A DNA stretch of 63,159 nucleotides, filler included, from Vannella sp. (Eukaryota): the NCBI GenBank assembly GCA_023345925.1. It is 6 parts of 6 records of this genome, joined end to end, with 100 filler letters (N's around TTAATTAATTAA, not from the genome) between each part and the next. Parts side by side here need not be neighbours in the genome. Positions count along the whole stretch, not along the records: positions 33,675 to 43,052 come from JAJQQN010000978.1; 5 more parts are not named here. One strand, written 5' to 3'. The notes beneath the pieces are model-generated. The model made no database searches and was not told the DNA's origin. It worked only from the letters and a program-made list of their open reading frames with translations. Made by a program: the position numbers and the translations under genes. Each line of letters starts with the position of its first letter. Position 1 is the first letter of the stretch. Of this stretch, positions 1 to 63,159 are shown piece after piece.

Positions 1-140
1 TCCGGGAAGAAGCAATAGCCATCCCGAAGACACCCGAAATCCTTAGCGGCTTTTAAAAACTAGCCGCTACCATCCCTGTTTTGAATCGGGAGATCGAACC
101 CTCCTTTATCATTTAGAATCCGGATGGCTCAACCGCGTAA

Positions 141-3128
141 TCATTTAGATTCAAAAGCAGCAATACGCTGTTGCATCAGAAGTGAGGTTGATGGCTTTGA
201 TCTGGAGCGTGGAAGGGACACTGGCGCCAGTGAGGTTTCTGGAGGGGTAGTTGAAACAGGTCTCCTCTCAAAAACCGCTTTTCGGTCCTGAATGGACAAA
301 GAGATTTCAGGAGCATTCTCGGGGCGATTGTCAGAAGATTTGGTGTGAATAAAACATCCATCAGCTGTAGAAAGGGCACGAGAGAGTTTCGTAACCACCT
401 TATTGCCTAAACAGCCCTTCGAAGGGAGACTCTTATCTCGTGAATTAAGTAAAAGTTCTTCACTTCGACGATTTACCAAGGAAGGTCGTAGTTCAAGGAC
501 GGTCTTAGACTTGATGAATTGAGGGATTGCAGGTTTTGGTGAATTTGTTGGGGGTTCAAGACTTTGGCATCTTTGCGTCTCTATCTGCCTATCAGCGATA
601 GCTTGAGTACTAAAGCGAGTGAATTCTGTCGTTATATGCTGTTGTCTACGCCCTAGATCTGCGAGTAAAGAGGGGACATCTATTTTGGTGTCTACTAACA
701 GGTGGATGTCGTCTTTGGCACGGATGCACCTTGTTCCCTCACCAATAGGGGGGATAAAGGACTTTGACTTTTGATCTAAAAGAAGCTTAGAACTCGTAAG
801 ATTAATCGAACTTGAACGGCGCCTGCCCCTTGATAACAGGCGGTGTCGAAGGTCCAGTTCTTCATTTTGGGGCCTTTTCTTTTTGATACGCTTTTGAGGA
901 TTTTGTGGGTGGAGAAGACTTGAAGAGGTGCTCTGAGAATCATTAAAATCATCGAAAGGCTTTTCTAACTTATTGGGCCAGCTTTCAATTATCGGTGACT
1001 CTTTGGCAGTTTGGTGTCGGAACGGCACTTTCTTATCGGTTGTCCCTTTCTTTTTCTTTAGGAGAGGAGAATCGTTGGCTTTCAATTGGCTTTCAGTCCG
1101 CCGGGGGCGCCCAAGGTGAAGGATAAGTCCTAACTTGAGAAGCTTTCGTTTTGCTTTGTTCTCTTCTCGCGGGACTTGGTTCCAGGTCAAGACCTCTAGA
1201 TTCTGTAGCTTCAACCGCAATCTTTGGACGCCATCTTCCGTGAGACCACTGCAGCCGTCAAGCTCTAACACCCTTAAATTAGGGATTTCAGTTAGATGCT
1301 CGAGAGCCGCATCCCTAAGCCGGACCAGTCCTTGCAAGCTCAGTCTCCAAAGCTCCTTCAAATGGGTCAAATGAGAAAGCCCTGATCCTGTAACACTCGT
1401 GTGTGATAAATCTAACTGCCCTAAGTGGCGATATAGTATGAGATACTCAAAGGCATCGTCTGTTATGTCAGGGCATTCAGAGAGATTCAAAGAGCGTAAA
1501 GAAGGGAATTTGAGCTCAAAAGTAGATGGTGGAGACTTGGATCTTCCAAGGCGAATCCCCTTAAATCGACTTCCTGTCAAAGTCCGAAGTCCTTTGGCAC
1601 TTAAGTTAGAGCAACCAGAGAAGTCAAGCATCTCAAGGCTCTGGATTGATGGAATGGCAATCAAATCATCATCTGAAGTCTCCCGATTCAAATGAAGTTC
1701 GGTTAAATGAAAAGGGCGCTTCAGAGAGGCAGCGATGGAGCGCTTCCAATGTTTCCTGAACGTGTTCGGAGCAACATTAGAGAGGTCCATCCTCCTAAGA
1801 TTGGTCCATATGAACTGATTCCATGTTCTACAAACGCGAGAAGCCTTGGCAACATCTTCCAGATTCAGATAGAGTAAGATACTTACAACTACCGGTGCTG
1901 GTAACATTCCCACAGTAAATGGCCAGGCGAACTCCTGAGTCTCATCGTCATCAGTGAAACTAACATCTTCTGTCGTTGTTTCCGAGGAACCACCTGTCCA
2001 ATCCGAAGCAACAAAGCTGAATCCACCGAAGAGGGAGTCATTCCGTTCCAGAGCAGGCGCCATTCGCGGCAGAAGGGAGGAAGTTTGGCTTTGAAGTTTT
2101 TTCTCATCGCTTGATGCTCTTTCAGCTATCTGGAAGACGGTTAACTGGGACAATTGGAAGGAGGAAGGTTCTTACTCGAAGAAGAGGGCGGATGGGACCT
2201 GGAGCTTTCATCGACAATAAGTCGTCCCACTGGACTGACATGAAGAAAGGGTGCTCTCGGATCTCTTGCAGGCCTTGGGGACCACACCCAAGGCGACAAC
2301 GAGGATCTTTGATCAAGAGTCCCCGGAGGAGATCCAATCCTTCCGTTGAGAGCTCGTTATGGTACCAATGCCACATGATAGGCTCGTGAAGGATCATTTG
2401 AAAGAGCTCTCCCAAGTTCTCAGAGTAGAAAGGCGACTCATGAAGGAGGAGGATGAACATCATCACCCCAAACGCCCAAACATCGACGCTCTTGCCGTGT
2501 CCTTCACCGTTGTTCCGAAGGATCTCTGGTGCGAGATAACCAGCAGTTCCTGAAAGAGAGTGAACTCGATCCGAGTCGCTCCTGAGCCGAGCGGACAATC
2601 CAAAGTCTGAGAGGCGCACATGCCCGTCCATGTCCATCAGAAGATTCTCGAGCTTGAGGTCACGATAGACCACATTGTGGGCATGCAAGTGCTCCAGGGC
2701 TAAGAGGATCTCCGCTCCGTAGAAGCGACAAGTCTGTTCGGGCCAGGGATCGGGCGACTCGTGGACGTAACTCAGTAGATTGCCTCCAGGTAGGTACTCC
2801 ATCACTAGATAGACGCTCATACTCGTCTGAAAGGTCAGGTAAAGGTCCACAATGAAGGGGTGGCCTCGGATCTAACGGAGAGGTCAGCAAAGAACCCCCG
2901 ATCGAGAGGACGTACTTGAGTCATGATCTCCCGCTCTAGAAGAGTGTGTGCGACGCAGTCCTTGTCCACGGCTTCCTTTTTGTTGATGACCTTCAACGCC
3001 ATCACCTTCCCGGACAAGTCATCCTTGAAGCGAACCACCCAGACCTTCCCAAACGCGCCTCTCCCTGCCAGGGCAACCCAATCAAAGCTAGCAGGGGAGA
3101 GCTTCCGCCGCTTGGAAGGGTCGGACAT
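141..3128 (-). CDS. AGC-family Ser/Thr kinase fused to F-box + leucine-rich repeats (3 exons; introns 2872-2915 and 2130-2175)
   Basis: Kinase motifs GRGAFGKV, MALK, YRDLKLEN, SDFG, GYLAPE. The GTAAG...CAG intron at 2130-2175 joins PLLR|IAER in frame. The AGC hydrophobic motif FGGFSF lies in the last exon, followed by an F-box (LPAPVVVSILLYL...ASRVCRTW) and Cys-containing LRRs (LDFSGCSNLS, LNLSECPDITD, LELDGCSGLT). Confidence 0.85.
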
Positions 3129-3192
3129 GAGGAAATGAAAGGTCCGTTAGTAGTCATAATTGTGTTATTATTGTACATCTCCTTTTCTGGGT

Positions 3193-4976
3193 CTACTCGG
3201 CTTTGATCTTTCTTTGCGCTCTGAAATGGGCCCACTGAGCGTCTTCGGCTTCTTTCCCACAGGGTAAGTCTCGGGCGACCTCGTGTGGACCAAGGGGAGT
3301 GTCCATCTCTGTGCGATACCGGAGAATGGCGAGGACCATGAGAGTTCCAAGGGCAAGGTAGGTCGTGAGTTGCTGCAGAGTGGAAAAGAGTATTTCTAGA
3401 GATAGTGAGAAGGCGAACTCGGACTCTTTGTAGTACAGCTTACCATTGTGATGTCTCAGTATAGATCCCAAACAGAAAAAGGCCACCCCAAGGATGGTTG
3501 TCACTAATTGGACCACGCTTGCACCCGGATTGCGGTTGAGTCCAGTAGAGACAGCATAAACCGACCAAGCACACCATCCAATGGCAATGGTCAGGTACCA
3601 GAAGTTGTCTGGCTCTAAAGGGAGGCGACGATTGACGTTCAAAAGAATCACCAAAACTCCAAAGGTTTGGACTATAAGGAGGGTCTTAAGTCCTCGAGAA
3701 AAGAGTGGCTCTTGGATCTGGAACGTGCTGTTGGTGATGGGGGGAATCTCATACTCCCTGGGAGGATTACTTCCGGGTATTCGACCTGGTCCATTCCACA
3801 GCACACCCCATTTGGCCTTCCAGCCCTCCACAGAGAGGGTAGCACAGATAATGTTCTTCAGAGGGAGGATGTTCAACATCCAAGGGTTGAGCGTGTTGAG
3901 AGAGTGGGTGAGTCCATACACTGGAGGCACCTCATCAATCTCTTCCTGGTAAGTACCAAAGAGATGGTCAAAAATCGAGAAGAGGCCGCCATAGTTCTTA
4001 TCAATGCAGTAAGCGTTCCTCCCATGATGAACGCGATGTTGGGAAGGAGTGTTAAGGATGTACTCCAGCCATCCGAGTTTGCCCACCAAGTCATTGTGGA
4101 TCCACCACTGATAGGCAAGGTTGAATTGTCGGAAGATCACAAAGACTGGTGGATCGAACAAGAGAGCCATGGGCACATAGTACAGGATAGTAGAGAACCG
4201 AACGACGAGGCTGTTACGAAGGCTGGAGGTGAGGTTCAGACGCTCTGGTTGGTGGTGCACCTGATGGAATGTCCACATAAAGTTGGTTGTGTGACTCAGG
4301 CGGTGAGCCCAATAGTACATCAGGTCGTCAAAGAGGACGATACATACCACCTGGAAGACGCTACTTTGTTGCAAAAAGACGGGGAACACCGCCTTGTGGA
4401 TCCTTGAGCCTGCCAAGTCCCAAACCACTCCGTACATACTGTAGGCAAGCACAGTCTGGAAGAATGATTAGTGACAAGATCAGTGATGAAAGAAGGGTGA
4501 CGTCTTACTGAGTGAAACACGCGAGTGATAACGATCCGCGCGCTGGCAGTGAGGGTGGAGCAGAGCGCTTCCCCTGTTGTGTAAACTGTTCCTCCCTTCA
4601 GGATAGCAAAGACAGCTTCAAGAAGGATTCCCGTCATGAAGAGGGGCAGCCACTGTTGCAGGTAGTTGGGCATAGAGCTGACTGCGGTGTCAACGAGGAA
4701 GTACTTGTTTCGGTACTCGATAAATACAAGGTAAAAGAACACACCGTACAACGAAAGTACGATACCAGCCACTATGTAAGATGCAGTCTGACCTAACCGA
4801 GCAGGATGAGGCCGATCAAGAGGCAGGTTGAACCGGATGGGTTCTTCAGAAGTCTTTCCCCCTTCTCCATGGACCAATTCCGTATCCACAGGGTCCTCTC
4901 CTTTCAGAGGCACAGCCATGATCCTCTCCCTCTGAATCTGTTCTGCTACAACAGTGGCGAAGGGGTTCGGGGCCAT
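3193..4976 (-). CDS. AGMO: Alkylglycerol monooxygenase / fatty acid hydroxylase family membrane protein
   Basis: His boxes YYWAHRLSH, HQVHHQPE, WIH and HRVHHGRN, plus DKNYGG and VYGL. Multiple TM segments; one intron near 4456-4508. Confidence 0.85.
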
Positions 4977-5118
4977 GCGACGAGGACAGACAAAGAGTAA
5001 ACAAGTTTCCCGCTGTATCGGTTCTCGCGATTGGTCGGCTGGCGGGAACATTCAGCTTTTCCCAATCCAGACCAAATGTTAGAGTGACTACAATTACAAT
5101 TCATTTTTTTGGTGCCGG

Positions 5119-6332
5119 ATGGCAATTGACTGGTACTCGCTTCATGAGACGATCTGGGCGATGAGCGGGACTTACGCCCTTCTGGCGTGCATTGTCTCCA
5201 TTGTTCTGGCATATCAACACCTGCGTAACTTTACCGCTCCTCGATTGCAGAAGCCCATCGTGCGCATCATCCTGATGGTTCCTGTGGGTTCGCCTTCTTG
5301 TTCTCCTCCTTTGCTCTCTCTCATAGTGGGTGACTCAGATCTACTGCATCGATTCGTGGATATCTCTTACATTCTATGATCTTTCCGTCTTCTTTGATGT
5401 TGCGCGAGACTGGTACGTGCGAATGCCCCGAGGATTGTCAGCTCACTTCGGTCTGGCAGTTACGAAGCGTACGCTATCTACGAGTTCTTTATCCTGATGG
5501 TCGAATACTGCGGTGGAGAGGAGAAGCTGATCTCGATTCTGGAAAGGGAGCCTTTCCAAAGCCACCCTTGGCCCTTCTGCTGTTTGCCGCCTCTTCCCAC
5601 CGGCAAACAGTTCTATCTAACGTGCAAGAGGTGTGTCATGCAATTCGTACTCCTGAAGCCCTTCTTGGCTGTGACCACCTTCCTCCTCGAGCTGGCGGGA
5701 GTCTACCGTTCAGGCTCCTTTGACTTTGATGCGGGTTACCTTTACGTCACCATGGTGGACAACATCTCCATTACAGTGAGTCCGATCACCTCTCTCTCTC
5801 TCTAGTGACTAACACGCTTCGGATGAAGATAGCGGTGTACTTCCTCGTTCTATTTGTTATGCCGATTAGCGAAGAGCTTAGTCCCTTCCGTCCAGTGGCC
5901 AAGTTCTTCTGCATCAAAGCTGTGATCTTCTTCTCGTTCTGGCAAGACGTTCTCATCTCCTTCCTGGTCTGGTTTGATGTCATCAAAGCACAACCGGGAT
6001 GGAGCTCGGACAGCCTCTCCATCTTCATCCAGGATGCCCTGATCTGCATTGAGATGTTCCTCTTGGTGCTCTACTTCACCTACGCCTTCTCCTACGAGGA
6101 GTTTCTTGATCCTGACTATCAACGGAAAGGGATTTCTCCCCTCTTGACCAGTGTTGCCCACATTGTGTCCCCTAAGGACGTCCTGAACGACACCGTGGAC
6201 GTGTTTGGTCGTAGTCTTGCAGGTGAAGAGCCCTCAGAGAAGCGCCGAGGGACTCAGAGCTCCTTAAAGAGTTCTGGAGGGAGGCAGTACGGTACCACAG
6301 CAGAAGACTTTACTTCCGAGGCTGATTTGTAA
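5119..6332 (+). CDS. TMEM184: TMEM184 / OST-alpha (LAZ1-like) membrane protein, spliced
   Basis: QHLRNFTAPRLQKPIVRIILMVP, CVMQFVLLKP, KFFCIKAVIFFSFWQ, QDALICIEM; several short introns. Confidence 0.9.
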
Positions 6333-6365
6333 TAAATGGAAGGGCGTGGCTCTATTGAATAGCAT

Positions 6366-7867
6366 TCAGTCATCCCATCCATCATCGTCACCAAAATCGT
6401 CCTCTTCGTCCGAGTCCGAGAAGAGGGCGAGGTGCCTTTGGTCCAAAGCGTCACATAAAGTGGCTTGAAGTGTTTCCAAAAGCTGGACAGACTGCCTCCA
6501 ATCTCCTTTGCGTTGCTGTCGTTCCTGGGAGCGAGTGAGTGATGGGAATGACCAAGAAAAGAGTGAATCGACATACTTGTTGGACCGTTGTGGGATCCAG
6601 CTTTTTGAGGTCTGTGCCCAGTCTGATTTGTGATAATAGGTCTAGAGAGGTTGTTAGCACTCGCTTCCACTCGATGGGGGAACACGAACTGGATATTGGG
6701 TTCGCGCTCATTCCTTTCGGGCCGCTTCCATCCGTGGGAAGTGGCGGAGGAGGTGCTTTCATCTCTTTAGCAAGATCATCAGCCTCTTTTTGAGTCTTAG
6801 TCATCATCTGAAGGGCAAGTTAGGGGTTAATCAGGGAGTTAGAGATCGGCGAGAGACAGTCTCCTCACCTTCTTCTGCTTCGCTGAAGAGATATACGCTT
6901 GGTGGCGCATTTCTAAGAAGTTCTCTTGGAATGAAAGGAACTGAGAGCCAAACCAGCGCTCCTCTTTCTTTGTTGTCTTCGAAGCTGATTCAACGAGGTT
7001 ATCGAGCTCCGTTTTCATGCTCTCCATCTGGTTGGACATCTCCGAGAGGGCGTTACTCAAGAATCCCATCTGCCCTGAAGCCTTATCAAAGATGGCACGC
7101 TGCTCGTCCATCTCAGCTTCGCGTTTGATGCGATCCTCTTCGCCCTTCTGCCATTCCGCCTCCAATAACTGGATCATACCCATGAATTGGCTGATTTGTG
7201 TGTTCACCTTGACACGACTCTCGCTGTGCTGCATCTCAACGGTGAGCCTCTTCGACTGGCGATAAGCTTTTCGCTCCTCCCGAGTCATTGCCTTCTTCTT
7301 GACCTCGTCAGTGTGTCTGCGGATATCTCCAAGCTTTCCAGCAGATTCAGCTTGTTTCTTGACTCGATCAGCCTTCTGAATAGCCTTCTGCAGGTCCTCC
7401 AACGAGTTGATGTTCTTTCCAGTGTTTGGTCGCCTCCCTCGCCGCCCTCCAACTTGAGAGGTACTTGGAGCTGTAGAACCAGCATCAACTCCAGGTTCTT
7501 CCTTTGCCTCTTGAGGTGTGCTCTCCGTCGGAGGAGGGAGAACTTCGTTTGGTTGTTCAACGGGAGCCGTTTGAGAATTAGTTGAAGCCGCGAGCTTCTT
7601 CGCCTCGCGGTCTGCCTTCATCTTTTCGATAAGCGAGGCTGCTTGTGTTAGTTTTGCTTTTGAATCCGCCCCTCCGCTTGGAGTAACCACTGCAGCCTCC
7701 ACCACCACTGGTCCTGCGCCTCCGGATGCCGCTAGCACATCAAACGAAGGTGGTGGGGCTATGACACTCATCTTCCGCGACCGAAGGTCAGACAGACGCT
7801 CACGAGTGGCCTGCATATCCGACCGGATCTTCTCCAACATCGCCTGCCGCTCCGCCTCGCTGCTCAT
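6366..7867 (-). CDS. Coiled-coil / Pro-rich protein with C-terminal WH2-Central-Acidic (VCA) module; putative Arp2/3 nucleation-promoting factor
   Basis: After splicing (6808-6868, an in-frame 48-nt intron near 6641-6688, and one near 6524-6576): ...KAPPPPLP...NLLSQIRLGTDLKKLDP...LETLQATLCDALDQRHLALFSDSDEEDDFGDDDGWDD*. Confidence 0.8.
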
Positions 7868-8080
7868 GACCCAGATGCAACACAAACTGGCATAAATAGT
7901 GAATTCAATGGCATCATTTTTTGGCTTCCTCATGGGGGACGAGTCGGACCTGCTCCTCGCCCTCGCCCTGGCGATGCCCTTCATGGTGGGTGGGCTGGTT
8001 GGATAGTGGAGTGTTGAGGCTAATGTTGGGGGATGTAGAAGGGTGTGCCGGAGCCGGGTACGGCATTGTACGAGAGTACA

Positions 8081-11000
8081 ATGGCCCAGTTGGTCTCCCT
8101 GATGGAGGAGAACCGGATCGCTTCCCGCTCTTCTCGGGACCTTGAGGTATCGGATGGCTTCTCGTTCCAAGTAAGCTGGAAACGCTCTTTCTTCTGTGAG
8201 CTAACGCCATGGCAGACCTTCTTTGAGCAGTTGGGGGTGGTGATCGACTCCAAGGCGGATCTCACTGAGAGTGCAGTGGATTTGAAGTACTATGTGGCTG
8301 TTCTAAAGCGCATTCTTCAAGACATCACTTTGACCAAGTTCAGCTTCCAAGCACGCCGCTACGTGATGATCCTCACGGCCCAGACGACTCATTGGCTCTG
8401 GTTTACGCTGAGGCTTTCGCGAGGTCCGTCCCCATGTCCATCCTATTCTCCTCAGTGGCTCACCTTCTTCCAGTTGCAGAGAGTCTCCGGAATCCATCGT
8501 TGTTGGAGGGGTTCGGGCACGCTCTGATCTCCTTTGCAGTCGCGTTCTTTGAGGAACTCCTTACGCTCAGTCCGGATCAGGCAGAAGGGGAAGCAGAGTT
8601 GAACCAGCTGGTAAGTTTGTTGGATAGGGCCGTCTCTCTTCTCATTAGTTGAAAAGGCAAGCGTTTGTACTTTGGAAGTGTTCAAAATGTGTCTGGTCTG
8701 TGATCAGGACCTGAACTACGTAGCCAGTGGCAGGCCTCCTGTGCCTGCATTCCCGCCTCACACTCTCACGTGGGAAGTCGAAGAACCGTCGCTGCTTTCT
8801 CATCTTGTTGGAAACGCGGGCAACCCTTGGGGATACTCTGAAGGGTTCGTCAAAGAGTGGCTTGAAAAGAACACATTGGCCTTCTTCTCCTCCCCTATCA
8901 ATGGCTTCCAAAGGATCATGGGTGCACTAGGCGGTGGCTTTGGCATGGTGGACGGCCTGATCAATCCTGATCACTATCATCACCTGAGTAACACTTTCAG
9001 TAGCATCTGTGGAATTTTTACTTGTGAAGATATGAATGCCAGCACCAATCGCATCCATCTTTCTCCTGGAACGACATGCCAGGCTCTTCTTAACTTGACA
9101 GAAAAAATTGCTGTTGCTTCCTGCAAGGTCGAGTTTACTGAGGACGAGCTTGACGATGAGGAAGAACTAACGATAGCTTTGGGGTTGCTACTATCCCTGG
9201 GAGAAACCCTGGAGGGACCAGAATTCTGTTGCAGAATAGCTTCAGTTTTTTCTCTCCATGTGGTTACAACCCTCACTCAGCACGTGAGCTTCCAAGCGTT
9301 TGCTACTCTAACGTCAAATCAATTTGAATGTCAGAAGAGCCAACAAGTGGTCTTCTCAGACGGAATGTTGTCGCTCTTCTCTTGCGTCTCCAAACTTCTT
9401 TCCAAATCTCCCAACCAAGTTCCTGGGATGGCAAGTCCTGCGATCCGGTCTGCCCCCGAGACGATCCAATCTGTTGAACTTTTGAGAGAACTTATGAGTG
9501 ACCGTTTGATCTCGGTACTGTTTCAAGTTCTCCTTGTTTCCTACAAAACCGCAGCGATCCTTGGAATTGTGGGAGAAAGAACTGGTGACGAAGATGATGA
9601 GAGCGAGGGCAATCTAAGGGCGATGCACGTATTGATTAGGTGCACTTCACTTCTTCGAGATCTCTCCGAATCTGGGTTGCTTCCAGCTGACCAACCAGAG
9701 TACTTTGACACTCTTTTGTTGATATCCGGATACCAGAGCCACAACATTCAAGTTGGAGTTTATGAAGGAGAGACTCTTCTGAGAGTCACTTGTCCATTGC
9801 AAATCGAGGGCACCTGGACCGAATTCCAAACAACTCTACGACAACTTTGGGCCTCTTTAGTGACTCACGGGCTCTCTCCTGCTGCTGAGGATGTTCTTCT
9901 CTCGCGCTTAGGAATCGGGGCAACCCACTGGCCCTTGGCTCTACCCTCGGAACAGGTTGGAGTAGTTGCTCTCATTCTTGTGAAGCGTTTGCACGATCAA
10001 GATTCTGAGGGCCAAGAGAAGACGATTACAGGTATTTGGGGAGCAGTTCTCCGTGCAATGGGACGCGCAGATACATTCCAAGAGGTCCTTGGAGTCACGT
10101 ATGCTCGCCTTCTCCTTGGACTTTTTCACTTGCTACTTCGCCCTGAAGCACAGCTCCAAGTGATTGATCAGTGCGTTTCGTTGTTGCTTGGTATGAATCA
10201 GCACCAAAGTGATTCTATCCACTTTTTGGTTCGCACTAGATTGCTGCAATTGCTTCATTACTTCTTGTGTCGACCAATCTCGAACACCAATGCAAAGGAT
10301 ACTGTTGAGAAGCTCTTATTCATGGAGGAGGACAAACCAAAGTCCTCTTGGTTCTTGTTCAGCAAGGGCCTTGAGAAAGAGTTGTCCCAATTTGAAGGGG
10401 CGCTCCCCACTTTCTTCGAACTTTTGGACCCTGCTGAGCTTTCTTCCCAGTCTAACATTGAAGCAACTCGCCTTATCCTCGCTGCTGACAGTCCTCAAAA
10501 TACTAGCGCACGTCACGAGAGCTTTTTGTCCTTGTTGAACATTCAACCAGGCTCTTTGGCAATGGCCCCTTCCTCTGTGTTGCCAGTTGCAGTATACCAG
10601 GGGTTCTATCTATCATTTATGCGATTCTATCTCGCCATAATTGGTGAAGTGCCATGCTCTCTCGATTCAACAGTCAATCAGGTGATCTGCGATGTCATGC
10701 GACTTGTTACTCTGGATTCCACCAGCCCTCAAATGAATGAGACACTCCTGCAGCATCTACTCTTGGGCTCGCTCTCAGTCACTAAGGCGAGTGAACCGTC
10801 TGCTCATCATCCTCTCGCACTGATAGAAGCAATTACCCGATTCTCATTCCACAAACTGACGGACCTCTCTCTGCAATCTACCTCCATTCATCAAATCATT
10901 CCTCAAGCACTTGACTCCCTCCTCAAGGCAGAGGAAGATGGGCTAAGACAGTTTCTGGTACAATCTTATCCTGGTCTTACTTCTCCATCCGTCAATATGA

Positions 11001-13561
11001 TGATTCGTTTGCTTCGCTTTCCAAAAGCTCGAGAGGAGCTTGAGCCTGATCAGCCAAAGGGAGTGCATTCCTGTAAAGCAATCCTCAGTGAGTGTTGTCG
11101 GTGGTTGAGCTTTATCCCCACTCCAGGATCAAATGCAACAAGTGAGCCGCAGAATTTCCTTCCTTTCTTGCGAAACCAGGTGCCTTTGATCGCAAAAGAG
11201 CTTTTGGCATTGCCAGAATCTATTCAAGCGCTCCGGACTGTCATTGGTAATCTCTTGTCACTCTATCGCTCATTTCTCACTGCAAATTTACTTCACCCTC
11301 CCAATGAGCAGCAGCTTGTTTCTTTGTTGGTTCGCCTTACTCATTGCATCTGTCCAGTAAATGAGGCTGGGGAGGTCTTTGATCAATTTTTGAGTTCCTC
11401 AAAGACCTCGAGTTTGACTTTGAATCTCGTTCGCGAGAGCTCTGCATTCCTGGAGGACTTTTTTGCTCAATCATTGAATTCCTCCAACTCTCTCCTTTCC
11501 GAGGAGGAGATGAATGTTTCCCTTTTGATCGTCGCAAATACCCTGGAAAGCGTTCTTTCCGAGCCTTTAGGACTCGGGATTCGCATTAGTGACTTCCCAT
11601 TTGCAGCACTCGTTCGCCTTCTGGTGACTACCCCCAACTCGGAAGTAGAAAAGATTCTCCTCAGAGTATTGGTGAAGCTTTCCAGTTTAGAAACTAGCCC
11701 ACAGCAGTTTAGTGAGAGCGACTTTTCTGTTGCAGCAATTTGCGATTGGGTGAACCGAAACCTGGCCATCTCCGCTGGACCGCAAGGCTCTTTGGATTGC
11801 GTTATTTCAGGTCTAGGCTCAATAGCATGCGTTTATCCTGCTTTGGTGAATCCAATCTTCCCCTCCCTTTTAGAATCTCTACCATCAGTGGCAACTTTAC
11901 CACCTCAGCAGCTCACTGGCTTCCTCGAGTTCTTGAAGGAGATTGCGACGGATCCCAACCATCTATATTCTCTCCTCTCTCAGATTCTTACGAAGGAGGG
12001 CAGAATTTTGGTCGGGCTTGAAAACCGCCCCGCCATGCTACAGTTTGTCAAAAACACTCTGACTGAGTTACATGGAGGTGGTGATTGTGGTACCAATGGA
12101 GAAAAGGGGTACTTGGACCAGCACTGGTACTATTGCTACACTTGTGAACTTACTTATGATCGGGGTGTTTGTGCTGCTTGTTTGTCTCTCTGCCATCGGA
12201 ATCACGAAATCTCCTATGCACGTTTCAGCAAGTTCAAATGTGACTGCGTTGCGGAGCGTTGCAATAACAAGGCAAAGCGTGGCGGGATGAACCTGAAATT
12301 CAGTGCGACTGAATTGGAGCATCTGGAATCACTCTTGACTGATTATCTGAACCAGTTGCTCGAAGAACCAGTCAGTACTTTGGCAGTTACGGCTGTTCAA
12401 GCAGACTTCTCGAGAATATTCTGTGAGAAAGGAGGGCGCCTGAAGGGGCAGAGACTTTTGCAAATGAGTGTTTCTGCAGACGGTGACCTCAGCTTGCAGT
12501 TTAATGGAGACAGTGCAGATGCACGAACTGCAACTCAATCGTATCGATCTGGTGCCGTGAAGCGCCAATTGTTGGCTGTATCTGTAGAAGGGTTTGTAGC
12601 CGTTGGGGATGACGCCTCTCTTGAGATCGGGGCACTACCAGAAGCCTTTAATCCTCGACCAACGGAACTCTTAGATACGCCTGAGTCACTAGCTTTTGCA
12701 CCTTTGCAGTCCGTCGAAATGCGCCAAGTAACTCATCTTGCTTTCCACCCAATCCATGGCACATTGCTGGCTGTAGGAAGCCCTTCTCAAGTGTGCTTGG
12801 TCATCCTTGATGAGACTGGGGGAGTGAGTAAACGAGACTTTATTATTGAGTTACCCGCCCCCACACGCGAGGAGAAGTCTTCCCTACTTCTTGAAATGCA
12901 CTGGCTCCCCGGAACTGAACCTCACCTTTTGCTGCTGACTAGTCATTTTCTCTTAATTTATGATGTCATGAGTGACCTTCACAGCCCAAAGCATCTCTTC
13001 CTAGGACCTACACAGGACTTGCAGAGTGTTGCTATCATGCTGGGCGAAATAACAAAGCTCCTCGTTCTGACAAGAAACTCCAAGCTCTTTGTCCAGCCTC
13101 TTCATGACCAACTACCCCCCAATGGCGAGCATACTTTGACTCATGCTATTGATATCCCAGGTGCCAGAGACGGTTTATCTGTTCACTGGTTGTCCTCCTT
13201 AGAGGCAGTTTTGGTATCTTTCAGGGATGGTAGGAGCTTCATTGGCAGATTGAATTCAGATCAAACCGTGTTTACTCTGTCTGCTCCATTGGAAGCTAGT
13301 TCTCGTTCTTGGCTCTCGTGGGATGACCAACCCGGCCTTTTAGTGGGTTTACCATCAAAGATAGGCAAACCCTTGAAAGCCTGGAAAATCACTGAAGAAA
13401 ACCTCCTCATCCAGTCACTTTCTGTTTTGCCGGAAGCCTTCTGTGCTCTCCCCTTTTCTCCACAAAAAGGAGAACCTCGCCTCTTGGTACTTCTCAATGA
13501 TTCTACTTTCCGTTGCTTTTCGCTTTGCTCCTCATGTGATAGAACGCTTGTGGAAGAGATT
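8081..13561 (+). CDS. UBR4: UBR4/BIG/Pushover-like giant E3 ligase, N-terminal part (3' end truncated at contig end)
   Basis: Long helical region, then UBR-box Zn finger QHWYYCYTCELTYDRGVCAACLSLCHRNHEISYARFSKFKCDC, then a beta-propeller-like region (RQLLAVS, LAFHP, HWLPG, IYD). The ORF runs into the N linker. Confidence 0.8.
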
Positions 13562-13661
13562 NNNNNNNNNNNNNNNNNNNNNNNNNNNNNNNNNNNNNNN
13601 NNNNNTTAATTAATTAANNNNNNNNNNNNNNNNNNNNNNNNNNNNNNNNNNNNNNNNNNNN
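13562..13661. other. Artificial contig linker (44 N + TTAATTAATTAA + 44 N)
   Basis: Same 100-nt spacer with six-frame stops occurs five times in the window. Confidence 0.98.
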
Positions 13662-14947
13662 ACCAAGTCAAGCGCTATCTTGGCACGCTCAAGGACACAG
13701 GGCTCTTCCAGAACCTCCTGGATCTTCCTTGGTTCGTTGGTGCAGAGCAAGGCAGCGACATCTGAGAGGAGCTCAAGGTCTTTGGGGTTGATCCTCCTCA
13801 CATTGGCGAACTGAAGGGCGTGGGACTCACTCGACTTGAGGAGCTTGGAGATGTTGGATTGTAACTCCAATCGGTACGCCGCTACATCTGGTAGGGTGTC
13901 GTCATGAGCTTGTTTGGTTCTCTTCTCGATACGGACAGAGTGTGGTGTGTCGGTACAGCGCGTTAGGGACTCATCATAAGTCAGTTGGACTCGTTCGATG
14001 AAGGAGAGAGAGAGGCGTGTAGAGAAGCCAACTCCTTGTGTGAAGGATGTGGCTAGGTTATCAATCTTTGCCAAAGTGCCCACACGGTGGACCACGGGAT
14101 CAGCAGGATCGAAGGTTTTGCGGCAGAAGACTGCCAGGTACTCCCCTCCTCTCTTTTGGTACTCCAGCAGGGTAATTGCTGTGTGATTGGGGATGGTAAC
14201 GGCCAGAGAGGCTCCTGGGAGGTTGGGGAATGCCAAAGGAAGCATCAGCACGGGAGAGGGAACCACCCCGCCGGGGAGAAGGCTCTCCGGTACCTCCCTC
14301 GTCTCCAGGATGGGCAAGCCAACGGGCTGGTTTGGAGGCGGCACAGTCTTCTTCTTCCTCGCACCTGCGATGAGGCTGAGCAGGCGGGGGGTCTTTGCAA
14401 GCTCACGGAGGAAAGCGCTGCTTGGAGGGACGACCACGACTTCATCTTTGGCCTTCTTTTCCTGATCGTTCCTGACAGGAGGCTCTTCCTTAGTGTCGGA
14501 GTGGTCTTTGGTATCCTCTGAGGAAGCTTCTATCCCATTCACCAAGTTCGAGAGCTCTTGTAGAAGGGAGTTGTCCAGTTGAACGACAAAGATCCCATCA
14601 GAATGGACATCTCCGTCTTGAACCTCCTTATCCTTATCCTCTGGACTCGGTGACTCATCACTGTCATCGTCGTTCTGCTTACACAGATAACGTTGCTAGA
14701 CGTAAATCAGCAAAGAATTAGAGGTAGCTTACTGGTTAAGCTTACCTGAGGGACTAGGAGTGCAGCTTGTATCGATCGCCCACCTAAATGAGGAAAGCAA
14801 GCTCCCTGAACTTCTATGAGACTTGAGGACTTAAGTTCAAGCTCGTTAGCTTACCAGGCATGTCCAATTCATCAGATTCGCCCTACTTCCCACTAGATTC
14901 AGCCTCATCTGGTGTCGCAGAGGGCCACCTAACGAGGAGCGCCACAT
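13662..14947 (-). CDS. LONP1: Mitochondrial Lon protease, N-terminal substrate-binding domain (3' end truncated)
   Basis: Arg/Ser-rich presequence MWRSSLGGPLRHQMRL, two introns, then Lon-N motifs PLAFPNLPG, HRVGTLAKI, LSDVAALL...IQEVLEE...ERAKIALDL. The AAA and protease domains are not in the window. Confidence 0.75.
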
Positions 14948-15229
14948 CGCTTTCCAGGAGTGGGTGAAATGTCTTCGTTTTCCTTTTCCTTTCACTTTCA
15001 TAAGACGAACCTATTGATATAGCTGCATATTTCTTTTTCAAGATGCTCGCGTTCCATCGCAAGACTCGCTTGCAAAGAGGGGGTTTTTTTAATTTTTTTT
15101 TTTGGTCTTTCCTCTCGAATTGGCTCTGGTGGAGTTTCTTCCTCAGAGGAGAGTTGGGTCGACAGGCATTACTGTCGATCACTGAGTGTACTACTTCTCC
15201 TGGCAGTGGAGAGGGAAAGGGTCGAGGAT

Positions 15230-18200
15230 TTAGTGATCTTTCATGATGACTTTGCGGAGGCCATCGAGAATGTAGCCGTTAGAGCGGAATTGTTTGCTCT
15301 CAAAGAAGCTGTGGAGTGAGACTATGTCGAGTTCAAGTGACTTGGTTTCCAATTGACCCAAAGGAATCTCCACTCGGTCAGAGGAGCGCACGCCATGACG
15401 GGATTGTTGGTGCTCCTTCTCGTCCTTCATGAGCTGTTGCAGCAGGTGCAACACCAGATCATTAGAGTCCTTCGCTTGAGTGATGTACTTGCTAAAGCGC
15501 TACAGTCCCACACAGTGAGGGGAGGGGGAGAAAAGGAGAATAAGTGCCTTACAGCTCGCAGTACTTTGGCTGTAGACAGCTTCTGGGACTGTATGAAGCT
15601 TCCAACGATGACGGAGATGGCCATATTCACGTCATCCTCTCTAACATAGGAGCGTAAGTGCATACGAGCGTGAGACTCTGCAATTCGAAGAATAGATTCG
15701 AGATGGCGCACTCCCATCGGCAATCCACCTCCCCGCTAACTCAAATAAGCCACCTTGAGCGACATACGAAGCCTCTCGTACCCTGGAGATCTTCCGGAGC
15801 TCGCCATACACCTTGGCGATTCGGTCCCTGTCGATGTTGTGGAGCTTTGGCGTGCAATACTGCTTCGCATAGAGTATATACTTGCGTAGCATATCCTGGG
15901 GAATGTACTAGACACGAAGAAGTGAGTGCGTGGTGCTTCCTGTAGTGACGACGAGAATGTACCTCTTCTGATGTCTTCTTCTTGCGGGCAGATTCGGCAT
16001 TAAGAAGGCTCATGAGCTCCTCATCAGGATCAGGATGGCTTCTAATATGGCTGTCAACGACGAAGGAGGCCAATTGCTCGTCTTGAACGGGGTCAACCAA
16101 GTCACGAACGGTGCACAGAATATCAAAGCGGGAAAGAATGGGCTCTGTCAGGTCCACGTTCTGTGCAAAGGTGAGGGACTGATCATATCGTCCTCGCACA
16201 GGGTTGGCAGCAGCAATAATGGCACACCGGGCTTGCAAAGAAGTGACAATTCCGGCCTTGGAAATGGAAATACTTTGCTGTTCCATGGCTTCGTGGATGC
16301 TCGTGCGGTCTTGGTCGTTCATCTTGTCAAACTCATCAATAAGGCACACTCCTTTGTCGGCTAACACCAAGGCGCCACCCTCGAGGGTCCATTCTTTGGT
16401 AGTGGGGTCTTTGCGAACCGCCGCGGTGAGACCAACAGCAGAGGCTCCTTGGCCTGTGGTATAGACTGTTCGATTGCCAGTCTTCTCAACGTACTTGAGG
16501 AATTGAGATTTGGCCGTGCCGGGGTCTCCCATCAACAGTACATTGATGTCACCTCGGATACGATGATGAGTTTGCTTGTGGCCGCTTTCATTCTGGTTTT
16601 TGCCGTTGTTGCGACCAAGCTATCAACGTAAAGAGTGAGATAAAACTAGATGAGATGCCACAGCAACGTACCTCCTTGCAGTTACCGCCAAAAAGCGAGA
16701 GAGCCAAAGCAGTCTTAATGTCTTGGTGCCCGTAGATGGAGGGGGCGATAGAGCGGATGAGTTTCTCGCCAATGCGTTCGTCTTGTGACATCTTTCTGAT
16801 CTCTTTGATGTCACTGTCACTCAGGCGGAAGTTACTGAGCAGATCTTCTTTCTTCATAATGTGGTTGGCTTCAACTACGGTGGCAAACACCGGGAACCCT
16901 TGGTTTCTATTGAGCCGCAAGTCATAGTTATGACGGAAGATACCAGTGACCTCCACCTCTTCACCAGGACGGACTAAATCGATCAAGTCTCCCAACAGGA
17001 TGACTTCCTTTGTTCGAGGAAGACGGCCTGCAGGCACACTTCCAGGACTCTCCTGCAAGGATAGTCGTTGATAGTTATGGTAGATGGTCTTGATTAGACC
17101 CCCGTCAGGCGGTGCAGGACAGAGGAGGGCGAGAAGTAAAACTTACTTCCTGAGTATTGAGAATGAATGGTCCTTTGGATTGGCACTGAGGACAGGACCC
17201 AGTAGGCCTCATTTCTCGATGAAGTGATTGCTTAAAGGGACCTAATAGGGTTTGACACTGCCCCAATCACTTAACATCACAGAAACTCAAGTCACTTGCA
17301 GAAACTCACCTTCGCACAGTTGTACTTGGCCAGCGAGAGTTGCGGGAACACAGCCGTACGTCGAGTAACTACACCACACACACGAATGAGGACGTTCAGG
17401 TGGACCTGGCGCAGGTCTCGAAGACTGATTTCCGGCAACCCGACCACTCTCGCTCGCATTTCTTTCGTCACGTTGCGATAGTAAGGGAACTGAGATAGTG
17501 CAACTGCCATGCAAACATCGTCGAAGATCTCTAGCATCTCTGTTGGAGCATCGGCAAGACACAGAGCGAGATAAGGATAGGCGCTCTTGAGGTCTGCATA
17601 GTCTACCACAATACTCTGCTTGTTGTGCAGGCAGGCCTCTTCCACACGAGAGACGTATACAGCATTGCCTTTCACATCTTCAAAGGAGGTCAGGAAGCTC
17701 TTGAACTGCCGGCTGATCTGCTTTCTGATGCGGTCGAGGACGAGCCACTCCCTCAATGGCACTTTTCTCTTGCTCAGATCGATGTCCTCCCCATCGTCTT
17801 CACTTCCTATGTCACTCTAGTGGTATGTTAGAGAGCGCAGGAGCTAAGAGGAGCGGGGAACGTACCATCACTTCGTCCTGGTCACTCAAGTCTCCCCAAA
17901 GGGCTGAATCTTCGGTGTCAGGCATGCTCACGTCTTCATTTTTGCGTTGCTTCTTTGAGACAGGAAAGAGGGCCTCGTCATCCTCTTCACTGTCCTCCTC
18001 GTCACTGGAAAGCATCGCTAAAGCGATCCGATTGCCCGTTCCACTTGCTTTCTCAGCCAACAGCTTCCCTGAGAGTCCGAGCTGTTAGGAGCAGTTCGCT
18101 GGAGCGTATATACACTCACTTTGATCGCGTACACGCTGCTTTTGCAGCTGCCGATCGACTTTTCGTCTGGTTGCGGCGTCCATTGGTTGTACATCCTTTC

Positions 18201-18538
18201 ATAGAGATATGAGGGCAGGTTTGGCGCAATAGAAAGCTTGTGAAACGTACCGAATCATCCACGTCTTCAGCCTCGTACGTGTCGAGCTCAGGATCGAGAG
18301 TATAGTCTTGTTCGATGTCGCTCCCGTACAAGTCCTCTCCCTCTGGCTCCTCGTCATTTTGAGTGTCTCCAAAGTACTCCGCAAGGATGTCGTCGACACC
18401 TTCGTCATCATCATCACCAGGCTTTGGTCCCTGGGCAGCCCTCCTAAGTTTCTCTTCCTCCTCCTTCTTCTTGGCCAACGCCTTGTTCTTCTGCTCCTGA
18501 GAGGAGACTTGGCGTGTCTTCCTTCTACTTGGGTCCAT
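15230..18538 (-). CDS. MCM2: DNA replication licensing factor MCM2, multi-exon
   Basis: MCM2-type N-terminus [14 protein letters not shown]...[20 protein letters not shown]; Walker [43 protein letters not shown]. Confidence 0.95.
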
Positions 18539-18595
18539 GTTCGGTCTTCTTCAGGTCCCAACTGAAAGAAAATGAACCCAAACCAACCCTTCTCC

Positions 18596-18626
18596 TTTTC
18601 CCGCCCTTTTCCGCTTTTGGCGGGAG
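18596..18626. promoter_or_regulatory. Two E2F-like sites upstream of MCM2
   Basis: TTTTCCCGCC (18596-18605) and TTTTGGCGGGAG (18615-18626), about 60-90 nt upstream of the MCM2 ATG. Confidence 0.55.
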
Positions 18627-18801
18627 TTTGGGCTTCCTTTCTTGACACCCTTTTGATGGTCAGTTTAATGCAAAGAGCAGGTTGCCAATTGAATGGGTTC
18701 CATACTAATCACTAGAAACATAACCAGTTGCAACCTAACAGGTACACTTCATTGTATCACTTTTTGCGAAGTGACTTTATATTGCTTTCTGCAAGAGTGA
18801 G

Positions 18802-21800
18802 TTATACCGTGGTAGCTGTCAAAGGCCTTTCCAAGTAATCATTCAATTTGTAGCGCTTCCATCGGATGTGCACTTCCACAATCAGCGCAGAAAGGGCAAC
18901 AATGAGGCCCGCTCCGGCTACCATTCCAAGAGAGACCCAAGCAAGAGTGTTGCCTTTGTTCGATTGGCAATTGCTTTCTCTGTTCCCGGTCAAGAGAAGT
19001 GCAAAGTTGGTGAGATGTTCCGTTTGGCCACACAGAAGACTCCCTGTTCCATTGTTGGTCGTCCCCTTGGAGATGGTGGTAAGGCACTCGTCCTCACACC
19101 TCCACTTACGCTTCATCTCATCATAGAAGGAGAGAAAAACGCTATCCTTCTTCGTATTGGCGGAAAGGGGCAAGCAGATGGTTAAGGGCGAGTCTAATTG
19201 GGTGATGGAGTTGCCTTGGCCATCCAAAAGAGTGATGTTCAGGACTGTACTGGCCAGCGCTTGCTGGTCTGTGGAGTTGATGATCTCGTTTGGTGTGTAG
19301 GAAGTGATTAAAGTCGCATTGGCTACCAAACTGGGCGGGACAAACAAACTCCCTACTGCCTCCTCTCCTGGAGGGCCAGGGATCTCTACCAACCCATTTA
19401 GGGAGAGGTTAGCATTGATTTCAGTGACGAACATTGCTTGACTGGCAGAGGGAGAGAAAAGAGAGCTGGGAAATACAGACAGCAACGGGGAGCTGCTGAC
19501 TATATCACTTGGTTTCTCCACAATCAGACTAGATGGAGAACGGCTGCTTGTTACACTCTCATCCAACAACAGAGACCGCGTTGAAGAAAAGCTAGATAAA
19601 CTGCTGGTGGTGATTTCTGGGCTCATTGTCTCACTCTCGCTGGCACTTGCAGAGGCTTTTTCACTGGCATCTGATGACGAACTTAACATGGCAGAAGAGG
19701 ATAGATTCACAACGTTGCTTTCGCTTGGGGTAGAACTCAGGACACTTTGCGAAGGAGAAGTGGATTCTTCCACACTTTGAGAGGAAGAAAGGGAAGAGGA
19801 TCCTGTTATCCTTCCACGATCATCAATTGAGACTGACGTAGTTCCAGATGGTGATCCAATCTCACTGGGAGAGGCAGAAGATAACAAGGATGACCCGCTT
19901 CCACTGCCAGAGAAGGTCACAGATTCAGTTCCACTCTGCGAATCGCTTTGACTCGTGGAGGCTGTAAGAGAAAGTGATTTGGATTCAAAAAGCGATATTG
20001 AGGTTGATGCTGATACACTCTCACTCCCACTGCCGCTTTGGGAGAATGTTGCCGATCCGATGACGTGCTGGGATGCACTGAAGATTGGAGAGAGCGAAGG
20101 GGAGCCTGTCAATGTTGCACTGGCGCTCCGACTGAGGGAACCAGAAGGAGACAGAGATTTTGAAGGAGGAAGTGATTCTGACCTTCTCTTGCTTGATGAA
20201 AGAGAGGAGGATGGAGATGCCGTACATGTTTCAGTTTCAGAGGCACTTGCACTAATTGAATTGGAGGGAGAGGGTGACAACGTAGAAGTTTCAGAGGCAC
20301 TTGCGCTATAAGAATTCGAGGGAGAAGCTGAATCAGATCCACTTCCACTTCTGGAAAAGGTAACTGATACTGAAACACTGCGGCTCGAACTGGGAGTAGA
20401 GGTTTTGCACGCCCCCATAGTTTGATCGCAGTTCTTATCAACGAGTTTCATATAACCAGCTAGGGGAGCAGAACAGTTGAATATTTGATTACTGATCTCG
20501 AGGCTATAATTATTATTATTGGGACGGGGATATGGCAGTTCTCCACAGAGCTTATTGCTTCCTCCCAGATTAGCATAACCCAGGTCTTTCAATGCTTCCC
20601 AGTGTGGCAGAGTTCCTGTGATTGAGTTGTTGAACAGGTCCCTAGAGGCGATGAGTGATCTACAGCCAAAGGGAGGCCCCTTTTGCCTCCTTCATGAAGG
20701 GACTACTATAGTGCACTCACAGTTTGTTCAGTATCTCAAGATTGGACCAGTTTGGGAGAGTGCCTGAGATTTGATTTTGAGATAAATTCCTACAGCCCCA
20801 GCATGAGTTGCAGACAGAATTTCCTCCGTTAGCGAATGCCCACATTGAAAAAAGCCTTTTCAGACTCTCCCATTCAGGGAGACTGCCGTTGACTAAATTC
20901 TCCTCTAAAAACCTGTGAATACCTCGTGATGAGTGATCTCGTTGTCATCCTCCTTTTGTTCTACTACTGCCACTCTGCATCTTTAGTTCAGGAATTACGT
21001 ACATTGAGACCAAAGCGGAAAGATTATGCCATGCAGGGAGAGAACCGTCAATCTGATTTTTCTTAATGTCCCTTCACTCATTGAATTGGTAACCTTTGCA
21101 ATACAATGGTGAATTCACTCACAAAGACTTGAGCTTCCTGAAGTTCGGCCATTCAGGAAGTCTTCCAGTTAGGAGATTCCTGTTGAGGGACCTCCAGTGT
21201 TTCAATCGCAGATGAGCCTTTGATACAAAAATCGCTTCTGTGCGGGTGGACTTACAATTGCTCAAGATCTGTAAGGTTGAGCCACTGCGGGAGAGTCCCA
21301 TTGATGAGGTTATCATACAGATTCCTAAGAAGATGAGTATGGAAATGGTGACAGAGACCGTTTTGGTCATTAGAATGTGAAGTTGCTCACATTTCTTTCA
21401 AACGAGACAGATGGTGCCATTCTGGAAGTGGCCCAATTATCTTGTTATTGTTCAAATCACTGAATGATTGTATCTGATGAGTGATGACCACTGCCTAGGG
21501 TTGTCACTGCTTGGAGAAGCTTGTCAACTTACAGACTTTCGAGACTCTTCAGCGCTGGCCATTCTGGAATGGACCCTGTGATCTGGTTTCCATTCATGAA
21601 CCTACAATCTCTTTGAGAAGATGTCTGCACGCGAAGCCTTCTCTCCTTACATGGTTTTGAGATTGGGAAGTTGAAGATCCGTAAGTGGACCTGCCAAGTT
21701 GTTGTTACTCAGATGGATTCCTACAACTGTCGTGTTATGATCACACGTAACACCGTGCCAGGCGTCTGTGCAAGGATCCCCGTCAGGGTTTGTCACGTTC

Positions 21801-21943
21801 CAGTTGGTTGTTTTGTTCCAGGAAGAACCGACAGTAGCATTGTAAAGCTGAATCAGTGAGGCCCTCTCCTCCATAGGAAGAGCGCTATCAACTCCAGGAG
21901 TCAATACAAACAGGAGAAGCAGACTCAAGCCCCAAGCGCCCAT
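18802..21943 (-). CDS. Type I membrane protein: signal peptide, LRRNT, LRRs, Ser/Thr-rich stalk, GPS-like motif, one TM
   Basis: MGAWGLSLLLLFV signal; ERASLIQLYNAT...W...DPCTDAWHGVTC cap; 23-aa LRRs on 69-nt exons; Ser-rich stalk; WRCEDEC...CGQTEHLTNFALLL; TM LAWVSLGMVAGAGLIVALSALIV. Confidence 0.85.
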
Positions 21944-22262
21944 CAACCAGCAGACGGGCAAGCAAGAAAAAGGCGAACGGGTTGACCCGTTTGTGTTTAT
22001 AAATTCCTTGTGGCAAGAGCTCAGCAAAAATGTTACTAGAGCTACCATGCAGGCTTCGAGAAAAGTCACGAGCGGCGAGGGCATTTCCCCTCATTTGGGT
22101 CCTTTGGAGCACCCAAAAGAGAGTTCGTCTTGGTAATTTCAACATGCGAGGAATCGGCTTCCGTGGGTGTCCAGAGATTCCCTTCACCTCTCAAAGTTCT
22201 CCATTGAACGACGATTTTGGCAGCGATGAAAACAACTATCGAGATGCAACGACTGTCACGAT

Positions 22263-22362
22263 NNNNNNNNNNNNNNNNNNNNNNNNNNNNNNNNNNNNNN
22301 NNNNNNTTAATTAATTAANNNNNNNNNNNNNNNNNNNNNNNNNNNNNNNNNNNNNNNNNNNN
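22263..22362. other. Artificial contig linker
   Basis: 44 N + TTAATTAATTAA + 44 N. Confidence 0.98.
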
Positions 22363-22529
22363 GTTCGCATCCCCAGTCCACCTGAACCGGCTGCGGGCCC
22401 TTCCATGAGACCTCTGCTGCAGAATGGTGCAGATAGCATTCCCGAAGAACCAATGAGAGACGACACTAAAGCGACCGATAGAGAGAGAGAGAGGAGGGTT
22501 CGATCATTTCACCTTCCCTCTTGGAGAGG

Positions 22530-23207
22530 ATGAGCGCGAGCAACAAGAAGATCTTTGGTGCGTTGTGGGTGGTATGGTGGCTGATGGATGGTGGCTGATG
22601 GGTGAATAGTGTTAGTAGAGAGCTTGGGTGAGGGAAGAGGTTGACAAAGAGGGCAGAATTGCGGCTCTTGGGGCTTGCTTGTGCTTGGGAATGACTTTGG
22701 ACATCCTTGCTTGCGCCCTTCCTGGAGAGAACTGGTGGCCCATGTTCCAAGGTTCGTGTAGAAGGTAATCCATCCTAACACTCACCCTTGCCAGTCATCT
22801 TCATTGTTCTGGCTCCCATTCCCGCTGTCGGGGGTCTCGCTCTGTCTCCCAAGAGTAGCGGAGCCAACGACTTCTTCGTTGGCGTAGCCTCTCCTAACAC
22901 GTGAGAAGCAAAGGCTTTCCAGACCCCTCCTCCTCACTCAGGGCCAGGTTCTTCATCGATCTCGGTCTGTTCCTCAGTTCCGGTTTGGTTCTCAGCGGCT
23001 TTGTGTTGCCACTGGTGCTTTGGCATGCACACGTCATCTCTACCACAGCTGTGATCCTCTCCTTGTGTGGTAGCGCCATTCTCTACGCCTCTGTCAGCGT
23101 AGGATGAGCCCTTTTGGAGCCTTCGCCCTCTAACGGGATGGGGAGGGCAGGCTTACGTCTTCTTCTTCATTGTGAAGAAGCCTAAGCAACCAGAGATGCT
23201 CTATTAA
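22530..23207 (+). CDS. VPS55: Vps55 / LEPROT (OB-RGRP) family small membrane protein, multi-exon
   Basis: Spliced peptide ...LGMTLDILACALPGENWWPMFQ..IFIVLAPIP...FLSSGLVLSGFVLPLVLWHAHVI... The start codon is approximate. Confidence 0.8.
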
Positions 23208-23260
23208 GGTGGGGTTCTTTATGGCGGTTCTATTTACAACTTGGAATACAACTTAAACGT

Positions 23261-26200
23261 CTAATTGAGCGCGCCACGGCACTTGGTGGTGCCGCACATG
23301 CACGGAATCTTCTCCTCTTCAAGGGGGAACTTGTAGTCGTACGTTATCTCCTCATTCACTCGGATATCCCGTCTGGAGTAGATGACAATCTTCTTCTGGC
23401 CCTCCACAGTAATGATCTTGGCATAGCAGTTGGGCTAAACCGGGCAAATGAGTACAAAGAGCAAGTAAATAGGAAGATAACTCACATCACAAGAGTGATT
23501 GATGAAGCGGGCCATATTTCCTGTCTTTGTGGCGTCAATAATGGTGTCGTCGTCAATCCGGAACAGATAACTGCTTCCAATTCCCATTTGCTCGTAGATC
23601 TTCTCTCGGTGATCGGCTACCATCTGTCGCACTATCTCGCCAATGTACTCGATAACCATATCGTTGGACTCAATCGGCTCCTCTGCAAAGAGGCCCCAAT
23701 CGTGAATGTGGGACTTTTCAAAGCGGAGCTTCTTCTTTCGGCATTTCAATTGGTTGAACTTATTCAAGTCGCTGTCGCTGGTGTCTGCTGACTTGAGCCG
23801 ACGGTAATGTAATCGAGTGTTCCTGGCAGTGTGTTGCCCGTTAAGAGGCGCTGTGGTGAGTTGGGCTGCCGCTTGGTCTTTGGTTTTTGATTGGTAAATG
23901 GCCTTCAAGTAGTTGAACTTCTCCTTGCTTGAAATCATTCGATAACCTTCTGTTCGAGCACATCCAGTTGCGTTTTCAAATAAGGAGTTTTCAGCTTTCT
24001 CCACCATTTCTTCTGGAGCGTCTACAAGGGGGTTCTGTGGTTAGTAAAAAGGATATGCGGAGGTTAAGAGAGTCATACAGTTTTGATTTACCAATTGAGA
24101 GGCATATAAGAGCTCTTCAGGACTCAAGTCGAGCCCATAATCAAGTCCTTCCTGCAAACTTGCAGTCTTGAGAATATGGGAGAGACTTTGAGCCTCTTCT
24201 GATGAGATTTGGCTGAATTCAGCGAGAATTGAATCGGGCTCCTTCATAACAACATCCACAGGGTCGGGAAGGAATGGTGTCGGAGATAAAAGAGGAGAAT
24301 CTCGGTGAGGTAGCGGACTGGAACCTTCAGGGAGCTTCTTTTCGAGTTTCTTTCTCGGTTGGGCTGGCTTGCGCTTCTTTTTTGGTGGTAAGACACTCTT
24401 TGGCTTGTTTTCTGGAGTTTCTATTTCTGTGACTGAAGGAATCGGCTCAAACTTCATCAAAAGAGGAGAGTCTTCACTATCCTCATCAGAACTAGAAGGA
24501 GAGCGCGTTAAGATAGCTTTGGAGTGGCCCAAGGTCTTCCTTGAGGAAGAGAAATCGGAATCCGAGTCACTACTTGATTCTTTCTGCAAACGGCGGACGA
24601 CAGGCTTAGGAGCTGGTCGCTTGATAGTAGGTTTGTTTGGTGGCATAATCGCTTGCTTCCGGGGCTTTCTCGGCTTCACCTGGAACAGGCCTTCTTCACT
24701 GGAGTTGGATTCAGATTTGGGAAGTGCAACAGTAACTTCGGGAATCCGTTGGGCTGCTTGTTCCTGTGCCGGTCGATTATCGCGAGGGTGCAGAGGGAGA
24801 GGCTCTATTGCAGAAGGCTCGCGAGGCGGTAAACTACGAGCAGCAAGTGCCCGAGATCGGGCTCGCAAGTCTTCCTGTGCAGTCTCGAAGTCTTTGACCA
24901 CACGTGCAACAGCAGGTCTTACAATTGCACGATTAACATCCTCTCTGGCTTTACTCCTCAATTCAGAGATGAGAATCTGAAGTACCTCCCTTGTGATATC
25001 TGCCATATTCACTGGCTCCGGTAGTTTAGCGGCTCTGACAGGTTGATAGGAGTCCCACCCATCAATATTGAGTGCATTTGAGTCATAGCAAAGAAGGAAA
25101 TCACGTGAATAAGGAGCGGATGAGTGAATCACCGGCCTTTCAGAGGAAATCAGAACCGTCCTGTTCCTTCGTTCAGTGACTGGAGTTGCCAGTCTGGAAA
25201 GGCGAACTGCTCTAGGCATTGCTGAGGAAGCTATCCTCATTTGCTTGTAATCAGGCCGCTTCACAAGCTCAGCTTGAGCAACTAAGTGGTCATTCACTGT
25301 TGCGTTGACCAACAATGGGCGGCCCTTCACCTTCACCTGACTCCATTTGGCGATGAAAGAAGCAACTAAACCTGTTTGAGAACCCCTGTTGGACTCTAGA
25401 GAAGGCTGGAATTGGACAATGGCATTGGCATGGTCATACAAAGTCCGATGGATTGAGACAAGTTGGATAGGCTGACTAGAAGCTAGCATACCCAGAAGGT
25501 CCTGTACCGTCAAGAAGTCCGGCAAATTGGTCAAATACACTATGTCACTTGGACTCTGTGAGGTGGAATGCTCATCTGGGGGATAGGAGGGGATGCTCAG
25601 GTCAGTTTGGATGCAACGAGACGAAAGCTTGTCTTTGTAGGAGCTGTCTGTAAGACGGGGGTCTTGGTTCGCCGTGCGGTCGCACTCAATATCTTGGGAG
25701 GGCCCCACGCTGAACCCATCTACTCGTAGATTGCACGCGCATGTGCCCTTCTGTTCGGTAGGGAGACGTGTCCAATCCGTGCCTGAGCAGCGAGTGAGGA
25801 AAGTACGTTTGACTACCTTCTCGGCCTTCTTGTGGGCGGGGACCATGCAAGTAATCGATCGTGGGGCTTCAGAAGCCACCATGACCGGTCCAGTTGTAGT
25901 AGTAGTTATACTTGGTCTCTTCTCCTCTAAGATTGGCGCGCTAGCTGGTGAAGGGACCTCTGGGGCGCTCTCTGACATGTCATCTCGCGACATTCTCGAC
26001 TCTCCGTCAGGAGAAGGCGCTGTAACTGATGCTGTAGAAGGAGAATGGGGGTATTCACTCCCATGTTGTGTTCTTGGAGAGGAGGAGGGCCACGCAGGGT
26101 CGGGGGAACGAAAGGAGGGAGAATGAAACGGTTGGGAGCGAACCTCTCGCGTTGTGTCTCCTCCTCGGCGGTTGGATTTATCACGGTATCTTTGGTGTGT

Positions 26201-26509
26201 GTATCTTGCTTGAGATGGGGCAGAAGGAGGCCCTGGGTAGCGGTGCGGGCCACCAACGTGTTGTAAGTGAGCATCTGGAGGTCGATAGGAGGGTTGAGTG
26301 GGAGGAGGAGAGCGCGAACGATAGCGGCCTCTCTGTCTACTATCATTGTGATGTTGCTGCGCCTCTGGAGAAGGAGATCGCCTCAGGTTGGGGTGAGGAG
26401 GAGGTTGGTGATGGTTTCTCCTCGGTGAGCGAGATCGTGGGCGCCAGCCCCGGTCCATCTCTCGGCGATAGTGACCCTCACGCATAGGTGCATAACCAGA
26501 GCCTCTCAT
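23261..26509 (-). CDS. SET1: SET1-family histone H3K4 methyltransferase (RRM-like, N-SET, SET, post-SET)
   Basis: [56 protein letters not shown], post-[16 protein letters not shown]. Confidence 0.93.
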
Positions 26510-26590
26510 GGAAGCTGCCACCAGCACAGGGAGCGAACAAAAAGATTTTCCCGCCCTTCTTCTTAGAGGCTTCGTCTGAAACCTTCCATT

Positions 26591-27714
26591 TTATTCGCTT
26601 TTGGAGCGCTCGAACCATTGCAGAAGGCAGAGTGACTCTGCTGTTGCAGGGGCCTACGGATAGTCAGAGAAAGCAGGAGAGAGTGAAGAACGCACCACGT
26701 TTTGGGCAAACGAGATCCATGGGTGGCATTTAGCGAAGAGCAGCCACACGGACTGAGTCATTTGAGGTTCTAGAGTCAGGAGAGCCTGGCGCTGTGTGTG
26801 GAGAGTGAGGAGACCCGAAAAGTTTGGAGGCTGGAGAAGAATTGAGCCTAGTTCTTGGAGCGAGGAGGGGAGATACTCAGGAAGTTGTTAGAACGTGCAT
26901 TGATAAACTAAATATCGTACATGAGAAGCCGGTTGGGTAGAACAGCTAATAATCTGATGATGGAGCTTCGACACACAAACCATCAAGGACTCTGCCCCAG
27001 TCCTCAACAAGAGCTCATCAAAGATCGAAAAAGCTTCCCAAAAAAGTGCAAGATTGAGGGACAGAGCGAGACAATACTGCACTACTCCCTTCTCCACCGC
27101 AGAGTCCCGGAATGTCAATTCTGAAAGTAAAGAAATGGACTACAGCGCATCAGCAAGACTCTCAGAAGGTCCCAAGCACCTACATAATCTCGAAACGTCT
27201 GCGGGGATGAAAAAAAGAGCAGAGCCAAAGACTCTGCGTTCAGAACGGAAGGAAAAGTGGCCAAACCCTTCAAGTCTACCAGAAGCGGAGAATCCGGATT
27301 GGCAACAATCAATGTCTCAAAGAAAGAGACAACGAAAGGTTGAATGATTTCCGCTTCAGAAAGGAGGAGGAGTCCATTCAGAGAGTCTCTTGAAAGAGAA
27401 TCGGTGATCCTGGATTGGATGAAGCGGCAGAATTGTTGTTCAGAAGCCAATCGAGTGATCCCAATATCAGCCAAAAGACTCTCATCTGCTTCTAAGGAGC
27501 GGTCTGTCCCAAACAGTTTGGAAAGGGCAGACGAACACCATTGGAACCCTTTCATCCCGGGTTTACTCGCTATCACAGCCAACAGAGGAGGTATCAAGGA
27601 ACTTGACATTCCAAGAGCGAGCGACTCCGTCCCATGAAAGACTTCCGAAAGAGCAGCAAGCAAAGGTTGTCCAGACTCATCAAAAAAGATCCTCTCGCGC
27701 CGAAGGGGAACCAT
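26591..27714 (-). CDS. Hypothetical alpha-helical protein, spliced
   Basis: Consecutive Leu-rich ORFs can be joined by GT-AG introns, ending ...LLQWFERSKSE*. No motif recognised; start uncertain. Confidence 0.55.
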
Positions 27715-27810
27715 AATGACAACACCCAAAGAATAGAAACGACAAACATTGCTTGATCATTATTGTATCTTAATTTTTGAAATTTTTTCGACATTTGAGC
27801 TTCGCGAACG

Positions 27811-27882
27811 GGCCTTATAGCTTAGTGGTAAAGCGCCTGCCTCGTAAGCAGGAGATCTCGGGTTCAATCCCCGATGGGGCCT
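27811..27882 (+). tRNA. tRNA-Thr(CGU)
   Basis: Acceptor stem GGCCTTA/TGGGGCC, D arm AGCTTAGTGGTAAAGCG, anticodon arm CCTGC-CT-CGT-AA-GCAGG, T loop GGTTCAATCC, followed by a TTTTT Pol III terminator. Confidence 0.95.
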
Positions 27883-27887
27883 TCTTT

Positions 27888-29311
27888 TTACTCCCTCGGC
27901 CTCTTTCCCAAGATAGAGGACTCTTTTTTGAGCAAAATGTGCCACTCAGGCTCATCTCCTGGTGTGTAACCGTAATCCACGAGGATCTAACCCGTGTGAG
28001 TTGATTACGAGAGAGAGAGAGTTCGATTACCTCTTCATCCTTCTCGAGAGCTCTTAATGTTCGAATGCACTTGATTTTCCCAAAGCGAGGATGGTCAAAG
28101 TATCTGGGCGGGGATGAGAAAGTGCGCGCGACATTGCTTCTTACGTGTCATATTTGCTATTTGGGGAGAGAGAGTGATTGGCTTTGTGACCGAGAGTGGC
28201 ACAGTAAATGCTGACGTCATTCCATTCCATCGAAACATCAATAACGCACTCTTCGTCGATAGAGATGGTGTTATTGTTCAAACTCCAGTCACGACCATCC
28301 ACCTCCTCATGACTCAAGCGAGTGCCATTATAAAAGCAACAAATGGTCTTCCCTCATAATCAGGCAAAATCAATCGTGGTCAGGAAGGCCTCACCTCTGC
28401 TGGGAGGCTGCGTTTGGCAAAGAGACCTTGTCCGGCATGTTTCCCGATTTTGGATTCAGAGACATACACCCGTGAGTCCTCATATGGATCTCTCAGCAAT
28501 GGGGTGGAGCTGATAAGCTCTTTTGAAGAGACATCGAGTTGATAGATTTGGTCGGAAAGTCTCTCGCTTTCGGTTGTGTGGAACACTGCCGATGCCATTT
28601 TCCCATCCTTCTGACATGAGTGGGTTGGTCTTAATGGTTCATGGCTATTCGTACCACCCATGTACCACGGAGGGACGACTTGTCTGGATAGAAATAACGA
28701 GATGGCTGCTCCGAAAGGGCGCCTTCCTCCCAAATGCCTTCTAGATAGGAGCCTTCGGGGTAATACATAGTACCACATCCTTCGCGCACACCGTTGGCGT
28801 ATGCTCCTGAAAATGCCAGAAGACCATCCGCATCGTACTCGCTTGCGAAACCTGCGATCTCGCCCTCGTGCCACTCGTCTGACACCAGCTTGCCTCCATC
28901 TGAGAACAGGAAGCTCCCTTTCCCTTCTAGTGCTGCACTGTGTCAAATGAGGGTCTTATCCAGAGATGCAGCTCAAACCATCGTTGGACCAGTTGCCTTC
29001 CATCTTTGATCCATCTCGGAAGCTCATGCAGCCCAATCCTTCTCTACAAACAGAGTCTGATAAGTGTTTCTCTCAAGAAGTCCTTTGAATTGACGGTCTT
29101 ACTTGACTCCAGCTTGAAAGTTGCCAACAAACCGAACGCCCGATCGGGGCATCCACAAACAACCTTCTCCTTGATACTGGCCGGTCTCATTCCGTTCTCC
29201 CTCGTACTCCCCTTCTTCCTCCTCTCCTTCTTCCTCTTCTCCTTCCTCCTCTGCCTCCTCCTCTCTCTCTTCCTCCTCTTCCCTCCCGGCACTCCCCGAA
29301 CCCAAGGACAT
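27888..29311 (-). CDS. SETD7: SETD7 (SET7/9)-like lysine methyltransferase: MORN repeats + SET
   Basis: MORN repeats (YEGERNETGQYQGEG, GAYANGVREGCGTMYYPEGSYLEG); DPYEDSRVYVSES..AGQGLFAK; YCATLGHKANHS..PN; FDHPRFGKIKCIRT; VDYGY. Confidence 0.85.
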
Positions 29312-29391
29312 GACAAAATGGCGGGAAAAGGAGGATCACGAGCTAATCAATGAATTGAGTAGCTTGAGGACAGAGAGCAAAGAGGTGGGGC

Positions 29392-30592
29392 TTAGAGGGA
29401 GTCGTCGTCGTCATTGACCTTCTCTTTGGGCAGAAGAGTGGCTGGGTCTTCCGGCTGTTTGCGGCGGACAAAGTTGTGGAACCAGTTGTGTCCACTACTT
29501 GAGATGTTGTCCTGAAGGAGATGTTAGAACTGTGAAGGGAAGGGAAGGTAGATCGCGTACCTCCTGGAGCATCAACTTGACACCTTCTTTTGTGACGTGA
29601 TTGGCAGCGCCAGAGAGACTGAGAGCTCTCTTTAGTCCCTCTAGATCAGTAACAGTAGTCTGCTCTTGTCCAAAGAAGTTCAACGTTGTGTACTCGATGC
29701 TACAGCCAGTGAGATCAAACTCTTCGATCTCTTCTTCTTCCTCGTCTTCTTCTTCCTCTTCTTCCTCCTGCTCCTCGTCACCTTCTTCCTTTGCCACTTC
29801 TTCCTCGATCTGTTCAGCCTCCTTCTGGATCTCGTTCTGCTCTGCTGCTGCTGAAGCAGCCGCTTGTTCACCGTCGGCCTTGGCTTTCTCCTCCATGTAC
29901 TGCTCAGATCGGAGCTTGGCATCTCTGTTCTTGATCAGCCTCATTCGAAGCACATACGGAGACACGAATACATGCACAGCTCCTGTTGTTCCTAGTCCAA
30001 ACGCGAGAACTGCCATTCGTTAGACTCTACTGAGATGCATTCATGGTCATTCTCACGTGCAGTTGAGTAGCACACACGTGCAATCACTGGGATGGATTCG
30101 TCTCCTAACATGCCAATGAAAGGACTGAGAGTCGTGGTGAGCGCACAGCTCCCAAGAGACATTTTCTTGACCTGTTGCTTGTCTTAGTGGCAGAAGGAAG
30201 AGGTTGATCCACCAACGTACCGCCTTAGCACCTGAGTTCAGAGTGGCTTCATAGAAGAGGTCACCAGAGGCGATCGAGTGAGGATTGATCTCTTGATAGT
30301 CTTTATCATCGTCCTCTTCTTCCTCCTCAACCTCTTCCTCTTCTTCCTCCTGTGGGTTCTCCTCGCCAATAGGCTGCTCCTTCTCCTTCTCTGAATCTTC
30401 TACTGGGGGAGTCTCCTGTGATGGAGGGGTGTCCTGGGAAGGAGTCTCCTGCGAAGGAGGAGTCACCTGATCTTTTTGCTCCGCAAAAAAGCACTTCGGC
30501 GTCACAACGAACTGTCTGTATCCTCCATAGCTCTCCTGTACAGCTCTAGTCCTCAACAAAGCTGTCCTCCCACGCACGACAGAGCGGAACAT
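29392..30592 (-). CDS. TMEM70-like mitochondrial inner-membrane protein
   Basis: Arg-rich presequence MFRSVVRGRTALLR; VKKMSLGSC; two TM segments; FGLGTTGAVHVFVSPYVLRM; TTLNFFG. Contains acidic low-complexity inserts. Confidence 0.65.
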
Positions 30593-30714
30593 GACAAAGT
30601 GTGTCCACCAGACCGAAGAACTTCTTTTCCTGGAATTATCCAAATTTTGGCTTTTTGCCGCTTTCATTTTTATCATCTTTGATAGAGAAAGAGTAATCTC
30701 ATTTGGTTGGGGCG

Positions 30715-33364
30715 ATGGAGGAGGTGACGCCTCTTCCAAGAGAGTTTCGGGTTGATCTTCGGTCGTATGCCAGCGATGCGATGGCTGGAAGGTAAGTGGT
30801 TGATGTTTGAGGAAGTGATGTTGATAGGGAAGTTAGATTTGCGAAACTGGTGACTCTCTTGCCTCCTCATAGCTCGCTGGAGGAGCATAACCTGTCGAAG
30901 TTGGTGGGAGCCATCATTATGAAGAACGAAGAGCTGTTTGGATACCATGTATGTAGCAAAGAAACCTGTTGGTAGGTTAAGTGTCCGCTTCTAATGAGGA
31001 GTGCAGTCTCCAAAGCCACGAGCATTAACCAAGATTCCGATGCGCTTGTTCCACTTTTACGTGCCTCAGGGGTCCTTGCATGTGATGTTAGAGTCCTACT
31101 TTCGTGCAGCTGGCTGCTATCAGTTTATACCGTTCACTCAGGAGAGCATTACGAACCTCTTTATCGATCTTCGCATGACTTTGATGGTGCGATTGAAGAA
31201 GGGAAACAGAATCGCGCCGTTTTAACACGTTAGATAGGGTCAAAACCTACTAGTTATGCCAAAAGTATACCTCAGTAACGATCTGGGAGCTCGTAAGAAC
31301 GAGTATGAGATGATCTTACAGCTCCACGGCGCAATCCTCGTTCAAAGTCCAGCAGAAGCGACCCATATTGTGGTTGAAGATGTTCCAGAGAGTATTGGCA
31401 ATGATAGAGGGTCAGGATTCTTGAGAGTCAACCAAATTAGGGCAAAGTTTGCTCATATTCATTGGTGGTTCTATCCGGATAGCTACGATGCATGGATTGG
31501 CACCTCTGACGTTCACGGTCCTGAAGTAGTCCCCCAATCAACATTAGAAGGAGTACACACTGTGACAGCTCGCTGGGTTAGAGACTTAGACGCATTTAAC
31601 GAGTTCATGAACGAGAAGGACTATCAAATTGGAGCTCTCCAAGGTCCCAAACAGTATTTTTCCAATTCTGCTGCTCCAGCAGTTGGAGGAAAGCGTCCTG
31701 CTGACTCCACTTGGTCTTCAACTGAGGCAAAGAGGCCAGCCGTTCCTTTACAAGTAGAGCCTCGGTACCGTCCAATTCCAAACTATCGGTATGACCTTCA
31801 CTTTTGGTTTCTCCTCGTTAATCCGCCCTAGATTACCTGCCAATATGGGGCACGACTCAACCTTTTTGAATATCTCGCAGCAATACGGACAGTGTATTGC
31901 AAGAGGGAAGGCTCAAACAAGCAAAGCCACCATTCATGATGCGACAGCTACCAACTGGTTTCAAGAAAGCGATATTCACGAGAAGGAGAGGCGGCTCCTA
32001 CCAGAAATTTTCAAGCTGGGCAGTTCTCATTACTTATCAGACGAGCTTTATCGAGAGACACGCAATAGGATGTATCAGACCTCCCAACAGGATTCTGACA
32101 CTTACGTGAGCCTTGCCCAATGTTGTCAGTCAAGCAGCCTGCCAATCAGTACTTTGCAGATGTAAGCGGGATCAAAGCGAGCATCTCAACTCACCCGTAA
32201 TAGGATTCACTCGTCTCTTGAGCATTGGGGTCTAATTAACTACTCCACAAACCCAGATTTGTTTCCTTCACCAATGTCGGTTGATTGCATAGACATGGAT
32301 GCCTCAAGAATGGTTTTAGACTATGACAGGAGTAATAGCGAGACTCAGCGCACCCCGCTTCCCATTCACCCAAACGTGTTTCGCAAGCTCCACGCCCGTT
32401 GCCGGGAGTGTGAGAAATCTTGCGTACAAAGAAGATGGCAGAACATGGAGGAGCACTTTGACCTGTGCGAAGAGTGCTTTGCAAATGGCAAGTTCGACTT
32501 GATTTATAATTCGGCTGATTTTACCCTTTCTGAGGCTCTTGTACAGCAAGATGACGATTGGACTCCAGATGAAGTCCTTTCTCTGCTACACGCAATTATC
32601 TCGTTCCGAGATCCCCTGGATTGGAATAAGATTAGCCAAAGCTCTGGGCGCTCAAAAGAGCAATGCCTTCTCAAGTTCCTTCAGTTACCGATTCAAGAGA
32701 AGTTTCTGGAGAGAAAAGTGATGCTTTGGAATCTGCCTCCTCCCTCAAGTTACAAAGAGGATGACATCAGCTGCACTTCACCCATTCGAGTGAAGAGTGA
32801 GCCAAATTTCTCTCTCGACACTTTGATGAAGGAAGAAGTGGATCCTTTGGAAGAGCTTTTATTTGGTGACAAAGGAGAGCAAGAGGAACTTAAAAGTGAA
32901 CCTTCTACTTCCTGGAGTTCCTCTTTTCAGTTGGAATCCGTGAAGCAGGAGGAATGGCCTCTCTTCACAACAACAAATCCAACAATGGCATTGATCTCTT
33001 TCTTATCCGCTCAGTTTCCCCCTGCTGTTGCTGCTGCTAGTGCCAGTGCTGTCAAGACCATGGTCGACACAAATTACACTGACCAAAAAGCTCTGTACTT
33101 GGCTGCACTGACTGCAGCTATCGACAAAGCTCATTCCATTCAGTTGAGAGAGGAATCTCTGATGCATACCTCTGTCTTAGAGGCCGTCACTATCCTCTCA
33201 AAGAGGGTTACTTCGAAGCTTCATCTTCTTGAGCAACACACTAAACAAGTAGACGCAGAAAGAAGTCAGGTAAGCCACTCTCTCAGACGGCAGGATCCAA
33301 AACAAGAACTCATTATCATCTCATTATCATCTCATTATTATAGCTATCAGGTACCCCCAACTGA
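30715..33364 (+). CDS. SMARCC: SWI/SNF subunit SMARCC/SWI3 (MarR-BRCT-chromo, SWIRM, ZZ, SANT, coiled coil)
   Basis: HWWFYPDSYDAWI and WVRDLDAFNEFMNEKDY; SWIRM WFQESDIHEKERRLLPE...LEHWGLINY; ZZ CRECEKSC...DLCEECF; SANT WTPDEVLSLL...WNKIS...RSKEQCLLKFLQLPI; NPTMALISFL. Confidence 0.9.
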
Positions 33365-33574
33365 TCACATGTTCCTTGATTTGATCTAAAATCTGGTTAT
33401 TCGAATGTCACTTTCTCCTTTCCCGGACAATTCTTTCATTCTTGGATGCCCTTTGGGTGTCACACGCTCCTCCTCTCCCCCGAAGGGGGCCTTTTGGCTT
33501 TTGGAAACAATAGAGAAGGCCAACTCGGTCTCGGCTACATGAATAACATGACACAGGAAGCAAAGGTCCACTGG

Positions 33575-33674
33575 NNNNNNNNNNNNNNNNNNNNNNNNNN
33601 NNNNNNNNNNNNNNNNNNTTAATTAATTAANNNNNNNNNNNNNNNNNNNNNNNNNNNNNNNNNNNNNNNNNNNN
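33575..33674. other. Artificial contig linker
   Basis: 44 N + TTAATTAATTAA + 44 N. Confidence 0.98.
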
Positions 33675-34079
33675 TGCAGGTGACGGGATGTCGAGAATTC
33701 CTTCGAATTAGTGGAATTCTCTCGTCCTTTTTCATTTCTTCCATCGAAGGTTTGATAAACAATCCCCCAATAAGATAAGTCCATGTGGAAGTTTGGGCTA
33801 TTTATCCAAATGTTTAACGTAAACGATATGTGTAAGAGAGACTCACTTTCAATGAAGGAAATCCATTCTCCCTTGAGAAGGAACCTCATTTTTAACTTGC
33901 TCCTGGATGAAGTCCTCTTTATCCTACACGGGCGAGGCTGATTCTCCTCACCCCGGCTTTTCACCGTACAATGACCTTCTACGCTTCATCTTCCGGCTGT
34001 AGATGGTCTAAATGGCTTAATGAACAGTTTGTTCGAGTGGAGACGTCTAACTGCGCTGAGTAAGCCCGAAACTGCTCTT

Positions 34080-34127
34080 CGGTTTGAGGGGGTCAATTCT
34101 CTCATCGGTTTGAGGGGGTCAATTCTC
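34080..34127 (+). repeat. Direct repeat CGGTTTGAGGGGGTCAATTCTC x2
   Basis: Two identical 22-nt copies with a 26-nt period. Confidence 0.85.
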
Positions 34128-34223
34128 GCCGACCTTATTCCCCTCATTGGAGTCCTTTGAAGCACCCAAAAGTCAAAAGTGGCGGATTTTGGGTCATTCT
34201 TCTCTCTCTCCCTGTTTGCCCTG

Positions 34224-36384
34224 ATGAGTCTTGTTTCCCTGCTTGATGGAGACCTGGTCCTTACACCTCAACGGCTGGACGAAGCAGGAACGGAGAGGAG
34301 TTTGTGTGGAGGGTTCCTCCTGGCGATGGCAGCGGGATTTGCTTTCGGTGTGCTGCTGGCTTTGCTTCAGCTCCTTCGGTATTCTGCTAGTCTGAAACAT
34401 CGTTTCATCTTTCAGAACCACGTGATCCTCCTCTCCCTCTTGCTGGCGTGTTGTGGTGCGCGGTCTCTTTCTTTCGTCTTGTTCTCGCGCCTTAATCGTT
34501 CGTAAGCTCGTCTTCTCGAGCAAATCCAACACAACATAGCTCTTGAATCGTTTCGACAGACCTTTGCACTGCAGCAGGCCCCCTCCACGCTTGTTTTCCT
34601 CGCTATCTCGACACTTCTCCTCACCTGGTGAGTAGCCCGCTCTCCCCCCTCATCTATCACTTCTAACAGACTCCCCTAGGCAGGACATATTTACCTTAGT
34701 GAGTGGTAAAGGCACCGGTGCTTCTCGGCGCCTGCACAGATTCACCTTCATCCTCAATGTTGCGGTAGTCCTTGGTATAGTGGCTGCGAGGCGATTTTAC
34801 CCTCAAGCTACACTAACTGCTATCCCTTTGGGCTTCATTCTTCTTGTGATAGGCTTTGGCTATCTGGGAGTGCCGAAATGGCGCCATCCGGAGGTGCAGC
34901 CAAGAGATAATGTCCCTCGAGCAGCGGCCTTTCACCGTGTGAGTGTTCTGACATTCAGTAGTTTGCTTTGTTACCTGTTGTGGACCGTACTATTCTGTGT
35001 CACATCCGTTCTGCCTTTCAGTGAGCAAGAATGGGTTTGGGTGCAGGGAGGAGAGCTTCTTGTTGTGCTTGTCGTTCTCACGCAAGTTCATCATCTGTCT
35101 GACTTCTCTTCGCTTTCTCTTCCGCTTGAATTTACCCCGCAATGGCTGACCATGTTGTTGCGCGAGCAAGGGCTCATGCATTATTCGAACCGGATTGTCT
35201 CTATTCCTCAGACGCTCCATCTCACTGGAGGGTGCCATTCGTCTGTGAGAAAAGTCAATCTAATTTACCAGAAGGCGACGCCCTGGTTGCCACCTGCAGT
35301 TATCATCAAAGTCATGACATGGGACCGTAGTTTTGGCGCCAAAGTGGCTTTGGCGGTCAGGAGATTCCTACCTGAAGTATTTCATACCAAAGAAGTATCC
35401 TATTTACAATCGTATGAGATCGAAAGTCATTTCTACAAAGAAATCGCCGCCGAATGCCGCGGTCTTATTGTCCCTCGAGTCTATTATAACTTTGCTGACA
35501 TCTTCAATCACCGTTTTGGCATGATTATGGATGACGTTACGCAAAGAGATCAGATGCAGAAGCCAATGGAGGACGGTCAACCGAATGGATTCAATTTGAT
35601 GGATTGCCGCGTTATTGTAGCCCATTTGGCTCACTTCCATGCCTGGTTTTGGGGACACTCACAGCTGCTTCGATTTAAGGTTTGGTCTGTTGGTGGCTAC
35701 TACACTGGTACGAAGAGGGGCGCACTCAAACAAGAAGTTCAAAAGCACTGGGCTCTTGTTTTGTCCCAAATTGGGAGTGCGTTGGACTTGTTGAGATTTC
35801 AGGATCTTGGCGATCGGCTGCACCGTAATCGTAACGTTCTTCATTCGATCTACCACCCAGATAAGCTAACAACTCTAATCCACGGTGATTTCAAAGTCAG
35901 TAACATCTTCATTGATCCTTCCCCGATCTTGCCCTTGGCTCCCACTGTGAACAGCAAGAAGTTTGTGAATCAGTTCATCACCCAAACGACGGAAGCAAGC
36001 GGGCGGACGGTGAGCGTGATTGACTGGCAATGGGTTGGGCTTGGCACTGGAGTGGTCGATTTGGCCTATTTTCTGGCCACAAGCCCGTTCCTTAACTCGA
36101 TTGACCGACTGAGTATGAAAAAATACGCGAAAATCTACCACGCAGTCCTAGTCGACAGAGGAGTGGCCAATTATCCGTGGAAGACCTGTTGGGCGGACAT
36201 GCGTTATGCCTTTCTGGACTTCCTAGTGTACGTCATCTGCTGCAAGTGGAGTTCAATGACTCTCTCCGACTTTGAGTCCAACCGCCAAGCAGGGAAAGAC
36301 GGGCTCCACCTTCGCTCTTTGCCTCACATTCGCAAACTCATTTCAACAGCAGATTACTTTATGAACACTTTAGGGCTTGATTGA
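34224..36384 (+). CDS. THH1/TOM1/TOM3 (GPR137-like) 7TM domain fused to an EcKL/APH-fold small-molecule kinase
   Basis: Two introns (about 34456-34506 and 34629-34679) give seven hydrophobic segments with TOM1-like motifs (LLALLQLLRY, APSTLVFLAISTLLLTWQDIF, FILNVAV, GELLVVLVVL). Kinase motifs follow: ESHFYKEI, PRVYY, LAHFHA, LIHGDFKVSN, VIDWQW, DLAYFL. Confidence 0.8.
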
Positions 36385-36443
36385 GGCACACCCCATCTTC
36401 CCTGTACTTTATCCTCTTTGTAAACTAATAAAGGAGCTTATCC

Positions 36444-38123
36444 TTATCCTTCAAAGGGGGGCTCAACGCTACGGTGGCGTTTTTGAGGGTGGCAGGGTCC
36501 CGATTCTCTTGTGGAATCAGGAGAACGGTGCAGTTGATGTCTCAGGTGACTATCCGATGTTTCTTTCTGATTCATTTGCCTTCTCATAAATCCCACCAGC
36601 GCGCCGTGGCCATGAGACTGGGCCAGGAAAGGATCAGACACCAATTGCTCCGCCGAAGGTCGCTTCAGAGCGTCTTGGGTCCAACATTTTTCTAAAAAGT
36701 GCCCGCAGAGTGAACTGATGTTTCCTGGTATGAGAGGATGCAAAGTATCAGGCTCTGGAATAGGAGAATGCCCAACAACCATTTCGAATAACAAAGATCC
36801 AACGCTCCAACTGTCAGAGACCTCCAGGCACAGTCCTGACCTGGCTTCTGGCGCGGAGTAAACAGAGGGAGTTTGCAAGGTTGGGTCCGCCAGGAACCCG
36901 CTGAGCTTGACAATGCCTTTTGTGGAAATCAGAATCTGAGAAGGTTCGATTCCGGCATGGACGATTCCGGCCGCATGGAGATGACTAAGAGCTTTCAGCA
37001 ATTGGCAAATCACCACGCTTGCTGCAGCTTCACTCATTGGGCGATTTCCCTTTCGTAGTTGAGCCAAAGAGAAGTCGAGAAGCTCTCGGAAGATGAAGAA
37101 TTCTCCCGTTACCTCATCCGACCCCACGCCAAAGTGCTTGACCAGATGCTGGTGCGGATGCTTCCTCATCAGCTGTACACTCTTGCAACAAACATTGCGG
37201 CTCTTGGAAGTGGGCTGAAGAATCTGTTTCGCACACAATCGAGAATTGCCGATTCGGGCTTCCCAGAACACACTCGAGGAGCCCTCTGCAATCTGCCGTA
37301 TGCGCTGGACACTGCTGAGGTCCTTCAAATGCCACATTGGCTCTGGTTTCTCCAACTTGGCGGCCGAGTGAAGCGAAGACCGCCTTTCCCACTTGGACCG
37401 TAAAAGGTCATTCTGGGGGCGTTCTCTCTTTGTGTGACTGGAGAGTAAGCTCTCCATGCGTTGCTCGAAGAGTTCGTTGTCCAGATCATCAATGCGCAGC
37501 TGTTCGAAGCGTTTGCTGATGGCTTTGCTTTGGTGTTCGCTCTCTAATCGCTCGATGTCCTTCTCTACTTGTTGCATCTGTTGCTGGTCTAAGTCTAAGT
37601 AGTGTTGGAGGTCTTCGGTGTGTCCTGGAGCGCCCCACAGTTACTTCTCGGATGAATACTGAGAGGTTGAGAGTACCTTTGGTAAACTGGCGCCTTTTCC
37701 AGTCGCCAGGAGGCTCTGTTGTTACCACGCGCTTTGTAACAGTGTTATCTGAGTGTTAAATGGTTAATCAAGTCCTTAGGGGACTCCTAAGGGGTGTAAC
37801 GGACCTGCTTTGAGGGATGTGTGGCGCCAAATGAGTTGGTTCTTCTCCAGGGAGGGTCCACTTAGGCTGTTTCGCAGTTCGTTCTCTTTCTCTATCCACT
37901 CAGTATCTTCTTCACAAAGCATAGGAGCGGAGTTCCGCAAACGGAAGGAAATGGGGCGTGACAGCCGGCGCCTCCGTGCGTTCGGTGATTCTCGCTCGCC
38001 TGACGGACTTTGCGATACGCCTCGAAGTGAGCCGAATGTATGGGTAACAGAAGAGCTAATGCTCCTACTCAGCGAGCGCTGCCGCCTCCTCACAGGACGT
38101 TCTCTCTCGGGAACCTCGCCCAT
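36444..38123 (-). CDS. Protein kinase-like pseudokinase with low-complexity / coiled-coil N-terminus
   Basis: Kinase-fold remnants CAK, HQHLVKHFG, ALSHLH, YSAPE, DSWSVG, KRPSAEQL. HRD is replaced by HAG and DFG by SGF. Start approximate; introns near 37630-37680 and 37750-37790. Confidence 0.7.
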
Positions 38124-38217
38124 CCCTCTCCAGAGCGGCTTTGGAGAATGGTAGAGACTACTGCGAAAGTAGGCAGAGACGAGGGACGATGGCTGGAGTG
38201 GAGCGGCCATTGGGAGG

Positions 38218-40607
38218 ATGACGGAAGGGGAGAAACGGGTCTCCGTGAGGCTGGCGACTCGGATAGCTCGTCTTGTGCAAGCGGGGACGGCGGGGGAACG
38301 GGATGCAGTGTTGGTAGAGATGGAGGAGTGTACTCCTGGTGAGGTGGCGCAGGTGTTGGAGCACTTGAAGGGGCAGAATGGCCTTTTGGCGCCTTCCTCA
38401 CAGCCAGATCAGTTCTTCTCCTTCCTGCTAGCGTTCTTACACCTTCTGGGGCGTGACTCTCTTCGACATCCACCTTGGGACTCTTACATGCTGCGCCATA
38501 TCGGCTCTTTGGACCTCCAAATCAATGAAAGCCTCGCTCCTCTCCTCAAGGTGGGCCACTCCGAGACTTTGCAGAGACTCGCTAGCTTCTAATCCCTACT
38601 TGTATGCTTAGGAGATCGTTAGAGTCGACCATGATATGGCCCAGAAGCTCCTGGAACTCTACTTTAGGAGGGAAGAGCGAGTTCCTCTTGTGGAGAAGGT
38701 TCTCACGTTCTACTCGACCCAGCGAGTCAATCAGTTCTTTAAGATGTTGGAAGACTATATCAGCAACCCTCATCACACTCCCAGAGTCCTCCGGCTGCTC
38801 ACCAGCGTCACAGCAAAGCAAGGAGCCCATGTGGACAAGATTGCGGACTCCAAATGCCTCAAAGCACTGTGCGAAGTACTCCGCACCACCACTGAACTGT
38901 GTGTACTGGGCCAGGGAGTGATGATCTTAACTATGGTGCTCCCAGTCATCCCCTCGCAAGTGCCAAAGTTACTTCCCGCTTTTATGCGAGTTCTGTTTAA
39001 CGCAATGACCTTTCCTGCGCTTCCCCGCTCTGTTCAGCAGCAGATGGAATGGTTCCTGAAGCATATCTATGGCATGTACCCAAAGTCATTCACAGCCCAC
39101 TTGGAGGAAATGAACGGAATGTCGCCTCAGATACTGGCCAAGATGGAACCGCTGCTCTGTCAGATGCGCTTTAATACGGGACTTCTTAGTAAGATAGAAG
39201 ATGAGTTGAAAGTGGATCGGTGGCGCAATAAGGAGCCTTATGAGATTGTGGCCAAGTGCTTGGAAGGTGAATATCTCGATTTTGTGGCTCGCCCGCATCA
39301 CGGAATGGAGGATGTTGATGTCTATGAGCTCTATCAGTCATTGGATGATCCTGCGATGCTTCCAAATCTGGAAGATAATGACTTGGGTGCGTTATCGCGA
39401 GAAGGACAAAAGATTCTCCACTTGCAGGACCTTATAGAACAGAAGATCCTCTCCAGACCCCTCAAAGATGGAGAGCTTTGCTTCTCTCCGGACCAATTGG
39501 AACCGAGATTGATCCTCCTCCGAAACGAATTGATTTTTGAGCGTTATCTTCAACGCCAATATCTCCGCCGTTTAAGGAAGTACCAAGCTCAGTCGGTCCC
39601 TCCTATTGTGGTAGAATCTGCAACAGAGGACAGTCAAGCAAAGGATCTTCAAATCCAACAATTGACAAAGCGCAATGGAGAACTAAACCGAAGAATGCGG
39701 AATTTAGAGGCCAAGTACTCTTCGGTGCGTTCTCTGCTTGGCAATTCTAGCAACGCGCTCAAACTATCATTCTAGTGGGAAACAGATATCATTCATCGGG
39801 CTGATAGCACTCAGCAGCAATTGAACAACTTGCAAGAGATCCACCGGCTCGTTGTTGTTGAATTGGAGGAATCCCGGGTGAGGACAGACTCCGATTGAAT
39901 CAAAGGAGGTTTCTTATGTTATGGTAGCGAGAGCATTCGGCCCTCCAGGAAGAGTTCTTGAGGAAGACAATCGAGTCCCAAGATATCCGCTTGCAACTAA
40001 CGTCCTTTCAAAGGGAGCAGGCAGCTTTCTTTGCTCCCTACAAGAACTGCAGTCTTAGTTTAGCCCGAGATCTTCCCATTTGGTACGTGGCCTGAGTTTC
40101 TGTGGGATGCATTCTGATGAACAAGTCACTTCAAAAGGGAACAAAACTATTCTCGAGCTTGCTCCAATGCCCAAGCTGCTTCTCTGGCCAACGAAGCCAT
40201 GAAGGAAAAAGAAGACGTTATTTACAGTCTCCGCAGCCGCATTGAAACCGACGCTCTCAAGATGAAGTGAGAAAGCAAACAAAACGCGCCAAAACTGACC
40301 TCCTCTTCTTCAAAGCACTTTGTCCGAGCAGCTTCAAGATTTGAAGCAGACTTTGGGCGCTAAGACAGAGCAGCAGCAAGTGACTGCATCGGACATTAAG
40401 AAACTGCACTTTGCCATCCAACAACAAGCGGAAATGGCCAACAAGAAGATCGGCGCAGTCGAGGCCAAATACCAAACTCTCCGGAAAATCAATTTGGCCT
40501 TGGAAGTGCGTTTTCCTCCTTTTCCTATCCTCTGCCTTCCTCACCATCTCTTCTAGAAACGCTGCGGCCAACTTTGCGCTCAGATTGAAGAACGCGCAAA
40601 TAACTAA
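38218..40607 (+). CDS. TSC1: Hamartin (TSC1)-like protein, multi-exon
   Basis: ILTMVLPVIP, HIYGMYPKSF, MEPLLCQMRFN...DELKVDRWRNKEPYEIVAKC, LLRNELIFERYLQRQY, then a long coiled coil. Confidence 0.82.
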
Positions 40608-40768
40608 TCTTATCTGAATTGAATCGGAACTCATTTGATCGATGATGGCCTCCTGGTTCGCCAGTGGCTGGCTCGGCCATCAAGAGTTGTTGTCAGTTGA
40701 CCTCTAAACGGCCCTTAGAAGGAAGAAGAAGCGCTGGGAAAGGTAATGGGAATCATTCTTTGTTGGAG

Positions 40769-41498
40769 ATGCGCTCTTGGTTGCTTCTTCTGGTCTGGGT
40801 GGGCTGCGTTTGGTGCTTTACGGTAGAAGGGCAGATCCACAAAGGAGGTAGGTCAGCGGTAGAGATGAAGGAAGCTGAAAGGGAGTGTAGTGGAGGCTCC
40901 TTCGGCCATGCGAGTGCAACTCCAAGGTAATGAAGGTCGCTTTACCGCCATACCCCGGCTGGATGGCTCGTTCATCGTGTTCGTCAGATCAAAGCTCTTC
41001 TGTAGCTCTCTAACTCTGTCCTAGACGTGATGTGCCCGCCGGGGCGTACCTTTTGGACGTCCTTTCGGTGACGTATAACTTTACCACCCTCCGTGTGGAC
41101 ATCAGCGCCAAGCACAACGGCGCGGTGAAGGCCAGAAGCACTTCTGATATGAATACCTTCCTCCCATACCCGCTAGAGATGAGCCCTTCGTCGCTCTTAT
41201 ACTTAATTCAAGTGAGAAGGTCGATCACTCGGATCAGCGCTTTCCTGACCCCCTCTTTGCTAGAAGCGGCCACCCTATGACTTTTCAGGGATGTTCCGTA
41301 ATCTCTTATTCATGGGTGGGCTCTGTGGACTGCTCATTATCGCCTTCCGCCAGTTCGGTGAGGAACCCTCCTCCCCCCGTCATTCTCTCGCTCACTTAGG
41401 CGCCCGGGCCCCTTCCTTGTACCGTAACAGATGCGGAAACAATGAAAGAAGGCATGAAGGCACTCAAAGAGATGCAAGAAGAAGCCAAAAAGGACTAA
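40769..41498 (+). CDS. EMC7: ER membrane protein complex subunit 7
   Basis: Signal peptide; DGSF; DVPAGAYLLDV...LRVDISAK..VKAR; LPYPL; TM after MFRN; several introns. Confidence 0.8.
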
Positions 41499-41610
41499 AA
41501 CTCGAAAGAATGTCCCCTGGCGCTCCCCCCTTCTCACAGGAACGCTCTCAAGTGCCGATAGCAGCCCCGCTGGGAGTGCAGAGGTGCAAGTGATTCACTT
41601 TCTGGGCTCA

Positions 41611-42823
41611 ATGGAGGTTTGGAAGCGTCTGGCGCTGATCGTTTTGGGAGCGAGTTTGTTCCTTTACTGGAGGAACTCGGCGGACTGGGCTGATGACAGG
41701 CATCTCTCTCATCTGCCGATGTACCAGGAGGTCTCAGAAGACGAGCGAGTGCCGAGCGCGTCCGCGCCGGGAGTGGAATTACACGTTCGGCGATGGCCCG
41801 TTGAGGATGCCAGGTACGCTGATGCTCCGTTGTGGGGGTGCGTGTCATGACGGAGAGCTATGGTAGAGGTACGATCTTCCTGGTGCATGGCTTCGCGGAG
41901 CACGTGGGCCGTTATGAAGAGCTGGCAGCGCGTTTGAACGAAGCGCAGTTTAGCGTGTTTGGTTTGAGCCACCAAGGCCATGGCAAGTCAGGAGGGGATC
42001 GTGTTCACGTTAAGTCGTTCCAAAGCTATACGGAAGACCTTCTCTCCTTCGTGGAAGCCATCCGGAAAGAGCGCCCGAGCGAAAGTGGAGTTCCTCGGTA
42101 CCTTCTCGGGCACTCTATGGGCGGTGCCATCGCCCTGCAGACTGTGCAAGCGAGACCTGATATGGTAGGATGTTAGCACACCCCTATACGTCGTATCTGA
42201 CCGCAGAGGAAGTGGGACGGCGTTGTCCTTTCGGCTCCCGCTTTGGAACCCCTTCCGGACGCCCTTTTCTGGCTGGCCAAGTGCGTGGGGAGGCTTTAGG
42301 GTTGTTTCTAATTGGCACACTACCTTAGGAGCCTCCGTGCTATCGGAATGAAGCTTCCATTGATCGGATACTCGCTCGACCAAGAAGGCCTGAACAGCAT
42401 TCCCAGCGAAGGTGCGTTCCCCTTCGCTCCCTTCCGGTTGAATCTGATAAGAGCAGTGGAGAAGTATCTTGCCGATGAATTGATCTATCATGGGAGCATG
42501 AGGGTGGGCTGGGGAGCCAGTATAATGGAAGCCATCAGGCACATCCGAAGTCATGCTCCGAGCTTTCACGTTCCTTTGCTGATTGTTCACGGCGCTGAGG
42601 ACACTATCACTCCTAGTAGCGGCTCTCAAAGCTATTTCGCAGCGCTTCCCGCCCAAAAGCAGAATCAATTCGTCATTTACCCCCGCCTTCGCCACGAACT
42701 CTTCCACGAAGTGGACAAAGAGGTGCGTAGGACAGCGATTGCCCTCGTTCTGACGTGGAAATGATGTAGAAAGTCATAACAGACATCCTGCAATGGCTTG
42801 AAGCCAATCTGGTCAAGAGATGA
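41611..42823 (+). CDS. Monoacylglycerol lipase / lysophospholipase (Hydrolase_4) with N-terminal membrane anchor
   Basis: VHGFAEHVGRY, HQGHGKSGG, GHSMGG, LSAP, HGAEDTI, RHELFHE. Confidence 0.88.
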
Positions 42824-43052
42824 ACCGACTTTTCGGCTTTCGTCCCCGTCTGAGACTCAAAGGAGGATGTCAACCAATCCAAACCAATCCAAACCCTTCA
42901 AAGCCATTGGAATCGAAGAATTTAAGCTGTTTTATGGTTACCTCACCTCAATTCAGGTTTCTTTTTACAAACGAAAACTGGTTTGTCTGACTTCAAAACG
43001 GGACTGACAAACGTTGGCTCATTTCTTTTCAAACGCTTTATTTGGTAATGTC

Positions 43053-43152
43053 NNNNNNNNNNNNNNNNNNNNNNNNNNNNNNNNNNNNNNNNNNNNTTAA
43101 TTAATTAANNNNNNNNNNNNNNNNNNNNNNNNNNNNNNNNNNNNNNNNNNNN
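43053..43152. other. Artificial contig linker
   Basis: 44 N + TTAATTAATTAA + 44 N. Confidence 0.98.
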
Positions 43153-43186
43153 TCCCGCGCGGGGGACCAAGCGGCAGCAAGCAAAA

Positions 43187-46100
43187 TTACTTCCGGTCTC
43201 CTCGGCGGTATTGGCGCTTGATGTTGTCGAAGAACAAGAACGCGAACAGCGAGGGAATGAGGACCAGCCACTGGGCAGCGAAGGGGAGACCTCCACTGGA
43301 CACTTGCTGCATGGAAGGTTAGGAGAGGAGAAGGGATGAAGACAGGGGTGACGTACTGTGTGGGGAATAGTGACGGTGAAGAGGGGATCAACTTCAACAG
43401 TCTCAAGAGAAGCAAGGAACTTTTCAGCATCAAAGGCAATGCCAGAAAGCTCAGCGTCGCGCTGCTTAGCGCGGAGCTGCTTCTGCTTATTCTCCTCATT
43501 GTCAGCAGCACGTTGCTGATCAGCCTCACGGAAGAACTTGACAACATACTCGCCAGAAGGAGACTCAAGATGCAGGCTGTTCCAGCTGGCCACGTAGCTA
43601 TCCTCAGAGACACCAACGGGGACGGACTTGATCTGCTCGCCTTGGAAGAAGACTAAAGCACGGAGCTTGACATCGCGAAGAGCCACACCATTGCAAGACA
43701 GATCGAATTGAACAATGAAAGCGGTTTGAGAGCTGTAGAAGTCAGCAGAAGAGTAAATCTCAAAGTTCTCAACAATGTCACCACCAATGTCGACCTTGAC
43801 AGTGAAGGGCTTGCCGTTTACCAAGAGGGGAATAGCGTCACCGCCAGGTCCTTCAGCAACAAGTTCGAGGTCTCCACGGCCATCAACAGCGTTGGGGTTA
43901 ACCTTCCAGTTGACTGCAAGGTTGTCTCCGTCTTGAGTGGCAGGTAGGCGAGTGCTAACGAAAGACTTGCCCTTGGCGGCATCAAAGTGGTTGAGGTTCA
44001 GGAAGACTCCACCCTTCTGTCCAACGGCAACGGAAGCGCCGGTGAGCTTATCACGAACCTCGAAGCGGTAGGAAACATCGTTACCATAGAAGAACTTGGT
44101 GCTCTTGGGCTGCTCGAGGACCTTGGCCTCCAACTCAGCCTTAACCTCAAAGGTAATGGCCTCCTCTTGGATCTCGCTGTTGGCAGAATCGAAGTTGTCC
44201 AACTCGATTTGCTCACCAGAAGCAGCCTCATAGCGGAAGGAGACAACAAAGGCTCCCAAGGACTCGTAGGATGCGGGAACAGTGTACTTGAAGCTGTAGC
44301 GACCGCTCTCATAAACACCAACAAGAGTGCGAACGACGTCACCGCTGGAGGTTGCGATATCCAGAAGGAAGCTTCTCTCGGCAGCGTCCTTCTCGCTCAA
44401 CTCAGCGAGAGGAATGGCCTCACGGAGGTCAGCAAAAGTGGCGGGAACAAATGACACAGCGAAGGAGTCACCAAGAGAAAGGCTGCGATCCTCGAAGCGA
44501 ATGTCAGAGGCAATCATGGGGACTGAGAGGGTGTAGACGACGGGCTGATCAGCATAACTGGAACCGGCAGCGTTCAGAACAGAAACAACGAAAATCAACT
44601 CTCCAGAGGGGAGATCAGCCTTCTTGAGGGTGTAGGCAAAGTGGAATGCCTCGCTGTTATCACGAGCGGAGAGCTTCTCTCGCGTGATGCTAACATAAGA
44701 AGAATCCAAGACGTTGAAGACAACGTCGAAGTCTCCAGACTTAATGTTGGAGTGAGTCTTGTTGGCAAGTTTGACGTCAAACTCGAACTCAGTTCCTGCG
44801 GAAACGGCCTCTCCAGGGTTGATAGAAGCGCCGGTGATAGTGGCAGTCGCGGAGGGGACAATATTGATCTTGTAGCCGATGGTCTTGGTGGCAGACTGGG
44901 TAAAGTGGATGGGGGCAACACCGGGTACGGACAACTGAATGTCATACTCGAAGGTGATGCTTCCAACACGGTTGCTAGTGTCAATGCCCTGGGGGGCAAC
45001 GTACTTTTGGTTGTCTTCGTCCCAAGCCATGCGAACAGTCTTAGAGGCCTCACTAGAAAGGATGAGACAGGATCAACACAAAGAGCACCCACTTACTCAG
45101 CGACAGAGTACTTGAGGGCAACGTTCAGGTTAGAGTGAGAGGGGCCGTTGAAGGAACGAACAACAATCTCGGGGCGGAGTTGGGTACCTTGGAGGATGGT
45201 GTTGCCACGGGAGTCGCTTCCTCCGTACTCAATGATGAAGTTGAAGTTATCAGAGAAGAGGGGAGTGTGGGCCAGTGCCTTGTGTGCAGCAGCAACCTCA
45301 GCAAGATCGGTGGGGACATTGCGGATGTAGTTAGCAATACCGTTGATATCAGTCTCCTCGACGTGATCCACCTCAGAGTACTCCTTCACAAGTCCAAGAG
45401 TCGCAAGAGCGAGCGCAGTGCTCTCGTAGCTTACGGTAGACTTTTCCAAATCAGCGAAGAAGGCACCATTGGGAGCCTGTTGGGAGATCACAAAGGTGGC
45501 GACTTGGTCGGCAGAGAGAACGTCTCCATTCAGAGCCTCCCAAATGAAGGTTCCGTAGTAGTTGGACTTGATCTGTAGAGTGTAAGGTTTGGTAACAAGG
45601 CAAGAAGACTAGTTCTTACTGCTGGGACATAGGTGAAAGCAAAGTACTTGCCAGATTCAGTTTCTGTCAAAGCAGCAGCGAGGACGGCGTTCAGTCCCTT
45701 GACTACGGAAGCAGGGATGGAGGCAATGCTGTCCAATGCCTTGAGAGTAGCAATGGCCTGGTAGGTTGACTTGATGTTACCACGACCACCAGGGATGTTG
45801 GCGAAAAGCTGGTCGTCAGACACGAGTCCGAGGACGTATTTGACAACAGCGCTGTTTTGGGGGATTTCACGGCCTAAGTATACATAAGAGAGAACAGCGT
45901 TGCTGTTGAATGTAAGTTTGAGCTCCAATGCCCCAACTAAAGCTTACTAGGTGGCCTCAAGAGTGGCGGAACTATCGGTGGTGATGGAGTATCCATTATC
46001 CTTGGTTCTCAAAGTCTGGAGGTATTGTTCACTTTGGAAGGAGTTGATCTGAACGAAGAAGGGTGAGGCTCATGTTATGGAGGACGAAGAGTAACAAACC

Positions 46101-46354
46101 TTGTTTCCTAGTCCGTAAAGGGAAGAAAGGAAGAGGGCGTTTGCAGTCGCCTCCAAAGAGGGAGCAGAGTTCACGTTAGACAAGAAAGCACCGGTCTGGG
46201 CGTCTTGGAACCGCGCGAGCTGTTGTGGGGCGTCGTTGAAGCCAGCCTTATCCCCGAATCACCAGTCAACTCCCATCATCATCTTAACCCAGCCATTCCA
46301 ACACACCTGAGCCACAAGAGCGAAGGCAAGGAGCAGGAGCGCCGCGGCCTTCAT
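43187..46354 (-). CDS. Large ER type I membrane protein: prenyltransferase-like helical repeats, beta domains, C-terminal TRAP-delta (SSR4)-like domain and TM
   Basis: Signal MKAAALLLLAFALVAQ; repeats such as LFANIPGGRGNIKSTYQAIATL; C-terminal TAFIVQFDLSCNG..LRALV..VPV..YVASW..H..SPSGEYVVKFF..PLFTVTIPH; TM and tail KRQYRRGDRK*. Confidence 0.75.
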
Positions 46355-46513
46355 TGGAAGTCCAGGAAGAGGTCAACTGGCTGCCACGTCCTCCTCCCCA
46401 AAATTTTCGTCAAACGAGACGATGAAGGACCTGCCACATCATCTTCTTCAAAAGGTCGCCACACTCATAAATATGAATTTTACTCACATTCCATTCATTT
46501 CTTCATTGGTCTG

Positions 46514-49500
46514 ATGATCTTGGACAAGGTCCTGCTGGTAGCGGCCTTGTGGATTGTTCTTTGCTGTGGTTATCACGCGAATGAGGACGTTAGTCAGAAA
46601 GACATGCGAGGGATCGAGATTGCTCCAGAGAGCGGAGTCCGGATTGGAGACGTGGCCTTGCCGTCACAGTCTGCGCTCGTGGACATTGCGGAGGGAAACT
46701 TACCTTCATCAGTCTCTCATCCTCAGAGAAAGATCGACGAAAGCGTTATCGGAGCGATTCTGACTCCTGGAGATCAAGAAGAGGAGATGGAACCTCCTGT
46801 TTCTTCTCTTATGAAGGCTGTGGCTCCATCGAGGCGGTTGAGAAGTAACACACCAACCAGTACCTCTTTTTCATTGACACTGACTGTGTCCACGTCTCTC
46901 TCCGTCACCACAACTTTCACTCCATCAGAGGCAATCTCTCCAAAGAAGCTTCCACTAGCATCCTCCCAGATAGGAACACCATCACTCACTCTATCTCTTT
47001 CAGAAAGCCTGAGCTCAACCTTTTCCCCCTCTCAGAGCGCGAGTCCAACCCAATCTCTTTCCGAGAGCACCAGCTCAACTCCCTCTCTCTCCGAGAGCGC
47101 AAGCCCGACTCCATCTCTCTCCGAGAGTGCGAGCTCATCCTCATCTCTTTCCGAGAGTACGAGTTCAACCTTGTCACCCTCTGAGAGCGCCACTTTAAGT
47201 TGCACTCCAAGCGCCAGTCCAGCTCCTATCGCATCAGCGGCAGAGTTCTGGGTGAATCCGCGTTCTACCAACACTACCGAGTGTCCCCCTCAGTGTGGGG
47301 ACACTTCCGAATGCGCTTGTCCTGCAATTGCAGACGCTTTGGCGCGGATCGATCCTCGTTCTCCTGCCCCCTTCGAGATCAACCTTGCACCAGGGGTCTA
47401 CAGTGGACCTGGTAACATCAACCTCAAACTGCCAGGGGACGTTCGTGGCCAGATCACCATCCAAACGCTTGGAGAGACGGCCATCATCCAATGTCAACGA
47501 ATCGTTGATAGCGGCTTCATCATTCCGCTGAATAGTGTGGGTGGGACCTACACCATACGGAACATTCAGTTCCAAGTGTGCGGGACTGGGCTTGGCACAG
47601 TCAGCAAAGCTTTGCTTCTTCAAACGGGCGCCAATTTGACAGCTGAGAATGTCCACTTTGGAGGAAAGATAGAAATCCAGGAGCTTTCCAGGTTCCAGTG
47701 TAACTCTTGTATATTTGGTGAGCTTGAGACCCTCTCTGGGGAGGCAGGAGGACCTACAGAGTCCACTTTACCTGTGTTTGACCAAAGTTTTCTGAATGTT
47801 AAGAACGGGAGTGTTGTCTTGTTCGAGAGTTGTCTCTTCCAATCTATTCAAACTCGCTCTCTGGTACAGAACTATATCATTGCGGGAGTGCAATTGCACA
47901 ACACAATAGCAACCTTTTCTCGATGTAACTTTACTGATAATGTTTCCGATGGCCGCTCGGATTACTCTGCCTCTTGTATTTACACGACGGGAGATCCTGA
48001 CCTCCTTCAATATCCTCCTTTAGTGCTTGTGGGCTGCTTCTTTGAAAGGAATACCGGCTCTGCTGTGGTTTTAGTGGAAGACCAAGTGTCAGTCATAGAA
48101 ACTACCACCTTCCAAGACCACAAGAAGGGTAGCATTTATGTTAGCTATGGGTGTTTCTCTTTAATGGAGTCGAATACCTTCATCCGGAACTCTGATTTTG
48201 CGTATGCTTCCGTTCTTTTGCTTTCTTCACGTTCAAGTGCGATCAGCTCCTCCGTGACAGTGATGAAATATGGTCTTTTTGCTTCAAACATCAATATCGC
48301 AGGTGTTGGAGGTGCTATTTACCTTGACTCAGGATCTTTGGATGTCTTTGAGTGCAACTTTACCTTTAACCGTGCACGTAAGGGAGGCGCCATTTATGCA
48401 GGTCCCTTCTTACCCAATAGTCGAGCATTACCGGCTCATACGGACTCAAAAGATCGCCCAGAGTCGGTGAATAAGACGCTCATCGTCAGGAGCAGCCATT
48501 TCGAATCCAACTCAGCTGGAGTGGGTGGTGGTGCTCTGTTAGTGGAAGGGAGTGTGGCGAAGCTGCTGATAGTGGATACATACTTTACAGCCAACACTCT
48601 ATCGAGTGGAGAGGGCGCTGCTTGTAACTTCATACTGCCCATTGTTGGAAGTGGTGGTGTCGACCTGAGCAACTGCACCTTCTCCCGCAATGCAGCGAAT
48701 AGTGGCTACGGTGGGGCGATTCATCTCGCTGGTAATGGCGACCTTTCCCAAAACATCTTTGAGGACAATTCGGCCAAGTCTGCAGGAGCGTTGCTGTTTG
48801 ATAATGGAAACGTGACGGCCTACCAAAACTTGTTCCACCAGAATATGGCGGAAGTTGGTGGTGCTGTGGCAGTCGGTGGACAAAGCACTGGCCTGTTTGT
48901 TGATAACCAGTGGATTGGTAATCAGGCTACTTCGAGTGGTGGCGCGCTTTATGGTGGAGGTCAATCGCGCATCACCTTTATCGGTGAAAACTTTACCCTC
49001 AATATCGCTGACTCTGTAGGAGGTGCTCTCACACTAGCAGAGAGATCCAACTGTACTTTTCAGCTTTGTCAAGTCACTTACTCTCGAACCACCGGGTCAG
49101 GAGCAGTCACTTGCATGGGCGATAGTTCCCCAACATTTGAGGGATGCTTTATCACAAACAATCTCGCTACCCAAGAGGGAGGAGGCGTTTATATCCAAGA
49201 TAATGCCGACCCAACATTCGTTGGGTGCCATATCTCGGAAAACACTTGCTATACCGCTGCAGGCGGAATCGTAGCCTCAGAGAATGCTCGTGGACACTTT
49301 GAGGGCTGTTTTATTGAAGAGAATAGTGCAGACAACAACGGTGGTGGTTTGAAAGCGAACGGAAACTCGACCACAAGCTTTAATAAGTGCTCAATCTCCC
49401 ACAATACTGCGGCAGGTGATGGCGGCGGTGCCAGTGTTGAGGATCAGTCACGGGCAACTTTCACCAATGGGTTCTTCCTCAACAATACGGCTACATCAGC

Positions 49501-52500
49501 AGGTGGAGGGTTTGCCGCCCATGGTTCATCAACAGCACAGTTCAAGAACATGACAATCCATAGGAATATTGCTTTCAGCCACGGAGGAGGCTGTGCCTTC
49601 CAAGATCGCTCTGCAGTTCTTGTAGAAGACTGTTTAGTGCAAGAGAATGCTAGTCCAGTGAATGGTGGTGGAATTGTAGCAATGGACTTGACCGAGTCTA
49701 CCGTCAGAGCGACTAGAATCAGAAATAACTTCGCTTCCTCAAACGGTGGAGGCATTATGATCATTAGCTTCGCCAAATTGCAAGTCAAAGACTGCTCAAT
49801 TGCCAACAACACTGCTGGAAGTAAGGGAGGAGGTATTCAGATGGCTAATTACTGCCAGCCTTCGATATTCAACTCTATCATTGCTGATAACACCGCCACT
49901 AATGGAGCAGGCATTGCCCAGAGCAACACCGCTTCTCCGAGTGTCATCCAATCGTTTATCAACAACAATATTGCTGACTCCCAAGGCGGTGGTGTTCTTT
50001 TGGAGGACTACACCGCTGGCTTATACGAGGGAACTCAAATACGAGGGAACGTCGCGGCGAGTGGGTCAGGAGCAGGTGTGATAGCACTAGATTACGCCCG
50101 GAGTAACTTTACTTCTTGTTCAATCGAGTACAATGACGCCACTACGAGTGGCGGAGGCGTCCAAACGACTTCCTACGCTACCCCATCCTTCTTTAACACC
50201 CAAATCATCTACAATTCGGTGCGGACTAGTGGAGGAGGGGGTTTGGCTTCTTCAGGCACTTCTGAGCCATCTTTTGTGTTGTGCACTTTCTCAGGTAATA
50301 TTGCGGAGGCTGGCGGAGGCATTTGGGTTGGCCAAGGCAGTCGAACAATCCTGGTCAACTCCACTGTCAGTGGAAATACTGCTCGCACTCGTGGAGGTGG
50401 AGTGTTCCTCCAGTCAGGCTCAAATGTAGCTATCGCTGGAGAAACAGTCATCTCTACAAATAACGCTGTGCAAGGAGGAGGAATGTTCAGCGATGCTCGC
50501 TCTCTTGGGCACATTAGTTCTGCCACCTTCAGGGACAACGTTGCAAATCTAGATGGAGGAGGAGTCTACCTTTCTTGTAGCAGTACCACGTTTGAATCAC
50601 CCAGATTTATCAACAATAACGCTCAAAATGGTGGCGGAATGTGTATTGAAAGCTGTCCAATCACTTTCTCCTTGCCTTTCATCAATGCGGGGCTCTTTCA
50701 GGGCAACATTGCGGAGCGTGGGGGTGGCCTGTTCATTGCACCGGACACTGGAACAACTACTTGCGCTCCACAGCCATTATTAATGTCTCCCAGTTCCTTC
50801 GAGTTGCTCTTAACTGCTAATGGAGCCAATTATACTTGTCTGGATTGCTCATTCACAAACAACCGCGCTTCTCTTGGGGCCGGAATCTTCCTTGGAGTGC
50901 AAACGTTCCCAGTGACCTTCGGCCCAACTGTCACATTCAGCAACAATCTTGCCTCTCAGATTGGTGGCGGTGCCTTCATGCTAGATCCTTCCGTAAAGCC
51001 AGGCCCTGCATGGCTAGTTGGCGCTTCATTCCACCAAAACAATGCAATCTGGGCGGGGAGCACCGTTGGGTTCTCCTCAGTACCTCCCGGTGTTTCAGAA
51101 GACGACATTAGTGTCTTCTGCCAAGACTGTGAATTTGGGCCTGATAACACTGTAGGGACTTTCAATACTGCTGGCTATCAGACTTCTAATGGCTTTGCAA
51201 CTCCGCCTGTCAATGCTTCCTTTGAATCATCCAATCCTTGTCCTGATGTTATCCAGATTATTGATAACTCATTTGACATTGGCTTGATCCTTCTAGATCA
51301 GTTTGGGACGATTGTACGCGGGAAAATCTTCGAAGCTTTCCCTTATGTCTATGATGTGACGGTGGCTGACTCCGAGGTCGTTTGCAGCCTTTCAGTAGAG
51401 AACTCTTCGCGTACCCTGACCTCCCAGGGGACAGCTATTTTCCAAAATGTGACGTTGCAGGGAAGCCAAAATAACCCGTGCACTCTCCAGTTCTTCCCCA
51501 CAAGCTCTCCTGTTGGAGAGCCAGTTCTTCCAGTGCAGTGCATTGTGACTTTGAAGGGCTGTCCGACGGATATGCACCTTGAAGGAAAAGGGAATTCTCA
51601 ATTTGATACCTGCGTGGACAACACGGGTATCTCTTTAGTGTCCACTGTAGCCTTGACAATCTTCCTCCTCCTCCTCTTGCTTGTTCTCATCCTCATCTTC
51701 TGTTATTGTCTCTTCGCGGTTCACCGCCAACAGACAGGAAGGTCGAATCGCTTTGTTGGATTCCTTCCAGACTTTGACCGAGGTCAAATGGTGACTATCT
51801 ACGACATCCTCAATGACCCGCAAATACCGAACATACCTTGGCAAGAGATTAACAAGTACGAGCGCATCGGCATCGGTGGGTCTGGCATTGTCTGGCGCGG
51901 GGAATGGCGCAATCCCAAGGGAGAATCGCGACCGGTAGCGCTCAAACAGCTCTTATTTGGGATTGAAAACATCACAGAGAAGCTGGTCAATGAATTCATG
52001 CGGGAAATCAAGCTAATGAGTGCCTTACGGCACGAGAATGTGGTCCAATTCTTGGGTGTCAGCGTCTCTAACATGAACGAGGAGCTCTACCTGGTCACCG
52101 AACTAATGCAAAACGGCTCTCTTTCAGACTTGTTCTCACGAAAGCGCTTTAACATGCCCTGGTCCCTGCGCCTCCGTCTCATCCAAGACGCCGCCGGCGG
52201 GATGGCTTATTTGCATTCTCGCAATCTCATTCATCGCGACCTCAAGTCCCAGAACCTTCTCGTGAACGAACAGTGGATCTGCAAGATTGCGGACTTTGGT
52301 ATTTCCACCATTAAGCCGGCTGCGGAGAAGACTATGACGTGCATTGGCACGCCCGTCTACATGGCGCCGGAAGTCATCGGCAACAACAAGTACTCTGAGA
52401 AGGCGGATATCTTCTCGTTTGGAGTGCTCCTTGTGGAGGCGTACACTCTCAGACCGCCTTATTCCGAACCCATCTTTGAGGAGATGACTCAGGCTCAGTT

Positions 52501-52849
52501 GATGTACCGCATTTGCCACCAGAACTTGCGTCCACCTACAGAGGGACTTCCCATTCCTCTGGCACAGCTTGTGGAAGAGTGTTGGAATGCTATTCCGGAG
52601 ATGAGACCGTCCTTCCCTGAGATTATCATTCGATTGCACCGTTTGGAGACTTTGATAGTGCCCGAAGAGGGTGGCTCTGGCCACACTGTGGTTCTTGGAG
52701 AACTGGTACCACATCGTAACGTTCATACGTATACTACCTTCCATGAGATGATCGCTCCTGAGGCTCCTCCAGAGATTGTGGTTGTAGTCCCTCGAGAGGA
52801 CGGCCAAGTCGACCTTCCTGACACCCACTCAGATCGATCTGACCAGTGA
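46514..52849 (+). CDS. Receptor kinase: signal peptide, Ser/Thr stalk, Pmp-like beta-helix repeats, TM, TKL kinase (single exon)
   Basis: Many FxxN/GG[AG][ILV] repeats; TM LTIFLLLLLLVLILIFCYCLFAV; GIGGSGIV, VALK, HRDLKSQN, DFG, GTPVYMAPE. Confidence 0.9.
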   Translation: MILDKVLLVAALWIVLCCGYHANEDVSQKDMRGIEIAPESGVRIGDVALPSQSALVDIAEGNLPSSVSHPQRKIDESVIGAILTPGDQEEEMEPPVSSLMKAVAPSRRLRSNTPTSTSFSLTLTVSTSLSVTTTFTPSEAISPKKLPLASSQIGTPSLTLSLSESLSSTFSPSQSASPTQSLSESTSSTPSLSESASPTPSLSESASSSSSLSESTSSTLSPSESATLSCTPSASPAPIASAAEFWVNPRSTNTTECPPQCGDTSECACPAIADALARIDPRSPAPFEINLAPGVYSGPGNINLKLPGDVRGQITIQTLGETAIIQCQRIVDSGFIIPLNSVGGTYTIRNIQFQVCGTGLGTVSKALLLQTGANLTAENVHFGGKIEIQELSRFQCNSCIFGELETLSGEAGGPTESTLPVFDQSFLNVKNGSVVLFESCLFQSIQTRSLVQNYIIAGVQLHNTIATFSRCNFTDNVSDGRSDYSASCIYTTGDPDLLQYPPLVLVGCFFERNTGSAVVLVEDQVSVIETTTFQDHKKGSIYVSYGCFSLMESNTFIRNSDFAYASVLLLSSRSSAISSSVTVMKYGLFASNINIAGVGGAIYLDSGSLDVFECNFTFNRARKGGAIYAGPFLPNSRALPAHTDSKDRPESVNKTLIVRSSHFESNSAGVGGGALLVEGSVAKLLIVDTYFTANTLSSGEGAACNFILPIVGSGGVDLSNCTFSRNAANSGYGGAIHLAGNGDLSQNIFEDNSAKSAGALLFDNGNVTAYQNLFHQNMAEVGGAVAVGGQSTGLFVDNQWIGNQATSSGGALYGGGQSRITFIGENFTLNIADSVGGALTLAERSNCTFQLCQVTYSRTTGSGAVTCMGDSSPTFEGCFITNNLATQEGGGVYIQDNADPTFVGCHISENTCYTAAGGIVASENARGHFEGCFIEENSADNNGGGLKANGNSTTSFNKCSISHNTAAGDGGGASVEDQSRATFTNGFFLNNTATSAGGGFAAHGSSTAQFKNMTIHRNIAFSHGGGCAFQDRSAVLVEDCLVQENASPVNGGGIVAMDLTESTVRATRIRNNFASSNGGGIMIISFAKLQVKDCSIANNTAGSKGGGIQMANYCQPSIFNSIIADNTATNGAGIAQSNTASPSVIQSFINNNIADSQGGGVLLEDYTAGLYEGTQIRGNVAASGSGAGVIALDYARSNFTSCSIEYNDATTSGGGVQTTSYATPSFFNTQIIYNSVRTSGGGGLASSGTSEPSFVLCTFSGNIAEAGGGIWVGQGSRTILVNSTVSGNTARTRGGGVFLQSGSNVAIAGETVISTNNAVQGGGMFSDARSLGHISSATFRDNVANLDGGGVYLSCSSTTFESPRFINNNAQNGGGMCIESCPITFSLPFINAGLFQGNIAERGGGLFIAPDTGTTTCAPQPLLMSPSSFELLLTANGANYTCLDCSFTNNRASLGAGIFLGVQTFPVTFGPTVTFSNNLASQIGGGAFMLDPSVKPGPAWLVGASFHQNNAIWAGSTVGFSSVPPGVSEDDISVFCQDCEFGPDNTVGTFNTAGYQTSNGFATPPVNASFESSNPCPDVIQIIDNSFDIGLILLDQFGTIVRGKIFEAFPYVYDVTVADSEVVCSLSVENSSRTLTSQGTAIFQNVTLQGSQNNPCTLQFFPTSSPVGEPVLPVQCIVTLKGCPTDMHLEGKGNSQFDTCVDNTGISLVSTVALTIFLLLLLLVLILIFCYCLFAVHRQQTGRSNRFVGFLPDFDRGQMVTIYDILNDPQIPNIPWQEINKYERIGIGGSGIVWRGEWRNPKGESRPVALKQLLFGIENITEKLVNEFMREIKLMSALRHENVVQFLGVSVSNMNEELYLVTELMQNGSLSDLFSRKRFNMPWSLRLRLIQDAAGGMAYLHSRNLIHRDLKSQNLLVNEQWICKIADFGISTIKPAAEKTMTCIGTPVYMAPEVIGNNKYSEKADIFSFGVLLVEAYTLRPPYSEPIFEEMTQAQLMYRICHQNLRPPTEGLPIPLAQLVEECWNAIPEMRPSFPEIIIRLHRLETLIVPEEGGSGHTVVLGELVPHRNVHTYTTFHEMIAPEAPPEIVVVVPREDGQVDLPDTHSDRSDQ
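46985..47225 (+). repeat. Degenerate 30-nt coding tandem repeat (SPTPSLSESA-like)
   Basis: Recurrent TCTCT(C/T)TCCGAGAG units encoding a mucin-like stalk. Confidence 0.75.
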
Positions 52850-52881
52850 ACAGACCGCATATTGGTACATAAAGACATAAT

Positions 52882-53811
52882 CTATTCCTCTTCGGTGAGT
52901 GGGAAGGTGGCAGCAGCCAAACAATCGACCCAATCCTCCGTTTCCTCGATAGTTTCTGTGCCAAAGATAAAGCGCTCCTTGTCAGTGAGCACCATGAAGC
53001 ATACATAGTCCAGCTCTCCGTCTGGATACTCCACTTCCACTACATCACACTCCACAAAGACCATCTGGCCATAAGGGTGCTTGTCCGAATGGGATCGGTA
53101 CTTGTACAGCACGTTGTCCCGCAGCACGGCCCAAAAGGGCTTGAATCGACCATTCTGAAGCTTGTGCAGATATCCCATCTTCCCAAGGTCAAGCTTGACG
53201 TACGCTTGACCGTCTGAGCCGAGGACAAGATCTTCGCGGTTCTCTGTTGTCTTGATCTCGCACAGGAACGGTTCAATCAGGTCACAGTGCCCTACTTCTG
53301 GGTGCCTAAGAACCTCTCGGAACCAGGAGCTGAGCATCTGATGGCGGGAGGCGATGAGTTCAGGTGTCATGTTGCCGAGGATCTTCTTCGGCGGGAACTT
53401 GCGTCCGATGGCACCAGGGAAGGTAGATTTGATCTAAGTAAGGTTACATCTTATGAATTGAACCTTAATGGAGGGCGGAAGCTGATGGTACCTTCTCTTT
53501 GAGGGAGTGAAACTCGCTGTAGCGCCTTAAGGTCCCCCAGCTCTCTCCCTGGGCATTGGCAACGCGAAGGCGATACGTCTGCATCATGTAAATCATAGTA
53601 AGTAAGATGATGAGGCTTCTAGGCGCCATTCGTGGGCCCTACGTACAGTGAAAGGCTTCCCTTTGGCCACTTTGACGAACTTGCTTCCCAGAATCAGCAC
53701 GCAGAACCCACATCCCTCTCTAGGCACCACACTGTCACTTTCTGACAGTGCGGCGTACCCCAGCTGCTTCAACTGTGCCCCTGACAGAGTACATTGAGGA
53801 ACTCCGCTCAT
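52882..53811 (-). CDS. PX + PH domain protein
   Basis: PX: LRRYSEFHSL, FPPKKILGN, RHQMLSSW. PH: KMGYLHK..FKPFWAVLRDNVLYKY...ETEDWVDCL. Confidence 0.85.
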
Positions 53812-53989
53812 TCGACAAGTCCCCCAAAGAATGGCCCTTCTTGAGGAGCCAGAGGCTGTATGCGGTAAGTCCCCTTCAACTTCTCCTTACAGAGGAGCTC
53901 TGGCTTCTTTAGAGCCTCGAGGAACGGAGGGGAGACGGCGCAAACCAGGATGGGAGCCTTCCTTCGCGTTTAGTGGATTGTGGTGGGGA

Positions 53990-55224
53990 TTAGGCGGTCA
54001 GTGCCTTATCAAGTCTATCTGAAGGTGCTGCACCAGGCGCTGTACGCTTTAGACCAGCCAACATAGCTTTGGTTCGTTGGTTATCCCGAAGGATCTGATC
54101 GAAGTACTGGGCGCGCGTCTCCCTGTGGGCTTCGGCAGCATCGTGTCCGCTAAAGCGAGAGAGGATTGTTCGCACATCAGATTGGACTGGGTTGTGGTTC
54201 CGCACGACGTCTAGAGGAAGCGTAAGTTCGAGTGGGGACCTTGCGGAGACTCTCTCACATTGCAGGAACACGAAAGTGTCCAACAGCGCCATGTCATCGT
54301 CATCGCCATCCCAGGACTGTAAGAAGAGAGCGTTTCGAGGCTGGTAGGCCGCGTGAGAAGGAGTGCTGGTCACCAGTATGATGTTGTGGAGAGGGCGGTT
54401 CAAGCGTGAGAGGTCCTTTACTGCCTCTCCTCCCTTCAGTGTGCAGTCAGAGAAGTGCAGAACGGAGTGGAAGCAAGGACTCTGCTTGTCCAGCTTTTCG
54501 ATCCATTCCATTGCTCGCTACAGACCATCAGAACTCTTCCAAACATCCTCGAAGCGATAGAAACACATACGTAGTCATCAATAGAGGACCAAAGGACCAC
54601 TTCGCAGAGCATAGAGAGCTCCTCGATGAAGACGTCCATGTGAGGGCGGAGTTGAGGGCGCTTCACTCCGTCTGGCTTTACCAGACGGTGAGAAGGGCAA
54701 GGGAAGACCGAAATCACGTACCTCTTGGTGTAAAAGAAGAAGATCTTTGAGATCGATGACGACAGTGAAGTGGGCGGTCGGGGAAGAGGGCAAAAGGGAT
54801 GTCCTGGACCACAGTTGGGGGTTGTTGTATTTCTTAAAGGACGTGTTAGATGAACAGAGAGAGGTAGAGGCTTGGAGGAGCGTACAAAGTAGAGCATGTC
54901 GAAGTAATCGCTAATCTGCTGGGAAGTGCGAGAGAAAGAGCCTTTTGTGTTCAACTGGTAGATCCAAAAGCCTCCAACTCCCAGAAAGCTAAGCGCTCCA
55001 AGGATCAGTGACACTGGCAGGCCCCCTCCAACCGCTTCAGCAGGCACTGGCTTAAAGAAATTCTCCGGCGTGACAACGTTCGCCTCCGGTACCGGAGGAG
55101 GAGCCTTCTTTCCACCCACAGACGCCACAGTCTTCTTCTTCTCCTTCAACTGATCAACAAACCTCCGACTGGCCACTCTCTGAGCCCAACAAGCCCTCCC
55201 CAAAGACCGACCCGCTCGCAGCAT
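53990..55224 (-). CDS. TIM50: Mitochondrial import subunit TIM50-like (TM + NIF/FCP1-like domain)
   Basis: Arg-rich presequence; one TM; TVVIDLKDLL, RPHMDVFIEEL, KDLSRLNRPLHNII, QPRNAL..WDG, DVRTIL. Confidence 0.8.
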
Positions 55225-55332
55225 CTCCAAAAGCTTATAAAATGCAAGAAAAAGCCAAAAACATATTCAATTCAACCCCTTACACTAAGAAGGGCTCTGA
55301 GAGGGTTTAGGGTTTAGGGTTGGTGAGTTGGG

Positions 55333-55842
55333 TTAGTTGCAAAGGAAGGCCAATTCCATCTTGTTGGCTGTTTCAGGTGAGCTCTCTTCGGATACATTCC
55401 AGTCCTTCTCAAGGTGGCTGTTACTGCTGTAAAGGGCAGAGGGGGGAGGAGGAGGTTGTTCGCCTCGTTCGCAGTAGAGGACGGTGGAGGAAAGGGAAGA
55501 TCCTCGGAAGAGGCAGATATGCCAGAGCTTGTAGCGCGGTGCACGTTCTATTAAGTCATTATCTTTGCGGGGAATGAGCTTCGTGAAGATCACTCGTAAC
55601 CTCTCAGAGGCTTCTCCGATGCAAAGTTCACTTTTCTTCCGCGACTGGTTCCACCTCCATCCTCTTCCTGTTGGTATAGTTTGGACTCGTAATAGTTGCT
55701 TGTAATGGAGAATCGCTCCCTCGGTGAAGACGGAAGATGCGACGGTGCTGGGACTCACTCCAAACACCAAAGTTTGTTTCACGTGATTGTACACTCGCAC
55801 TTCTTCTCTTTTGATGGCTGGGATGATGCCGGTGACGCTCAT
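55333..55842 (-). CDS. Small hypothetical protein, possible DNA-binding domain
   Basis: Single ORF of about 169 aa with GRGWRWNQSRKK, KLIPRK, PRYKLW, VLYCERG and terminal KMELAFLCN. Confidence 0.6.
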   Translation of the reverse strand: MSVTGIIPAIKREEVRVYNHVKQTLVFGVSPSTVASSVFTEGAILHYKQLLRVQTIPTGRGWRWNQSRKKSELCIGEASERLRVIFTKLIPRKDNDLIERAPRYKLWHICLFRGSSLSSTVLYCERGEQPPPPPSALYSSNSHLEKDWNVSEESSPETANKMELAFLCN

Positions 55843-56106
55843 GAATGGGGCTGGGGTAAGCAAAAATGGGTCCTTCCCCTGCGCAGTAGGAAGTCCGAAA
55901 ACTTTATTTGAATAATCAGAATCGGGCTTTTTATGGACTTCATTGTTCCATGAAAAGTGCTCGATCGAGTCCTACTTCCCAGAATGTTGAATTGTGGCCT
56001 TTTTTTTTCCTTTCTGAGGTCTTTGCCTCAATTTAGACGAGAAGTTCCCTTGCACGAGCGCTTTATTGCGTGCAACGTCCAGAGAACGGCAAGAAAGAAG
56101 AGTGAA

Positions 56107-57330
56107 TTAAGAAAAAAAAAGAACGGAGAAGGACAAGAAGAGCAAAGAGGCGGACCAGAAAGTTGTTGAAGCGGCCGAGTTGTCAGGAGCATCGACCAAT
56201 TGGTTCTGGTTCCGAATGCCCTTCCAGTAGCCTTGAACACAATGGCAGTTAAACACAAACTCAGGAATCCTGTCTTCGATCTGGCACTCCGTTGGGCACG
56301 GGAGGAACGTTGGTGAGGAGCTCCAATGGACATACTCTCCGCTTGATGGGAACTGACTGGGTGGTAATAGACTTGGTAGAAGACTGACCGTATCTACTTG
56401 TCCAGTAGCCTCATTCTTCAGAACGAACCGCTGGAAGGGGGAAATAATCGAGGCCTGACTGGCAAGCTTTGCGTTCCCGACTTGCGGGCTTCCCCACGTG
56501 ATAAGACGCAGAGATAGCTTTGGCAAGCGCGATGCCATATCCAGGGCTTGCAACTGGGCCAGAGCTGATCCTTGAGAGTGCCCTGTAACGATAACGCGGC
56601 GGATGAAGGAACGGTTGTTGGAGGAAAGTTTGCTGTTTTCGGTTACCAAGCGGATCCATTCGTCGGATTGACTTCGTTTGTAAGCCGTTGCAAAGCCACT
56701 ATGTACCAAACAACCAGTAGGATCGTCCAATTGAGGGAGAAACTGTCCACACTCCACCAACAAACCAAGATTGTCAGCAGCGTCGGCCGCATTGCCCTGC
56801 ACCGTTCCTCTCCACGTGATATACAGAGTGTGACTTCGTGAACCAAGATAGCCCGCCACAAAGTCCGCTTCTTTCTTGACGGCGTAGACAGTTGTCCAGT
56901 CCTCTCCACAAAGGCCTTTGTACTTGACCTCCCCTTGCTCGTAGTTGTCGAACACTTCCAAGCTGAACCAGGCAGAAAGAAGCTCTTCGTTGCACGAGAG
57001 ACTGGAAGAGGTACGCACGCTTTGCCACTCGCTGAAGCCAAGGCCAACGTCCAAACGGTACTCATACAAAGTGTCCGGGCGGGTTTTCGCCACGACTAGG
57101 TCGTAGGTTGGGAGGCTGGTAGTACCAGTAGAGTAGAGAGTCGATACACGCTGGGATCCTGACACAGTACGATACTCCAATCGCACTTTGGATTCTTCAG
57201 TCCGAGGAACCGTCTCCACCCACCGCACCTTGAACATCGTATCCGCCACGTTCGCCTCTTTGAATGTAAAGCCAACATCTGCAGCCACCAACACCACAAG
57301 GCAAAGCACCACAACAGCAGCCTTGTTCAT
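56107..57330 (-). CDS. Secreted, probably GPI-anchored class 3 lipase with FN3-like N-terminal domain
   Basis: Signal peptide; KVRW...LEYR...TRPDTLYEYRL; ITWRGT, VHSGF, VTGHSQG, TWGSPQVGN, DTVSLLP; hydrophobic C-terminus. Confidence 0.85.
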   Translation of the reverse strand: MNKAAVVVLCLVVLVAADVGFTFKEANVADTMFKVRWVETVPRTEESKVRLEYRTVSGSQRVSTLYSTGTTSLPTYDLVVAKTRPDTLYEYRLDVGLGFSEWQSVRTSSSLSCNEELLSAWFSLEVFDNYEQGEVKYKGLCGEDWTTVYAVKKEADFVAGYLGSRSHTLYITWRGTVQGNAADAADNLGLLVECGQFLPQLDDPTGCLVHSGFATAYKRSQSDEWIRLVTENSKLSSNNRSFIRRVIVTGHSQGSALAQLQALDMASRLPKLSLRLITWGSPQVGNAKLASQASIISPFQRFVLKNEATGQVDTVSLLPSLLPPSQFPSSGEYVHWSSSPTFLPCPTECQIEDRIPEFVFNCHCVQGYWKGIRNQNQLVDAPDNSAASTTFWSASLLFLSFSVLFFS

Positions 57331-57451
57331 AAGGACGGCAAAGAATAAGAACCGACCGCCCATTTATTGCGACATTATTATACAATGTTCCGTTCCTCCG
57401 GAGAGTTGAACTGTTCCGATGGTCCGTGGCATTATTGCATCTTTAAGAGAT

Positions 57452-57749
57452 TTATACATCTTGCCGCTTGCTGATGATCCGCATGGTGGGGCTGGGACGG
57501 CCTCTGCGGAGCAGATCGAGGGCATTGACGGTGTTTCCACGCGCGAGTTCCAAATACACTTGGAGGAGAATAGCTCGGCGGAGACATTCTGGGGGGCAGG
57601 AGGCCAACGCTTTGGCCAGATACTGTTGCGCTGCATCAAACTCGCGGAGGAGAATCTGAGTCACAACAAAGTTGTGGAGCAGCGAATAACGGACGGCAGC
57701 TGCATACGGCTGCTCATAATAAGGGGATTCAAGTGCCGCAGGGAAGTCC
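57452..57749 (-). CDS. CNOT10: CCR4-NOT subunit CNOT10, C-terminal fragment (5' end truncated)
   Basis: LLHN...LREFDAAQQYL...AILLQVYLELARGNTVNALDLLR resembles the CNOT10 terminal TPR (AILLAVYLELQNGNT). Confidence 0.7.
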
Positions 57750-57849
57750 NNNNNNNNNNNNNNNNNNNNNNNNNNNNNNNNNNNNNNNNNNNNTTAATTA
57801 ATTAANNNNNNNNNNNNNNNNNNNNNNNNNNNNNNNNNNNNNNNNNNNN
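57750..57849. other. Artificial contig linker
   Basis: 44 N + TTAATTAATTAA + 44 N. Confidence 0.98.
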
Positions 57850-60347
57850 CTGCCAGAACTGGCTCGCGGCACCTGCCTTGCTGTAGAAAGTATTGGAGCT
57901 GACAGTTGTTGCATCAGTGTAGGCGATACCAGCATGTCTGGTGCCATTAACGAAGTTTCCGGCGACGTAGAGGAAGGTGTTGGTGGTCTTCTTCTGCTCC
58001 TCCGTGAAGATCAAGAGAGATTGCGCCTCGGTGGGCAACTGACCAACCTGAGAGTACGTTCCCTGGTTGACGTCGAAGACAAAGAGGCCACCCACTGTGT
58101 TCCCAACGGCAAGCTTGAGCGCACCAGCAATGTAAACACGAGAGATCTCATCAATGACAATGTCATTGACCAAAGAGCCTTCGATGAACTGAGAGGGAGG
58201 AGGAACCCACGATTTGGTCTGGATGTTGTACATGGCAAAGCTGTGGTACACTGTGGATCCTGTAGTGAATTCGAAGTGACCTCCGATCGCAATGTAGAGG
58301 CCCCCAGTGGATTTGTCGACAGTGATGACAGAGATGGAGTATCCATCTTCTGAGGAAGAGCTGACAGTATTGGGGATGCCAATACCGCTCCACAGTTTGG
58401 TTTTGCGATCGAACATCACGACGGCATGAGCAACATCTGTTGATCCAGGAATGGTGACAGTGAAGACCCCACCAATCAAGACGATGTTCTCGTTGGCAAA
58501 GATGGCAGTGACACATCCTGTGCCTCCAACGATAGTGGGGATGGAGGTCCACACATTAGCGAGCTTGACGTCCTTGGAGTAGTAGCCAACAGGGAGCTGG
58601 CGGCCGTTACCTGGGCATGCGTTGGTGGCATAGAAGATAGTGGATCCATTAGTAGTCATTGCAGTGACGGGAAGGAGGTTGTGAAGGGGGGCATCAAAGG
58701 TATTAGTGTAGGGCTTGTAGCGAACAAAGTTCTCCACTTGTAACCCGTTAGCAATGGCATCAAAGTTGCCACCAATGTACAGTTCATAATCCTCGTCATC
58801 AGGGTCGTTCATGACCGCCAAACTGTTGACAATACCGGCGTTAGCGAGCATGCCAGGGTCCTTCACCTTGATGGAGGGAGGGAAGGACTCGGGGTTGATC
58901 TCAAGCATCTTTTTGCCTTCAGAGTTGCTTCCAAACACTAAGAGAACGTTCGGCCCAAAGTCAAAGGTCATCGCAGACACGCTGAAAGTACCAAACTCGG
59001 AAAGATCAATCTCAATCCACATACTTCCACCAAAGGGCAGATAGGAGAGGTAGTTTCGCGCATAGCTGCAGGTCCAGAGAGTGTTGTCGTGGCCCACAAC
59101 AAGGAGGTCGAATGGAAGGGTACGTGGGACACCAGTGTAGTCTCGGTTGAGTCCAGCATTAGTGTACACAGCCCAGTCAGTGTTGGCACAATTGTTTTCA
59201 ATGTCAGGTACGGCAATCAAGAAGCCTTCCTGCCAAGCATACACGTGTGGGGCAGGGGAGAACTCAGCACATTTCCCATTACTCAGAGTAGAGACGGGAG
59301 CATCAATAGCTGTTCAAACTGTTAGACACATCACTTGGTAATCAATACATCATACCTTCATAGTTTTGGCTGGCTTTGAACAGGGTAAAACTGAAGGGAC
59401 CATCACCATTGATGTCTGCGGTTAGCTCGATGCCAGCAACATTACCACTCTTGTCTGTAGCAATGTTTCTCTCGCTGATGAGATTAGCTGATGATAACTT
59501 AGTGTAACTAGTCTCCACATTCCACTTGTAGAGGGCTCCTGCACCGGAGCCATCTCTTGCGTAGATGAAAACATTGTCAGCGCTAGAAGCCAGCCCAGAG
59601 ATAATAGGCTCAGCAGGGAAGACCTTTTGGGGATCCAATAGAAGCGACCACTCGTCCAACTCGTTGATCATGACGATGTTGGGGACGTCCACGTCCACGT
59701 CACTTCCACTCTTCTTGACAGCCATAGAGATATACTCTCTACATGAGGGTTAGAAAGGACAAGAGGGGAAAAGTGTTGACCTACACAGAGTCAAAGTTAC
59801 CAGCAAAGAAGACGTTCTTGGAGGTGCTCGCAATGAACTTGATAGCCTCACCGTTGCGCAAGAAAATCCCCTGGTTGACAGCTATACGAGACTGGTTACT
59901 TACAGGGTTAGGGAGGAAGAGGCCAACCTACAGTCAAAGTCGTCCTCATCATTATCATAGTGGACAACGCAACTGGAGTACTTGTAGCCATTACCAACAA
60001 AGCGGAAGATACCTGATCCATAGACACCACTGCAAGGGGATGAGAAGATGAGGAGGAGACAGGTGCTGACTTACAAAGGCGTATCTTGGAGGATGTTCAG
60101 GAAACCACTGTTCTTGTAGACTCCACCATTGAAGGTATCAACGTAAGCATCTTCGTCAATATCATACGCCAACAAGCCAGTCACATGGTCAAGAGTGTAA
60201 TCAGCAGTGTTCAAGGCAATGAGGAAGTCTCCAGCCATATACACGTCTACAACACAATCAGCATCACCATCAACCAAACGCATACCCCATACCATTCGCA
60301 GCAAACGACAACCCAACAAGAACGAAGAGCGCCAAGAGCCTGCTCAT
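57850..60347 (-). CDS. Secreted or cell-surface beta-propeller repeat protein (Rax2-like repeats), 3' end truncated
   Basis: Signal MSRLLALFVLVGLSFAA; repeated [LV]Y[IV][GA]GxF motifs (YMAGDF, LYIGGNF, VLIGGVF, IAIGGHF, LYVAGNF) each followed by a Trp/aromatic blade end. Confidence 0.7.
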
Positions 60348-60446
60348 GTCCCCAGAAAGGATGGAAATGGAGAAAGAAAGTTCTGATCGGAAAAGAACTC
60401 GTTGTTCAAGCTCTAGACAGAATACTGCTCATTATTTTCATTTGGA

Positions 60447-61330
60447 ATGGCGGACCTATTTGGGGGGCTGAAGCTGACCTCGTTTGAGGGTTTGGAGGAG
60501 GCGACGGGTCGAGGGTCGTGTGCGGAGTGTTTGCGGAATCGAAAGTACTTTTGTTATGATTGTCGGATACTGACAGTACCCCATCCGGAGAAGGTGCCGC
60601 GGGTGCAGCTCCCTTTCGAGTTGGTTGTGTAAGGAGACCTGATGAAGAGTGATTGGAGGTCTCAAACAGCAGTAGGATCCAGCACCCAACAGAAGGCAAG
60701 TCTAAAAGCACTGCTATTCATGCCTCAATACTCAGTGAAGGTGTCCAACACTTCATGTTCCCCGATTTCCCGGACTACACCGAAGAGGAGGGCACTTTCG
60801 TCCTTTATCCTTCGGAAGGAGCCCTCTCATTCGAAGACATCAACATCCCAGTGAAGCGCGTCATAGTACTCGATTCCCAGTGGCACAAGTGCTTCTCCAT
60901 GACGTCAGATGAGCGAATATCGAATCTTCCGAGAGTGAAGATCAGGAACTACTCGACTACCTTCTGGAGGTATCAAAAGAAGGGTCCAGACCATCTCGCT
61001 ACGATCGAGGCTATCTATTACTTCTACCGAGAGTACCACCTCAGCCAACACGGCACCTACAACGGAGAGTATGACGGTTGGTAACCTCTTGCTCTCTCGT
61101 TGAGTTTCCTGATCGTGGGAGCGCAGATCTTCTCTACTTCTACGCATTCTTCTACAAGAACATCCAGAAAGACTACAGGTATGGAGGATCACACGGGCTC
61201 CTTGATCTAACCAGCACACAGAGAATCAGGAAGGCCCTTCTGCCGGATCGAGAACTACATTCAACCCGTTGTAGGCGAAGATGCCCACCAAACAGTGGAT
61301 CCTACAGGAGAGAAAGACATCAATGAATGA
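60447..61330 (+). CDS. DTWD1: tRNA-uridine aminocarboxypropyltransferase 1 (DTW domain)
   Basis: RGSCAEC...KYFCYDC, HPTE..SKSTAIHA, VLDSQW, FWRYQ, LATIEAIYYF, DLLYFY. Confidence 0.9.
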
Positions 61331-61364
61331 CATTCGTAGCTACCAAACGGCGCAATTGTCCGAT

Positions 61365-62970
61365 CTATTCGAGCATCATGTTCCGGCTCTCCTCGTCTAT
61401 GAGACAGTGAGAAAGAGTGAACCCATGAAAGGGCTATGGACCTACCATTCAGGACTTCTCCGCGGGAAGCAGAGTTGTCGAGCTCTCTTCTAATCTCTGG
61501 AGCAATCATCGGGTGCGTGTGGACCTTGATCACCGCCTTGAGGGCGTCCTTTTGCTCCTTTGTGAGGTCTTCTTTGTATCGTTGGGCAAAGACGAGCACG
61601 GCTTGATGCCAGATCACTGGAAGGTTCCTGCGCTCCTCCATGAAAGAGTTGAAGTACTCTACCAAGCGATCGATCACCCTGTAGGGGAGGGCGTACTTCT
61701 TTGTCAGAAGGACCTTCATAAAGATGTTAACAGTTCCATTGTACTCCATCTGAGTCATCTTGTAGAGGGCTGCACTGGACTGAAGGACAGGTACGGACAC
61801 TTTGGTGATCACACTGGCAATGATTGAGGCTTCGTGCAAGCTGCATTGTTGCTAACCTCTCCGTCAGAGACCTTCTGATGGAACATACATCTCATCAATC
61901 CACTCACCTCGCAGAGGGGCAGGATAATTCCCTTGTAGAAGGCGGCTGGCTTGTAGATTGCCTTCTTCAATGCTCGATAGAGATGGTAGTTCAACCGCTT
62001 GTTCTCTGTGATGTCATCAATGACCCTAGGGAACAGAATTGTGTTGTAGAAGCGCTGCGCCATCTTCTCGTTCAAGTTGGAAGCGAAAAGGCGAGTTGCA
62101 ACATAGTAAGCAGGCAATGACCAGTTTGCTGGATCAGTGAGGTACACCTAAGGGGAAGGTTAGAAAGAGAAACATCCTGGAGTGGTCTATGACGCACCAC
62201 CTCCTCCCAGTTGTTCAGAGAAGGGATAATCTTGAAGGCCTTTGGTACCTTTCCTGCTGTGTAGTGAGAGAGGACTTTGCCAACCCTATGGGGTAGCAAG
62301 TTAGGTTCAGTTGATCCAATAAGCACCCCAGAACGAGCATACCCCTTGTAGACTTGAACCACTTTGGGGTGAAGCCGAGGGGCGGACTCAACATCGGAGC
62401 TGCGGCTTCCTGGCTTACTGGCCTGCAGTTCTTGCTCTCTGAGTTTCTCCATGATAATGTCGGAGATGGTCTTGCGTTGAGTAGGCTCGTTCTGCATGAA
62501 CATTGCCAACGCTTCCTCGTCCGCTGCATCAATCAGCTGATTGGAGAGAGAGTGAGAAGGGCGATTGAGATTCGAAGGAGAGGCTCACCAACTCGTCATT
62601 CACTCCAATGTCGGCGACCATCTCTCCATCCGTGACGTCGTCTTCCTCATCATCGGAGTCGACGTAATTTGGTAAGCGCTTGGGTGCAGCTTGCCTTCCC
62701 GTAGTTCTATGAGTGAAATGTATATGGAAAGAGAGTAACGTACGGGTTCTCTTCTCGCTGTTGCTCCTTGGCCTGGGCAAGGATCGCGCGATCAATGCGA
62801 ACAGGGCGATCCAGCCCCGTTTTCAGTCGCCTTTCCTCCCTTTCTTGCCCTTTCCTCCCAGTGGTCCTCTTTGGACGAGCTAGTGTAGATTCCGCTTCGA
62901 GAATATCAGCCGCCAAGGGGTTATGGTGATGCCCACGCGAGGTCTTCCTTGCTGAAGCTTCCTTCGGCAT
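61365..62970 (-). CDS. BYSL: Bystin / Enp1 (40S ribosome biogenesis)
   Basis: [71 protein letters not shown]. Confidence 0.95.
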
Positions 62971-63159
62971 GGAGAAACTAAAAGACTCCTCTGTCATGAA
63001 GCTTTCCTCAAATGCTTGGCGAAAGAAACTAGGGGTTGTTTGAGGAGATTGAGATTTTAACTTTCTAGATGGCAGACGGCAACCGTGGTCAGAGAAAATC
63101 CACGAGGGAAGAGGGTTCCAAAACTCGTGTTTGCGTAGAGTGTCCTGATGACCTCCATC

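Follow-up and report, generated by a model that had tools for sequence, protein, structure and literature searches.

A TOM1-related seven-helix membrane domain fused to a putative EcKL/APH-fold kinase in Vannella sp. and other Amoebozoa

The fusion gene described here lies in a window of 63,159 nucleotides (the whole stretch of DNA analysed, filler included) from Vannella sp., which has a GC content of about 49%, is gene-dense and contains short introns. A SWI3-like gene lies upstream of it, and its other neighbours are a protein-kinase-like gene placed tail to tail and a hamartin/TSC1-like gene; a functional tie with the latter was considered and dropped, the relation being one of mere neighbourhood. 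The best predicted model comprises three exons and encodes a product of 688 amino acids, whose membrane half is followed by a linker and by a kinase (Table 1).

Table 1. Coordinates of the fusion gene and of its main features in the window
Feature	Position	Strand	Description
Exon 1	34224..34497	+	Start codon, short N-terminus, TM1, TM2 with invariant Arg80 (34461-34463)
Intron 1	34498..34539	+	42 nt, GTTCGT..TAG; best model, ends less certain; alternative 34456-34506
Exon 2	34540..34627	+	Loop 2, TM3 with conserved Pro106 and Phe111, start of Trp121 codon
Intron 2	34628..34679	+	52 nt, GTGAGT..TAG, CTAAC branch-like site
Exon 3	34680..36384	+	TM4-TM7, linker, entire kinase, through stop codon
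TM4-TM7	34738..35091	+	TM7 with conserved Glu246 (35053-35055)
EcKL/APH-fold kinase	35125..36381	+	Gly-rich GGCH loop plus catalytic residues
Kinase catalytic residues	Lys331 (35308), Glu369 (35422), Asp524 (35887), Asn529 (35902), Asp569 (36022)	+	
Basic amphipathic helix, directly after the ATP-binding Lys	35320..35370	+	Helical moment; helix in P0006 model; membrane contact predicted
C-terminal family-specific motif KDGLHLRS	36295..36318	+	Likely part of the substrate site; role inferred
AATAAA, possible polyadenylation signal	36427..36432	+	Sequence only

The splicing pattern was derived from 1447 in-frame models starting at ATG 34224, which were scored on three profiles built without the window sequence. 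The intron pair of Table 1 ranks first on all three (66.5, 73.2 and 44.2 bits, against 64.0, 71.4 and 42.3 for the runners-up), and the best single-intron models rank only 90th and 123rd. Intron 2 is identical across all top models, whereas the exact ends of intron 1 are less sure because its lead is only about 2 bits. This ranking agrees with the two short GT-AG introns proposed by the initial annotation, but not with the end of one of its motifs: the ACCAR that it gave, which implies the alternative intron 1, reads ACCGAR in exon 1. This alternative ranks 9th, 4th and 4th on the three profiles, and codon usage slightly favours it without separating the two models (0.49 versus 1.34 bits). Both introns fit the locus, as they resemble the other introns of the window in length and donor; those of the bystin-like and MCM2-like genes, placed by eye, measure about 37–60 nt and have donors such as GTACGT, GTGCGT and GTATGC. 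Under either intron 1 model, the product displays seven Kyte-Doolittle segments, which is the number of hydrophobic helices previously announced.

The fusion does not depend on splicing, since helices 4–7 and the complete kinase sit in one stop-free frame (34636-36384), as had been pointed out from the sequence. Furthermore, the 66.5 bits obtained by the spliced membrane half on the profile of its relatives compare with at most 12.2 bits for shuffled sequences (none of the 299 reported reaches the score). One might suspect a dead gene, or an artefact of the assembly or of the gene model, from the assembly gap located 550 nt upstream and from exon 1, which taken alone has no significant similarity to the relatives (7 of 293 shuffles reach its score; exon 2 alone is borderline, with 1 of 290). 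This explanation is however largely refuted, and its probability is negligible, by the single exon carrying TM4-TM7 and the kinase, by an independent assembly encoding an exon 3 product that is the same but for one residue (P0001) and by the many relatives with an intact fusion. That the fusion is real is thus virtually certain.

These relatives were retrieved by several searches: the window protein gave 11 proteins, the related locus L001 gave 35, a profile search with A1 gave only two, and a metagenome scan led to 13 confirmed stretches out of 256, a first scan having confirmed none of 70. Among the 34 proteins counted, 26 (24 clusters at 90%) carry three to eight hydrophobic segments before the kinase, in the same frame, this number being a plain hydrophobicity count in which some segments are partial; two others have one helix and six have none. 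Three loci (L003, L004 and L005) are intron-free fused ORFs of 687–737 codons on contigs of 2.1–2.4 kb. The named fused members, namely Cavostelium apophysatum (Evosea), Clydonella sp., Vexillifera abyssalis, two Vannella proteins, Pellita catalonica, Stygamoeba regulata and Balamuthia mandrillaris, are all Amoebozoa, and one of the Vannella proteins (P0156) groups in the subclade of the window protein (support 100/99). Most of them are transcriptome entries according to the names of their sources, that of Balamuthia coming from NCBI, and therefore both halves are transcribed together in relatives. The fusion is likely to be older than the split between Discosea and Evosea. The architecture thus recurs across Amoebozoa, although uncharacterised; Dictyostelium and Acanthamoeba are not among the named matches. 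Pfam detects only the kinase in these proteins, and the Balamuthia protein bears the name of an unrelated protein kinase.

The membrane half was examined by profile methods. The separate exons of the window gene have no Pfam match to PF06454 (THH1_TOM1-3), and none of the fused relatives scanned reaches the cut-off of this family (25 bits), the best being P0020 with 22.4 bits (E 9.6e-5). A profile of eight membrane halves nevertheless found 100 matches at E 0.001 or better among 1.84 billion proteins. Ninety-five of them were rescanned, the other five having been scanned earlier: 61 are above the PF06454 cut-off, two are below it, eight are further EcKL fusions and the remaining 24 match no other family or only weak ones. 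In the reverse direction, the spliced membrane half of the window protein reaches 44.2 bits against a profile built from 26 strong PF06454 proteins, which came from the forward search, a choice that favours similarity; shuffled sequences do not exceed 7.7 bits (0 of 486 reported reach the score) and the reversed sequence scores -0.5. Profile-profile comparison (hhalign) of the fused domains with the TOM1 family gives a probability of 98.8–99.0% (best 98.96%, E 8e-18, 239 columns), and the homology is detectable over all seven helices.

Conservation was analysed in 16 full-length fused proteins, partial ones being excluded. Their membrane halves are on average only 23% identical, versus 43% for the kinase halves, but Arg80 and Trp121 are present in 16 of 16 and Pro106, Phe111 and Glu246 in 15 of 16. 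The counterparts of these residues in the TOM1 alignment (Arg97, Trp138, Pro123, Phe128 and Glu276) are invariant or nearly so in 24 proteins of that family. The TM2 Arg, the TM3 Pro, Phe and Trp and the TM7 Glu are therefore common to both, whereas the TM6 Arg and TM7 Pro of TOM1 are not conserved in the fused family. As they are shared with stand-alone TOM1 proteins, the conserved residues may have a folding role only. In a quick tree with long branches, from which P0081 was omitted, the 26 core TOM1 proteins group together (SH-aLRT 99) to the exclusion of the 23 fused domains. The Atlas gives TOM1, GPR137_N and PRRT3 clusters as leads at 0.87–0.89; the link with GPR137 is an Atlas lead only, through clusters in which 16% and 28% of members carry GPR137_N (scores of 0.89 and 0.87). 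Globally, sequence comparison indicates that the membrane half is homologous to THH1/TOM1/TOM3 and forms a divergent branch within the TOM1 superfamily; it is not an orthologue of TOM1 nor, probably, of GPR137. The TOM1/GPR137-like assignment first proposed is thereby narrowed, its TOM1 side being retained at superfamily level.

Structure prediction for the membrane half of a relative (P0006) gives seven long helices (pLDDT 73.3, pTM 0.76). The 50 VIA matches listed for this model are all GPCRs, microbial rhodopsins or a designed GPCR-like fold (Z 13.5–16.2), the best being MAS1 (Z 16.2, rmsd 3.8, 222 aligned). Foldseek agrees on a GPCR/rhodopsin fold, yet below the E 0.001 standard, which no Foldseek match of this model or of the kinase model reaches. 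TOM1 or GPR137 entries are listed in none of the fold searches, which does not exclude that family. The membrane half of P0006 is thus predicted to adopt a GPCR/rhodopsin fold. A microbial rhodopsin was considered and rejected, as TM7 has a conserved Glu and no conserved retinal-binding Lys. A search of PDB sequences with the membrane profile gave nothing at E 10, and full profiles gave only weak matches (best ACAD11, E 0.0018). In all 16 proteins, loops 1, 3 and 5 hold more Lys and Arg than the N-terminus and loops 2, 4 and 6 (10 versus 5 in the window protein), the loops compared differing in length; this positive-inside bias predicts an outside N-terminus and a cytosolic kinase and C-terminus, the orientation proposed at the outset. 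No lysosomal sorting motif is conserved in the 16 proteins: no dileucine motif is common to at least 8 of them, and the one Tyr motif lies inside the kinase fold.

The kinase half passes the Pfam cut-off of EcKL (PF02958; 40.5 bits, E 2.7e-10, cut-off 22), while APH remains under its own (19.8 bits); in the Atlas, it scores 0.98 for EcKL clusters, and 29 of its 30 matches carry EcKL, APH or DUF1679. Lys331, Glu369, the His522, Asp524 and Asn529 of the HxDxxxxN loop and the metal-binding Asp569 are found in all 16 aligned proteins. The intact EcKL/APH kinase of the initial annotation is thus recovered, and it is very probably an active enzyme. The family also has conserved features of its own, i.e. 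a GG-aromatic-aromatic-TG-x-KR motif, the motif DGLHLRS at the C-terminal end and, following Lys331, a basic amphipathic helix. In the window protein, this helix has a moment of 0.49, the highest of any segment in this kinase, a value given without shuffle control; across the relatives, it ranks between the 75th and 98th percentiles of helical moment (75th to 100th with the window protein) and has a net charge of 0 to +4.

The full-length model of P0006 is poor (pLDDT 56.8), and the structural comparison concerns its kinase half, whose top VIA match is a corramycin phosphotransferase (Z 10.8, rmsd 4.8, 268 aligned), followed by methylthioribose kinase (Z 8.4). None of the libraries names a substrate: NCBIfam has no match for the window protein and only weak, mixed ones for its relatives. 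The substrate-binding lobe is highly conserved. Choline, aminoglycosides and other polycationic substrates seem disfavoured because the conserved residues of the C-lobe are more often basic (11) than acidic (5). The substrate is probably a small molecule or a lipid. The domain might instead act on proteins or peptides, in a partner or in its own loops, an activity that has been proposed for the kinases of GPCR-TKL. Ser/Thr protein kinases have a catalytic-loop Lys two places after the Asp, which is also present here, and peptide kinases of the same fold (TvaE, LxmK) are among the weak matches. However, the same Lys occurs in ACAD11, whose kinase half acts on small molecules, and both Pfam and the Atlas place the domain with EcKL, so that an activity on proteins appears highly improbable.

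A bacterial origin of the kinase, which the initial annotation proposed to check by phylogeny, was examined on prokaryotic relatives. Among 601 pattern matches, 19 were confirmed; the full-length ones are 22–24% identical and no fusion was seen in them. They fall outside the eukaryotic clade, save one Flavobacteriales sequence on a long branch, placed next to soluble eukaryotic forms, and no bacterial donor was identified.

Relatives with fewer helices bear on the relation between the two halves. Protostelium nocturnum (P0022) and Percolomonas (P0051) proteins, labelled complete, have the same kinase behind a single N-terminal helix, locus L007 apparently encodes a similar single-anchor form (read by eye) and a rotifer entry (P0021) has the same kinase with no membrane helix. 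P0022, P0051 and P0021 branch among the 7TM forms, L007 and L009 outside them; a clade of 7TM forms only is weakly rejected (p-AU 0.034), under a model setting for which the tool's own test shows the rejection of 5 true clades out of 71. Since one-anchor and helix-free relatives keep the kinase, the 7TM can be lost and the kinase can do without it. Judging from these sequences, the 7TM may have been acquired a single time by an anchored kinase, with TM1-6 lost on more than one later occasion. The single-anchor relatives therefore favour a membrane-associated substrate and keep alive the reading in which the 7TM merely anchors or targets a constitutive lipid or small-molecule kinase, with no signal between the halves. 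One-anchor forms nested among 7TM forms, the fast evolution of the membrane half and the amphipathic helix, a hint that the kinase requires contact with the membrane, all argue for such an anchor. On the other hand, both Discosea and Evosea retain all seven helices and the polar core residues, beyond what an anchor needs, and most of the sampled clade members have the multi-helix form. An anchor without signalling is rather unlikely, while being the main alternative. The linker is also conserved (Pro269 and Trp276 in 16 of 16, Leu277 in 15 of 16). The chance that the 7TM controls the kinase can be put at even or slightly better.

Our preferred reading, held tentatively and with a little less than even confidence, is that of a kinase that faces the cytosol, is regulated by its 7TM and acts on a small, lipid-like, endogenous molecule associated with the membrane. 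The kinase would likely lie on the cytosolic side of a membrane, either endolysosomal or at the cell surface; this location and the class of substrate are suggested by what is known of the related families. Its basic amphipathic helix is predicted to lay the active site of the kinase against the bilayer. The substrate may be one endogenous hydroxylated lipid-like metabolite of the sterol, sphingoid or ether-lipid type; a lipid-like endogenous substrate is favoured by the strong conservation of the substrate lobe and by the membrane anchor that nearly all complete members of the eukaryotic clade keep. A cue would bind the helix bundle, where the invariant TM2 Arg, the TM3 Pro, Phe and Trp and the TM7 Glu lie, TM7 would move, and the short Pro-containing linker would relay this movement to the N-lobe of the kinase. 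This reading is weakened because the 7TM can be lost, the membrane half evolves faster, no lysosomal sorting motif is conserved and the TM6 Arg and TM7 Pro of TOM1 are not kept.

The helix bundle could also handle the substrate itself, binding or passing a prey-derived molecule or a sterol leaving the phagolysosome, which the kinase would trap or detoxify by phosphorylation. Amoebae, to which the named hosts belong, feed on microbes; the nearest solved fold is an antibiotic phosphotransferase and charged residues occur within the helix bundle. Detoxifying families tend to expand and diverge, whereas here the substrate lobe is highly conserved and no more than two copies were seen under one taxon id (Vannella); moreover, no transport feature was found in the protein. 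Insect EcKL enzymes have been linked to the phosphorylation of steroids and xenobiotics (available part of PMC10859841), which is in keeping with such a role, but the latter remains improbable on the whole.

A bolder version of the preferred regulated kinase would be an ancient amoebozoan one-component system: its TOM1/GPR137-type 7TM would detect a cue from the lumen or the membrane and, without G proteins, switch the fused kinase, which would produce an undescribed phosphorylated lipid or sterol messenger. Such a system seems unlikely in this full form. TOM1 serves tobamoviruses as a host factor and GPR137 regulates mTORC1 at the lysosome, and we know of no established ligand for either; if true, a one-component sensor-kinase would provide this orphan 7TM superfamily with its first enzymatic read-out. 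The natural fusion to an assayable kinase makes ligand binding and signalling by the TOM1/GPR137 fold testable, and points to an undescribed phosphorylated metabolite kept across Discosea and Evosea.

In the main texts of openly available papers, no description was found of an APH/EcKL kinase joined to a 7TM of the TOM1/GPR137 type, in agreement with the novelty claimed in the initial annotation; GPCR tables in supplementary files might nevertheless include some. The word 'phosphotransferase' is absent from the main texts of 10.1101/2025.04.15.649019, PMC5784254, PMC10463195 and PMC10445921. The general kind is known, namely the GPCR-bigrams, whereas the pairing of a TOM1-type 7TM with EcKL/APH was not found described. 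According to the accessible part of PMC5784254, GPCR-bigrams are protist proteins with an N-terminal 7TM and a C-terminal catalytic domain; they comprise six types, among them GPCR-PIPK (Dictyostelium RpkA), GPCR-TKL, GPCR-INPP, GPCR-AC and GPCR-PDE, and neither coupling to G proteins nor control of the catalytic domain by a ligand is proven for them. Like these proteins, of which GPCR-PIPK and GPCR-TKL also occur in Amoebozoa, the fusion joins a 7TM of predicted GPCR-type fold (in P0006) and a catalytic domain in one chain. Unlike them, its 7TM is TOM1-related, that of RpkA being of the Dicty_CAR type (PMC10445921, in the part available), and its EcKL/APH enzyme lies outside the six types of PMC5784254, to which it would add a seventh as far as the accessible text goes. 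It also differs from GPCR-PIPK in having no PIPK domain, this family being absent from its Pfam matches.

GPR155/LYCHOS and rhodopsin-phosphodiesterase likewise have a 7TM fold joined to other domains and are among the structural matches (8wr3, Z 8.6; 7cj3), but the similarity is no more specific than with other 7TM folds, no retinal Lys is conserved in TM7 and the partner domains are different. The kinase half resembles the EcKL family (PF02958; BmEc22K, AgEcK2) in passing its Pfam cut-off and in its intact catalytic motifs. Insect EcKLs are predicted to be cytosolic and phosphorylate steroids and likely xenobiotics (PMC10859841, available part), whereas the kinase described here is tethered to the membrane by helices encoded in the same exon and possesses an amphipathic insert and motifs of its own. 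TOM1 is located on the tonoplast (accessible text of PMC10576174), GPR137 is lysosomal and has no domain beyond its 7TM (accessible text of 10.1101/2025.04.15.649019), and both are described in these sources, as far as available, without catalytic domains. With THH1/TOM1/TOM3, the fused family shares a homologous 7TM, the TM2 Arg, the TM3 Pro, Phe and Trp, the TM7 Glu and the same predicted N-out, C-in topology; it differs from them in lying outside the core clade and under the Pfam cut-off, in lacking the TM6 Arg and TM7 Pro and in carrying an enzyme.

Upstream of the start codon (position 34224) of the gene encoding the fused TOM1-related 7TM domain and EcKL/APH-fold kinase, a 26-nt unit is present twice, head to tail, at positions 34075–34126. 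The two copies are 96% alike and lie about 100 nt from the start codon; judging from the sequence, this pair could be either a promoter element or an assembly duplication. Further upstream, the run of Ns at 33575–33674, with the string TTAATTAATTAA in its middle, separates a SWI3-like gene from the 7TM-kinase gene. This run, read as an assembly gap, corresponds to the filler between two joined records, which need not be neighbours in the genome.

Genes beside the fused gene and a metagenomic kinase relative
Feature	Coordinates	Strand	Evidence or source
Protein-kinase-like gene	36444-37640	-	Pkinase, E 1.3e-21 (Pfam)
Hamartin/TSC1-like gene	38612-39775	+	E 7.1e-15 (Pfam)
Kinase relative with introns	L007:4420-6224	+	Metagenome locus

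The protein-kinase-like gene is arranged tail to tail with the 7TM-kinase gene, 60 nt apart. As its translated sequence displays HAG at the catalytic loop and SGF at the metal-binding motif, its product is likely a pseudokinase. The hamartin/TSC1-like gene, about 2 kb downstream of the 7TM-kinase gene, is related to it by neighbourhood alone.

Some relatives of the kinase are devoid of the full 7TM domain. On visual reading, the L007 locus encodes just one anchor helix, at the N-terminus, in that position, and another metagenome locus, L009, is similar in appearance. Two kinase-only entries (P0021 and P0049), listed under the rotifer Didymodactylos carnosus on contigs of 3–4 kb, are sister to P0022 from Protostelium (support 100/99); their presence there may reflect either gene transfer or amoebal contamination. 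A one-anchor form is also listed under the heterolobosean Percolomonas cosmopolitus (P0051/P0040), where transfer, contamination or wider ancestry could each account for it; in the tree, it adjoins the Balamuthia mandrillaris fusion P0072 with weak support (97/67). NCBI gives P0072 the title 'Hormonally up-regulated neu tumor-associated kinase-like', which is likely a misnaming; the Pfam scan of its sequence identifies EcKL/APH.

Extensions are also found in other TOM1-domain proteins, P0136 and P0105: one, of 1496 aa, has a large Cys-rich N-terminal part preceding the 7TM, and the other carries an EGF-like domain. Finally, stand-alone 7TM proteins (P0063 from Nematostelium gracile, P0068, P0069, P0070, P0071, P0085, P0088, P0089 and P0079) form a clade (support 99) in which no Pfam family passes in the Pfam scan and whose members are among the closest matches to the fused TM profile.
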